A DNA stretch of 64,000 nucleotides, taken from Podarcis erhardii. Lineage: Eukaryota. Below, in pieces: positions 1 to 64,000 of this stretch (position 1 is its first letter; every line of letters starts with the position of its first letter). The notes below the pieces were generated by a model. That model saw nothing but the letters and a program-made list of their open reading frames with translations. It was not told the origin of the DNA and searched no databases. Both the position numbers and the translations under genes were made by a program. Where the stretch lies: the NCBI GenBank assembly GCA_964252035.1, contig OZ176204.1, one strand, 5' to 3'.

Positions 1-1234
1 AGTGGCCCAGCTGTGAGGTCAAATTCGGGACCTCCCTGGAGTCCCAGGCTCATTGGTTCAGGCCAACATTTGCATGAAAACGGGAGCTTTTGTCTCCCAA
101 CTTCAGCTTCTGCTGCTGTTCCTGCTGGTGGATTATTTCTCCCATAATCCCTTAGCCTGGCGGTTGCTGGGAGATGTTGATTATGTTAAGGACAAGAGGA
201 TCCTGACATCAAACAGGGCCTGGAGCAGCAGGGGCCTGCATGGAAACAAAGATCCGGTTTCCAGGCAGATGCCTGTCCTGGATGAAGACGAGCAGCAAGT
301 GTGGGGTGGGTGGGGGAGGGCATGGCTCCCTAGATGGACGGACTGTGGAAAATAGGCTCCCTTCTCTGGGTATCCCTGAAATTCAGCTTATAAATGCTTC
401 TTGAACTCATGTGTTTGATGACATACAGATTATTGTGTCTCGAGTACATTTATGTGTTGTGTTGGCAAGTCTTAGGCTGCTCAGAGAACTTCTTGTCATA
501 CGGCAGCCCATCAGCAATGCAAATATTTTATTTAGAATAGATTTAGATGAGGATAATGTCTCTGGCATGATTTTGGGCTGTTTTCATACTTTGTCTTTTG
601 AGGTGCACTCCTTTTATGAAACCTAGAGGTGGGCATTTGACTAGCCAAAAAAGATCCTGCCTCTTTTAAGTACTGGCATTGTGAGGACAAAGGAGAAAAT
701 AAATAAGCATCAAACTCTTGTTTGTAATTACATTTCAGCTGGGCCACAGTGGCTGCCTTGGCACGTATTGGCAAGCCAAACTTTCTGACTTATCGTGGTT
801 TATTGTGAACAAGCCGTGTGTTGGTGCATCCTGCTCAATAGTTCCAGCTTCACTCCTTCCCTGACATGAGAGTGGTAAACAGTCCAGGAATACTTGGCTT
901 ATCATTATGTTTGAACTCACAGACCCTGGTTTGTTGCTCCTTAACAAGCAATGTTAACGAGCCAACATTAACCCGCGATTCGTGGTTGATTTGCTGATTG
1001 GGACTTGTTAGAGAATAATACACCATGATCCATGGTATAGATGCAATCTCCTTCTTCTCCAGGGTGGGGAGCAAAGCAGGAATGATTGGGCAATGTGCAC
1101 TAACCCACTGCTTGTTCACAATAAGCTGCAATAGACTGGAAACTTTGGCTTACCGTTTTGTGCAAACATGGCCACTTCAACACATTATGTAAGAACCTGG
1201 CTGTTGTTTTCTTTAAAATATAGATACATTATTA

Positions 1235-1543
1235 CAGGGGCAGGCAAACTAAGGCCTGTGGGCCGGATGCACCCCAATCGCCTTCTAAATCTGGCCTGCG
1301 GATGGTCTGGGAATCAGTGTGTTTTTACATGAGTAGAATGTGTCCTTTTATTTAAAATGCATCTCTGGGTTATTTGTGAGGCCTGCCTGGTGTTTTTACA
1401 TGAATAGAATGTGTGCTTTTATTTAAAACACATCTCTGGGTTATTTGTGGGGCATAGGAATTCGTTCATTTCCCCCCTCAAAATATAGTCCGGCCCACCA
1501 CATGGTCTGAGGGATGGTGGCTGAAAAAGGTTGCTGACCCCTG
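1235..1543 (+). mobile_element. hAT-type MITE (non-autonomous DNA transposon), about 309 bp
   Basis: Termini CAGGGG...CCCCTG. Perfect 8-bp TSD CATTATTA at 1227-1234 and 1544-1551. Internal ~75-bp duplication. A second copy lies at 59688-60009. Confidence 0.85.
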
Positions 1544-4339
1544 CATTATTATATGAGCACTCTGCTGTCCTGGGTTCATTTAAAGATGTTCCTTTCCATG
1601 TGTCTCCTTCCAGTGCTTGAAAGGGTGGGGAGGGATGGACAGGCAGGAAGCATGGGATACATTAAGCATAGTTTGGATTCATTCCAATGATCCCCCTGGA
1701 TCCTTCTACTTGTGCTGGTAGGGTTGGTTGGCATCTGTCTGTCTTGGGAGACAATGGAAGAATGTGCCTTCGGGGGTGAAGTTAAACTGTTGGGGAGTTA
1801 CAGCTGTTGCTGTGGCTGTAGAGACGATACAGGGGAGACATGTTTTGTTGCAGCTGGGGCAGATGAAGGGGCCTGGTTGCGCTGATGCAGGTGCACACTT
1901 CCCAGCAGTCGTTCCTCCTCTTGTTAGGGACAGCAGTGGTGATCATCAAAAGGAAGAAGCAACACCCAGAGCAGAGCAGCTTTCCATCCTGTGGTTCTAT
2001 GAAAATTGTGCTGTATTCCTTAGTTCAGGACTAGCCAATGTGAGCCCTCTGGGTGTTTTTGGACTCTTGCACCCATCAGCCACAACCAGCAATGGTCAGA
2101 TATGATGGGAGCTTGCAGCCTTAACAACTTTGGCTGCCCCTGTTCTAATTCTTGCTGATCAACAGGATGGGGCATATTTGGAAAGTGTCCAGAGGGCTGA
2201 ATGGGCTGAGCACAAGTCGTAGTTGATAGATATAAAGCCTGTTCAGGAGTTGAACTTTGAAAACACCATCTTAAGAATGCTTTGCCAGCAACCTGTGAAT
2301 TGAAGTTCTCAGTTTACGTTGATCAAGGTCCAAACATGGAAATGTGCGCTGTCTAGGGAAGAGTGACGCTGTATAGCACACTGCACAAAAATCAGCATCT
2401 TTCATTTTGGCAGAAAGACTGGGGTGGCGGAGAATCTGTCTGCAAGATGCCTCTGTTAAAGTTTGTGGAAGCCGCAAATTCAGTATCCTTGGGTGATGCG
2501 GAAGGGGGTTGACAAAGGGCAGATTGTTGTCTGCTTGCTGTAAATGAACTTTCCTTTCAATGCTAACTGCAGTTTCTCAGCATGTGTCACACATCTCTGA
2601 TTCTGTGGGCCAAAATAGATGTGTGCATGCTTATTATACACTAACAGAATACACTTTATTCAAGAGTTGGAGAGGGTCAGGGGGTGTCTCCTGCTTTCCT
2701 ATATCAACACGAGTGTCAGGGGGAGCAGAACGAAACCTGTCCCTTGCCTTGCTATGCCATGCTATGCTTGACTGGTTTAAACTGTTTTCCATCAGCCTGG
2801 CTTGGATACCAGAAGTGAGCCAGGCTGTGAGAGGCAAACAGCCTTAAGTGGCTGAATATGGTGAATTAAGACAGGATGGGGGCCTTTTTTGTTCTTCATG
2901 CACTCACTTTGGTGCAAAAAGTAAGATTTTATAGGCAAATGGGTGAATACACATATGGATACCTAGTTTAGCTCTGTGTTGTGCCTGTCATTTAAATGAC
3001 CGGGGGGGGGGGGAGAGTTGCTTTAAAATAACCCCAAATTGCCAGTGACATATGGACGTAGAAGATGCTGCCTTCGTGTCGGACCATTGCTCCTTCTGGC
3101 TCCCTGTTGTCTACTTTGAGGGCGGGGAACCCAAGGCCAGCCATGTCTTCTGGGGGCTACATGTGGGGTGGGGCCAGCTGCAAAGGTGGACAGAGAAATT
3201 AGTGTAAAATTTACCTTTATATGGTAGCCTAGTTTCTTATTAATTATTCTGTATCACCACACACCCACAAACCCCACTCTTTCCTCCCTCCATTGTATAC
3301 CAATGCAAGCAGGGAGCATTACTAGAGAGTTCACATTCCAGCCAGGGGGCAGGGGTGACACATCCTATTTTGCCGCCTGAGGCAATATGGGAAGTGCTGC
3401 CCTTCTGCTGCCACCACCCCCACCTCCACCATACCTGCCACTGCTACTGCCTCTGTCTGTTGTGTGCACTGCCACTTCTGACGCTGGTGGGGTGACCGTG
3501 GGGATGCTGCCTCAGGGATTTCTACTGCCTGAGGTAGTGATCTCACCATGCCTAATGGCAGGGCTGGCCCTGAGCAGAGAGGGGCGGGTAGGATAGGGAG
3601 GGAATGCAGCATGGGGAGGATCCTAAGGGTCAGACTCAGATAGGGAGACTTGGCTGTTGCATTGTCTCCTGGTCCTGAGGTTCCCTCCCATCTCTGATCT
3701 ACTCTGTGTGGCAGTCTTGAAGATGTCCTTCTACCTGGGACCTTGTAGCTGGAGATGCTGGGGGGTTAAATATGAGATCTTTTGCATGCAGGTCATGTCC
3801 TCTGTCACTGAGCCATGGCATTTTCCAACTATTTGGGATGGTTGAGAAACTCGCATGCTCAAAACTCTTTGTTCTCTCCAATCCTGTGAGGAGATTAAGA
3901 AAACATCATGTTAGGTGGGTTCTTTCATTCTGCTTTTGTGAGCTATTATGGAAACACTTTTATGTTTTCTATCTTCTCTCAGCCATGAAGACTAAGCTAT
4001 CAGAAAAAGGAAAGCTTAGCGTTTTGAGAATTTCAGCCAGTGTTTTCAGGCTGCACAAAAATGGCTCAGCTCCCGCTGTGAGGAGGCTGGCCTTCGCTAT
4101 TAGGCAGAAGACTCTGGCTCTCTGATCTTGATAAATTTGGTTATCAGAGCCCCATCTCCATTCCCTTTCAGAATCTTCTTAAACATTTAATGCCCTGCTT
4201 CATTATTTCACTTGATGGGAAGCTCAGCAGGCCGCTTTTGGACAGAGACAACTTGGCCACTGCACAATCTATGCCCTGGTAACTTCCAGATCGGATTATT
4301 GCAGCACATGCGACATGGAGATGACTCAAAAGATGACTC

Positions 4340-5340
4340 AAAACTTCAGCTGGCCCAAAATGCACTGGCCAGATTACCGGATGAGGTTCCATTATACTAA
4401 CATGGCTCAGCAGGGCTGGCGGACCTTTTTCAGACTGGGGAGCCATATTCCCTCATAGGCAGCATTCTGGGGGCATACCTACGGTGGGTGTAGCCAGGGG
4501 CAACAAGTGGATGGAGCAACAGGTGTGATTCCTTCCTCTGCACAATAGGTGCACAATTCAGAGGTTTCTACACCTGCCTCTCCATCTAGGCAAGTAAGAG
4601 GCATTGTCACAGTTCAAGGACACATTCAAGCCAAGCAAAAGCACTCAAGGATGGGGTGCAGCAGGGCCACTGACGCAGCGGGCTTTGGCATTTATGTGGC
4701 CTGAGGAGAGTCTCAAGGGTCAGATGGAAAGACCTGGAGACCCAGATTTGGTCCCTTGTCTGAAGGTTCCTTATCCCTGGATTAAAGCTTTAGTTGACTG
4801 AGGCCCAAAATACCTGAAAGATTGCTTCGTTCCCTAGAGGCCCTCACAGGTGTTAAGATCAACAGATTGGGCCCTCTTGGTAGATCTGCCACCCCCAGGG
4901 CCATGTAGCGGCTCCCAGCTTCAGTCCTTGGCATCTCCAGGTAAGAGTTGGGAGAGACTTCCTGCCTGAAGCTCTGGAGAGCTGCTCTTGGTCAGTGTAT
5001 ACTGTACTGAGCTAGATGGGCCAATGGTCTGATTCTATATAAGGCAGCAGTTCCTATCTTCCTATCTCAGAGGTGAGGGAGGTGGTGACCTGGAAGAGAG
5101 TATTTTCTGTGGCAGCCTCTAAGCTGTGGGATTCCTTCCCTATAGAGGTACATCAGATTATAAAGGTTCTACCACATGCTGAAGATGCCTTTGACACCTG
5201 AGATGCATGTTTTTAGAACCCAACCTATTCTTTTGATTGTAAATTGTTTGATCTGATTTTTAAATCGTATTTTTAACATTGCTGTAAGCCGCCCTGGGAC
5301 TTTATGGTGAAGGGTGGATAAGAAAACATTTTATTCTTAT
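4340..5340 (+). mobile_element. Fragmented L2-clade LINE remnant interrupted by a SINE-like insertion (~4895-5050)
   Basis: Translates KLQLAQNALARL (ORF 4212-4400), resembling the L2 ORF2 C-terminal LQLVQNAAARL motif. The 3' part tgtaagccgccctggg...gggtgg + AT-rich tail resembles lizard L2 3' ends. Boundaries approximate. Confidence 0.55.
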
Positions 5341-7058
5341 TACCTGTTGAGTAGGAAGGGTATTCTTTAACCAAAGTTAATGCCATTTACACTTGTGGAA
5401 CATTCCCTAATTTTTTGGCTGTGCTGCAGCAGGCAGCAGATGAATTTTGCATCATCTCTGATCTGGCCCATACGGGCAGCTCATTGTCTGTGCTGTTGCA
5501 GGCTCTGTAGGCTATTTTCCTCTTCGAAATTGCTTTCTTTCTTGAATAGATTGCAATTGCAAATTGTAGTGAACGTTGAATTGCATTAACCCTGCCATGC
5601 AGCTACCTTTGAGTTAAAATCTGGCAGCTTTATAAACTAGTCTGTGCCGGCTTGGAGTAGGAACTGAATAATCCCTTGTCTATGGATAGGAAGCCTAAGC
5701 TAACTGGAAAGGACATTGATGCTATTCTGGTGTTCTCTGCAGCAAGTGCAAATGGTGTTTCTGTGGCCATTCATCTAGTCCCTTAGCTCCCCATCTGCCC
5801 TGAACAATTTCCTGTGGGCACTTGGGAATTCCAGCTCCAAAGCTATAGACTCTGCAGCTTAATTATTTGCTATCTTATTATTTATGCCATCTGGACTGGG
5901 GGCTGAGCTGTCCATATTGCTTCCTCTACTGGGACATCCACAATCAGGGGTTTGTTTTTTGTTTGTTAAAGGCCTTAGCTTTCCACACTTCGAAGGCATG
6001 CTTATATAGAACCATAGCTGTCAATGTTTCCCTTTTTTAAAGGGAAATTCCCTTATTCCGAATAGGATTCTTCGCAAGAAAAGGGAAAAGTTGACAGCTA
6101 TGTATAGAACATAAGAAGAGCCCTGCTGGATCCAGCAAAAGGCCCATTTAATCCAGTATCTTGTTCTCACAACGGCCAACCAGATGCCTGTAGCAATGCT
6201 TTCTGCACTTGTGATTCTGTTTGACAGTAGTGAAAGTTTGAGCATGGAACTAAAATGTATATGAGGTCTGTCTGTCCACGTAGCCCAGTATAGTGTACTC
6301 TCATTGGGAGCAGCATTCCAGGTACTCAGGCAGAGGTCTTTCCCCATCACCTTTTTTAACTGGAGAGGCCAAGGACCGAAGTTGGAAACCTCTGGATGCA
6401 GTGCATGTGCTCTGCCGCTAAGCAATGGTCCCTCACCACAGCATGTGCACAAAGCAATGTGTTCGTTTTCAGCAATCTGGAATTCAGATTCAGCAATTCT
6501 CTGTTGCAGTTTGGAAGCCTTATGGCCAGGGTGGACAGCCAGTGGGCATGGATGGAACTGGTGGCAGGTGGGTTTCAACCCCCCACCAAATTTTTCTTTC
6601 TTCCTCCTCCTTGATTAGGCCAAAGAACTGCCTGGGCAGGCAACACTAGAGTCAGATTTCAAAGTGAGGCTTATGGTGCCCATGGATATGCATTGGCAGG
6701 TTGGAAATAAGAACAAACCTTTCTTGTACTTCTGCAGATATGATGGTGTTGTTAAGGCAAACTATTTGGAATCAAACCGTACTTGGGTTTGTGTTCCCAA
6801 GCTTTGGGTTAGAGAAATGGAGCTGAGCTGTGACTTTTTGCAGATTGTCTACTGTTCCTCACACACCATACCCCCACCTCGGCACCTTGCTTCTAAAAAG
6901 CTTTTCCATGCTCTGCACAGTGCCAGTGAATGGATGTGGAAGAGAACAGAGAGCTGTTTTCTCCTTCTCCCCTCCCACCACCTTGGTTCCTTTTAATTAA
7001 CTGCATAGGATTGCAGCTCCAGTGTATGTCACAGCAGCCTTTGAGTGCATGTAGTGCA

Positions 7059-7174
7059 CGGAAAAACTGTCTGCGGACAAATGCCGGCTCCCTCAGCCAG
7101 TAAAGCGAGATGAGCGCCGCAACCCCAGAGTTGTTCGCGACTGGACTTAACTGTCAGGGGTCCTTTACCTTTAC
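7059..7174 (+). mobile_element. 5'-truncated Sauria SINE
   Basis: Matches the 3' half of the copy at 57491-57825 (taaagcgagatgagcgccgcaaccccagag...cctttaccttta). Confidence 0.85.
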
Positions 7175-7404
7175 TGCACAGAAAGGCTGAAATCCTAGGT
7201 TATGTGTTTCTACTTGATCAATGGGTGAGTGGTTCAGATGCAACACTTGTAACCACTAGAAGCTGTGCATTCGGTGTAGTAGCCTGTGGAATTCCTTGCC
7301 ACCTGACATGAGAGGTGCACCCTCCTTGCTGAACTTCAGGCTCATGACTAAGACATCCTTGTTTCAGGGGGCATTTTAAGGTAGTGTTCAGTTTTATGAT
7401 AAAT

Positions 7405-7588
7405 GATACGAGCTGTTCAATAGTGGAATGGACTCCTTTGGGAGGTTGTGGACTCTCTTTCATTGGAGGTTTTTAAGCAGAGATTAGATGGCCATTTGTC
7501 ATGGATGCTTTAGTTGAGATTCCTGCATTGCAAGGGGTTGGACTCAATGACCCTAGGGGTTCCTTCCATGTCTACAATTCTATGATTC
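7405..7588 (+). mobile_element. CR1 LINE 3' end
   Basis: ggaggtttttaagcagagattagatggccat...ttcctgcattgcaaggggttggact...attctatgattc is typical of a CR1 3' UTR and tail. Confidence 0.75.
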
Positions 7589-10500
7589 ATAATTTATTGT
7601 TTAATTTTCTGGGTTTTATTTTTAGGTGCACCACTTAGAAACATGAATGATTAAGCAATATATAAATGTCTTAAATACGAAAACATAAATAAGAGTAAAA
7701 AGGATTAGGCTCTGACTGCAATTTCCTTGTTGATATAATTTTCCCATTTGACACAAGGGCGCTGGCCAGTATCAAGACTGTGTTGCTATTTTCAGTCTCC
7801 TTCTTGTGTGCTTGAATTTTCAAAATTCAAGGCCTTGTTCTCAGAAACATCCCTTCTTGGCCTCACAAAAACTAGAGTTAACTCTTCCTGCAGCAGTCTC
7901 TCCTTTTAAATTTCTCCCTGTATGTTATTATTTCAAACTTGTTCTTGTATATTATTAACTACCTCCTCCAGGTTTTTCTTTTTCTTTGAAGGCACAACTT
8001 TCCAGTCTTCTTTGCTATGGAAAAATGTTGGGGAACTTGAGTCACATTTTTCTGACCTCTGTTTTGTAAATCTCTCCCTCCTTCCCTGTGCACTTTCATT
8101 GCCCCTTTGCCAAAACATCCAAGTTCTCTGAAAGCCCCACTTAACAGAAGCAGAATATACAAACAGAGATCGTGATCTAATTCGTATTCGCATGGACTGT
8201 ACAAATGCATCTGGAATGTGGGGTTTGGGAGCAAAGGCCCATCCCATGACTCAGCGTTGGACTTTATTTTTTCTTTTTTAACAATCGGGGGAAGTAGAAG
8301 TTGTCAGGAAGTACTCCTGAAGTGTGTGTACTGGAAAGAACTTCCTGAGAAGATCTGATAGTGCTGGTCTTCCTCCTGCAGTGGCCTCGCTTATTCCATA
8401 TACACCCCTCTCCCCAGCCCTTTTGCTGAATAGGAGAACAGATTCTCAGTCATCTAAAATTCTTTGCAGTCATTACAAAATCACAGGGCTATGAGATTGT
8501 CAGCCAGACAAACAAGCCAAAGTGGTTTGGGAACATTTTCTTACAGCCAGCTGCTTTGGCTTCTTTTAGAATAAGTTTTAAAAGGATGTTTTTTGTTTTG
8601 CAGTCGGCTCACTTTGTGCAAAAATGTAGCCAGGTAGGATGCAGCAGAAGTTACCCCTGAAAGTGAATCCTTTCCGTTGTACCTTTACTTCCCTCCTGTT
8701 CTTGCATTACGTCGTTTTGCCATGCTGTGAATCCCGTACTTGGAGCATCTTTCTATTTTCTGTTCATCACACATCTCTCACTCCTTAAGTTCCTTCATCT
8801 CAATATCTGCTCCTTCAGCAACGTAATTTTCCTGACCTTAACTGCACCTTTAGGTTCACTTGACTTCCCCCAGTCTCTTGCCACTTTCCTAACCTTGCTA
8901 CTGGTATATTCTGTACTGCACTGGCCACATTGTTGGTACTTAATCAATTTTGAACAGTTGTGCCTGTCTGAAGATTTTTGTGAGTGCAAATCCCACAACC
9001 TCAGTGGCTATCATCTTGCTGCTTTCTGGTGTGAAGAACTAACAGAAATGTGTTGCATATGTTTTCACTTGTTAGTCAGTAGCACCTGTGGCCACCGTTC
9101 ATTCAGCCGCTCTCTCACCTCATTCACATGCCTCCCATTCACATATCACTGCCTGAGCAGCTGGATTTCAAACATGGCAATGCAAAAGTTATGACAGTGG
9201 TTTCTGTCCCTCTTAGATGTGTTGCTGTATCAGGAATGTTTGAGTTGATGATAGCACACAGAAGGCACACACCCCACAACCTTGGGCTAGGATATTTCTG
9301 ATCTCTTTGCATGAATTTGCAGACTGTAATCTGGGCATCTCAATCTGGCAACTGTTCCCTTCAACACCCTTTAAATCTGTGAGCAAGGGTAGAGTCTTTT
9401 GCATGTTGATGCTCTCTGAAACATTGTAGTGAAGCACAAATCCCTTTACGCTGGGGAGCATTGGGGAGCCTGCCTTTCATTACGCAAGACCAAAGGCTTG
9501 TGGTAAGCAAGGAAGACAAGGCCAAAGTATTACCTTTGAGGTCTTTCTCCTGTTGCAGATCCTGTTCTATTAGAGTCTTTCTCCGCTCCCAATTCCCCTC
9601 TGCTTTTCTAAAAAAATGCTCATGTACTCATGCACTGCCCAAGATGGGAGCTGAGCAGGGGCTGGTCTAGTGCCTAGGGTTGGAATAAATGCGAGTTAGT
9701 TCCGCTCGGTGATCCTGAACTGCTGGCAGGAGCGGGAGACACAGGCGCTTTCTATTTAAAGCACAGCACAGAGGGCAGGTTATAAAAAGGAAATCTGCTC
9801 TGCGGACAGAAGCGAAGGGAGAGGGAAGCCGAGAGCGGGGAGGTGCTGCTGTGCTTGGCCTTCCCTCCCCCATGGCTCTTCTCCGTTGGTGGCATGGCGG
9901 AGAAATTGCCTCCTGGAATCCTTCTGCTTCCTTCCACCCCAGCTCCCCTATCAGTTCTAGGTGGGTGGCTTCCCCATTGACTACAGTACCTCCTAAACCG
10001 AACACGTAGCATGTTCTGCTTCTTGCGGAAGGGGGAAAATCACATGCAATTGCGGGAAGGATTAACAGAAGCCGTATGTATGAATGGCAGGCTAGTCGTT
10101 TCCCTCTGTGCAACATTAGCAGGGTGGTTGTCTGCAGCCCCACTTGGCGCTCCCAGCTTCAGCTGCAGAAAGGAAGAGGCATGCAAAATAAATCCACGTT
10201 GGAAAAGCAATTGGGCAATGGGCATTTTCCATGGAGACTGGCAGGCAGCTCTAGCTGGCTGTCCTGGCTCTCGGAAGCAAGGAGAGGCAGCCAGGATGCC
10301 CATCTTGGAAGGAACAAACAATACCCCAGCTGTCTCTCCTAGATTCAAGGGCCAGAAAAGACACACAGCCTTTCTAGCTGTGAGAGAGGCTTTGCACTTC
10401 ATGGGCTGTTGCTACTTGCCCTAGGCAAGTGGGTTGTTGCGCCTCTGAAACATAGTATTGCGTGGGAACTCTAAAGCAGGCATGGGGAACCTGTGGTTGA

Positions 10501-11668
10501 ACTTCAACTCCCATCAGCCCTGCCTAGCATAGCCGATTGATGGGATTTGTAGTCCAACAACAGCTAAGAGGCTGCAGGTTCTGCTTGAAAGGAAACCTGC
10601 CTCTGTGGAAAGAGTTGGCACTCTAGTCTCCCTCCAGTTCCCTTCCAGCCTTTGAAACTTTTTGAACACCATCAAAGGTGCCCTTTAAATGATAGTGGTT
10701 CCTATGTCCCTGCTGTTATGTAAAAAGGCATGGCAGGTACCTTCTCTGCAGCTTTCTTATCACTCCTGCCCACTCTAAGTGTGCTGAATCTTGGGTGGGG
10801 ACTTGCTCACTTCTCTGTGCAGTAGATAGCTTGAGAGGGCACTCCCCACATACACATTGGTGTATTTTGCAGTGGGGCAGGAAAGCAGTGGACGTAACTG
10901 CTGCTGATTCTTCCAGGACTATATATGTAGAGCATATAAATTTACATCCGGACATGTGTTGAAATAGGAGGATTTGTAGCATCCATAGCATTCTGTAAAA
11001 ATAGCTCATGGGAGCCTTCCTGGCTTGATGGAGACCAGGAAGCAAAACACCCTTCTCCATAAGTGCAAGGTAGGCTCTGGACCTGCTCTGCAAGGGAGAT
11101 CTCTCCTCCTTTGTGTTTTGGAAGCTATCTTTAACCTTAAATACCATTGCCTGGCAGTGATACTGGGGGAATTTGAGTTGCTTTTAGACTGGGATTTTCT
11201 GAATGCCAGTATTTCCCTGGCAGGAAAGAGACTGACTTAACTTTTCCAGTGTAAATGAACTATGGAACACAAACTCTGCTCCTTGGCCTGTTTTCTATTT
11301 TGCTTTTCCCTCCTTGCTGCCAAGGCTTCTCTTTCTCCCCTAAGCCACCTTTGATCGTCTCCCCACATAGCAGCTCAAAGGGACCTTTCCCATTGACCTC
11401 TGGCTTGGCAGAGTGTGGAGGTTGAGAGCTGATGGGCTCCTTTGTGTGGTCTGATTCCTCAGTGATCGGTGCTGTCATTCCCAGACGAGGCCTTCTTTTT
11501 CTTCTCCTCAAAGGAGAACCAACTCTGAGAACAGACCCTTGCATCGGAGGCTGCTTATGCTGCCTCTTTTTGGTGGGCCCTGCTGATGTGGTGATTTCCT
11601 GGTCATGTTCTTAGCAGCCAATCCCTTCTCTCTTTCAGACCACGCGCAAAGCCCCTCCTGCGGACATC

Positions 11669-12049
11669 ATGGCCATAGTGCAGACCCTGCCTGTCTCCAT
11701 TGAGTCTGCTTCTGAAGGGGCTGCCCAGCTCCACACGAGTGCCTGCCCGTCCCCTGCAGCCATGGGCAGTGTCAGCAGCCTAATCTCTGGCCGGCCTTGC
11801 CACAAAGCCACGACAGAGTTTGGCCCTTTCCGCCTGCCTGGCGGGGCTGGTTCCCAAGAGCCCCTGTGCCATGGACTTCCCACCAAGAAGAGCAGCTATG
11901 CTTACGTAAGCGAAGAGGACTGGGCCGAAGAGGTGTCTCCCATCAGCCCCTGTAGTGACACAGAAGACCTGCAGGATGACAAGCCCCGAGTTGGCACCAT
12001 CCGCGGACCACCCCCCAAGTTGGTGCCTGTCTCGGGGAAACTTGAGAAG
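11669..12049 (+). CDS. LZTS2: LZTS2 coding exon 1 (127 codons)
   Basis: Acceptor ttcag at 11638. ATG 11669 in Kozak context. Encodes MAIVQTLPV...MGSVSSLISGRP...PPPKLVPVSGKLEK. GT donor at 12050, phase 0. Confidence 0.93.
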
Positions 12050-12098
12050 GTAAGTAGAGAGAGCGTGCTTTGGGCAGAACATGCTGGTCTGTCTAGAT

Positions 12099-12235
12099 CA
12101 GCCTTCCCCTATCTGGTACCCTCCAGATATTTGGACTACAACTCCCATCATCCCTGACCATTGGATATGCTGTACTAGGGCTGATGGGAGCTGTAGTCCT
12201 AAATTACCTGAAGGGCACCAGGCTGTGGAGAGTTG
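12099..12235. mobile_element. Short hairpin MITE (abundant lizard family with ggactacaactcccatca / tgatgggagttgtagtcc core)
   Basis: Near-palindromic ~137 bp. Flanks gtctagat / ttctagtt match at 6 of 8 positions (possible decayed TSD). Related copies at about 135-200, 10490-10580, 19192-19323, 22606-22765, 25245-25470, 57390-57490 and 62180-62250. Confidence 0.7.
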
Positions 12236-12985
12236 TTCTAGTTGATGAATGTTTCCTCAGCCCTGTCAAAAGGCTAATAAGGATCCTCTTCCTCCATTGT
12301 TCATCTCTATCCTGATTCTGTCTTGAGAGAAATGCATACTGAACACAGGAGTTGACCCTTCTCAGTGCACCTATAATGTTACCCATTTAAACCCAGGAAG
12401 GTGTATGCAGCTGAGGCAAAACCATGGTAGGGTGTCCATGGGTTTCTGCAGGAATTTTTCCAGGGGCATATTAAAGCACCGAAAGAGGGAGCAGGTTAGT
12501 TTCTCACGACCCACAAAATAAGCAGAATAGTGTCTCTACATTTTGGCTCATAACTCAGCTTCTACAAATCCCAGAAACGCCATCTTTATTTTAAAATGAA
12601 AGCTGGGGATTATGGTTCATCCACAGTAGGAGCAACTATTAATGAGCTCTCTTATCCATGTTGCTAAATGGTGCTCCTGTTTGCCTTTGTCTGTATCAGC
12701 TAAAAAAGGGCAGCCAGAGTCGCACCACATCAGTTACTACAAGTAGCACTGTAGCTTAGGAGAGGGTTGTGACAGCTGAGGAGAAGGCAGGTAGGTCCAT
12801 CCTGTTTAGAAACAGCCCTTCTAATCTTGACTGAGATTAGACAAGGCCCATTACCTCTCTTGTGATATATGGAGTACACGTCTGCCCAAAGTGCGATAAG
12901 GCGGAGAGGGTTCATTATCCATTGATTTAACCTTCTGGTATCAACTTCCACCCTAGCAATCCTGTGCCTGTGTGCTGTTTTTCAG

Positions 12986-13582
12986 GCCATGGAGAAGACG
13001 CTTATCCGCCCCACGGCCTTCAAGCCAGTCATGCCCAAGAACCGCAATGGCCCACTGCAGGGGCACTTGGCTCTGCGTCCCGGTGCCTCTGTGCTCTCCG
13101 AGAGCCAAGCTAGTCTTGCCCAGCTCTTTGGCAGTGCCCCTGTGGGCAGCACCGAGAAGCACAACTCCCTGAGCTGCCGAACCAGCTCTCACTCAGGGAC
13201 CATGTCGGACTCGGGGCGCAACTCCCTCTCGAGCCTCCCCACCTACAGTACTGGATGCAGCCAGCAGATGGAGCCAGTCAGCATCTCCATGGGCCACATC
13301 ACCCTGGACGGTGGCGGCGGCGGAGGAGGCAGTTCGCGTGGCCTCACGGGGCCTTCAAACTCAGACAGCGGCCGCTCGTCGTCGAGCAAGAGCACGGGCT
13401 CTCTGAGCGGCCGGGGCCACCATTCCTCCGACAGCGGCTCCTGCGGGGGCCGTTCGCCTGTGCACAGCGGAGCGGATGAAGCCCTCCTCATTCACGAACT
13501 TGAGGAGAAGTTGCGGGAGCGTGAGGTCGAGCTGCAGCACCTGAGGGAGAGCCTGGACGAGAATGAGGTGGCCATTTGCCAG
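12986..13582 (+). CDS. LZTS2: LZTS2 coding exon 2 (199 codons)
   Basis: AG at 12984-12985. Encodes AMEKTLIRPTAFKPVMPK...SDSGRSSSSKSTGS...ESLDENEVAICQ. GT at 13583. Confidence 0.95.
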
Positions 13583-14352
13583 GTAAGCTGCTCGGGGTTG
13601 CTCGCTTGCTCCTAATGCAGGCAGGTCTGATGCAGCAAGGGGAGCGCTCGTGTTTCTCACCAGGGAGAGGGTTTCTTTGGTTTTTGAAAGGCTGCTTCTA
13701 CTGTGGGACTGCCTTTGTTGGTGCTTGGAGCGGCAGCAGCTTCTCGTTTTACCAGGCAGCTTTCATGAGGCAGTTGCTGTAGGGCAGGAACCAGCAGGTT
13801 CATCTCCAATAACGTCAAGCAACTGGGAGCTCCTTTGTGGCACAATTAGGTTAAATTCACCTCAAGGCAGAAAGGGGTACACTGCCTATCTCAAGGTGCA
13901 GTGTGTTGTCGATGTTGAGTAGGCTGGCAGCACTGTATGCTGGAAACTGGTCCTTGCAGGAATTAGCAGCATAACTTGGTTTCCAGTGTGCAGATTTGCC
14001 ACTCCCCTTCTTGGCAGCTTCCGTACTATGACATTAACAAGTTCTCCAACTGTTTGTCTCACAGCATCCTATTGTGACGGACAAAAATGAGTAATCATAA
14101 ATAAGGTCTACATAATCTAATAAAGGAGCATTGTTGTGTGTCTTGTTACCAGAGTCATGATTTCACAAATGTTTCCAGTCTGTCATCTTGCTTTTCCAGA
14201 CAGAATAATAATCTGTTCCTGGAACCCAGTTTGCACTTTGTTATCATCTAGGTGAATTAGTTGTAATTTTGGGCGCTTGCAGGCTGCTATTATTGTAATC
14301 TTTCTGTTGAGACCCAGTGGTTGGCTACATCCCCTCCCATGCTGACTAGGAT

Positions 14353-14760
14353 GTGTGATCAGAAGCGTAGTATCCAGAGCACAAAATGTGATAGTTTCAT
14401 TATTGTGCGCTAGTTGAATCTGGACTAGTGCATGCAGTCCTGGACGCCATGTTTTAAGGGGGATACGGGCAAGCTGGAGAATGTTCCATGGAAGGCAACC
14501 AGGATGCTGAGATGTGGAGGAACCAAGTCATATGAAGAACAGTTGAAAGAGCTGGATGTGTTTAGCCTGGAGAAGAGAAATTTAAGGGGAGACATGATAG
14601 CTGCCTTTGACTATCAGAAGGGCTGTCACTCAGATCAAGAAACAGATGTGTTCTCTGTTGCTCCAGAGGGCAGAACTTGCACCAATGGGTGGAAATGGCA
14701 AGGAAGCTGATTTCACCTAAACATTAGGAGAAAATTCTTAATGGTAAGATCTATTTATCA
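14353..14760 (+). mobile_element. CR1 LINE ORF2 C-terminal fragment in an LZTS2 intron
   Basis: ORF 14432-14710 gives KSYEEQLKELDVFSLEKRNLRGDMI, matching the CR1 motif [23 protein letters not shown]. Confidence 0.85.
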
Positions 14761-14967
14761 GCCTTAAAAAAAAGTATGCAAAACAGGGACTGTTTCCCTC
14801 CTCCCACCTGCCTGAAATTTGACAGGTCTGATCCCTGGGAGGGGTAGTGGAAATTCTGGAATGTTGATGCCAACTGAATTAAAACACAGAAGCTGCAAGC
14901 GGCGGCAGAGCTTTCCTAATGCAAGCAGTGACCTTGGGGTTGATGAAAAGGGGTGCTTTCCTTCCAG

Positions 14968-15237
14968 GTGTACGAGGAGAAGCAGAGGCGCTGCGAGGAA
15001 GAGATGGAAGAGCTGCGGCAGGGCTACACCGCCAAGCTCCAGCAGTCAGCGCAGAAGGCCCAGCGCAGCCAGCAGGTGCTGCAGCTCCAGATCTTCCAGC
15101 TGCAGCAGGAGAAGAAGAAACTCCAGGAGGACTTTGCACAGCTGCTGGCCGAGCGGGAGCTGCTGGAGAAGCGCTGCGCCTCCTTTGAGCGAGAGCACAC
15201 GGAGCTGGGGCCCCGCTTGGAAGAGACTAAGTGGGAG
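14968..15237 (+). CDS. LZTS2: LZTS2 coding exon 3 (90 codons)
   Basis: AG at 14966-14967. Encodes the coiled coil VYEEKQRRCEEE...LEETKWE. GT at 15238. Confidence 0.95.
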
Positions 15238-16138
15238 GTGAGCCCAGGCTGCGTGAAAGAGGGGCTTCCCTGGCTCCCCCACCCCCAGGTTTGAAAGTTG
15301 CATAGTGCACAAGGTTGCACCGCTAGCAGAGGGCTGGCTGTGCTGCTTTCAAAGATCCTGGAGGTTCCCTCTTGCCTTATTTCCCCTTAGAAGTCTTTAA
15401 ACACATGCCTTTAGTCTATACAGGGAAGTCGTCCCCCCCCCCCCCAATCACTAGTTATCTCTTTCTGGCTGAATTGGAGGACAGTCCAGAGCAGCCTTCC
15501 CATCCAGCTGCCCTCCAGATGTTAGTTGACAACAACTCCCATCATCCCTGACCTTTCACCCTGCTGACTGATGGGAGTTTGAGCCCAACAGCCTCTGATT
15601 GTTGAAGAAGGCTGGTATAGAGTCTTGAAGTATAGCTTTCACCGTGGGCTTGGGAATAATCCCTGGCATACTTTTTAGTTCTCTCTCATATCCTCAAAAC
15701 ACATCATTTTGGGCACTGTTCAGAAGATGTCGAGCAGAGATGTTTGGGTCTTTTGGGGTGGGGGGAGTGGAGGAAATCTTCCTGTTGACAGGAGCGCATT
15801 ATTCCTGGCCTTTGGTGGGAGAGAGTATCAGGGCTCACCCTGCTTGAGATTATTGGACTCCCTTTTCAATCTCTTCCATCCTTGCCCTAGGCTTCTGTTC
15901 TGCAGGCTGTGATTTTGCTCTAGGGCTTGAGGACAGCAGGCTACCTTCTCATGGAGGAGAAGGCTAAGGATGGTTACTAGCCGTGATGGGTGTGCTCTGC
16001 CTTCCACTGCTGGAGGCAGTAATCCTTCTGAATACCTGTTTCTGGAAACCACCAGAGGGGAGAGGGATCTTGTGCTCAGGAGTCCCGCTTGCGGGTTTCC
16101 CACAGGCATCTAGTTGGCCGGTGTGAGAACAGGATGCT

Positions 16139-16280
16139 GGGATAGCTCAGTCAGTAGAGCATGAGACTTAATCTCAGGGTTGTGGGTTCAAGCCCCACAT
16201 TGGGCAAAGGATTGCAGGGGGTGTGGACTAGACGATCCCCTTGTTCCCTTCCAACTATGATGTCTATGATTTTTCTATGA
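16139..16280 (+). mobile_element. tRNA-derived SINE with CR1-like tail (Squam3-like), nested in an older repeat
   Basis: Head gggatagctcagtcagtagagcatgagac...gggttcaagcccc carries A/B box motifs. Tail ggactagacgatcc...ccttccaactatga...ctatga. Confidence 0.8.
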
Positions 16281-16412
16281 CTAGACGATTCACTGGCCTG
16301 ATCCAGCAGAGCTCTTCTTACATTCTTAATCCAACCACGCCTCTTGCTCTGCTGGGTCAGAATCTCTGGCATCTTCCAGGTCAGCTGATGCATCTTGTTT
16401 CACTCCCACCAG

Positions 16413-17081
16413 GTGTGCCAGAAGTCTGGCGAGATCTCGCTACTGAAACAGCAGCTGAAGGAATCGCAGGCGGAGGTGGCTCAGCGGGGCAACGAGCTGG
16501 TGCTTCTGAGGGCCCAGCTGAGGGAAGCAAGGGCTGAGCTGCAGGCTGGTGAAGAGCAGGTGCTGGGCTTGCAGGAAGTGGCCCACACCAAGTCCTTGGA
16601 GCTGGAGGTGTGTGCCAACGAGCTGGCCAGGCGCAAGAGCGAGGCGGAGCTGCTGCGTGAGAAGGTGGGGCGGCTGGAGCATGAGTTGGAGGGACTGCGC
16701 AGTGTGGGCGGGGAGCTCTGCCCCCTGTTGGCCGAGTGCGACGAGGCCAAGGCCCAGCGCCAGGCAGCCGATACCCTGCAGGGCTTGCGCTCCCAGGCCG
16801 AACGGCTGCGCGCCGAGCTGCTGTGTGAGCGCCGGCGCGGCGAGGAGCAGCGGGAAGCTTTCCACGCCGAGCGTGTCACTTGGCAGGGGGAAAAGGACAG
16901 GGTCATCCGCTACCAGAAGCAGCTGCAGCACAACTATATCCAGATGTACCGGCACAACCGTGACTTGGAGAGCCAGCTGCGCCACCTTAGCCTTGAACTC
17001 GAGGCCCGGGACATGGAGGAGTACGAGATGCATGGGGGCGAAGGCATCTGCTTCGAGGAGATTGCCGCCACCGAGATCTGA
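16413..17081 (+). CDS. LZTS2: LZTS2 terminal coding exon (222 codons + TGA)
   Basis: AG at 16411-16412. Encodes VCQKSGEISLLKQQLKESQ...VIRYQKQLQHNYIQMY...EEIAATEI*, the Fez1/LZTS C-terminus. Confidence 0.95.
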   Translation: MCQKSGEISLLKQQLKESQAEVAQRGNELVLLRAQLREARAELQAGEEQVLGLQEVAHTKSLELEVCANELARRKSEAELLREKVGRLEHELEGLRSVGGELCPLLAECDEAKAQRQAADTLQGLRSQAERLRAELLCERRRGEEQREAFHAERVTWQGEKDRVIRYQKQLQHNYIQMYRHNRDLESQLRHLSLELEARDMEEYEMHGGEGICFEEIAATEI

Positions 17082-17808
17082 CCGTGCCTGGAGGAAGAAG
17101 GCCTTGGTGAATAGGCTGTGCGGCCGCAGACAAGGGAGCGTGCTCTGTTGGACGTGAGAACGGAGTGAGCTTGGGACCAGTGGTGGAGGGAGATGTCTGC
17201 TATACCTGAATCCCACTGGGTAGCACTTGTTCCATTACTTAACTTGGCTGGGGAACTCCCTCCACCCCCACCAGCTTAACAGATTTCACTGCCATTGAGA
17301 TAAGGCAAGGACCAGAAGCCAGGCAGTTTCACTGGGAGGTAGAGGCTGCTAAGGATTTTGTCAGTATTTCCAGACCTGCCTTGTAGGGAGGCGGGACTAA
17401 CCTAATGAAGCCTGCCCTTTGGAATGTTGTCCTCCTCCTCCATCCCCCACCCCTCCCCATGGGGAAGCAGCTGCCCTCTAGGTCCTAATGCTCCTCAGCC
17501 TCCCACAAAGGTGCTGGCTGTGGTATAAAATGGCTACCACTGTTTTGCCTCCTGTTCTGCGGGCTGGAGATACGGTGAAGGCAGGAAGCTCTCTCTTCTG
17601 CCACTACCTGTATGAAGTGACCCAGCTGGCCCTCAGCCACCACCTGGCTAGAAATTAGGCTGAGTTGGCTTTGCTGACAGCCAGCTGATCCACTTAACCG
17701 GTGGGAAGGAATTAACATCGCCTGTTTTTAGGCTGGCTGGAGAAGCATTTTACAGGATGCTCTTTTGACCTTTGTCCCAGTCCTGGGCTGGGTAAAGTGA
17801 ATCTTTAA

Positions 17809-17814
17809 AATAAA
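17809..17814 (+). terminator. Candidate proximal polyadenylation signal of LZTS2
   Basis: AATAAA about 730 nt after the stop codon. Use not demonstrated. Confidence 0.35.
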
Positions 17815-19191
17815 TGGGGGGCATACAATCAAAAGCCATCGAGAGAAGCCCAGATTCTGTGACTGTGACAAGTTGTACAAATTAAGCAAACTTGCACACA
17901 TGCACTTTGTTTGCATAATTTGTGCTGCTTACAGTAGTTGTAAAGGGCAGGTTGTTTTGTAAGGTCCACACAAGCTATTTTTTTATAGTCATAAGGACAG
18001 CAATAATAAGAATGATAAATAGCGGTAAGACCCAACATTGATTCTCAGGATGCTGAATTCTGGTCCCACATTTAGTGCTTATTTCAGTGCTAAAGAACGT
18101 TCAGAAGAGCTCTGCTGGGTTAGACCAAAGGCCAATATTATGTTTCCACAGTGGCCAACCAGATACCTAAGGGAAGCTCACAAGCAGTGTATGAGCCTAG
18201 CAGCCCTCCCCTGCAGTTTATCCACACACCCCTCAAAAAAAGATGGCATTAGGTGTCAAACTGCTTCTGGTGTATGAAAGTAGCATCTAGCAAATGTGAC
18301 TGGTAGCCATTGTATGGAATTACAGAAGATATGCCGGCCTAGCCTGATCTCACCCAAGGCATTGTGGGAAGACACTGTGCTAGGCTTGCTGAGGAAAAGT
18401 AGTCTCCCCCTGTGCTGTGGAAGCAGGAGCCCCCCCCCCCCCCAGCCCCTCCCTAAGAAGACTAAAAGGCCAAAGCTTCTCAGGCATCTGCACTGGCTGC
18501 CTGATGCCCTGTCACGTGCCCTAACCTTAAGGGGAGCAGGACAGCCAAAGTGTCACAGTTTATAGACGATGTCTCTGAATTTTTATAGACAATGTCATCT
18601 GCATTCCTGCCCCATCCTCACTTCCATGATGAGTCCCGTCATGGAAAATAGGCAGGGTATAAGTAAATATATAATAACAATGATGCCCAAGTTATTTTTA
18701 TAGGACATTCCCAGATATTTGAACTCCTCTTGTTGTAAGCTGGGGATGTCTTGTTCTCCATACAAGACCAGAGCCTGCCCATTTGCTTGGGGTTGCTGAG
18801 TCTTGTACCAGGGCTCTGAGTTTCTTGCCAGTCCCACTCCTCCCCCCCCCCCGGGGCGGGGGACCCTGCTGCATGGGGACCTGGGATGTCCTTCTACCCC
18901 ACCCCCAATTGCCTTTGTCGCTCCTGGTTGAGCTCTGATTTGAGAGTGCCTTTTGTTTGGCCTTGCTGCCTGGGTCTTCCCTCCACCCCCGCCTGTCCTC
19001 CTCCAGCTTGTGCTTTTCTGCCCAGCTGTATCCACTCCCTGCAGGCTCCATAAGCTGCTTGAGGGCCCAGTGGTACTGCCTTTGAGCCTGCCTGCAGCAC
19101 CATCCTCATGATACCCCCATTGCTTTCCTTTCAAGCCTGGCTGGCAGAGTGCCCTGCTGGCCACTGTTTCTCATGGATGATGTGGGTAGGC

Positions 19192-19323
19192 CATCATTTG
19201 CCAGCCTAATGTCCTTCAGATATTTTGGACTACAGCTCCCATCAGCCTCGGCTGGCACACTGGCTAGGGCTGTTGGGAGTTGTAGTCCAAAATATCTGGA
19301 GGACACCAGGTTAGTGAAGGATG
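19192..19323. mobile_element. Short hairpin MITE (same family as 12099-12235)
   Basis: cagatattttggactacagctcccatcagc ... gggagttgtagtccaaaatatctg inverted arms. Confidence 0.7.
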
Positions 19324-20674
19324 GGGTCAGTTGATGGACAGCGTCCCTTGACTGTTCCCAGATGCCTGCATTTTCAGTTCCATTCCACCTCATGGCTTCT
19401 AACCAAATGTGATTCAGTTTGAATCCTGTTTCTTTTGAACGCTTCGTTCCTGTTTTCAGTCCAGTCTTCCTTTTGGTCTTGGAGGCAATTGAACACCAGA
19501 GTTGCTCCATCCAGTGCCCTCAAGCCCACACATCTTTAAAAATCTGTACGCAAGCTGCTTTTGGAAGTGAGGAAAAAGTCCGACCCAAATGCCCACCCTC
19601 TATTCTCACATCCAAATAGCCTAGGGACCTTTTCTGCAGATGGGCTCTTCAGAGGGCATCATCTCCACTTGCGGAGAGCGATGCCCTCCATACCTGCTGT
19701 GGAAACCCTCCCTGATAAATTAAGCTTTATGCTGCCCACTAGCTTCCTGGAGGTAAAGTGTTTTTAAAAAGAGCTTCATTGCAAATACCCTGCAATATTT
19801 GACCAGGAGCAAAAAAGGTCAGCGAAGCAGGGCCTTGTCTTCTGGGGTGCGGAAAAGTAATTTCCAGAGGAGCTGGACTGGGAGTGGCTGAATATCCTGT
19901 AAAGGAGAAAAGCTCTCTATGGTGGAGTGGAGAGATGTAGCCAGGCTGACTGCATGGGGACAAGGCACATATCCCTGGGGTTAACAGGGTATAGTTGAAC
20001 AAGGAGGACTAGGAACAGGAATGGGTTATCATTTCAGCCAATGCAGGAAGAACCAGATGGCAGAGCAAACATGGCTCACCACCCCGAGTTCTCCTTTGTG
20101 CAGCTAGTCCTTGATGTGCCCATCCTGCCAAGCTGGTCAGATGTTCTTAGCCCCGTCCCTCTGGCTGTGCAAGCGCTGAGCAGAGAAGCCTCTCCTTGAG
20201 TGACTTGTGACCAGAGTGCAGCCAAAGCCCAGCCTAGTTCAGCACCCTGCTTTGACAGCCCCATTGCTAGAGGAGGGACTGCCTGATATCTGCCAGCCTG
20301 GTCTAGCCTTAGCTCCAGTTCCTCCTGTTTATCCGCATGCAAGAAAACGAAAGAGCACACTCAAGAATTTGGGGAGGACGCATTCCAGCTCTGGATCGTT
20401 TGCAGAAGGGAGTTTATGGCTTCCACGTTCACTTGGGAGATTTTTGTGCATTCCGAGAGAACAAGCCATCTCCGCCCACTTCCACCCCTGGTCATTCTTA
20501 ACTCTCCTGTCCATAGCTATGGGAGTGCACGAGATTGGCGCCAGGGACACACAACACTAGACCAAAGGAAAAAGCTTGGTGCATGTTATTTCTGTGACTG
20601 TTGCTTACCTGATCCCTCTCTTCCCCTCCCTTTTTTTAGCACCACTTTGTGTTTTGCTTTTTTTTTTTTTTACT

Positions 20675-20680
20675 TTTATT
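20675..20680 (-). terminator. Candidate polyadenylation signal of PDZD7
   Basis: tttatt on + (AATAAA on -). It is the first canonical hexamer I found by eye downstream of the PDZD7 stop at 22010. Confidence 0.35.
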
Positions 20681-21361
20681 TCTGAAATTGTATATTTTCC
20701 AAGCTGTGTAAATTTCTTGTACAAACCAAAAGAAAAGTGTGAATTAAAAAAAGAAGAAGACGACAAAGCCACTTCTGTGTTTTTTAAGAAAAGCCACCTG
20801 GTGGTTTGATGGGTGAGGGTAGCGGAGCATGGAAGGATGAAGATAGGGTAGAATGGTTCTGATGATGGATGAGAAGCAGAGGTGGGTGGGCTGGTGGTCT
20901 TGCACTTGTTGCTGTATAAAAACTGGGTCCAAATGCACCTTGGTTCACAATTGCCACCTTCACTCAGTGGCTTGCAAAACATTTGTGGCAGCATCTTTTA
21001 AAAAATGCCCCATAAGGAATGTATCCACCTGGGAAATGGACACTCTCTGATCCAAAATAGCAACTTCAGCTCAGGGATAAGAAGAGGATGGATCTATCCC
21101 TTTCCTTTAGCAGATCTTCCCTATTAGGCAATAGCTGGGGGATGCTTTGAAACAGACATTAGGATTCCAGGCTAGAGGTCCTCCCCACGTGGAGTTCAGA
21201 GAAGAGGATTTTCCTTTTTGCTGGCTTGCAACATCATGACCATTGCAGAGCGGCTCTGAGGCTAGATGGAAACAGTGACCACCAGCTTGCTTTGCTATAC
21301 ATCTCCTACTGGGACTCCTGCCTGTTATTTCTCTATGGATTTAGCATTTGAGTTTCAATGG

Positions 21362-21367
21362 AATAAA
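21362..21367 (+). terminator. Candidate distal polyadenylation signal of LZTS2
   Basis: AATAAA followed by U/GU-rich sequence. Confidence 0.4.
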
Positions 21368-22009
21368 GTATTGGGTGAATATATTAAGCCCTGTTTCCTG
21401 CACTAATGATCTTGTGGACTCTTGGACGGTTGTCTCTCCAAAAGGAGAGAAGAAAATCCACAATTCACTTGCAGACGGATGTTCATTGCTCAATCTGAAC
21501 TAGCCGAGTGTCCCAAAAGTGGCCAGGCTGGTTTAAAGGTGCCAGCCCTACATCCTGCTATCTGAAAACCTCCACTCGAATGAGAGCTGTACAAAGTTCC
21601 ATATGCCAAAAACAACTCTGACGCCTGCTCACTACAGCGAGAAGTTTGTTGCAAAGCAACTAGTCCTGGTTGCAGCTGTCCCACTTACAGCTGCTCATGA
21701 AAGCATCTTCATGGTGGATTTTGGAAACAGAACACCTGATTCCTGTCGAGGCTGGTCCTGTGATAGGTGCACCTGCGCTTCCCTGCTGCTACTCCAGAAA
21801 TGGGAAGCTCGACATGTTCCCTTAAGCCCCCTGCTTGCTAAGTGGCTTCCCTTCTTACCCAGCCAGTAATTTGCTTCAGTGGTACCGCTACCTTTCTGAG
21901 CAATAGGCATCCATCATAAACAGGTCCTTTGCTGACAATGGGGGCTTGCAGCCACTTCGAAGGCCTGGGCTGGCCACGTTCTTCAGGACATGTCGCTTTG
22001 TCCACGCCA

Positions 22010-22156
22010 TTACCTGGCTCTCTTCGGCACCTTCACCACAATCTCCATGGGCTCCTTGGCTTTGTTGCGATAGGCCTGGCGGATGATGTCCACAGCTCGC
22101 TGGTGAGTCACGTTCTGCAAACTCTCCCCTTCCACTGCAACCAGCTCTTGGCCCGC
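22010..22156 (-). CDS. PDZD7: PDZD7 coding exon 16 (terminal; end of PDZ3)
   Basis: TAG acceptor at 22157-22159. Encodes [48 protein letters not shown]. Stop TAA at 22010-22012. Missed by the ORF track. Confidence 0.9.
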
Positions 22157-25100
22157 CTATCAAAAAAAACCCCAAAGGAGTTAGAAAGGGAGGCCCAGCA
22201 TTCCTATATGTTTTATATTGGGGAAGAGATGTAGCTCAAGAAGAAGGACTGCAGCTCAGTGACAGAACATCTGCCTCCCATGCAGAAGGTCTCAGGTTCA
22301 ACCCTGAGCATCTTCAGGTAGGGCTGGGAAAGACTCCTGTCTGAAACCTGCCAGGGAGCTCTTAGAGCAGAAGAATGGTAGGTGCAGCTACACTTCAGAG
22401 CTAGAGTCACCAAATATACACGGGAACCAAGCTGTCTTAGCTATGGTGATGCTGCATGGAACAAGCCCCTCAGCTGACCTACCTTTCTTGTGTCTCACTT
22501 GTGTAAGCAGCTCCATCTTTGCTGTGCCCCTTGGTACTCGGTATATCAGCCTTCCTTAACCATCCAGATGTTTTGGGCTACACCCTTCAGCCCCAGCTAG
22601 CATGCTGACTGGGGCTGATGGATATTACAGTCTAAAACAGGAGCAGCCAACATGGTGTCCTCCAGATGTTGTGGAATACAACTTCCATCATCCCTGACCT
22701 TTGGCCATCTTGGTGGATGGGGATTGTAAGCCCAAACATCTAGTGAGCACCAGGCTGGGGAACACTGCACATATTCTTCAGTGCTGGTTCCTTGGATATG
22801 ATGCCCTCGGTGAGCTCCCTCCCCTGAACGAGACCTCTTTCTCACTGCAATTGTTGCTGCCCAACGACTTGCCTCTCCCATTGCCTTGCCCATTGCAAGG
22901 TGTGCAGAAGTGACTGCTCTTGCTCTTTGCACTGCTCAGGAGGTTGAAGAGGGGAGGAAAAGTAACAACAAGGAGGAGGAACAGTATGTCCAGGAGCCTC
23001 CAGAGATTGGCAGCGGGTCCCCTGTTCAGATGTGGACCTTAGCAGATGCCCAGCAATGCCATAAGAACAGTCTGCTGGAGCAGGCCCATCTAGCCCATCA
23101 ACCTGTTCTCACAACTGCCAGGCAGGTGCCTGTAGGAAAGTGGCCAGGAGGACCCAAGGGCAAGAGCACACCCCTTCTGCAATTCCCAGCAACTTGCACT
23201 GAATCCACAACTGCCTCCTGTTGTCTTTAAAAGCCATTCCAAGTGGTGGCCATCACAGCCTCCTGTTGGGGAGAGTCCCATAGTTCAGTTACGTGTCAAG
23301 TGACAATGCCGAGCTGGATATTGCATCCTGAATTAGCAGAATAGCTGGATCCCTGTGTATAGCAGTAATGCAAAAGCTAAGCTGGGGAGAGAGAGAGACT
23401 CCTGTCTGTGGGCTTGGCAGGGAGGTGGTCTGGCCGCAGAGAAGGGAGCTTTGAAGAAACTGGCAAGCCTTAGGTCAACACCCTCCTCCACCACCAGCAG
23501 CCCTCCATAAATATCGCAGAGGAGTGTCACCTGTGCCTCTAGCCAGCCATTGACTGTTTCTCCCCGCCACAGCAACCTGGGGGACCATTAGGCCTCCCCC
23601 CCTCCAGAGCCACCTGGCAATCTGGGCCTGCCGTCCCCTCAGTGAAGAGGCCACTGAGGGGGAAATCTAATTACAGCTGCTCCCGGGGACAGATGAAAAG
23701 TTGCCTGGTGGGCGGGCGGGAGGGCCAAGGCCCACAATGGTTCTTTGTCAGCGCCTGGCCTCATTACGCAGGCCTTGTGAAATGCCGCACAGCGCCCTGA
23801 ACCGTGGGGAACCCTGAATGGCACAATGGGGTGTGTATGCCCGCCGCTGGGGCCCTTGGCCTCATTATAGGACAAAGCACAATGAGCGTTTACTTGGTGG
23901 GGAGGGGGCGGATGTCTTAAAAGGGTGAAACCGCGCAGGGAGGTAGGGCTGTGGGGATGTCAGATGGGAGGCGCAACCCCTTTGCCATGGAAGGGGCAAT
24001 GTAAGTGGGTGGGGTGGGGGTCAGGTTCCTGGTATGGCCACCATGGCACGCTCTTCTGTTTGGGAGCCAGGAGACTGGCTTGCTCAATGTGGCTTGGTGG
24101 CTCCTTAGAAAGCTTTGATCACTCTTTCGCAAACACAGGGATCAGTGTGGCTCACTTGGGATTCCCCTGCTTGTGATCTGGTGATCCCATCCCAGTCCTG
24201 TGGTGATGGACTCTCAGACATAAATACTCTGGAATAAGGTGGGTCTGTTTTGTAGAGATGCCTTGAACCCTAGTTGTGGATTATGGGAAAATCCTGTTTT
24301 GCTAGCATAACCCAGTGTGTCCTCATACTGGGACAAAAAAGTGGGATAAAAACGTCATTGATTAATGAATAAATAGATCCAGGCTTTGCTGATTAAGGTC
24401 TCCCTCCCTGGCAAAGGGATATGATATGGCACACTTGAAGGATTGTTATATTACCTTCCTGTATATGGATTTGACTGGCTGAAATCTCTCTGTCTCTCTT
24501 TTTTTATTTCTTCCAAATTAGTCCCACTTATGCACCATGATTTTTAGATTACAATGGTTTCATCAAGATCCTACAAGCTGCAATAGATTCCTCCATGCAG
24601 TCTTTTTCAGTTGTACAGTAAAAGTGTGCTTGCATTGAAAGCAATTTATTAATTCATAGCAATAGGAACAGAGGAATAAATTTAGTAGGTTCTATGTGTC
24701 GCAATTCCACACAGAAGCTACAGTCCTGTTCATCTTTGGGGATTAAGCTCCCTTGCACTCGGGAGGAGTTACTTTTGAGTAAGCTTGCATAGGATTAAGG
24801 CTGCATGAACAGTGGTGTAGAGGGACAGGCTGCTTTGATGGGAGGAGGAGAGAGGAAGAACAGACTGTAGAGACAGCAAAGCGAGAGTATAGGGATTAGG
24901 AAAGGAGAGAGATTGCTGCCTGCTCTATGACAGACTCCCCTGGGTGACCTTGGCCAAGTTGCTTCCCTGCTAGTATGGGGGATAGGAGGGAGGGTGCTGT
25001 CCTCCTCTGCTGGTGGGTTATGTGGGGGGGGGAGGAGCTGGGTGTGCAAATACTGGCTCCCAACAGAGCTGCTGAAGCAACTGCACAAATCCTATTGAAA

Positions 25101-25629
25101 GTGCACAGAGTAAGTGTTGTTTGCTGCATGCTGCAGAAGCTGTGTATGTTGCTGTGGACAAGCTGAGAAGAAATATATAATGGCTATGCAAAGATCAGCT
25201 ACACTAGGGACAACCCATGTGCTGCGCTCCAGATTCTGTTGCCCTCACACCATCCCTAACCATTGAGCCATGGTGACTTGGGCTGATGGGAGTTATAGTC
25301 CTGTAACATGGAGAGCACACACTACATTGGCTTCCTGGACCAGACTTTCTCCACCTTGAGCCCCCAGATGTTGGACTACAACTTCCACCATCCCTGGCCA
25401 CTGTTCCTGCTAGCTTGGGATGGTGGGAGTTGTAGTCCAATAACAGCTGGGGACCCAAGGTTGAGATAGGCTGGCCCAGACCAGACTGAGTAGTGCTTTG
25501 CTGTGGGCCATGGCAGATCGTAATACTCAGCTGCTAAGTAGAGAAACAAGGTTTGTGGGTGGGGAGTACCTGGCCTCTGTATGGAGCTGGTGCCGCTGAA
25601 AGCCAGCCTTGCTTTGCTGCTCTGCTTAC

Positions 25630-25730
25630 CTCCAGTTCTCCACTCAGGGATGCTGCTCCCCCCGGAAAAATCTTTTCAATCTTCACCATTGGCTGCAATT
25701 TGGACTCTATCCCACCGGAAATACTGATCC
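25630..25730 (-). CDS. PDZD7: PDZD7 coding exon 15 (PDZ3)
   Basis: Encodes [37 protein letters not shown] acceptor and GTAAG donor; phase 1 in, 0 out. Confidence 0.93.
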
Positions 25731-26679
25731 CTGGAAAACAAAGTAGTTCTCTGTGAGCACTCGGGAGTAAGTTGGAAAAGTGGCTGAGCCAATACAATCC
25801 ACTGCCAATACCATCCTCCCTGTCTGGAGAAGAGGAGCACCAGGTGTGCCAACAGCCTGGAACAGCAGGTGGTGCCAGAGAGTGGCGCACATGCTTCGCT
25901 TGCTGGCAATTCGGAAAACAACAGGCCTGCAGACTCCTTAAGCACATGGTCTTCCAATTTGGTGTCCTGGCCTTGTGAGGTAGCAGGACCAAGCCAAAAG
26001 TTGTTGCTGCTGGAACAAAAGACTCGTTTCTCTTTCCTCACAGCAATTGGACTTCTCCATGACTGTTAAAAGTGGCATAATAGTGCTTTAAAGGTGTGGT
26101 GTGGATGAGACCTAATTCTAAACGGGTGTTCACCACCTTGTTTACCTCCAAAGCAGGGTAGTCCTGCTGAAAAACCAGAGAGGTTTCTGAACTTTCCCTT
26201 GTCATCCTTGGGCAGGAGAAGGAGAGGTCCTTCAGCCTTCCAGATGTTACTGAACTACAGCTCCTGTCCTCCTTCCCCATTGGCCACACTGGCTGGGGCT
26301 GATGGGAGTCGAGTCCAAGCTCCCTTCTCCTGTTCTAGGGAAATGGGAAGTACAATCTAAGCCAATACAGGGGAACACAAGCAACCTGGGTGGCAAACCA
26401 TTGCAATGCTCCTCCCAGACTGAAGGAAGTCTGTAGCTGCTATCGACTTTGCTGGAGGTGACAGGAAGGGCTATCCATATGTGACCCCCCTCCCTTTGAT
26501 ACCTTCCAATGAATTGAAGCCTGAAATCTCAGATCTATTCCTTTCGGTAGTCTGAGATTCCTCACCTCGTAACAGTCAGAGTTGAGAGCTGTTTCCTTAG
26601 CTGTACGCAAATCACCCAGAAGGAAGGGCTGGGACCTTTGCTTCCATTTCCAGGGCTGTCAGCGGTGCCTTTAACTTAC

Positions 26680-27273
26680 CCAGAGACTGTTTGCTCTTGG
26701 ACAGGTTGACCGTCAGCAGCTCATATTCCTCCTCCAGGACATCACTGGGGCCATTTTGGAGCAGGTGCTCTTGGTCAGCGGCCGGGGCGTCCTTGAAGAG
26801 CTGCTTCAGCTGGGGCCTACCTCTTCGGGGCCTGTTGACCGCAGAGTACAGGGTGTCCTTGGCAGGCTGGACGTCCCCATGTGGCCCCCAGACTGTGGCT
26901 TTCCCATGGCTTGACTTGGGTGTGCGAGGCCTCCCTCGGCCAGGCCGCCCGTCCCCTTGCTCTTGGGGTTGCCCCGCCTCTTCCCGAGGGGGTGCTGCTC
27001 GCGTGGGGCTCGCTGACATTTTTGCAGGCTTGCTTAGGAACCAGTGGGGCTGCCCACCGCCCCCAGCAGTTGAGGCGGAGATGCTGTGGGAGGCGTAGGC
27101 ATCCACTGGCACGTCGGGAAGAGGGGTATAGCCTCGGGGGTGAGTCCGTCTAGGGCTGGACGAGAGCTGCAGGCCTTTCATCCTATCCTTCAGCGCTGCT
27201 GCTGCTGCTTCCTCCACCTCCCCTCCTTTCTCCTTGCTGGTCACTGGCTTCAGGAGGAAGCTGCCCCGGAAAT
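26680..27273 (-). CDS. PDZD7: PDZD7 coding exon 14 (Pro/Arg-rich linker to start of PDZ3)
   Basis: Encodes DFRGSFLLKPV...PLPDVPVDAY...LTVNLSKSKQSL. 594 nt, phase 1-1. Confidence 0.9.
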
Positions 27274-28231
27274 CTGAAACCAGAATCACAGGATGTGACC
27301 ATCACCCGAGCAGCCCTCTCCTAGCAATCCTCAGAAAAAGGGAAAGCAACTTGGTGAGATGGGTCTAGTATCTGGATGCCTGAAGTGAACGTGGAAGGAA
27401 CCGTAGCTCCATGGGAGAGCATTTTCTCTGCATGCAGGTCTCAGGTTCAGTCCCTGGCTAGGAATGTTCCCTGCCTGACACCCGTGAGAACTGCTTCCAG
27501 TCAATACCAAGCTGTTTCTACACCTATGGTCTGGGTTTTAGGTAGCTTCCTCTGTCCCTAACTTGTGGAAAGGACTGGAAATGTGTGGTTGAAGTTGGCT
27601 AATACTTCCCAGTTCCTTGGTTGCACTGGAACTTCCATGCGGATAAGGATTTGTGAAATGGCAACCAACTTCAACCTTGTTCAAAACATAACATTTTGAG
27701 TTAATGTCGCCATACTGAATACAAAAGAAATGGTTGTCTCGACTATGCTTCCTCAGCTGAGATTTTTTGGAGTTGTGTGTGTGTGTGTGTTAGCAGGAAT
27801 CACAAATATGGCCCGTCCCATTGGTTACCACAATACCTATGTGCCATTCTTGGTTCCTAGGTAAGGAGCACGTCAGTCCAATGATCCCCCTCTTTGCAGA
27901 GCACTCTCTCTCCCTATGAGCAGAGGCTCACAGAAGATTTTCACCAGCCCTGCTGCCTGAGTTAACTGAACCAGAAGTGCCAGATATTTGGGCCTGACAC
28001 CCTCCTTTGCCAAACACACACCACATTTTGTAGAAACCCCAACGCTGCAACTAGAACATCTCTTGCAAATGAAATTAAATGTGCACATTCATGCCATCTG
28101 TGTTATAACTCACTCCCAAACTCAAACTCAAAGTCTTTCCCCCCACATTGATTCCTAAGGACAGTATTTTGGGAGGGCTACATTTAAGCACGGTGTGTGT
28201 GTGACCCCAAGGATGAAGGCTGGAGACTCAC

Positions 28232-28303
28232 CAGGCACTGGGGTGATGAGATGTCTCTTGGGAGGTGTTTCTTGCTGTGCTGGGCGGAGAGCAGGTGACC
28301 TCA
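28232..28303 (-). CDS. PDZD7: PDZD7 coding exon 13
   Basis: Encodes [24 protein letters not shown] (human, recalled: [24 protein letters not shown]). CAG / GTGAG; 72 nt. Confidence 0.92.
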
Positions 28304-29396
28304 CTGTGAAGAGGGAAAGGTGGACAAATTGAGCTTCATTTTCTTTTGCACAGTGACCTTAGGTGGCATGGTGGCCAGCCCTTCTTCCTGGCTACTTTCC
28401 TCTAAGAGGTTAATTTCTAGAGAAAAGGGGGCTTCCGGGGCTTCGGAAGTCAGGCCTTCTTCTTCTATAGAAGGCTTATTCACCCTACTCCCATGAGAGT
28501 ATTGTGTATATACATACACAAAGCTAAGCTCACACTCTGTGATGAAGGAGGATGTGCTATGTACATGTTCAGAAACTTCATCGTTCTTTGCATTAAGGAT
28601 GGGGGAACCTGAGGCCTTCCATATATTGCTGGACTCCATGTTCCATCAGCCTCAGCCACCGTGGCCAAGGATCTGGGATCTTGGGAGTTAGAGCCCAGCC
28701 CCATCTTCAAGGACCACATGTTTCCCTTCCCTGCTTTATGCAACTCCAGGCTCAGTTGCTGGCACTCAGGGTAGGTTGAAGGCACAACCGGCAGTGCAGA
28801 CTGGCAAGCCAAGGGACTGACTGGGGCCCCTAGATAGTCAAAGGGTCCACTGCCACTATTCTTACACTGCACGGGGCAATTGCTAGTTGCATGAATGGCA
28901 CGACATCCATTTTGCCCATGGGTGTAGCCAAGGAGGGCAGGGGGGCAGCTGCCCCCCCTAAATCAAGTAAATCAATAAAAAAACTAAGTTTCTGCCCCCT
29001 AACATGAAGCCTGCCCCTCCCCGCAACATAAATCCTGGCTTCACCCATGATTTTGTCTCTTGGTGCCAAGAAGAACTGAGCAGAAAAATCAACAGTCATT
29101 TGGAATAAATATTCAGATGGTTTGCAAGAAATGTTGATTCAGCTGAGCTCTCCCCAAATCACCCCATTTGCTTTCTTTTCAGGACAAATAAATAGACTGA
29201 AATAATCCTTTCCTCGTGGCAACCCTTTTAAATAGGAATGTTTTCCACCAACTGCTTCTAGCATCCATAAAATGAAAGAGAGCTTTGAGAAGCCCCCCCC
29301 CCAATCCATCACCCTCCCCCAATATAAAAGTAGGTGGGGGAGGGAAAGTGTCCCCCTCTTTCTTCCACCTGTGATCCTTGCTGGTTCCTTTCCCAC

Positions 29397-29488
29397 CTGT
29401 TCTGCTCTTCAGGGCATCATAGGCTTCGAGCTCCACCGGCACAACCATACTGTCAAAACGGCCCAGATCCGTGGGAGTGATCACACTC
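29397..29488 (-). CDS. PDZD7: PDZD7 coding exon 12
   Basis: Encodes [31 protein letters not shown]. Phases consistent with neighbours. Confidence 0.93.
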
Positions 29489-29729
29489 CTGTTAAAAAAA
29501 AAGTGGGAGAGAAGACTCGTGGGTGTCTGGTGGCTCACCTCTCTGCTCATGCAATGCAGCTGTTTTGGGGGAAGAACATGGCAAATAACCAAAGAGCACC
29601 AGAAGGAAGCAATGGTCACCCTGGGCAAGGCTGGGATGATGTGCGCTTCCCTCCTGTGCTCCCTCTCCCCACCCTCTGAGTTTAGTGGTGCAGTTCACCC
29701 TCCCACAGTTTATTGCTTCCTGTTCCTAC

Positions 29730-29821
29730 CTGATATCTCTGAGGAGAAGCAACTTTTCAGGCCGGTCGAGAATCGCCAGGAGTGGCCTCACCAGATCTTC
29801 CACCCCACTTTCTTGGATGTA
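29730..29821 (-). CDS. PDZD7: PDZD7 coding exon 11 (harmonin-N-like domain)
   Basis: Encodes [34 protein letters not shown] / GTAGG. Confidence 0.94.
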
Positions 29822-31853
29822 CTGTGTGTTGGGGAAAAAGTAACCATCAGCAGAGATCACCTGGCTATTCAGTTTGAAGCAGCAGCAGATCCCCTGATCC
29901 CCGTTACTACTCTTGTTGCCCAGCTCCCTCAAAAGGGAGCCCATCTTCCCCTAGGCTCAGTTGATGGGTGGGGAGTTTAATCCTGCTTTCTGTAGGGAAC
30001 TCTCTCCCAGGCTCTCTCCCAAGTAGGACTGAACTGCCTGGGCATCAATGGATGGCTTCAATCCAGCTTTCTGTTGGAATCCAGATGTGAGACAGGTGTT
30101 CATTTGGGGGAAATGGGGAGGCCTGGCAGGCCAAAACTGGGCCACAGACCAAAGGTGGTTCCCCCTCCCTGACCCAAAGTTGGACTCATATGCCTCATCC
30201 TAGCTTCAAGTGGGCAACGTGTGGCCCCAGCCCGCTGCAAGCAATCAGTTCAGACTTCTGACAAGAGTCAGGCTGGGAGGGGAGACAGAGAACAAGGCAT
30301 GTCAGAGATACAGTGTGGTGCTGCTGTCACAGAAAGAGCCCAAGAAAATGGGCAGCTACCCCACATTGGGCTCTGCTTCTTCCCATTGCTGGTTTCAGCG
30401 CTGCCCACCATTTGTAAGTGGCCCTCAACAGATTACTCCCAAGGGAGTGTGACCCTTGACAGGAAAGTCTAAGAGAATACAGACAGTGGACCTATCTGCA
30501 GACTGAGCCATTTTAATCAGAATGCTATCCTTAAACATTTTAATAAAGCATTTCAAGGTTGCAGTCCTAGACACACGAGAATGTAACACCCACCCACCGT
30601 GAACACAATTCAACATGCATAGGGCTGAATTGCATGCTTGGAGGTGGAAGTCTTTATTAGTTTATAGGATTCCTGATAAGCGATAAGTAATCCTGCCCTT
30701 AGCGGTCTTAGCAAAAAGAAACCCGTTTCAGGGTGGCTGCTGCATCAGGCTATCAAGCAATCCTCTCCCTGCCCTAGTTTCATTTGTCCCTCTCTGCACG
30801 AAGATTAGTGCCCCCCCTCTCTTGGGCTTCACAGAAGCAATCTTGGGAATGAGTTTCAACAATGTGCTAGCTCAGAGCTCCCTCTAGTGGCACATCAAAG
30901 GCCAACAGGAATGGTGAGAAGTGGGAGGTACCAAACTGGTGAGGGCAAACAAGTGTCCCAGAAAAACCAGGACATCACATTTTTTCTCACAAGAGGACAC
31001 TGGCCTTTTTGGGTGCTGTGACCTCACGCAATTACGCACAGCAACCTCCCCCATCTTGCATGGCACCCATGCCCAAAAAGCACTGGGGTTTTTTTGGGGG
31101 GGGGGATTGCAGTACAAAATGGTGCAAGATCAAAGCACCAAAAATGGCCGCTGTCCTCTGGTGAAAAAAAAAAAGGGAAGATGGCATCCCGGTTTTTGCC
31201 TTTGATGCATTGGAGGGTATGTAAGACCTTCAAAGCTGCAGTGAAGGTTGGATTGCCAGACATGCCAATGCCTGCTTTGCCCTACCAGATTTTCACCCTA
31301 AACCTGCACAGAATAGGCTCCAAATAAAAGCAAGCAAACCAACTGTGGCCACAAACACTCTTACTCCACTTTAAGAGTCGTGTCTCTCCCCCCCCCCCAA
31401 AAAAAGTCCTGGGAACTCTAGTTTGTTAAGGGAGCTAAGAACTGTTTGAAGATTTTCAACACATCACAAATCTCAGGATTCTTTGGTGGGGAAGCCATGA
31501 CACTTAAAGCAAAATGAGAGGCTCTTAGTTAAATGAATGCAATGGGTGCAGACCAAAGCCTGCCAAACCATGTGCCAGAGTGAGACAAAACACAAGAGCC
31601 TCATGTTGGACCATCCTGTTAATCGTCCTGTTTGGCACAGTAGTCACCAACCTGCTGCTTCTGGGAAGCCTGTCAGCAACAGAACAAATGGGATGCTTTA
31701 AAGCACAGCCTTACAGAAGAGAGGTGCAAACGTAACTGAAGGCAGAGTGAGGCAACTATAGCTCATAAGTTGTTGCAAGACATTTCACAATCAAGGGAGA
31801 AATTGGCCCATTCAGGCACCATGGCACACATGGCAGCTGTCCTCCATCCTTAC

Positions 31854-32011
31854 CCGAGTGCAGTGTCTCAGCACAGCTGCTACTTCATCCTCCATCAGCA
31901 GCTTCCTGGCCATGTCTTCAATAAGCAGCAGGTGGCTCTCAGTGACTTTGCTGCGCTCCGTGCCATTGTACTGGGGAGAGGAGCCCAAGGAGGGGAAAAG
32001 GCGGCCTTTTT
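31854..32011 (-). CDS. PDZD7: PDZD7 coding exon 10
   Basis: Encodes EKGRLFPSLG...LLIEDMARKLLMEDEVAAVLRHCTR. CAG / GTAAG. Confidence 0.9.
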
Positions 32012-32389
32012 CTGGGAGGGGCACCACAGAAAGTCAGTGCAAAAACATAATCCGGGAATAACAAACCATGAGGCCATTAGCCACCTGGAACCACAAGCCT
32101 GAAATGTACGCATGCACTTGAAATCTTTTGTCTGTGGGTAACTACTGGCATTGCACATGCAAGTTATTCTGTACCCACAAGTACCCCAGTGTAGATGAAG
32201 ATGGTCAGGGTGCTGGATTTGGATGTGGGATGTTCAGGTGTTGTACATTCACAGCTGAGAAAGGAAAGGCATGAAGAAGTAGCAATTGATAGCAACACAC
32301 ACACACACACACACGGGTTTCCAAAGGCATGCTCACGCAAAGCTACATGCTTGTTGGCCAAGGCACGGCATGCCTTCCTGCTCAGTTAC

Positions 32390-32431
32390 CCCGTCTCAGA
32401 GTGCGGGTGACAATCTTCTGTACGACGCTAA
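32390..32431 (-). CDS. PDZD7: PDZD7 coding exon 9 (42-nt mini-exon)
   Basis: Encodes VSVVQKIVTRTLRR, similar to the recalled human VGPVQKFVTWRLRR. Strong polypyrimidine tract + CAG, donor GTAAC; phase 1-1. Confidence 0.75.
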
Positions 32432-34148
32432 CTGCAGGCAAGAGGGTGAGATGGGAAGAAAGAGCAAAGACAAATAGTTTGGAATCTGTAGTGGAGAAGG
32501 GCAAATTGGAGGGAAGCGGGGGCCATTTTGGACTGGTCTCTGCTCTGTCGGATGAAAAGGGAGAAAAGGAAAACTACTGCCATTCTGCCTTTTGGAGAAG
32601 TGTTTTTTTCCCCACAATTTGTGCAAGTCTGACAGACAATGCTGTCTGTACCACCTACTGGCTCCTACAGATTGTTTTATGTGTGTGTTCTTCAACCAGT
32701 CATGGTGGAATAATTGTGCATTAGTGATGGGTTTATACCGGGCCATCCACACATCTTTCTGCTTTCTTAGTTGTCCTGCGATGTTTCCCCAATGTTAGTG
32801 CATTCTTACCATATAGAGGGGCACGTCTGCGTCTAGTACAACACAAGTGAAATGATGCCCCCCCCCCACTCCAAACATTTGTGGTGTGAAAAGTTACAGG
32901 ATTTCAGCAGCGAGTTACAGAATGTGCACTGACTGCACAAAGCAGTATGCACGCCTTGGACCTTTGCAAGTGCAAACAGCAGCAAAAGCAGAAGGGTGTA
33001 TGACTGCCCCAATAGCATCACGAGCACAAATAATCACAGAAAAGATGCCTGAAGAAGACCATATTCCCTCATGGTCACACCTTCCAGGGCCCACATACCA
33101 GTGGTGGGTGTGGCCAAAATGTATTACTGCACTTCAAAGGACCCAGCCCAGCCAGGTAAAATAACTAGACAAGAGCACGGAGCAGGGCCTGAGCAGAGTT
33201 TCTGAGGACCAGAGAGAGCGAGATCTGGAGAAGGGGCCACATCTGGCTCCTGGCCCTGAGGCTCCTCCCCCCTGACATAGGGAGGCAGGCCAGTATACAG
33301 TACAATTCTCTGTGCCACATTTCCCCATGTTTCGACTTTTCCTGACACTTCCAGTTTAGTGATGAAATGCTGAAGCAAGGGTTATGACAACTTGTTCTGC
33401 CAAATGTAACCTCCAGAGGATTAATGTGCCTCACAGACAGACTCTGGCCACCTTCCTGCCTGTAGACAGACTCCTGCTCTAGCTGCTTCACATCAAAGCA
33501 TCTGCATTTGGCAAATGCACTTCCATTGTGCTCCCTTGTTGCTTGGGGCAAGAACCTCCCAACCAGTAGAAAGGATGAAAGGCCAAATGGAAAAGCCCTT
33601 AGCACAGAATGGAAGATGCTGTTTCTCAGTGCTCTACTAAATGAACCAACAGCCCAGTCTACGTCCACCTGGTAAAATGGGCCCCTAATCTTGGCTAGGC
33701 CAGATTCCGGGGCCTTCTCTTTTGGTCATGGTTTGCGGAGAGAAATGGACAGCCAAGAAAGGAACAGAAATTCTCCAGCTCAGCTGTTGATATAAATAGG
33801 AATGGTGATTGGTTCCGCTGCCTGCTGGCTGGCAATCACATTCAGGCTGTGTACACACTATAAGCTTTAAAGCACATTCAAAACACACTCTTGCCCTTTC
33901 TGAGTATTGTAGTTAAGGGTCACTGGGAATTTTAACTCTGTGAGGGGAAATGCTCACACACTTGACAATCTATTATTTCCCTGCTTCTGTCCCTGCCCAA
34001 TAAAGGGGGAAAGCCTTGTAGTTAAAGGTTCCCTTCTCCCCACCAAAAATCTCAGTGGATCTTGCTGCCATGCGCAAGTTTACAATCAAGCAGGACCAGA
34101 GTACTGTGTTCTCTGGAGGATGCTAAAAACAGGACATCTTTTTGTTAC

Positions 34149-34334
34149 CTTTCTCGCCATCAGACCGCGCTGGCGATTTGGACCGCCTCTGTGTCTCTGG
34201 TGACCCAGCTGCCGAGCTTGGCTTCCCTGTCCGGGTGCTTTTAAAGAACAGGTTCATGAGGGTTTTGGAGCGCTGGAGCGTGGCCTTCTTCTCCGGGGAG
34301 ACCGGCTTCTCTTTCTTCCTCTGGCGTTTCTCCT
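34149..34334 (-). CDS. PDZD7: PDZD7 coding exon 8
   Basis: Encodes EEKRQRKKEKPVSPEKKATLQRSKTLMNLFFK...DGEK. CAG / GTAAC. Confidence 0.92.
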
Positions 34335-35225
34335 CTGGGGCAAGAATCCAAAAGTCATACCTGAAGATCACAGCCGTGGGATAACCCAAAATCTGATCCT
34401 TCCCCACTCCAGCCCCATTGACAGTGTATTGTGGGTACCATTTTAAGAAGGAGAAGAAAAGGTATCTGATTATGTAACTTTCTGACTCTGCCTGTTAAAA
34501 GGGGGCCAGAAACCTTCTGCATGATGGAACAAAATGCACAGACCAGTATCTTTCAGATGTGCCATGGGATTTTCTCCTCTCTGCCTACATACTAAGGACC
34601 AGGACTGTTTAGCAATAAGGTACATTTTCAGAACTCCCTACTGGAGAAGTGGTCAATCAAATCCCTGTGGATAGGCTGCAAGCTGGACAGGAACACAACA
34701 GCACTCTGCCCACCTGCGATTCCCAGCAGCTGATATTCAGAGGTGTAATGTCTCTGACAGCGGAGGTAGAACACAACCATGGCTAGTAGCCACTGATAGA
34801 CTTATCTTCCATGAATTTGGCCAATCCTCTTCTCTTTGCTTTATCCCTCTCTCCTTCTTCCTCCATGAAATTATTTCCTGGGTCCACATTTAATATTTGA
34901 CATCAAAATAATGTTGCATTAATGTAGAATGAAACGGGGAGGGAAACTGCAACCCTCCTGATTTATACTACATTATTGCTATTATTGCTATAATGATAAT
35001 GATGATAACAGCAGCAGCAATCTCAATTCTCTCAGTATTTATGTAGTCAAAACAGAAAGGTACCCCTATCACCCCAGTGGCTCAATAAAGACTGAGCATG
35101 CTCAGTGTGCATGGAATGCTCCCTGGGGGGAAACGGGACATGGGGAGGGCGACTGGAAGGAGTACCTAGAATCCTGTTGCAGTTTCCATGAACCATGGTA
35201 CGAATAATGGTCCCATGGCACCTAC

Positions 35226-35696
35226 CATAAATGGTCAGATAGCTCTGCGATCTCTTGATGGGCTGTCGTGGACGGCTGAGTGCCAGAAGGAGGGCAGTTT
35301 TAGGGGAGGGGTCTGTTGTCTCTCTGCTGGCAAAGGGCCGGTGCTTCTTCAAGCGGAAGGACTCTTTGAGGCTCTCGGTACGGATGGCGGTGTCTTTCAG
35401 GATCTTCATGGGCTCCACAACCCGTCGGGTCTCCATCACCAGACTCCCCGAATAGGAGGCACCGTCCGACAGCGGATCAGTCTGCATGGCGGTCTCTGCT
35501 CTCTCCAAGGTGTGTCTCTGGACTGGCAGTTCAGCAGAGATGCCAACATCCACCATGCAACTTTGTGCTGCTGAGCTGGGGATCGGGGCCATGAACAGGC
35601 CATTCATGGAGCTGAAGGGGGTCCCTGAGGAGTAGGATGATGCAGAGGAGCTGGATTCCGAGGTCTGGGACAGCTCCTGCAACTGGCCATTGGTCA
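35226..35696 (-). CDS. PDZD7: PDZD7 coding exon 7
   Basis: Encodes LTNGQLQELSQTSESSSS...AETAMQTD...ILKDTAIR...SPKTALLLALSRPRQPIKRSQSYLTIY. CAG / GTAGG. Confidence 0.93.
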
Positions 35697-35708
35697 CTGT
35701 GTGGAGCA

Positions 35709-35709
<1 letters not shown>

Positions 35710-35752
<43 letters not shown>
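35710..35752. repeat. (GA)n microsatellite, 13 nt upstream of the PDZD7 exon 7 boundary
   Basis: Direct reading; one gaca interruption. Confidence 0.95.
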
Positions 35753-35756
<4 letters not shown>

Positions 35757-36033
35757 GAGCATTATAGGAGTCTTTCTTGTTTTGACAATCCATGTTAGTA
35801 TAATAAATGCACAGAAGCTACCCATTATTGCACACAGGCCAAATGACTTACATTGCTTTTGTTGTGGGAATATTGCATTTCCACAGCAAGGAATGTGCTA
35901 CAACTTTGTATCTGGGGAAAAACAACAACCCCAATTGTTGTGCCAGATAGTTCAAGCACTGCTATTATTATTGCTGTGTGGAATGAGATTATGAGTGTGC
36001 CATGGATACCCACCTGATACTGAGTTAGATGTA

Positions 36034-36515
36034 CAGTGGTACCTTGGTTCTCAAATGCCTTGGTACTCAAACAACTTGGAGCCCAAACACTGCAAACCCG
36101 GCAGTAAGTGTTCTGGTTTGTGAACTGTTTTCGAAAGCCAAACATGCTCCGTTTGGAGTGCCACACTTCCGTTTTGAGTGTTACGCTGAGGTCTGTCTAT
36201 TTTTGCTATTTATTTTGCGTTTTTGTTTTTGTGGCTCTTTTTTGTTTTTGTGACTGTGTGGAACCCAGTTCAGCTACTGATTGATCGATTGTGTGACTGC
36301 AGTACATTGTTTATTGCTTTCATTTTATGGATCAGTGGTCTCATTAGACAGTAAAATTCATGTTAAACTGCTGTTTTAGGAGTTGTTTTTAAAAGTCTGG
36401 AATGGATTAATCCATTTTGCATTACTTTATGGGAAAGCACACCTTGGTTTTGGAACGCTTTAGTTTTGGAACGGACTTCTGGAATGGATCAAGTTTGAGA
36501 ACCAAGGTACCACTG
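36034..36515. mobile_element. Tc1/mariner-superfamily (pogo/Tigger-like) MITE, 482 bp
   Basis: Perfect 22-bp TIRs CAGTGGTACCTTGGTTCTCAAA / TTTGAGAACCAAGGTACCACTG, flanked by TA at 36032-36033 and 36516-36517. Confidence 0.9.
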
Positions 36516-36913
36516 TACCAATGTCCTGACTCACTATTAGGCAGCTTCCTATGCTCCTCTGAACTGCTGTTTTCTTTCTTCGTGCAACAGACTCATAGAT
36601 CTATGCTTTTACAAGCATGTCCTTAAGGGTGAAAATGCCAACTGGGAGGAGAGAATTTGAGCTCCATCAACAATGGTCTGTGCAACACAGCACCCACTCC
36701 TGGGCTATTCTTTCTGCATGTTTTGTCTTTTGATGACACTGCATTCTTTGCAAACAGCCCAAACACAAGGGTGAGGGAGGAAGGAGGGTTGTTTTCTGAA
36801 ATGCAAGGAGGGAAAGCAATTTGCTTGCAGGATGCCCTGGCACTCCTTACTCATCCTTAGCAAAGCAACATCCAGCATATTAATGTAGACAGAAAATTGC
36901 ATTTGTGTCTTAC

Positions 36914-36974
36914 ATCTGTTGAGCCAGCAATACTCAGCCACCATTTCCTTGTATGCAGGGAACCTCCCCGTCTC
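36914..36974 (-). CDS. PDZD7: PDZD7 coding exon 6
   Basis: Encodes ETGRFPAYKEMVAEYCWLNR. TAG / GTAAG; 61 nt. Confidence 0.93.
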
Positions 36975-37336
36975 CTAGATGGAAAGCACAGAAGAGAGAC
37001 ACAACACGTCATGGGATCATTTGCTGCCTGCCCAGCACTGAGCGGTGTCTTCAGAGGCTAACCCGATCCCAGGCGGAGAGACACTTTGATAAATAATGCA
37101 TCCCCCACTGCCAGGTCCCTTCCCAGCTGAAACTGAATCTGCTAAGTCTCAAGAGTCTGGGTCCCACAGCGTCTTGGGGAGGGAGTTGCTGGGCATCACA
37201 GAAGGCAGCAAGAAAGAGAATTCAGTGCTGCTGCTTTGGCAAGCAGCTTCTTAGAGGGCATGGTCTCTTTTTTGGGACACTTTTAGCAGAAATGGAGGGC
37301 TTCTGCTTTCCACCTCTAGCAGCTACCACTTCCTAA

Positions 37337-37678
37337 GGGCTCATCAACACTTTCGCTTCACCCGTATTTTTTACTTTCTTTCCACTTGACCGGTATTTTG
37401 ATTGTATTTTATACCAGTTAATTCGCCCTGATTCAAGAGCTTTCTTCTTTGTTTTGTAGCCATGTCTTGTAAAAATCTTGCCCATTGAATCAGATCTCAT
37501 TAGATGTGTGGAAAATCCAAAGAGAGATTTTGCTTAACTGAGCTTCAGTTCAGTGGGTAAGATCAGATTTTTGCTAGGGACAGCTGCAGAACAACGAGAA
37601 AAGCTCTCAAACCCTGGGGAATTAATGGGTACACGATATGATCAAAAATAAGGGTCAAGCAAAAGTGTGGATCAGCCC
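37337..37678. mobile_element. PIF/Harbinger-like MITE
   Basis: Imperfect TIRs GGGCTCATCAACACTTT / (rc) GGGCTGATCCACACTTT, 15 of 17 matching. TAA on the left flank; right TSD not clean. Confidence 0.5.
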
Positions 37679-38009
37679 TTTATCAAAATAGTAGTCTTTG
37701 CTCCCTGGCCCTTTGTAGCCTGCTTATTTATAAAGTGCCATTTTCCTAGGCCAGGGTGCCATGCTCTCTGCTAAGCCATAGAAAGGATGTATCCTATGTC
37801 TGGCTAGGTAGAGAAAGAGATTACACCTGTAGGAAGCTGACTATGGGAGCTGGTGAGAACTCTGACAGCATCCAGCAATCAGGATATTGGTGCCTCGTCT
37901 CATGGCCCTAACCTCCCACAGTAATGGGACCACTGGGTCATCCTCCCATAGAGTAGCACCCCTTCCTATCCCAATCTTGGCCCAGCACTTGGCAAGGTAC
38001 AGGCCTCAC

Positions 38010-38157
38010 CTTGATGGTCAGCATGATGTGGGTCTGCCCCTTTAGCACTTCCACTGCCTTGCTATGGCTGATGTCATCAAACTTGACTCCGTTGGCTGCA
38101 AGGACTTGGTCGCCGACCTTGACCCCATGAAGCTCAGCAAGCCCGCCGGGATCCACT
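38010..38157 (-). CDS. PDZD7: PDZD7 coding exon 5 (PDZ2)
   Basis: Encodes [52 protein letters not shown] / GTGAG. Confidence 0.95.
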
Positions 38158-39823
38158 CTGGGAACGATACAACATTAGGATGATTATTCTTGAATGGGAA
38201 CAGTGAGGCTTTGGGCAGGTATACAAGGCATTCCAAGTCAAGTGAACAGGACAAGGGGAACTAGAACGTGTTCTTGGCCAACAGAGAGGGGAAGCTGTCA
38301 GAGGGTTGGGCCTAATGACCCTTTGGGTCTTTCCAGCTCTCCAGTCCCAGGATTCTATGACAATAAGGGTGGTAACAGCTCTGGTTCCTCCTAGCACAAC
38401 TGGAAGGCATGTCCCTCTAAGGCACTTTCCCTCATGGCTCTCAAAGGAGAATGAGGTGTTAAGAATGGACTCTGAAAACAGAAGAGCCTTTTTTACCTTC
38501 TCTTTAGATTATGGTTACCAGATTTTTTTCAATGAATCCGGGGATACTTTTTTTTTTTGGGAAGCTGATTTAGCAACAGGGAGTCAGTAGTGGGGATGGT
38601 GAGGCAAAAGACCCTGGGCCCAAGCACACATGCATATTGTATAAAGGTGCAAAGCCCTTCTTTCTCACCCTGAGAAACATAAATGCGCAGAGTTTTTAAA
38701 AAACTGGGCAATGGCTGCCCAGCCTCCCCCGATCTGTCAAAACAAAAGGGGAAGGGGGCGGGAGATCGGGGGAGTCATGGGTGTGCGATGCACCATTGCC
38801 CAGTTTTTTAAAAAAGTCTGCACATTTAGGCTTCACGAAAGAAGGGCTTTGCACCTTGCCCGGCAGAGAAATCGCGCGCCTTGCGCCGCTCCTGTGCAAC
38901 GGCCACCTGCCTGCTAACAGGCTGGCTCCGGGCTGCTGAGGCTGCCACGTTTCCTGGGGACAAATTTGCAAATCTGGGGACATTCTGGGGATGGAATTTG
39001 TCTGGGGAAAGATTTGCAAATCCGGGGATTAGATTGGAGGTAACAGCCAGGATGTGAGTGACTCCTTCTAATAAATTCACCAATGGCTCAGTAAATTATT
39101 GAAATGACCCAGCTTTTAAACTAATTGTGGAAGATTGGCATAGGCCCCGTAAATGTATTCAGAGCTGAAGATTATTTGTCCCCAGATCATAGAAAGCCAT
39201 GGATCAAATCTAATGATGTGGTCATGCTACAGAAGGTGACATCAGCTGTGGCTTCTCTGAGGCTGCATGCATTTGGGACTGAACAAACTTGATTGAAAAA
39301 GTCTAAATACAAGAGGCAAGAGGGCTGCTACAGTCGCATACAAATGCTACATAGACACAAGATAATACTACAGACATAAGATATGGCCATTTTACTCTAG
39401 ATTAATTAACCTGAAAGAAGGATCTATATTTGGTATCAAATTCAAATAAGATTGAATAACCATTACACTCACAGCCCTGTACCAAAAGAGTGGGGGGAAA
39501 TCTACCTTTTTCTCATGATATACCTAACCCAATTTTACATTTAAAATGTGGATCAAGGCTGTTAAAGAGCACCTATTAAACAGATCCATTAAGTTCAATA
39601 AGATTTACACCATAAACCATAAACGTGCATAATTGAGGTTCAAGCTAGCTCTGGCAGTTTATTCTGCTGCTTGCAAAGTGAGCAAGGATAGCAACCAAAA
39701 CAAGTTCTACAATGTACTACTGTATTTCTACAAATACAGTACATATCGTATCATTATGGCTGGAGCTTCTTAATAGAAATGGTTTCTATTAAGTATTATG
39801 CAGGGATAGTAAACCTAATCTTA

Positions 39824-39991
39824 GGCTGCATACAAACCATACATTTAAAGCACATGTCTTCTTCCAAAGAATCCTGGACATTGTAGATTGTTCAGGGTAC
39901 TGGGAGTTGTAGCTCAGTTAGGAATAAATTACAGTTCTCAGGATTCTTTGGGGGAAGCAACGTGCTTTAAATATATGGTGGGTACTCAGCC
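39824..39991. mobile_element. Palindromic MITE (ggctg...taaagcac / gtgcttta...cagcc), possibly Harbinger-derived
   Basis: ~30-bp imperfect terminal inverted arms. Related copies near 31370-31510, 42135-42330 and 54845-55020. Confidence 0.55.
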
Positions 39992-40217
39992 AAGGTGGTA
40001 CCAAGATTCCAAAACAGTTAAAAGTGGCAAGCTCCAGTGTGAAACAGCTCTTTAGTGCTCAATCAGAACAAAGGCAATTCAGGATTTTTCTCTGGGTTGA
40101 TGTTTGCTCTGACTGGGCACTAAAGAGTGGGTTTTCCCTGAGAACTGAGTGGGGTGAGCAGAAAACTGCTCAGACTCATGCTTTCAAGTGGAAGTGTGGA
40201 CAAGCCTCAAGACTTAC

Positions 40218-40394
40218 TTGGAGACGTAGATACCAAGGCCATACTCTTTCCCCCCACGGATGTTGAAACCCAAGCAGTAGTCATCAGAGGTGGTATACAG
40301 GTGAATGATCCTCCGCCTCCCAATCTCAGAGCTCGTGTCTGATGGAGTTGAGCCACTCCTCTCCACAATCAGGCGCTTGTTCACCACATCAACC
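40218..40394 (-). CDS. PDZD7: PDZD7 coding exon 4 (start of PDZ2)
   Basis: Encodes [23 protein letters not shown]...[34 protein letters not shown] / GTAAG. Confidence 0.95.
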
Positions 40395-40785
40395 CTGTTG
40401 CGAGATAAAGAATTCACCCAGTATTCTGGACTCTGGGAGTTCTACACAGGCCTTTCCCCATGATCAGCTGAAATATTTTTGAATGGAACTTGGAAAATCA
40501 ATAAGCCCATAGGTGGCGGGCAGAACGTAACCAGAATTGCAATCTGGATGTTGAACAACCGTAACTGAGACTTAGGAATACACCCAAAGAACAGGATGAT
40601 TTATTTATTTTTTTGTACACAGGGAGGGTTCGCTCTTCTTCCACCTACCCCAGCTATCACCCTGAGAAAAATGGCTCTCCCTATTTGGCAATTAGGCTTA
40701 GAGGAAAGCTTCCATGGATGCAAATGGGAGCTTTTCCCTCTTAGGGATAATTGCCATGTGGGGGAGTGGGGCTGAGGAAGGAAGG

Positions 40786-40789
<4 letters not shown>

Positions 40790-40822
<33 letters not shown>
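40790..40822. repeat. (GA)n microsatellite
   Basis: Direct reading. Confidence 0.9.
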
Positions 40823-40828
<6 letters not shown>

Positions 40829-41807
40829 AATTAATGTGTCCATGTGTGAGACAGAAAGAGAATGAAAGCAATGTGTGATGGCTCCAGCCACACTAGCATA
40901 TGGCCACCTCTGAAACAAAACTTTATTTGAATCAGGGCTTATTAGGGCTGACACCCAAGACACCAAAACATGTCTCCAGAACATGCTTTTAACAGGGCTT
41001 GAGCCTGGTCATTTCTGGTTTCAGAAGAGAACCTCTCCATGCTGGATCTGGGGATGATGTATTGTATTTTAGGAAACTTATATCCAGTGCTATTTTTCTA
41101 GTGTTATATGTCACAAAGTTTAATGAAACAAAAAACATGAAATTCAGTCGTGGATCTTTCACAGTAATGAAAGACGGAATACAATATGTACTACCAACTG
41201 TACGGGTTATGAATGCTGTGAATAATGCTTTTTCCTCATCTGAAATGAATAAAAGAGAGAGAGAAAAATAGGTATTGATTCCCTTTCCCTACTGCTTATG
41301 GAAGCGAATGTGCTTCATCAAGTCAGTTTTGATGAATTTATCCAGAGTTTTGCAATCAGAAAACTTTGAAAGAAGCTATTTTAATTTCAACATGTCTTGT
41401 GTCATTTCCAGAAATAACATGCCGTTTTACAGTTTAGCATTGTTTGATTTTGAATTGCATAAGGGGCACCAAAATCTTTTCAGTGCTTAGGGGCTCTAAA
41501 GGCTTTAATCCAGCCCTGCTGCTTACAGAGTCCCATGCATGCCCCCTTGATCCTCTTCTGTTTCCCTCTTTCACATTAGCAGATGATTTCCCAGCCCTCT
41601 GCTCATCACTGTTCATTTCCTATCTACATATTATGCACAAAGCCCATGTCCAGCCTCGTTTCCCCATGTGTTTTAATGGCCTGTTTATTCATCCCAATTT
41701 GCCTACAGGGAGCTTTGGCGATGTCACCTAAAAGCAGGAGTTAGCCCACATTTTCCAGTGCATTTCCCTGTTACTTTCCTTAATACAAAAACTCTGATCT
41801 TTTGAGG

Positions 41808-42094
41808 TAAGCTTGCCATATGTGAGGAAAATTCCTGACACGTCCTGGTTTTCAGGTGTAAAAAAGGCGTCCGGGGGGCGGGGGGATTTTACCGAATCTG
41901 CAAAATGTCAGGCAAAACCCAGATGTATGGCAATGTGATGGAAAAAGCAGCGGAAACAGCTCCAAAAGCTTAAAATCACTATTTCCCCCCAAATTAGTTT
42001 GGTGGTTTCCTTAAAAAGCTCTACAATTTTGGGGGCTTCCTAAAAAAAAGTTTGCGGATGTCATGAATTATACTTTTAAAATATGGCAACCCTG
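41808..42094. mobile_element. hAT-type MITE, 287 bp
   Basis: Termini TAAGCTTGCCATAT / ATATGGCAACCCTG. Perfect 8-bp TSD TTTTGAGG at 41800-41807 and 42095-42102. Confidence 0.8.
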
Positions 42095-42631
42095 TTTTGA
42101 GGGATCATTGCATGACATCCTAGTCAACTACAGCTGGCTACACAACACACGTTTAAAACGCATTCAGAGCACCTTGCCCTCCCTGCAAGAATTCTGAGAG
42201 CTGTAGTTTGCTAAGGGTGCTGGGAATGCTAGCTCTGTGAGGGGTAGGCCACAGTTCCCAGGATTCTTTGGTGAAGGTGGTGGCGTGCTTTGAACGTGCT
42301 TTAAAAGGTATGGTGTAAACACAACCCAAGCAGTGCAACTGTATGTGATTGAACCCCACCTGGAAACAGCAGTAGTCTGGAAGCGCCCTAAGTCAGAGGG
42401 GAGCATTTAGCCCAGTAACCCCAGGTCACCTTGACCCGTCCCTCTCCTGCACCCTGGTCAGAGTTCATCCCGATAGCATCTCCTTGCTTCTCACGAAACC
42501 CGATCGCACCTTCTCTGCTCCGCTGAGCCCAGCACACTTGCCTCGGCCCTTACAAACAACACATTGTGATTTTTGGTTACCCAAGGGCCTGCTGACAATA
42601 GGGTGTCACCATAGCAGGCAGTTCCGCTTAC

Positions 42632-42806
42632 CATGTGGTCTTTTCTTTGGAGAACTTTATCCCTGGCACTTTGCCCATGCGTCTCACGACCATCCGCAAC
42701 CGGTTGTTCCCCGTCAGGACTTTGACTGCGCTTCCCATTGTAATGTTCTCCAAGCTCACACTATTAACCTCTGTGATTTTATCTCCAACACACAGCCCAG
42801 CCTGTT
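42632..42806 (-). CDS. PDZD7: PDZD7 coding exon 3 (PDZ1)
   Basis: Encodes [62 protein letters not shown] / GTAAG. Confidence 0.95.
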
Positions 42807-43094
42807 CTGTTGGTATTAAATACAGGTAACTCAACTTGGGCTAAGGATTAGAGAGGGTTTCTCTTTCCTGGTTTTCTTTAAAAAAAAATTATTTTTTTTT
42901 ACAGTATTACTAAAATGGCAAAATATAAAAGTATATAGCACACACATTTTAGAGTAAGGCAGGGTTTCTAAAACTTTCTACTCCCAGTTGAAACAGCTGA
43001 AAACTACTGAGGTCTACCTCAGTCACAAAATGGTGGTTCAGGAAGCAGAGTTTGGAAAAAACAGCTGGCATTTACTGACATTGTTTCCCACTTA

Positions 43095-43935
43095 CCGTAT
43101 TTTTCGCTCTATAAGACGCACCTGACCATAACACGCACGAAGTTTTTAGAGGAGGAAAACAAGAAAAAAAAAATTCTAAACGAAAGAGTGGATGTATGAT
43201 TTTTGTGGTTCATGCTGTGGCCACAGACATGTGATCTGACAGTGAGTTTGGAGTAGCCCAATGCAAAAATCCTGAGGATCCATGTGGATCCGTGCTTTGT
43301 AACCACATTTTAAGTGGGGAGGGAAGGAAAAGCACTCAAGGGACAAGGAGCACGCGTGGGGTGGGTGGAGAAGGATGCTACTAATAATGCAGGAGAGGGG
43401 TTTAAGGGGAGAAGAAGCACACGTGGGGTGGGTGGAGAAGGATGCTGCTAATAATGAAGAAGAGGGGTATAAGGGGAGAAGGCTCCTCTCCTCTCCCACT
43501 TTGCTCCTTTAAAGCAAGCAGGCTCTGCTTTTCTTCCTCCTCCCCGCTCATCCCCGGCTTAGCGAGCTGAAAAACTTTGCTGCTATGTAGCAAGCTGAGT
43601 GGGGAGGAGAGAGGGACAGAGAGCCTGCTTGCTTTAAAGGAACCAACCGGACAGGAGCCGCTTACACTCGTGTAAGCAGCTCCTCTCCTCTCCCGCTTTA
43701 CTCCTTTAAAGAAGCAGGCTCTCTGTCCCTCTCTCCTCCCCACTCAGCGGCTCTTCTCCCACTTTGCTGTTTCAAAGCGAGCCACGGAGGAGGGAAGGAA
43801 GGGGAACCATGGATCCTCTGCTCACAACTGCAGCAGATCCCCCCCCCCCGTAGGCATTCCCTCCATAACACGCACAGACATTTCCCCTTACTTTCTAGGA
43901 GGAAAAAAGTGAGTGTTATGGTGCAAAAAATACGG
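43095..43935. mobile_element. Non-autonomous Tc1/mariner (pogo-like) element, 841 bp
   Basis: TIRs CCGTATTTTTCGCTCTATAAGACGCAC / (rc) CCGTATTTTTTGCACCATAACACTCAC. TA on both sides. Subterminal ccataacacgcac repeats and internal duplications; no transposase ORF. Confidence 0.8.
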
Positions 43936-44884
43936 TATATCTAATCCATCTTTGGAAATGGTTAAAGTCTGCCACAGCATTGTTCTTGTGGCAAGGAGTT
44001 CAATGGGTCAGTTTTCCTCAGGCTAAGTACATAATTTGCTTTGGAGATATTGTGAGGGCCTCCTCATTTCAGGCAGGATTTGCTGATTCAGGGGCTCCAA
44101 GTGAAAAAATCTTTTAAAAATATTTTCCCCTCCCCATTCCCACATGACCCTAAAAGTATTTTTACCCATCTTCTGTAATTTCTTCTCCCACTCTCCTTTC
44201 ACACTCAACTTCTACCTAATTTCTGCCCCTCTCCCACAACTACAAGTTTCTTTCATCTCTCCTCCTTGGTCCTTAGACATTTGCTTCTTCCTCCTGTAAA
44301 AGCTTATCTCTCTTATCCCCTTCCTTTATATTCCCAGTTTATATAAATAACAACAGCAGGCTTTTACTTTATAATTTCCTTCTTTGGCCCTTTTGCCTCA
44401 GAGGAGGGAGAGGACCATGTATACCACATTGAATTCCTTGGGGAAAAGGTGGGCTAAAAATGTAATAAATGTAATAAATAATAATAATAATAGCCTTGAT
44501 AGCATATTTTCTCTCTCTGATTAAAAGACTTATTCTTCACTGGAGCTCTAAAGACCTGTATGCATGGCTCTTGGAGAATCTGACATTTTGCGATGTCATG
44601 GAATTCTATACTGATGTGCTTCCAGAACTACTTAGCAACGTGACACATAAACATTGTCTCAAATAAATTACTTTGCTTGGGTTTTGCTGCAACCTCCAGA
44701 CATGGGTTAGGTCCTGGAGAAGAACTGGTCAGCACTGGAAGACCACTTGCTGGCAAAGATTTAAGTCTAGGTGATTTTGCCAGTGTTGCAGGGACTAGAA
44801 TGAAGTTCTGATTTTATGGATAGAACATCCGAGCAGCTTGTTGTCTCTTTTTAAGGCTGGGAGGATTGGAGAGATTTTGCTTAC

Positions 44885-45025
44885 CTGCACTGCTGCCCTC
44901 CTCCACCTTGCTGACGAAGATACCCAGGCCATGCTCCGAGCCTCCGCGCACACTGAAGCCCAGCTTCCCATCTGTGCTTTTTTCCACCGTAATGGCATTG
45001 ATGGCATCACTCTCATCACTGTTAG
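44885..45025 (-). CDS. PDZD7: PDZD7 coding exon 2 (PDZ1)
   Basis: Encodes [50 protein letters not shown] / GTAAG. Confidence 0.95.
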
Positions 45026-46864
45026 CTGTCATGGGGATACAGCATGATATAATTATGAAATGACACCACTAAGGACACTCACTGCGCTGGAATGACCAGC
45101 AAAAGGAGCTACTCATGATCCTCTACCCTAACACTGGGAAAGTGATAGTAGAAAGAATTGCAAGAGAAATATGCCACACCTCCCTACACTCTGCATTTTA
45201 GCCTCCCTTCCCCATCATTGTGGGTCCACCAGACCCAGAAATGTCATCTGGGCAGGCTGGAGGGCATGCCATGAAATCCCTGACAGTTTACTTCCTAGGG
45301 AGACATGGGCGTTTGTCAAAGTATGTCTCCTCTGTCAATGCACACATGGATGTCCTGTCTAATATAAATGATTACAATACACACAACACAAACCTAGAAC
45401 TGCAACAAGCATCTCCCCCTCCTGTTCTCCTATCTGGCAGCAATATTGTAAATGCCTTCACACCCTGGGAACATGGCCAGCTCCAGAAGAGTCCCAACTA
45501 GAACTGCTTTTTTATGTGGATGTGATTTTATACTATTTTATTTTGCTCTCAGCTTTTCAATTTTGTAATTGGTGTTTTTATCTTGACACTGGCTATTGAC
45601 CGTAATAAAATGCCTGCAACATGTTAATAGGAGCTGTGGGAGTGGCTTTGTTCAGGGCAAGGTCAAATGAGGAGACAGATCAGTCTATTGGAGGGGGTTG
45701 GGGTTGGGGTGGCAGGAGCCTTTTCTCCTCTAAATCTCTAGATTTTGACCGCTATATATCAAGGAGCCTGTAAAATGTTCTATATGACACCTATATGTTT
45801 TGCTACCTGGGGCAAATAGAAGAATGGGGGAGGGCAGCCCCAGAGAAAGTGTTAAGCTCTATCTCCATCATGGCCCTGATCCAAATTAGCTCTTCCTCAC
45901 CCTATGATCCCTATGGTTGCAATTCACAACTAAAATCAGGCCCATGCAGAACTTGTCTGAGGCCTGATGGAGGAGTCTTGTTAGAATAAAGTTATAGACC
46001 CTGAACAGTGTAAGTCTGGCAGGCCTGGTGGCACTCCTCATTTGGCTGGCTTAGCCCTCTGAGGCCTGGAACAGGTATACCCAGCTGTATCTCACCCTCT
46101 CTGCTCGAGCCTGTTTAAAATGCACCCTGTTTAAAAAGGATCCACAGTTCTGCTCATGGACTTCTCATACCGTGTCTTCTTTGGTCCTCAATCAGAAAGT
46201 GGCAGCATAGTAGAAAGTCCCGTTTTGCTGCGGCTCAGCATTGTGGGAGGCTGCCTGAATCAATTTTATCTCTCTCCCTCAATGTAGAGGCTAATTTAGG
46301 GGAGAACGCCTGGTTCAGTTGCACTGGGTGCGGAGCCTTGGTGTGCCATAGGGGCCACTGCAACTATAATGTAGTATGGAAGGCAAGAGGTATGGGGTGC
46401 TGAATTTTGAGACCCCAAGTTCTGCCATTGCTCCATGTCCTCTTATCTCTGCCCCTAACACCTCATTTCTTTGCACCAAATAATTGCCGAAAACAACCCA
46501 TCCTATATAACATGAGGTAACATTTACTTCCTGGAATTATGCATATTACAAATGCATGTTTCTAATTACAGTGATACTTCCTAATCACATAATTGGCTTA
46601 TTTACTAATACTGGAATGTATATAAAATTGCAGGGCAATGAGGTGTGCGCGCTAATTGGCTCTCTTGGGTCACAGCAACTTCCTCATAAATCTGCAACTG
46701 ATCTTGCAAGGAAAGGAACAAACAGCACCATTTGGCTATGGCTCTACTCCTTTGCAAAAGGATGATACCAACTCTCTCCATCCAGCCAGGATCTGGCTTG
46801 GCTATGTAGGTAGAAATCACGTCCCTTGCACACTACCACCTCCCACCTTCATCCCCAACGGTAC

Positions 46865-47057
46865 CTTCAAGGGGTGTATTGATGAGGATAACTCTTCCCA
46901 TGGGGGACGAGGTGCGGTAGTCCCGAAGGTTCCCATTCAGGAGCCGGTTCTGCCTGCTCAGCAGGAGGCGATTGGCAGTGCTGATGTCACTGCTGGAGCC
47001 CCGGGAGTGAGTCGGGTAAATGATTTCGCTCTGGAATGAATCAGGAGTGTATGCCAT
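46865..47057 (-). CDS. PDZD7: PDZD7 coding exon 1
   Basis: GCC ATG G start with an in-frame TAA 7 codons upstream. Encodes MAYTPD...[27 protein letters not shown]. Donor GTAC at 46864. Confidence 0.9.
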
Positions 47058-48198
47058 GGCAGGACAGGGTGCTGGTTATGCACAGAAGGACTCTCGCTGT
47101 CGGGTCTCTTGATGGGTTGGAGAAGCACACTGCGCTTGGGCCTGATTCCTTCAGGAAAGTTGGGCGAGTTTGTTACATTTTGGCCCCTTAGGTTGCTTCC
47201 CACCAGCGGAAACCGTTGCTGGACATGTTTCCATCAATCATAGTATTACCTCTCGTAGACTCATTTTGTTGTTGTCGATGGTGATGTTACCACTGAGGAT
47301 TGTCCTTAGGAAAATTCACCTATTTTTAAAATGCAGGATCCAATGAAAACATCTTGCCTCTCATGGGTTTAGATTCATGCTCTTTCTCTGTCTTCCAGAC
47401 ATGTATTCTGTAATAATAGTAGTAGTGATGGTAGTAGTAGTAATACTATCATTTTTTTACCCTAAAGCCTTTAGTCAAATTTAAGCCCTATGCACATTTA
47501 ACTGGAAGCAATTCCCATTGAATTAAACAGGACTTATTTCTATGTAAATAAGTTTAGGATGGCTGCATGGATTTCTTTTGAGTTTGTGGTGCAACAAGAA
47601 CATGTTTTATGGCACTCCAGAAGTCTCCTTGACAAGGGAGCATACCCTCAGTCAGTCCCTCTAGTACCTGAACTTTTGAGGACAGTCATAACAATATTTT
47701 TGCACTCACAAGGTTGAGAAAATGAAATTTAAAAAAATGAAATTTGTGGCTGGCAGAATTTTTACAAAAATATTACTACCTTTCACACAGTGCTCACTGC
47801 ATCCACTCTTTGAAGTTAGGTGTGTGTGTGTGTGGGGGGTTTCTAATGCTAATTCAACAGTTTCAGACATGAAGGCACTTCATATTTATTATCTAAGCAA
47901 TATGGTGGATGAAGACATTTTTACAGTAAGACATAAGCATGTTGCAAACATTGTTTGAAACATTTTCATTGTAGTGGGACTGTTGTGTTCCATGGAATTT
48001 ATGTAGAATAAAAAGCAGGAATAATATTGTTTGACTATGGCTGTCCTAGCTAAATGTAGAAAAATTAAAGCTGAAAAGAAAATGGATCAGATTCTTTTCC
48101 TTCCAGTGTCACAGTGTGATTCTATTTTAGCACTTTTAGTCTAAAAACATCTGTTGATTTCAGTGATGTATCTCCAGGTTTATGGCTTGGCAATTTAA

Positions 48199-48327
48199 TA
48201 GAATCATATCATTCTAGACTTAGAAGGGACCACAAGGATCATCTAGTCCACCCCCTTGCAATGCAAGAATCTTTCACCCACGCCCTGAGATTCAGAGCCT
48301 CATGTGCTCTACCGACTGAGCTATCCC
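48199..48327 (-). mobile_element. tRNA-derived SINE (Squam3-like) with internal deletion
   Basis: Reverse complement of the gggatagctcagtcggtagagcacatgag head plus CR1-like tail. Same family as 16139-16280. Confidence 0.75.
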
Positions 48328-50279
48328 AACCAAATCTTCCTGGTTTGCACAGCGTGACTGGATATGCACTTGTTCAGCTGAGACCAGAAGTAACCCTACC
48401 TTGATATGCTTATATTTCTCAATATTCTTACCGCTTAAGAATTACACTAGGGTGGCTTGAAGTGGGTACACTTGTTTACAGTAGCCAGTGCCAAGCTGAA
48501 ATGCTTTCAGCTTGCTGTATAGATAAGAAAATAATAATTTTCTTTTCTTTTTTTAAAAAAAATAAAATTCAGAAACTTTTAATGAATTGCCCAAAAAACT
48601 AATACTTTTTAGAGCTTTGCTTGTAAATAACTCGAGATGCTGCAGGAATTCTGCTTTGATCTCTTAATGCTCTCTGCTGAATATCCTGGAAGCTTTGCAT
48701 TCCACCCAGTATAAAGCAGTATGCAACAGCCAAAGCTTTTGCTCATTGTAACATTCTCAATAAGAAGCCTTAAAAGAGACTATGTCCCAAGCGTGGGCAT
48801 TTGTTCCTCTACATGGCTGTTCAGTCCTGGAAGATCTCTCTGCTTTTGCTATGTAATCACTCAGGGGAAGAGAGGGGGATTTTCCAGCTTACTCTGCATC
48901 ACTGATACGCAAGCCCCAGTCTCCCCCCCCCCCCGCCGCCGTTTCCTTGCCTGCACATTAGCTGGAATGAAGCCTGCGTGCGGAGTGACCTGACCTTAAT
49001 AAATAAGTGATGTCATCTCTTCCATTAGAGATACAGCACGGAGGCGGGGACCGCAGAAACCCTTGTGGGAGAGGACAAGATATGGGGCACGCCCCAATTC
49101 TGATACAAGGCCACTAGTCGGCAACTTCTCAACAACCGTCGCTTCTGCTCCAGTGTGAGTGGAGCGGGATGTTTCAGCACCTTGGACAGGTCTCCCGAAA
49201 GCACCTGCATTAAATTGCATCCTGCTACCTGCAGGTAAACCTTCTCATGCCTAACGCCCTTGTTCTACCTGGCAACTCTCTCTGACCTAGCACAAAATAA
49301 TCTACAGACAGTAGAGAGACGAAAAGGGAAGGGTGACCCGCTCAGAAATGCAATTAACCCCTGATTAACATACCCCTCCCATGCCCCCCTCACCTGTTTC
49401 CATGTTGCTCTGCAAACTTCCTCACCTGGGACAGACACACAGTTGAGCCTGCAAACCTGGTGGCTGCTAGAGGTACCTATCACCCCCGTCACATGGATTG
49501 GCTGGTCAAACCAGGAACAAGACCTCTCATAGGTCAGAAGAGCTGTCAGTTATTCACAGCACTTCCTCGTTGTATCTCTTGTGAAGGGAAGGGGGGAAAC
49601 TCAGCAGGTGTGTTTCTGGACTTGTAACAAGCAGAGAAGAATGGAAGCAGCTCCAACAGAGAACATTATTAGGACTATCCATTTGTTCTGCAGTCAAAAT
49701 GAACAGGTAACGGCATGTGATTGCTGAAGAGGGATGTATCCTCCCCAATCTAAAATGGCTTATGTGTGTTAATTACTGGAAGCAATTTTTTAGATATCAA
49801 AATACCCCATTGAGATTATTGTCTATGTTTTGATGCTTTTGTTGGACTTTGTGTCCTGCTTATGTGTCTTGTACATTTATGATAATAAAAGGAGACATAT
49901 CTATACTTTAGTAAGGTGTAGAGGAAAGTCTGTACATCTCGTAAATTAACTTTACATTTGAAGAAGAGATTCCCATTTTGCATTAGTATATTTGCTGGGC
50001 AAAATTATCTAAAATATACACATTTATTATAGCCATTAACATCTAGTCCTAATAGGGTGGCCAAATGCAAAAGAAAGTGGGGCCTTAATAGTCACCTTTA
50101 ATAGTTAGGTCACCTGCACCTGCTGAAATACCCTCTTCTACCCTGCTATATTGAAAGAAGCAGGAGCCTTGTTGTCTTTTGCACTAGGTGGAGGTGAAGT
50201 GATGACACTGGACTAAAGCACTTCCTGGCATGCAGGCAAGACTGAACAGAGGTAAATCCCAACCAGAGTAGCATAGAGT

Positions 50280-50285
50280 TTTATT
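50280..50285 (-). terminator. Candidate polyadenylation signal of the otopetrin gene
   Basis: AATAAA on -, about 425 nt after the stop at 50710. Confidence 0.5.
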
Positions 50286-50709
50286 GAATTAGTCCATATC
50301 AACAGAAAACAAAACAGAATACAAATAAAGTCTGCATAAAAGTAAACTGCATTTAAAACTCTATATGAAAGGAAATGTTGTATTTGCTTTTGCTAAAACA
50401 GCTAAAAACCAAGACATTAAAAATAAAATAGAGTTAAATAGGGGAGAAGGACATCATACTAGTTTAGGTAGTCTGCTAACCCCCTGAAATAAAACCTGCC
50501 AGGGAGATTAGTTCATGTACCAAACTTGCTAGTTGCCTGTCTCTGATAGAGTGGGCTTTCTCAAGTTGATCATTCAGATGCTCCGTGGACTTAATCTGAG
50601 GAATGTGTGATTTGCTTGAAATGCTGGTTGGTGCAATAGGTAGATAGCTTTGCAACCCTCTCTTGTATAAAGGGCAGCTTCTTTTAGCTTCCCTCATGTG
50701 TGGGGGCAC

Positions 50710-50940
50710 TTATGCTGCTCTCTCCATGATGTCAGGGTGCATTGGTGGTCCTAAGGCTGGTGGTGTTTTGCAGGTCTTGCAGTAAACTTCAAAGAGACTA
50801 GCCACGGAGTGCATGCGGTAAAAGATGCCCAGTGGCAGGGAGATCTTGACCACAATGGCCCATAGTGTGAAGCCATAGAAAGACTGCTCAATCTGGCTCA
50901 CCAGGTGCGGGCGGGTCCCATAGGCATATAGAATCCACAC
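50710..50940 (-). CDS. Otopetrin-family proton channel, coding exon 6 (terminal)
   Basis: TAG acceptor at 50941-50943. Encodes VWILYAYGTRPHL...LPLGIFYRMHSVASLFEVYCK...ERAA*. FYRMH is the otopetrin signature. Confidence 0.9.
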   Translation of the reverse strand: MWILYAYGTRPHLVSQIEQSFYGFTLWAIVVKISLPLGIFYRMHSVASLFEVYCKTCKTPPALGPPMHPDIMERAA

Positions 50941-53811
50941 CTAGTCAAACAAAGGAAACAGGGAAAGGAATAAAACCAACTTCAAACTGTTGGCATAAGT
51001 AGCCATTATTTTGGGGCAGCAGCATCCTTTCATGGGAGGGATGGGGAGCATGTGGCCCTCCATATTCTGTTGTTATTGTTGAACTACAACTCCCATCAGC
51101 CCCATGCAGCATCTGGTGGACCACCACTTCCCCATCCTTCCTGAAATGTCTCCCATACTTATTTAGCATTTGACGTGCCTATAGAGCACATGGAAAAGCT
51201 ACGTTGTCTAGGATATACACCTGTTTTTCCACTGTCCCCTGTTCTGCTTTCTCAAGCACATGAACAACAATCAGAAGTTTTCATGTGCCGGATTAGAAGG
51301 TACTCTTTGAGCCAATCTACATGTTCAGAGAAAGAACATGGGACAGCACTCCATGACCTGTTGTAGGTCAGAATGTGAGAGGTGTGTCACACAGCTATAG
51401 CTTCCCTTCCCTTTGCATGAACATAAACAAGCAGCAGGTCAAGAGTAAAGCTTGGTTAGAGCCTTTCTTTCTAAAACGCCAGATTTTTTGTGGTGGCAGG
51501 AGGGGAGTGGAATTCAATTTTGAAGACAGGGATAAAGTGCAGTTCCACTGCCTGGATTCCAAATTGGTACAGTCCCAGGAAAGTTGTAGCATTTGTGTGC
51601 CTCCTGAACATGTAGATCGGCCATTATATAGATGGGGATGTTGTTCCACTTCACCCAACTTTCTTTGGCAAGAAGATATGCTTTCCATGCGGTGCCAGAA
51701 TTCTTCAGTTACGTAACTCAGGTCTTTGAAAATTTCTGTAATCATGACATTTTAAACAATGATGATGCGTTATGTTTTTAGATATGCGGGTTGAGTTCAC
51801 TTCTGGATGCGAACGGGGCTCTGGAACGGATCCCATTGGCATTCAGAGGTACCAGTGTACCTACATTGGAGCTATAGGCTGCATAGGAATCCTCATTTAT
51901 GTCACTGTTGTGCTGTTTCCTTGATACTGTTTGCAACAAAAAAGGGGTGGAGGATTTGCATAAAGGAGAAACTAACAAATATGTACATTTTTGGAATCAG
52001 GAGAAAAGGATTTGTGATAGCAAAGCTTGACTTGGTGTTGCAAATTACCAAATCCAGTTTGTTAGGTGACTAAAGTTACAAGCCATTTTATAAGTAACTA
52101 TGTTAACTTCCTGCTACTCCAACCATCAAATAGTATTGTGGCACCTTAAAGACAAACAAGTTTTATTATGGCAGAACCTTTATGAAGAAGAGTCCACTTC
52201 ATTAGATGCATCTGATGAAATGGTCTCTGGTCCACATCTTGAAGGTGCCATAAGAGTTTTTTGTTGATCTTGGTTCTAATCCACTACTGCCCTCTATGGG
52301 TCACATAGATTCTCTCACTTGGAACACGTTCAAGAACCGATTTTGCAAAGTTAGTTACAACAAATATTATTAGACAATCTTCTGTGTTTTCCATTTCAAA
52401 TTTGGCATGATTGGAGCTCTAACAAAATCATCAACATCATGGCAAGATTCATGCATGTAACATAATGTGTGGTGGTGGGGTTCTTCAATAAGAAATTTGG
52501 TAGAGCAAATTGAAATTTGGCATTGATGAGTAAAAGTCTTCATATCAGCCTGGAAGACCTAAGGCAAATAAGTTCAAAGAAGACTGGGAATTGTTTAGGA
52601 CATTTTTGAATGCAAAACAGGTTGCTATAAGAGGTACTCCCTTTCTTTTGCTCTGCAGTATCTATCTTGGAATTTCATGGTGTAAAATAGGTTTCTAATG
52701 CTGCTTCTTATTTAAAGACTACAATATTGAATTAAGGGTGAATTAACTTTTAATATCTTTTTATACCTTGTCATTAAACATTTATGACATATTTGTAATT
52801 TCTTTATATAACTGATGTGTTGATGATAGCTTTAATCAATTTAATTATTTTTTAGGAAATGGTGTCATTCTATGTTGGTGTATAATGGGGATCACCAACA
52901 TGGTGCTTGAAGGCACCAGTGTTCCCGCCAGTACCTACTGCGATGCCCACAAAAGGTCTCAGTAAACACTCTCTCAAAAATCCATAGTTCAAAGGAGACT
53001 GTTTGCTCTTCTTGCTCAGTTCCTGATTGCATTGGCTCAGCTTCTCCTACATTGAACACACTTACACACCACTCTTAAACATGCCCACAGTTCATTGGAT
53101 TCTTGAATTGGACACCCATCCACTCATCTATTCTGAACACAGGAGAGGTGCAAAGAGCTTCTCTCTGGGGCAGCCCTGGGGTGGATGATAAAAAGGCACC
53201 TGCATCAGCTACCTCATAGAAAAATGCTCCTTGCAGTTCTCGGTTCAGAAATCAACTGCTCTTGGTGAGTGAGCACAATGTTGCCTGATAAAATAACTTT
53301 GCCAGATACACCTGGTTGTAGGACAGTGTCCAATCCTGTAGGAACCTGTTTCCCATTCATGAGGTAGCTGGTGGTTGTGGACATGCCCTTACCATTTTGC
53401 GGTTGTGTCCCTCTTTCTGCTGTTTTAGATGTGGCAGCCATTTTGTGTCATGCCACATTCCCCATGGCAGGCATGTTGTGTTGCGCCACACCCTCAAGAT
53501 AGCCATTTCTTGACTGGTATCTGTGGCACTTTCTGGTATGTAATAACTTGGCCTGGGCCTAGTGAACACAAACCATTATTATTCCTACAGTGCACAAGTC
53601 TTCACTAGGCCTGTGCTAAGACCTGGCATGCTGACATAGATTGATCATATTATCAAAACTAAGGCCAACAGAGACTACTGCCTCAATTATGTCATGGACA
53701 GCCTGGTTCCTGGTTGCAAAGGGTCTCCCTAGAAGCCCTTTCCACAAAATCTCCCACCCACTGCAATTTTGGTGCTACCTTTAGATCTGTCTTAAACCAA
53801 ACCCAACTTAC

Positions 53812-54731
53812 CGATATGTTGTAGAAGATGAGGAGAATTGAGATGTTTTGTAGGACCTTCCTTCTGATACTTTGTTTTTTAGGTTCTCTCTCAATGTGTG
53901 AAATCTGGAAGAGGGATGGGTCATCACCATGATCTGACAAGTGCATGGGCAGTTGATTTTCCAAACTGGCCATGATGTTGGTCAGTGTATGGGTTTTGGA
54001 GTAAGGTCTATTGCCGTCCTGTTCTGCAGGACCTCTGGAAATGGAAAAGATCCAGCTGGCGGCAGCAGAATTGCTGTTGTCTTGGCCATCTGGCTCTTGA
54101 GGGAGGCTTGAGTACAAAGCTTCAGTAATGAAGAGATTCTGTCCCAATATCTGGATGGTCTTGCAGAGGGAGAAGCAGAAGTCTAGGAGGTGGAGGCCAC
54201 CATTGGTATGAAGAAATAAGATGGCAACCAAAGAGAAGATGGATACCATGAGGGGACCACAGGAGCTGCCGAGAAGCAAGGTGACATCTAAGTTTCTTAC
54301 CACGCTTTTGTCAGAAGGGAGAGCTGCAGATTTTTTCTTCATTCTGTAGGTGGCAATGCCAATCAAAGTTGCCAGGAACATGGCAGACAAGAGCACAGAG
54401 TTGAAGATGTAGTATGTCCGTAGGGCTTCAGGAATGGTGTGGGGAGACTTGGCAAGCACTCCAAAAGAGATCATCACCCCAAATGTTGCTGAAATGGCCA
54501 AGGCCCCCAGCACTAGCCCCACAAAAGCCCCACTGAGATGGAAGTGTGCCTTGTGAGTAAGCTGGGGCTTTTGGCTGGGGCTTTGCCGCCCCGTGTTCTT
54601 CCAGATGATGTACAGCATTGTAGAAGAGAAGAGACTGAACTCAATATTGAAGGGATGCAGGTAGGCGGCACCTTCTGAAAAGATGTGGCAAAGGCTGGTG
54701 GTACAGATGCAGCTGTTGGTGTGGGAACCAC
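53812..54731 (-). CDS. Otopetrin-family proton channel, coding exon 5 (920 nt)
   Basis: CAG at 54732-54734. Encodes CICTTSLCHIFSEGAAYLHPFNIEFSLFSSTMLYIIWKNTG...LDVTLL...GQNLFITEAL...RRKVLQNISILLIFYNIS. Donor GTAAG; multiple hydrophobic TM segments. Confidence 0.92.
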
Positions 54732-55296
54732 CTGTAGGAAGAATAGGATGCTTGTGCTAGAAGAGGGATATATGTTTAGCAGAGGAACAACAGAAAAGGT
54801 TGTCTGGCAACTTCTAACTGGAAAAGAGGACAATTCTATCTGCTTAGGTCACACCCACAGCAAATATTTAAAGCATTCTTACACCACTTTAACACTCATG
54901 GAGAATCCTAGGAACTGTGGTTTGTTAAGGGTGCTGGGAATTGTAGCTTGGTGAGGTCAGCACTACAATTCCCAGGATTCTTTGGGGGAAGCCTGACTCT
55001 TAAAATGGTATTAAGAGCAAGCACTTTTTTGTGTGGCTGTGCCCCGTGTGCAGTTGAGAAACCGCACACAGTTCTTTTCCACCGGCTGATGTAAGACCAG
55101 CACAAACAGTTGGGCCTGGTGAGCACTCAATGTTTCCATCCCCATTAGTTATAATCCGTGGGTTGCCATCTGATTTTATTCTGCTCCAAATTTGATTTTA
55201 AGCTGTATTTTAATTGATTGTTTGATTTATGTTTTTAATGTAACATACTTTGATGGTAGTCACCCTGAGCCTGGTCCTGGCTGGGGAGGGTGGGGT

Positions 55297-55298
<2 letters not shown>

Positions 55299-55388
<90 letters not shown>
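55299..55388. repeat. (AAT)n microsatellite forming the tail of an L2-like 3' end (~55190-55388)
   Basis: About 29 AAT units with one interruption, preceded by gtcaccctgagc...gggtggggta. Confidence 0.9.
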
Positions 55389-55933
55389 TTTCTGCTTTCT
55401 TCATCCAATCATGACAACTTTATACCAAAACACGCTGTGGGAAGGGGAGCTGCAGGCTAACTGTATCTGTAAATAAATTCTTACCACTGAATTTGGAGGA
55501 TGGGTGCTTCAGAGGAATGGCATGAGATGGAACATCATGTATAGGAAGCACAGTGATCGTAGGGTGGATAGTTAAAGCATGGATGGGAAATGGCTCAATC
55601 CAGGGGGAAACTCAAGTGAAGTGGAGTGTTAGGGCTTTGCAGCATTGGGGAAGGGATGCAAAGGAGAAATATGGGGTGCGGCAGCTGCAGAGCTGCATTC
55701 TACAGGGGGCCTCTCCTTATGTTATTGGAGCCAAATATTTCCTTATATGCTGGGCTGAGTCTCAGCAGTTTCCCAGTCCCAGCCCCATGAGGGGCTCAAG
55801 AGTAAATGGCAAAGTAAGGGGGCACATCTGCTGGAAAGAAGGCCAGAGAACGGATGTGAATACTAAGAGAACATACATTACTGGGCTACCATATAAGTAT
55901 AGCAAGACAGCAAGTAAACAGAAGTCCCTTGGA

Positions 55934-56108
55934 CAGGGTTGCCATACGTCCAGAATTTCCTGGACTTACTCGGAATACCACATTCCTCAGCAGAGTCTGG
56001 GTGGAAATAGGCCGAATGTCTGGGAAAATCCAGATGTATGGCAGCCTATGTCAGCAGCTTTACAACTTTGCTGTCCGGATTTTCCCTGTTTGAAATATGG
56101 CAACCCTA
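55934..56108. mobile_element. hAT-type MITE, 175 bp
   Basis: TIRs CAGGGTTGCCATA / TATGGCAACCCTA. 8-bp flanks cccttgga / tccttgga match at 7 of 8 positions. Confidence 0.8.
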
Positions 56109-56238
56109 TCCTTGGATTTGCACCATGCCTTTGGTCACTTTGAAAGACTTAGTTCCTAAGTTTGTCCCTGATCAAGCCAAGCCATTTGTAGACCTCTCTT
56201 TGAGAGCTCACTCCCCAGATGAGAAGGACAGTTTGTAC

Positions 56239-56366
56239 CATGGGGGGCCTGTGAAGTCTCTCCCTTGTGAGCATCATAAAATTCTTCCAGCTGCTTCATG
56301 GACTCATCCAGCACCACACTCATCCACAGGAGCACGTTGGTGGCTAGAGTGTGCATCAGCCCAAAC
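56239..56366 (-). CDS. Otopetrin-family proton channel, coding exon 4
   Basis: Encodes RFGLMHTLATNVLLWMSVVLDESMKQL..., matching the otopetrin RFGxxHxxxTNxLLW motif. TAG / GTAC; phase 2 in, 1 out. Confidence 0.92.
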
Positions 56367-56380
56367 CTAGAAGTCACAAG

Positions 56381-56431
56381 GAGGAAGGAAGGAAGGAAGG
56401 AAGGAAGGAAGGAAGGAAGGAAGGAAGGAAG
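56381..56431. repeat. (GGAA)n microsatellite beside the otopetrin exon 4 acceptor
   Basis: Direct reading. Confidence 0.95.
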
Positions 56432-56704
56432 GGGATAAATGCAAAATCTCTGCACTTCACCCTTCCCTACTCAATTTGGTTCAAAGTTAGATAGAGGCTC
56501 CCTGGCCCCAAGCCAAACATTCCTCCCAGCCATGATTAGCATCTTTGTAGTCATTTCATGCACTGGCATTCTTACGAGGCTGCCAAAAACCTGACTCGCT
56601 TTTCCCTGCATGGTTGCCTCATCTGCAACATTCAGATTCTTCCAGGCGTCCTCATCCTTGCCAGAGGCAGAATTTTCATATTACAGCTACCCAATGCAAA
56701 CCCT

Positions 56705-56870
56705 CCTGTGGTGCAATGGGTCAGCACATCTGCTTGTTAATTGAAAGGTGGGTGGTTCAAGCCCTCTAAGGGACAGCTGCAGGCAAAATATTCCTACATT
56801 GCAGGGTGTTAGACTAGATGACCCTTGGGGTCCCTTCTAACTCTATGTCTCTGATTCTCTGTGATTCTAA
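56705..56870 (+). mobile_element. Degenerate tRNA-headed SINE with CR1-like tail
   Basis: gtggtgcaatgggtcagcac...ggtggttcaagccc head; ttcctacattgcagggtgttagactagatgaccctt...ctctgattct tail. Confidence 0.6.
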
Positions 56871-57248
56871 TTGCATCCAGTGCAGTGCTAAGTGCATGCC
56901 CTAGCAGTACAATGATTACTGTTTGTGCAACAGGGCTTTCCTTCCCTGCCTGTGCACCCCTTAAATATGTTCTGGACTTTCCTTTACCTCTGGAGCACAT
57001 TTAGGGAAAGGGCACAGGGTGGGGGTGAAGAGGAGGAGAGAGAGTCCTGCAGTACAAACAGCAGTCTTCGTGCTGATGGGGTGCTTTCATTTATTGCATT
57101 TTTATCCCACCTTTGAAGAAAGATGGATGAAATAATAAAGAATCCCATAGGTTAGAAAAGACTGTACAAGTTCAAACCTTGGACCAGTGTGTATGCCTGG
57201 TAGCTGTATGGGTTGCTGATTTTACATAGCTCAAGAGAATACACCTAC

Positions 57249-57307
57249 CTATTTAGATGCTGATGTTCCTGGATGCAAACTTTAGCATTAAACAACAGCA
57301 CTGAGAC
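57249..57307 (-). CDS. Otopetrin-family proton channel, coding exon 3 (59 nt)
   Basis: Encodes VSVLLFNAKVCIQEHQHLNR, similar to the otopetrin VYFLWxHAKDxIQ segment. CAG / GTAGG. Confidence 0.88.
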
Positions 57308-57490
57308 CTGTAAGAAGGGAAGGAAGGTGCCAGGGCGGGGAAAGAGACAGAAGACCACATCACCATTTGCCACTAATAGTATAAACCAGTCTTCCCCAAC
57401 CTGGTGCTCTCTGTGTTTATTGGACTCCCAACTCCCATTAGCCCCATCCAGGAAGGTCAATGGCCAGGGAGATTGGAAGTTGTAGTCCAT

Positions 57491-57825
57491 GCGGGTTAAA
57501 CCACAGAGCCTAGGACTTGCCGATCAGAAGGTCAGCGGTTCGAATCCCCGCGATGGGGTGAGCTCCCGTTGCTCGGTCCCAGCTCCTGCCAACCTAGCAG
57601 TTCAGAAGCATGTCAAAGTGCAAGTAGATAAATAGGTACCGCTCCGGTGGGAAGGTAAATGGCGTTTCCGTGCGCTGCTCTGGTTCGCCAGAAGCGGCTT
57701 AGTCACGCTGGCCACATGACCTGGAAGCTGTACGCCGGCTTCCTTGGCCAATAAAGCGAGATGAGTGCCGCAACCCCAGAGGAGGCCATGACTGGACCTA
57801 ACGGTCAGGTGTCCCTTTACCTTTA
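57491..57825 (+). mobile_element. Sauria SINE, near full length
   Basis: gggttaaaccacagagcctaggacttgccgatcagaaggtcagcggttcgaatccc...gtgcaagtagataaataggtacc...cctttaccttta, the squamate Sauria SINE as I recall it. CpG-rich, so probably young. Confidence 0.9.
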
Positions 57826-58090
57826 GCTTGACTATGGTTGCTGAAAGCCCACTAGGTTCAGGAAGCTTGGCACAAACTGTTCCTCCAGTACTCTGAAATT
57901 TTGCCTTATGCACTGCCTCTTTAACAGTAGTGAACATTTTGCAAGGAGAAAGAACACAGTGGAGAGAAGCAGAAAGGGCTGGGATCCTAGATGTATGGCA
58001 GAAAAGGAAGGAGAATAGCTAACTCCTCTAAGGCTGATCCTGCCTGTGCTGTGGCATCCCCACCAAATATCTGACCACATTAGACCTCAC

Positions 58091-58227
58091 CTGGATGATG
58101 GTAAAAACAGCCTGCACGACAGGGAAGGTGGTGATGAGCATGGAGGCGCAGTGCTGCAGCTCGTAGCAGTACCCCAGGGAGAGGCAGTCCAGAACCAAGG
58201 TGGCCAGTGCAAAGAGAGAGAGACCGC
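58091..58227 (-). CDS. Otopetrin-family proton channel, coding exon 2
   Basis: Encodes GGLSLFALATLVLDCLSLGYCYELQHCASMLITTFPVVQAVFTIIQ. CAG / GTGAG. Confidence 0.9.
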
Positions 58228-59157
58228 CTGCCATGACAAGACAGCATGGTCACCACAAATGCGGCACAGAAAGCAGGCACGCTGATAATTTATTCAGGAA
58301 GCAGAAGGGGGCAGGAGGTCCATTCATATTAAGCCAAGACTGTGGGACCAGACAGAGCAAGGGGAGCAGGCTCCCTGCTGATGAAGGAAAGCATCTGCAT
58401 CCTGACAGTTCCACCCTGTCAGTTCCAAAGTGAGTCCCCAGTGCCTTTCTCCACTGACCCATAAGACTACAGATTAAAAAACAACAACATGAGCTGCATG
58501 GAAGGGGAATTGTGAAACAAGACTGAGAAATCTGTGGTTTCATGGAAGTCCCCACCCTCGCCAATCATTGCGATGCTAATAGGGGTAGGCAGCTGATGCG
58601 AGTGGTTGTTTGTGAGAACAAATTGGCTGATATAACCAGTGCTTTCCCACCCTAAAACAGTGTTTAGGGGTACTCTCATTTTGACTCAAGAAAACCACCA
58701 TTTTATAGTTCAAATCAGAGAAAATAAATACGGTAAATGGACAAAGTACAGAGATTCACAAAATGTTTAGGGGTATGCGTATCCCTGCGTCCTCCCAGAA
58801 AAAAAAGCACTGGATAGAACAATAGGTTCTCTGTCTCTCTGAAATGAAATGAAGTGCAAGTCAGGCTAATAGCAGAGTGGGCTGAAATTCTGAAATATCT
58901 TCTGGTTGGCTTGGATCTGTCAGACACCAGCAGATCCAAGAACCACATTTTCTCTGCAGGATTCAACTGGGATGATGTCTTGTGTGTCACAACTCCTCTA
59001 ATTCACTTGTCTGAGTCCCCTTTTAGTAGAAATGCCAAAACTTTGGAAGGGCAAGGAGGTTTCATTGCTAGTGATGGTCTTCGTTGTTTGAAGGATTGCA
59101 CAATTTGCTTGGGCATGAGCATATTGCAGTGGATCCTATCAGTGTCAACATCTCTAC

Positions 59158-59407
59158 CTTTTAGCCAGCTTGCTCCTGCCTGGTGATCCTGGTGCCGTTT
59201 CAGCTGCTTGTTGCGGGAAGAGTGGCAGCCAAACCAGAGCATCCAGATGCAGGAAGAGATCATGAGCGCCTCCAGGAAAGCATGGACGTTGCGGCTCTGT
59301 GAGCTGTGCTGGTGCATCTCAGCAAGGAGCACCGCACTGCCCACAAACGTCAGAAGCACCAAATAGAGGAGGGAAAGCAGGGAACTGGAGAGCATGGTAG
59401 ATGCCAT
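59158..59407 (-). CDS. Otopetrin-family proton channel, coding exon 1 (start codon inferred)
   Basis: GCC ATG G at 59407. Encodes MASTMLSSSLLSLLY...FLEALMISSCIWMLWF...QDHQAGASWLK, matching the otopetrin DxHAGxxWL motif. Donor GTAGA; candidate acceptor CTGCAG ending at 59436. The 3' boundary is firm, the start is less so. Confidence 0.82.
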
Positions 59408-59687
59408 GGCTAAGCAGGGTCTTTTTGCTGGGTATCTGCAGTGCAGCAAGGTATAGCTCAGCATTACAGGGAATATAACTGTAGACAGAAATAGACTCAA
59501 GAGAGAAAGGTCAGGAACACACATCCTATGCGCCATGCTATATAACTGTGTGGATCTTATAACACAGAGACATGCACACAGCTCAGTACGAGGGCTGTAA
59601 TAGTGCATGCATTCCCTTCAGCCTGCCTTCAGTATGAGTCCAAATGACTAAATTTTTGAACTGGCAGTGCTTTTCAACAGTTTATTC

Positions 59688-60009
59688 CAGGGGTCAGCAA
59701 ACTTTTTCAGCAGGGGGCCGGTCCACTGTCCCTCAGACCTTGTGGGGGGCCAGACTATATTTTTGGAGAAAAAAATGAACAAATTCCTATGCCCTACAAA
59801 TAACCGAGAGATGTATTTTAAATAAAAGAACACATTCTACTCCTGTAAAAACACCAGGCAGGCCCCACAAATAACCCAGTGGTGCTTTTTAAATAAAAGG
59901 ACACATTCTACTCATGTAAAAACACACTGATTCCCGGTCCGTCTGTGGGCCAGGTTTAGAAGGCAATTGGGCTGGATCCGGCCACTGGGACTTAGTTTGC
60001 CTACCCATG
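59688..60009 (-). mobile_element. hAT-type MITE, inverted second copy of the element at 1235-1543
   Basis: Reverse-complement similarity to 1235-1543. 8-bp flanks gtttattc / gtttatgc match at 7 of 8 positions. Confidence 0.85.
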
Positions 60010-60446
60010 GTTTATGCCATGGTGGTCCACTGCCAGGCTGCACGACTTCCAAAGGAGAATGTTAGGATGTTAGAGTTGGTTCCTTATTCTGCATTTGATT
60101 CAGCTGCAGCTGTAGTGTGGGAAAGCTCTGGGCAATTTAACACTTTTGCACTATAAAAACAAGCCATCACAAATCGTATACATCCATGTCACCAGGAGAA
60201 TGTGACCTAGCTGCGTGACTAGCTCACAGCTTCTGTCACGAAGAGGAAAATCCCAGGAACAAAGAACTCATCCGGCCTGGTGCTCAGTGCCAGGGAATCT
60301 GTCTTCCACAAATGGTTAACAATGCAATGCTTCCTAACCATGTTTATTCAGAACTAAATCCTACTGAATTAAGTGGGGTTTGATCCCAGGTTGTGCCGTT
60401 AGGATTGCAGCCTAAATCATCTGCCTCCACCCTCCTCTGCAGTCAT

Positions 60447-60447
60447 A

Positions 60448-60488
<41 letters not shown>

Positions 60489-60600
60489 ATAATTTTATTA
60501 TTTATACCCCACCCATCTGACTGGGTTTCCCCAGCTACTCTGAGCGGCTTACAGCATATATTAAAAATTGTAAAACATCAGACATTAAAAATTTCCCGAT
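60447..60600 (-). repeat. (TAC)n microsatellite adjoining an L2-like 3' end
   Basis: (TAC)n at about 60447-60488, followed by atttataccccaccc...ctctgagcggcttacagca. Confidence 0.7.
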
Positions 60601-62639
60601 ACATACCTAATGAAATCAAACCCCAAACCTATAAACATCCCTTTCCAATGTCTACTCATAGTTACGCTTGTATTCTCTGCAAGATGTATGAGAGATATAT
60701 GGACACAACAGGAAATGTTTTTGGACGGTATGGGGTCAGACTTAGGGGGCTAATAAATAAACTCTTCTCTTGTTAGGCTTTCCATGAACCCCATCTGCCT
60801 AGCGTACAGCCCTTCATATACTGTAACGCAATTGCAAAATCAAGCTTTGGACCAAAAACACAAAGTGAGGAATGTGAGGCTTGCTAACACGGGCTGGATC
60901 AGAGGAGTCAGAAGATTGATATTGTGTCCTGCAACACAGGTGCTTTTTTTGGAAGCAATGTGCCTCCCTCTAGGTTGGTGCACCGGACCCCTTTTCTTGG
61001 ATAGTGGGAACCCTAACACCACATTTTGCAGCTGAAATAATGGGGTGATCCTGCATCACCAAGAACATTTCTTTTCACTCACCCTCCTGAGATAGTTGAA
61101 ATTACTAAACAGACTTTCCTAGGGGGTAAAAAAGAAGGCAATATCATGAGTCTTTGCACATGAGCACGGAATCCACCAATTTTTGAAATGGGAAAATGAT
61201 ACCCCAAGCACTCCCTCCAGAATTCTTAGGGATGGAGCCCTTCCCCTTGGAACAGTGGAATCCTTGTGTACATGCTCATTATAAGATCTAGATTCCAAAG
61301 CACACCTTATTCTGCTCTAGGCCCTTTCCCTTGCAAGATCCTACTCACCTGGTTGTGTCATGATGCTGAGAGTCGTTCTCTCACATGCCTACCACAGATT
61401 TGGGATTTATCTCAAGGAACCAGCAAGGCAAGGGTATTAATATACCAGGAACGATGGCCCCAGGGGGCAACTTGGGCCCACCCCTACCAGCATAATCAGG
61501 GGCAGGGAGATCAGGATTTCCATATCCTTTCTCCTCCACTCCCTGCTCTCATCCTCGCCTGGTGTTTAAATGTCTCTTTGTAAGCTAATGGGATTTGAAT
61601 AGAAAGGGCTGGGGCTTTAATAATGTATACCATCTAGCAATGGATGGGAAAACAAGTACATTTCTTTTACATTAACTGTTGTGAGCAGAACAAACAAGTA
61701 AGCAATTTCCATGAGGTGGTTATATCCCACCAAAGAAACATTGGAATGTTTCCTTTTGAAATATATCCAAATAGTAGACATACATGTTTTAAATCATTTT
61801 ATTTTTATTTAAAATAATATTTCCAAAAATATCTCATGGTCATCAGTACATGTTTCATGATTGTATTCTAAATCACACTAGAACATAAATACCAACAAAG
61901 CAATAAATCACATTGTTTTTGGTCTATTTCAGCTGAAAAAGCTATCCATGCATAACAATGTAACAATTCATAGATTACCACTAAAGTAAAGGGTACTACA
62001 AGTATTAAGCATTTCTACCATGATATTGTGATTAATTCGGCTAAAGATATTTTCACATTGAGATGTCATGAATTCATACACGTTTGTCACACAGCATCTA
62101 AGAAATGTTCTGGCATTTGTTACAAATTCAGTAAACAGCAGCCCATTCCTGACATCTGATCTCAGATGGGACCCTATGCCATATCCCACTCCTTATAAGA
62201 ATGTCTCCTTGGCCATCCTGGCTGGGGCTGATAGGAGTTGTAGTCCAAAACGTCAACGCTTCTGCTTCTTCTGCCCTAATTTATGCTTCTCATGCGAGGC
62301 CATTCCATTCCACTGCATATGCAATAATATATTTTATCCATGGACTCTAGAGACTCAGCTAGCTCCTCTCGCAGGTCCTGTTACAGGTCACCTGTATCCT
62401 GACTGCCAGCTTACTCTGAGCAAGCTGTTAAGAAACAAAGCTGACCCCCCCCCCACTCCGCCGCCCCTTCCAATCAAATTCTGCTGCGGGGGGTGGGTCG
62501 TACAATTGCCTGTTTTAAAGAGCAGCGAAGGAAGGAAATACTCTGCACATGTTCAAGGGCACTTTCCCCTAGCATCTCGCCCATTCCAGGGCCGGAGACG
62601 GGTTACTGGAGAAGCAGGCCCGCAGGGCTGCACCTGGGT

Positions 62640-63640
62640 CCTGCTACAGGTTTCATACTTAAAACATGGACAGCTCCGGCCGATTGCCAGTGAGTGAGCG
62701 GGGCAGGATCGGACCGCCAAAGCCTGTGTCAAGCGGCACGTAGTGCGCTCTGAAGGGGAGGCGCCCACCTTGCCTGCCGGGCGAGGAGCAAGGCAGGGAA
62801 AAGGCCGGCAGCCAGAGCAGCTGGCGCCGCCGCCGCCTCCTAATCCGATCCCCGCGAGGGCTGCCAGGGACAAGCCTCTTCCCTCCGCCCCTTCCAGGCA
62901 GCCCCACCCCGGCCAGTCTCCCGCCCGCTCCGCTTCCCGGCAGGCTCCGAGGAACTGGCTAGGCCGTAGCCCTGCCTCTTGGCCGGCTCTCCCTCGCCGC
63001 TCATTGGCTCTCGCCTCGCCAGGGGGGCCGCGACATTCGGGCGCCGTGACAAGCCAAGGAAGGGGCCGGCCTCGGGAAGCAGCCCAGCGCCGCCGTGTCA
63101 CAGCCGCCGGGCGACAGGGTTGCAGCCGCCACCGCCACTGCCGCCGCTCGGAGGAACAAGTGAGTTTCCTCTCGCAGGGATCGCGACCCAGCCCGGCCCT
63201 CCCCTCGCGGGGCGGGGACGCCTCCCGGCTCCATCCTCCGCTCTGCCTCGGGGCTTCTGGCGCCAGGATCTCCCTCGCCTTCTCCTCGCTATGCAGCCTC
63301 TCCCTTTCTCCCTCCACAGCCTGCGGATTACTCATCACACGTTCCCATCTCTCTCTCTCTCTCTCTCTCCTCCCCACCCCATGCCGCCCACTCCGCGCGC
63401 GCTTTCCCTTCCTCCTCCTCCTCCTCCACCCGTTTTTATGAGTCACTCCGGGGTTTTGGGTGGGGGCCCATCCGCGTCACGAGCTCATGCACGCGCCGGC
63501 GGGTGACTCCCTGCGCGCACCGCGTGCCCAGGGGCTGCTGAGCATCACGCCGGGATCTGGGGAGTTGGCTGGGAGGGCGGCAGGCAGAGGATGCGAGCGA
63601 CAGGTAGCGGCACATAGCGGGATACGCAGAGCAGCCCTCT
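62640..63640. promoter_or_regulatory. CpG-island promoter, probably bidirectional
   Basis: Very high GC and CpG density compared with the rest of the window. GC boxes (ccgccc at 62885 and about 62921) and an inverted CCAAT box (ATTGG at 63003-63007). Confidence 0.85.
63030..63159 (+). other. Probable non-coding first exon of the next + strand gene (SFXN3 by synteny only); 5' end approximate
   Basis: Consensus donor AA/GTGAGT at 63160 inside the CpG island, downstream of the CCAAT box. No coding evidence in the window. Confidence 0.55.
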
Positions 63641-63718
63641 CCAATCCACCTTCAACTCCCCGGGTTCTGTGGCGGGGTAGCCTTGAAAGACGGGAGTCTT
63701 TCTTTCGTTCTTTCTTTC

Positions 63719-63748
<30 letters not shown>
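63719..63748. repeat. (TCTA)n microsatellite
   Basis: Direct reading. Confidence 0.9.
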
Positions 63749-63750
<2 letters not shown>

Positions 63751-64000
63751 CCTTGGCCTCAAGGTCCCAGGGTGGGTTGCAACATTAAAACACAATATTA
63801 GAAACAATTGAGAACAACTAACAACCGGGAAAATAAGCTGAGCCTTGAAATTAGATGCCCCAGGTGTCAAAGTCAGAGGCAAGCATCCTGTGGCATTCTG
63901 TCAGCATCCTGTGGCAGCTGTATGATGAAGGTACTGGATTCATCTTTGTGGGAAGGGGGATCCACGGCTTAGGGGCTGACCATAGAGAATTGCCTCTCTT

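What the first reader, a model, noticed from the sequence alone, without database searches (positions are those of the whole stretch)
50710..59407. Intact extra otopetrin (OTOP) proton-channel paralogue between PDZD7 and the putative SFXN3 promoter
Seen in sequence: six GT-AG exons (250+137+59+128+920+231 = 1725 nt) splice in consistent phase to a 574-aa multi-TM protein with no frameshift or internal stop. It carries otopetrin motifs (DHQAGASWL, RFGLMHTLATNVLLW, CICxxxLC, PFNIE, QNLFI, FYRMH). Established knowledge: mammals have OTOP1 (4p16) and OTOP2/OTOP3 (17q25), and I know of no otopetrin in the human LZTS2-PDZD7-SFXN3 block. Inference: this is a fourth vertebrate otopetrin lineage retained in squamates and lost in mammals. 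MLSS before TM1, RRKVLQNI and ASLFEVYCK resemble recalled OTOP1 most. An OTOP1 ohnologue is plausible because 4p16 and 10q24 belong to related paralogons. A divergent proton channel could serve sour/ammonium taste, vomeronasal or vestibular function.
Basis: partly seen in the sequence, partly recalled or inferred. Interest (0 to 1): 0.88.

Follow-up and report, generated by a model that had tools for sequence, protein, structure and literature searches.

The report
Fourth vertebrate otopetrin proton-channel gene
This lizard DNA holds an intact, conserved gene for a fourth kind of otopetrin proton channel that sits between SFXN3 and PDZD7 from chimaeras to lizards, was not found in mammals or birds, and so far appears in databases only under borrowed names such as "OTOP1-like".

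Summary
Six GT-AG exons on the minus strand (250+137+59+128+920+231 nt) give an uninterrupted 574-aa protein. It matches Pfam Otopetrin and is 98.4-99.1% identical to RefSeq models from lacertid lizards called "OTOP1-like" or "OTOP2-like".

The core interpretation holds. In a mixture-model ML tree the protein falls in an 18-sequence clade (100/100 support) spanning chimaera, bichir, sturgeon, paddlefish, lungfish, amphibians, turtles and squamates. The clade's branching follows the species tree. It lies outside OTOP1+(OTOP2,OTOP3). AU tests reject joining it to OTOP1 or to OTOP2/3.

The order SFXN / OTOP / PDZD7 is the same in lizard, turtle, sturgeon and elephant shark. Squamates also keep OTOP1, OTOP2 and OTOP3, so this is not a relocated copy.

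Pairwise dN/dS is 0.09-0.17. The proton-relay residues (TM6 Glu222, TM9 Asp340, TM12 His542) are kept. A predicted 12-helix model matches solved OTOP1/2/3 structures (TM-score 0.82-0.90).

No bird, crocodilian, mammal or teleost member was found, and no paper describing this lineage. Expression, tissue and channel activity are untested.

The scan has one other note on this same stretch (s1-214998).

The parts
59158..59407 (-). Exon 1 (250 nt): ATG, TM1-TM2 and the DHQAGASWL motif
   Evidence: ATG at 59407, donor GT at 59157-59156. The same 250-nt exon is present in four other squamates. The frame stays open upstream to 59608, so the true start is uncertain.
58091..58227 (-). Exon 2 (137 nt), TM3-TM4
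   Evidence: AG/GT boundaries, phase 1. A 137-nt exon is conserved in squamates and turtle.
57249..57307 (-). Exon 3 (59 nt)
   Evidence: A 59-nt exon is conserved in squamates and turtle.
56239..56366 (-). Exon 4 (128 nt), TM5 with RFGLMHTLATNVLLW
   Evidence: Pfam Otopetrin E 9.9e-8. The (AAGG)14 array at 56378-56432 reads (CCTT)n on the coding strand and lies just upstream of the acceptor.
53812..54731 (-). Exon 5 (920 nt): TM6-TM10 and the disordered TM10-TM11 loop; holds Pro218, Glu222 and Asp340
   Evidence: Pfam Otopetrin E 4.9e-25. Relay residues were mapped on mouse OTOP2 and are invariant in a 36-sequence alignment.
50710..50940 (-). Exon 6 (231 nt incl. stop): end of TM11 and TM12 with Arg508, FYRMH (His542), and the C-terminal tail
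   Evidence: Pfam Otopetrin E 2.6e-9. The length of this exon varies among squamates, 174-255 nt.
46865..47057 (-). First coding exon of the downstream PDZ-domain gene (PDZD7), same strand as the otopetrin gene
   Evidence: Read. It corresponds to the start of a 969-aa three-PDZ protein called 3.6 kb downstream of the otopetrin gene in P. raffonei. Boundaries are approximate.
62500..63605 (+). CpG island with the first exon of the divergently transcribed SFXN gene (SFXN3 by position)
   Evidence: GC 0.65-0.69 and CpG o/e 0.67-0.88. The P. raffonei SFXN gene model starts at the matching position. The exon limits (about 63487-63603) are inferred from coordinate mapping only.

Best explanation
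Window 50710-59407 (minus strand) holds the orthologue, in a lacertid lizard, of a fourth ancient jawed-vertebrate otopetrin gene, here called OTOP-X. It arose before the split of cartilaginous and bony vertebrates. It has kept its place between SFXN3 and PDZD7 since then and evolves under purifying selection. It was not found in mammals, birds, crocodilians, teleosts or gars. The protein is a 12-helix, two-barrel otopetrin. By inference it forms a dimer and conducts protons through the Glu(TM6)-His(TM12) relay between the two barrels, with the TM9 Asp tuning the His, as worked out for mouse OTOP2 and C. elegans OTOP8. Shown here: gene structure, family membership, fold, conserved relay residues, separate clade, synteny and constraint. 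Inferred only: proton conductance, gating properties, tissue and physiological role.
For: Gene model and Pfam match. An exhaustive HMMER scan of 1.84 billion cluster representatives shows a close group (44-82% identity), then a drop to 40% or less for every other otopetrin. Members of the group come from anurans, caecilians, salamanders, turtles, squamates, sturgeons and paddlefish, Polypterus, Erpetoichthys, Protopterus and Callorhinchus. In the ML tree (IQ-TREE, LG+C20 PMSF, 69 sequences) OTOP-X is monophyletic at 100/100 and follows the species tree. OTOP1+(OTOP2,OTOP3) excludes it at 99/89. AU tests reject X+OTOP1 (p 0.0008; p 0.0049) and X+(OTOP2,OTOP3) (p 0.0022). The order SFXN(-)/OTOP-X(+)/PDZ protein(+) is found in Podarcis, Malaclemys, Callorhinchus, Acipenser and Varanus. 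The PDZ neighbour alone falls within the 10-kb flank in Pelodytes, Rhineura and Eublepharis. Squamates keep the three named genes: Varanus OTOP1 lies beside TMEM128/LYAR, Rhineura OTOP3 beside HID1, Podarcis muralis has OTOP3, and Varanus, Anolis, Pogona, Elgaria and snakes have OTOP2. Pairwise dN/dS is 0.085-0.17 (NG86) and 0.13-0.24 (YN00). The window differs from P. raffonei at 17 synonymous and 5 non-synonymous codons. Exon sizes 250/137/59/128/920 are conserved, and intron positions parallel those of OTOP3. Mouse OTOP2 residues P246, E250, D369, R517 and H551 align to P218, E222, D340, R508 and H542. P, E, D and H are invariant across 36 otopetrins. The AlphaFold2 model has pLDDT 75, pTM 0.71 and 12 long helices. 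It matches mOTOP2, zebrafish OTOP1 and chicken OTOP3 at TM-score 0.82-0.90 by target.
Against: There is no expression, protein or electrophysiology evidence for any member of this clade. The inferred losses rest on predicted-protein databases, not on the genomes of birds or mammals, so pseudogene remnants or unannotated copies were not excluded. The position of cyclostome otopetrins is unsettled. The tree joins them to OTOP-X at 91/88, without full support, yet the lamprey gene lies beside a D1-like dopamine receptor, which recalls the OTOP1-DRD5 linkage. The age of the split relative to the cyclostome divergence and the genome duplications is therefore open. The tree root depends on long invertebrate branches (warnings). 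The N-terminus is uncertain. A language-model feature search ranked OTOP1 clusters nearest.
Confidence: 0.85

Rival explanations
1. It is the OTOP1, OTOP2 or OTOP3 orthologue moved to a new place, or a specific sister (ohnologue) of OTOP1.
For: RefSeq names it OTOP1-like or OTOP2-like, and UniProt/Ensembl entries say Otopetrin 1 or 3. A feature-based atlas search puts OTOP1 clusters nearest. From general knowledge, 4p16 and 10q24 are often placed in one paralogy group; this was not tested here.
Against: The clade has 100/100 support outside OTOP1+(OTOP2,OTOP3). AU tests reject both joins. Squamates and Callorhinchus hold the named genes as well. Identity to OTOP1 and to OTOP2 is about equal. 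The RefSeq name for the same P. muralis gene changed from OTOP1-like to OTOP2-like between versions.
Confidence: 0.04
2. It is a recent duplicate specific to lizards or squamates.
Against: Orthologues with the same neighbours occur in turtle, frog, sturgeon and elephant shark. The clade's internal branching mirrors the vertebrate species tree.
Confidence: 0.01
3. It is an open but functionless relic: a decaying or unexpressed gene whose intact frame is chance or annotation bias.
For: No expression data could be consulted. The 5' end is not a CpG island (o/e about 0.27). The start codon differs between gene models.
Against: dN/dS is 0.09-0.17 over squamate and turtle comparisons with dS up to about 0.7 or more. 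The frame is intact in more than 40 species. Relay residues are invariant. Exon structure is conserved.
Confidence: 0.03
4. OTOP-X is not a gnathostome-only paralogue. It is the direct counterpart of the cyclostome otopetrins, so the split from OTOP1/2/3 predates the lamprey-jawed vertebrate divergence (first genome duplication). This bears on the dating only and is compatible with the main explanation.
For: Lamprey and hagfish sequences join OTOP-X at 91/88 in the mixture-model tree.
Against: Support is below the starred level and the cyclostome branches are long. The lamprey gene's neighbour is a D1-like dopamine receptor, as at the OTOP1-DRD5 locus, not SFXN or PDZD7 (OTOP1-DRD5 linkage from PMC3038909).
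Confidence: 0.4

Closest known systems
OTOP2 (mouse OTOP2, PDB 8UG6/8UG7)
   Same: Best sequence match among solved structures (E 2.3e-87). Same 12-helix two-barrel fold (TM-score 0.82-0.88 by target). The same relay residues are present: P246/E250/D369/R517/H551 correspond to P218/E222/D340/R508/H542. The six-exon layout is shared with OTOP2/3-type genes.
   Different: Only about 32-36% identical. It sits on a different branch of the tree. The locus differs: SFXN3-PDZD7 rather than USH1G-OTOP2-OTOP3-HID1. Tyr245 of mOTOP2, which hydrogen-bonds the exposed Glu, is His217 here. Whether it is open at neutral pH like OTOP2 is unknown.
OTOP1 (zebrafish OTOP1, PDB 6NF4; sour-taste and otoconia channel)
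   Same: Same family and fold (E 1.7e-77; TM-score 0.87-0.90 by target). A language-model feature search ranks OTOP1 clusters nearest.
   Different: About 30-35% identity. A clade with OTOP1 is rejected. It is not at the TMEM128-OTOP1-DRD5 locus, which squamates keep separately.
OTOP3 (chicken OTOP3 6NF6, Xenopus OTOP3 6O84)
   Same: Same family, fold and exon pattern: 411/141/66/129/936/168 nt in Rhineura OTOP3 against 250/137/59/128/920/231 nt here.
   Different: Lowest identity of the three, 29-32%. Podarcis has its own OTOP3, P0233.
Amphibian otopetrin expansion (Hurle et al. 2011, PMC3038909)
   Same: That paper documents extra otopetrin genes outside mammals and raises the idea that some were lost in the mammalian line.
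   Different: The eight Xenopus tropicalis genes it lists lie at the OTOP1 and USH1G-OTOP2-OTOP3 loci and fall into three subfamilies. Anolis was examined only at those two loci. No gene at SFXN3-PDZD7 is mentioned.

Membership tests
Otopetrin family (Pfam PF03189) | Significant match to the Otopetrin profile above the curated cut-off | tested here: met
   Exon 5 scores 88.8 bits, exon 6 36.9 bits and exon 4 31.7 bits, against a cut-off of 27.8. PF03189 is precomputed for all clade members.
Otopetrin family (Pfam PF03189) | Twelve transmembrane helices forming two homologous six-helix barrels | tested here: met
   The AlphaFold2 model has 12 long helices and a disordered TM10-TM11 loop. Foldseek TM-score by target is 0.82-0.90 to mouse OTOP2, zebrafish OTOP1 and chicken OTOP3. 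The next fold scores below 0.25. This is a predicted model, not an experimental one.
Otopetrin family (Pfam PF03189) | Conserved proton-relay residues: TM6 Glu, TM12 His, TM9 Asp (PMC11343839) | tested here: met
   E222, H542 and D340 align to mOTOP2 E250, H551 and D369 and are invariant in 36 otopetrins.
Otopetrin family (Pfam PF03189) | Proton-selective current; homodimer | not testable with these tools
   Needs patch clamp or pH imaging and biochemistry.
OTOP1 subfamily | Nests with OTOP1 orthologues in a tree | tested here: not met
   It lies outside OTOP1+(OTOP2,OTOP3) at 99/89. The constrained tree is rejected, p-AU 0.0008 and 0.0049.
OTOP1 subfamily | Locus flanked by TMEM128 and DRD5 (PMC3038909) | tested here: not met
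   The flanks here are SFXN and PDZD7. Varanus OTOP1 lies beside TMEM128/LYAR elsewhere.
OTOP2/OTOP3 subfamilies | Nests with OTOP2 or OTOP3; tandem pair at the USH1G...HID1 locus | tested here: not met
   OTOP2+OTOP3 is supported at 100/99 without X. X+(OTOP2,OTOP3) is rejected at p-AU 0.0022. Rhineura OTOP3 lies beside HID1 on another chromosome record than its OTOP-X.
OTOP-X (proposed fourth gnathostome subfamily) | Monophyly with species-tree-like branching, plus position between SFXN3 and PDZD7 | tested here: met
   Support is 100/100 for 18 sequences. Shared neighbours are seen in eight species from chimaera to lizards.

The most novel reading that the evidence does not exclude
OTOP-X is a functionally distinct fourth vertebrate proton channel. 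Its gating or physiological role differs from OTOP1-3, for example control of pH where non-calcite or mixed calcium-carbonate otoconia and endolymphatic-sac deposits form, or acid/ammonium sensing in aquatic and amphibious vertebrates. On this reading its repeated loss (mammals, archosaurs, neopterygian fishes) tracks a change in that physiology. The standard statement that vertebrates have three otopetrins would need revising. The ancestral jawed vertebrate would have had four, one of them linked to the Usher-network gene PDZD7 much as OTOP2 is linked to USH1G.
Probability: 0.2. Interest if true: 0.8.

Novelty: new member of a known kind. Interest (0 to 1): 0.6.

Why it matters
Papers on otopetrins, including very recent ones, state that the vertebrate family has three members (for example PMC3038909 and the abstract of PMC13579931 seen). 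This gene shows a fourth, equally old member that mammals, birds and teleosts, the usual model animals, appear to lack. That may explain why it has only automatic, inconsistent names.

It gives channel biophysicists a natural, strongly constrained variant about 30-36% identical to the three studied subtypes. The proton relay is intact but the linkers and the residue beside the relay Glu differ. That is useful for dissecting pH gating.

It gives evolutionary biologists a clean case of an ancient paralogue with fixed synteny and several independent losses. The pairing OTOP-X/PDZD7 alongside OTOP2/USH1G, both neighbours being genes of the Usher hair-cell network, is worth a look.

The finding is not a new kind of molecule, and the gene models already exist in public annotation. 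The advance is in classification and in pointing to an unstudied channel.

Tried and rejected
1. Literature. Searches for OTOP4, otopetrin 4, fourth or four otopetrin, otop1l/otop2l, otopetrin with PDZD7, and OTOP1-3 with ohnolog, phylogeny or gene loss found nothing on this lineage. 'otop2l' turned out to be a sea-urchin gene. The library lacks most subscription journals, so absence is not proof.

2. The Xenopus 'Nlo' gene mentioned in PMC3038909 was considered as a possible earlier sighting. That paper places it with OTOP3, so it was dropped.

3. I looked for OTOP2 within 10 kb upstream of Rhineura OTOP3 and found none. Squamate OTOP2 was then found by protein search instead.

4. treekit's second constraint test returned the same likelihood difference as the first. 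I did not rely on it and repeated both constraints by hand in IQ-TREE.

5. The short Logan-assembly proteins P0001, P0006 and P0200 were considered as possible transcript evidence. P0200's match begins exactly at the exon 4/5 boundary and the rest does not align, so it looks like genomic read-through and gives no evidence of expression.

6. ARAGORN found no tRNA in the SINE-like element of intron 2.

7. Large ORFs elsewhere in the window gave no Pfam hits except LZTS2.

8. The whole spliced protein could not be passed to the search tools by reference. Exon 5 and the 99.1%-identical P0174 were used in its place.

Full report
**Observation**

Every internal junction is AG|exon|GT. The joined sequence is 1725 nt and in frame.

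Pfam's Otopetrin profile (PF03189) matches exons 5, 6 and 4 separately, all above the curated cut-off. The model is 99.1% identical over all 574 residues to the RefSeq protein 'proton channel OTOP1-like' of Podarcis raffonei. Its locus has the same six exons.

The window is 93-97% identical in DNA to that locus. The protein is 98.4-99.1% identical to those of P. muralis, P. lilfordi, Lacerta agilis and Zootoca and exactly equal to none of them. The source is therefore a lacertid lizard.

**Surroundings**

A Fez1-domain exon (LZTS2) lies at 16395-17078 on the plus strand. About 3.65 kb downstream of the otopetrin stop, on the same strand, is the first coding exon of a three-PDZ protein of about 950-990 aa (PDZD7 by domain content and position). 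About 4.1 kb upstream, on the opposite strand, an SFXN gene starts inside a CpG island at 62500-63500. The 5' end of the otopetrin gene itself is CpG-poor.

**A separate clade**

An exhaustive HMMER scan of 1.84 billion cluster representatives with exon 5 shows a small close group (44-82% identity). Identity then drops sharply to 40% or less for all other otopetrins.

Expanding the close group from a frog member lists:
- 17 anuran genera, three caecilians and two salamanders;
- five turtle and 14 squamate genera;
- sturgeons and paddlefish, Polypterus, Erpetoichthys, Protopterus and Callorhinchus.

Their names alternate between OTOP1-like, OTOP2-like and Otopetrin 3. No bird, crocodilian, mammal, teleost, gar, coelacanth or tuatara appears. 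Equivalent searches with OTOP3 and OTOP2 return birds, crocodilians and mammals in large numbers.

A preliminary FastTree was followed by a careful IQ-TREE analysis (LG+C20+F+G4 PMSF, 69 sequences, invertebrate outgroups). Both give the same picture:
- The group (OTOP-X, 18 sequences) is monophyletic at 100/100.
- Its internal order is chimaera, then (bichir, (paddlefish, sturgeon)), then lungfish, then amphibians, then (turtles, squamates).
- OTOP1+(OTOP2,OTOP3) forms its own clade at 99/89.

Forcing OTOP-X together with OTOP1 costs 26.5 log-likelihood units (p-AU 0.0008). Under LG+F+G4, run by hand, X+OTOP1 gives p-AU 0.0049 and X+(OTOP2,OTOP3) gives 0.0022.

**Synteny**

The arrangement SFXN(-) / OTOP-X(+) / PDZ protein(+) is seen in Podarcis raffonei, Malaclemys terrapin, Callorhinchus milii, Acipenser ruthenus and Varanus komodoensis. 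In Pelodytes, Rhineura and Eublepharis the PDZ gene lies downstream, and SFXN is not within the 10-kb flank.

The canonical loci persist in squamates:
- Varanus OTOP1 lies beside TMEM128/LYAR.
- Rhineura OTOP3 lies beside HID1.
- Podarcis muralis has OTOP3.
- OTOP2 is annotated in Varanus, Anolis sagrei, Pogona, Elgaria, Tiliqua, Sceloporus, geckos and snakes.
- Callorhinchus has OTOP2 as well as OTOP-X.

**Constraint**

I threaded the annotated proteins back on their loci to recover coding sequences. Pairwise dN/dS among the window, P. raffonei, Rhineura, Varanus, Eublepharis and Malaclemys is 0.085-0.17 by Nei-Gojobori and 0.13-0.24 by YN00. The window and P. raffonei differ at 17 synonymous and 5 non-synonymous codons.

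Exon sizes 250/137/59/128/920 are identical in five squamates. The turtle has the same inner exons and a longer 5' part. The layout parallels OTOP3: 411/141/66/129/936/168 nt in Rhineura. This fits duplication of genomic DNA rather than retrocopying.

**Mechanism**

Gan et al. 2024 (PMC11343839, read) assign proton conduction to a buried TM6 glutamate and a TM12 histidine at the interface of the two barrels. A TM9 aspartate pairs with the histidine. A proline one turn above the glutamate and an arginine stabilise the exposed state. In mouse OTOP2 these residues are E250, H551, D369, P246 and R517.

In the HMMER alignment to chain 8UG6_A they correspond to E222, H542, D340, P218 and R508 of the lizard protein. 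E, H, D and P are invariant in a 36-sequence alignment of all four lineages plus cyclostomes. Tyr245 of mOTOP2 is His217 here.

An AlphaFold2 model built on that alignment has mean pLDDT 75 and pTM 0.71. It shows twelve long helices and a disordered TM10-TM11 loop at residues 404-476. Foldseek matches it to mOTOP2, zebrafish OTOP1 and chicken OTOP3 at TM-score 0.82-0.90 by target and to nothing else meaningful.

I therefore expect a dimeric proton channel that uses the Glu/His relay. Its conductance, pH dependence and tissue of action are inference only.

**Open points**

1. Start codon. The frame stays open upstream to ATG 59608. The 15 codons before the chosen ATG resemble the snake and anole sequences. 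P. muralis models of 597 and 617 aa use upstream starts, one of which is not a Met in this window.

2. Cyclostomes. Lamprey and hagfish genes join OTOP-X at 91/88. However, the lamprey gene lies beside a D1-like dopamine receptor (E about 1e-178 to D1/D5 receptors), as OTOP1 does beside DRD5 (PMC3038909). The timing relative to the genome duplications is unresolved.

3. Paralogon. The tree says OTOP-X is not the specific sister of OTOP1.

4. Losses. These are inferred from protein databases only.

5. Nesting. Whether the gene lies inside PDZD7 intron 1 (scan note s1-214998) cannot be decided without transcripts. The CDS-based annotation places the PDZD7 start downstream of it, and a possible acceptor precedes that ATG.

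**Novelty**

Hurle et al. 2011 describe three subfamilies. They examined Anolis at two loci only and list eight Xenopus genes, all at the OTOP1 and USH1G-OTOP2-OTOP3 loci. Eight full-text searches found no description of a fourth vertebrate lineage. The library is incomplete, and orthology databases could not be consulted.

The gene models themselves are public. What seems new is recognising them as a distinct, ancient, syntenically fixed subfamily. I rate it a new member of a known kind, with moderate to high interest for the otopetrin field.

Noticed in passing
window 16395-17078 (+): An ORF with a full Fez1 domain (Pfam PF06818, E 2e-70): the main coding exon of LZTS2. It confirms the LZTS2-PDZD7-SFXN3 block.
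   Followed up: partly
window 46865-47160 (-): The first coding exon of PDZD7 is preceded, about 90 nt before the ATG, by a pyrimidine-rich stretch ending in AG. PDZD7 may therefore have an upstream non-coding exon, which leaves open whether the otopetrin gene lies within PDZD7 intron 1.
   Followed up: partly
window 59408-59608 (-): The otopetrin frame stays open for 67 codons upstream of the chosen ATG. The nearest 15 codons (CRYPAKRPCLA) are similar in snakes and anole. Other lacertid gene models start further upstream (597 and 617 aa).
   Followed up: partly
window 56378-56432: An (AAGG)14 microsatellite, reading (CCTT)n on the coding strand, lies directly upstream of the exon 4 acceptor, where the polypyrimidine tract would be. 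Length changes there might affect splicing.
   Followed up: no
window 55299-55388 and 60448-60488: A (TAA)30 array in intron 4 and a (TAC)14 array upstream of the gene.
   Followed up: no
window about 57490-57830: An interspersed-repeat-like element in intron 2 with a GGTTCGAATCC box typical of tRNA-derived SINEs. ARAGORN calls no tRNA there.
   Followed up: partly
L011:30086-31543 (+), sea lamprey: The lamprey otopetrin gene is followed 7 kb downstream by an intronless D1-like dopamine receptor gene. This is the same linkage as OTOP1-DRD5 in jawed vertebrates, although the tree places the lamprey protein nearer OTOP-X.
   Followed up: partly
L002:10001-11452, Malaclemys terrapin: The turtle orthologue has an extra 40-nt first exon and a 378-nt second exon. 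They encode a cytoplasmic N-terminus about 55 aa longer, which the squamate models lack. Frogs also have the long N-terminus.
   Followed up: no
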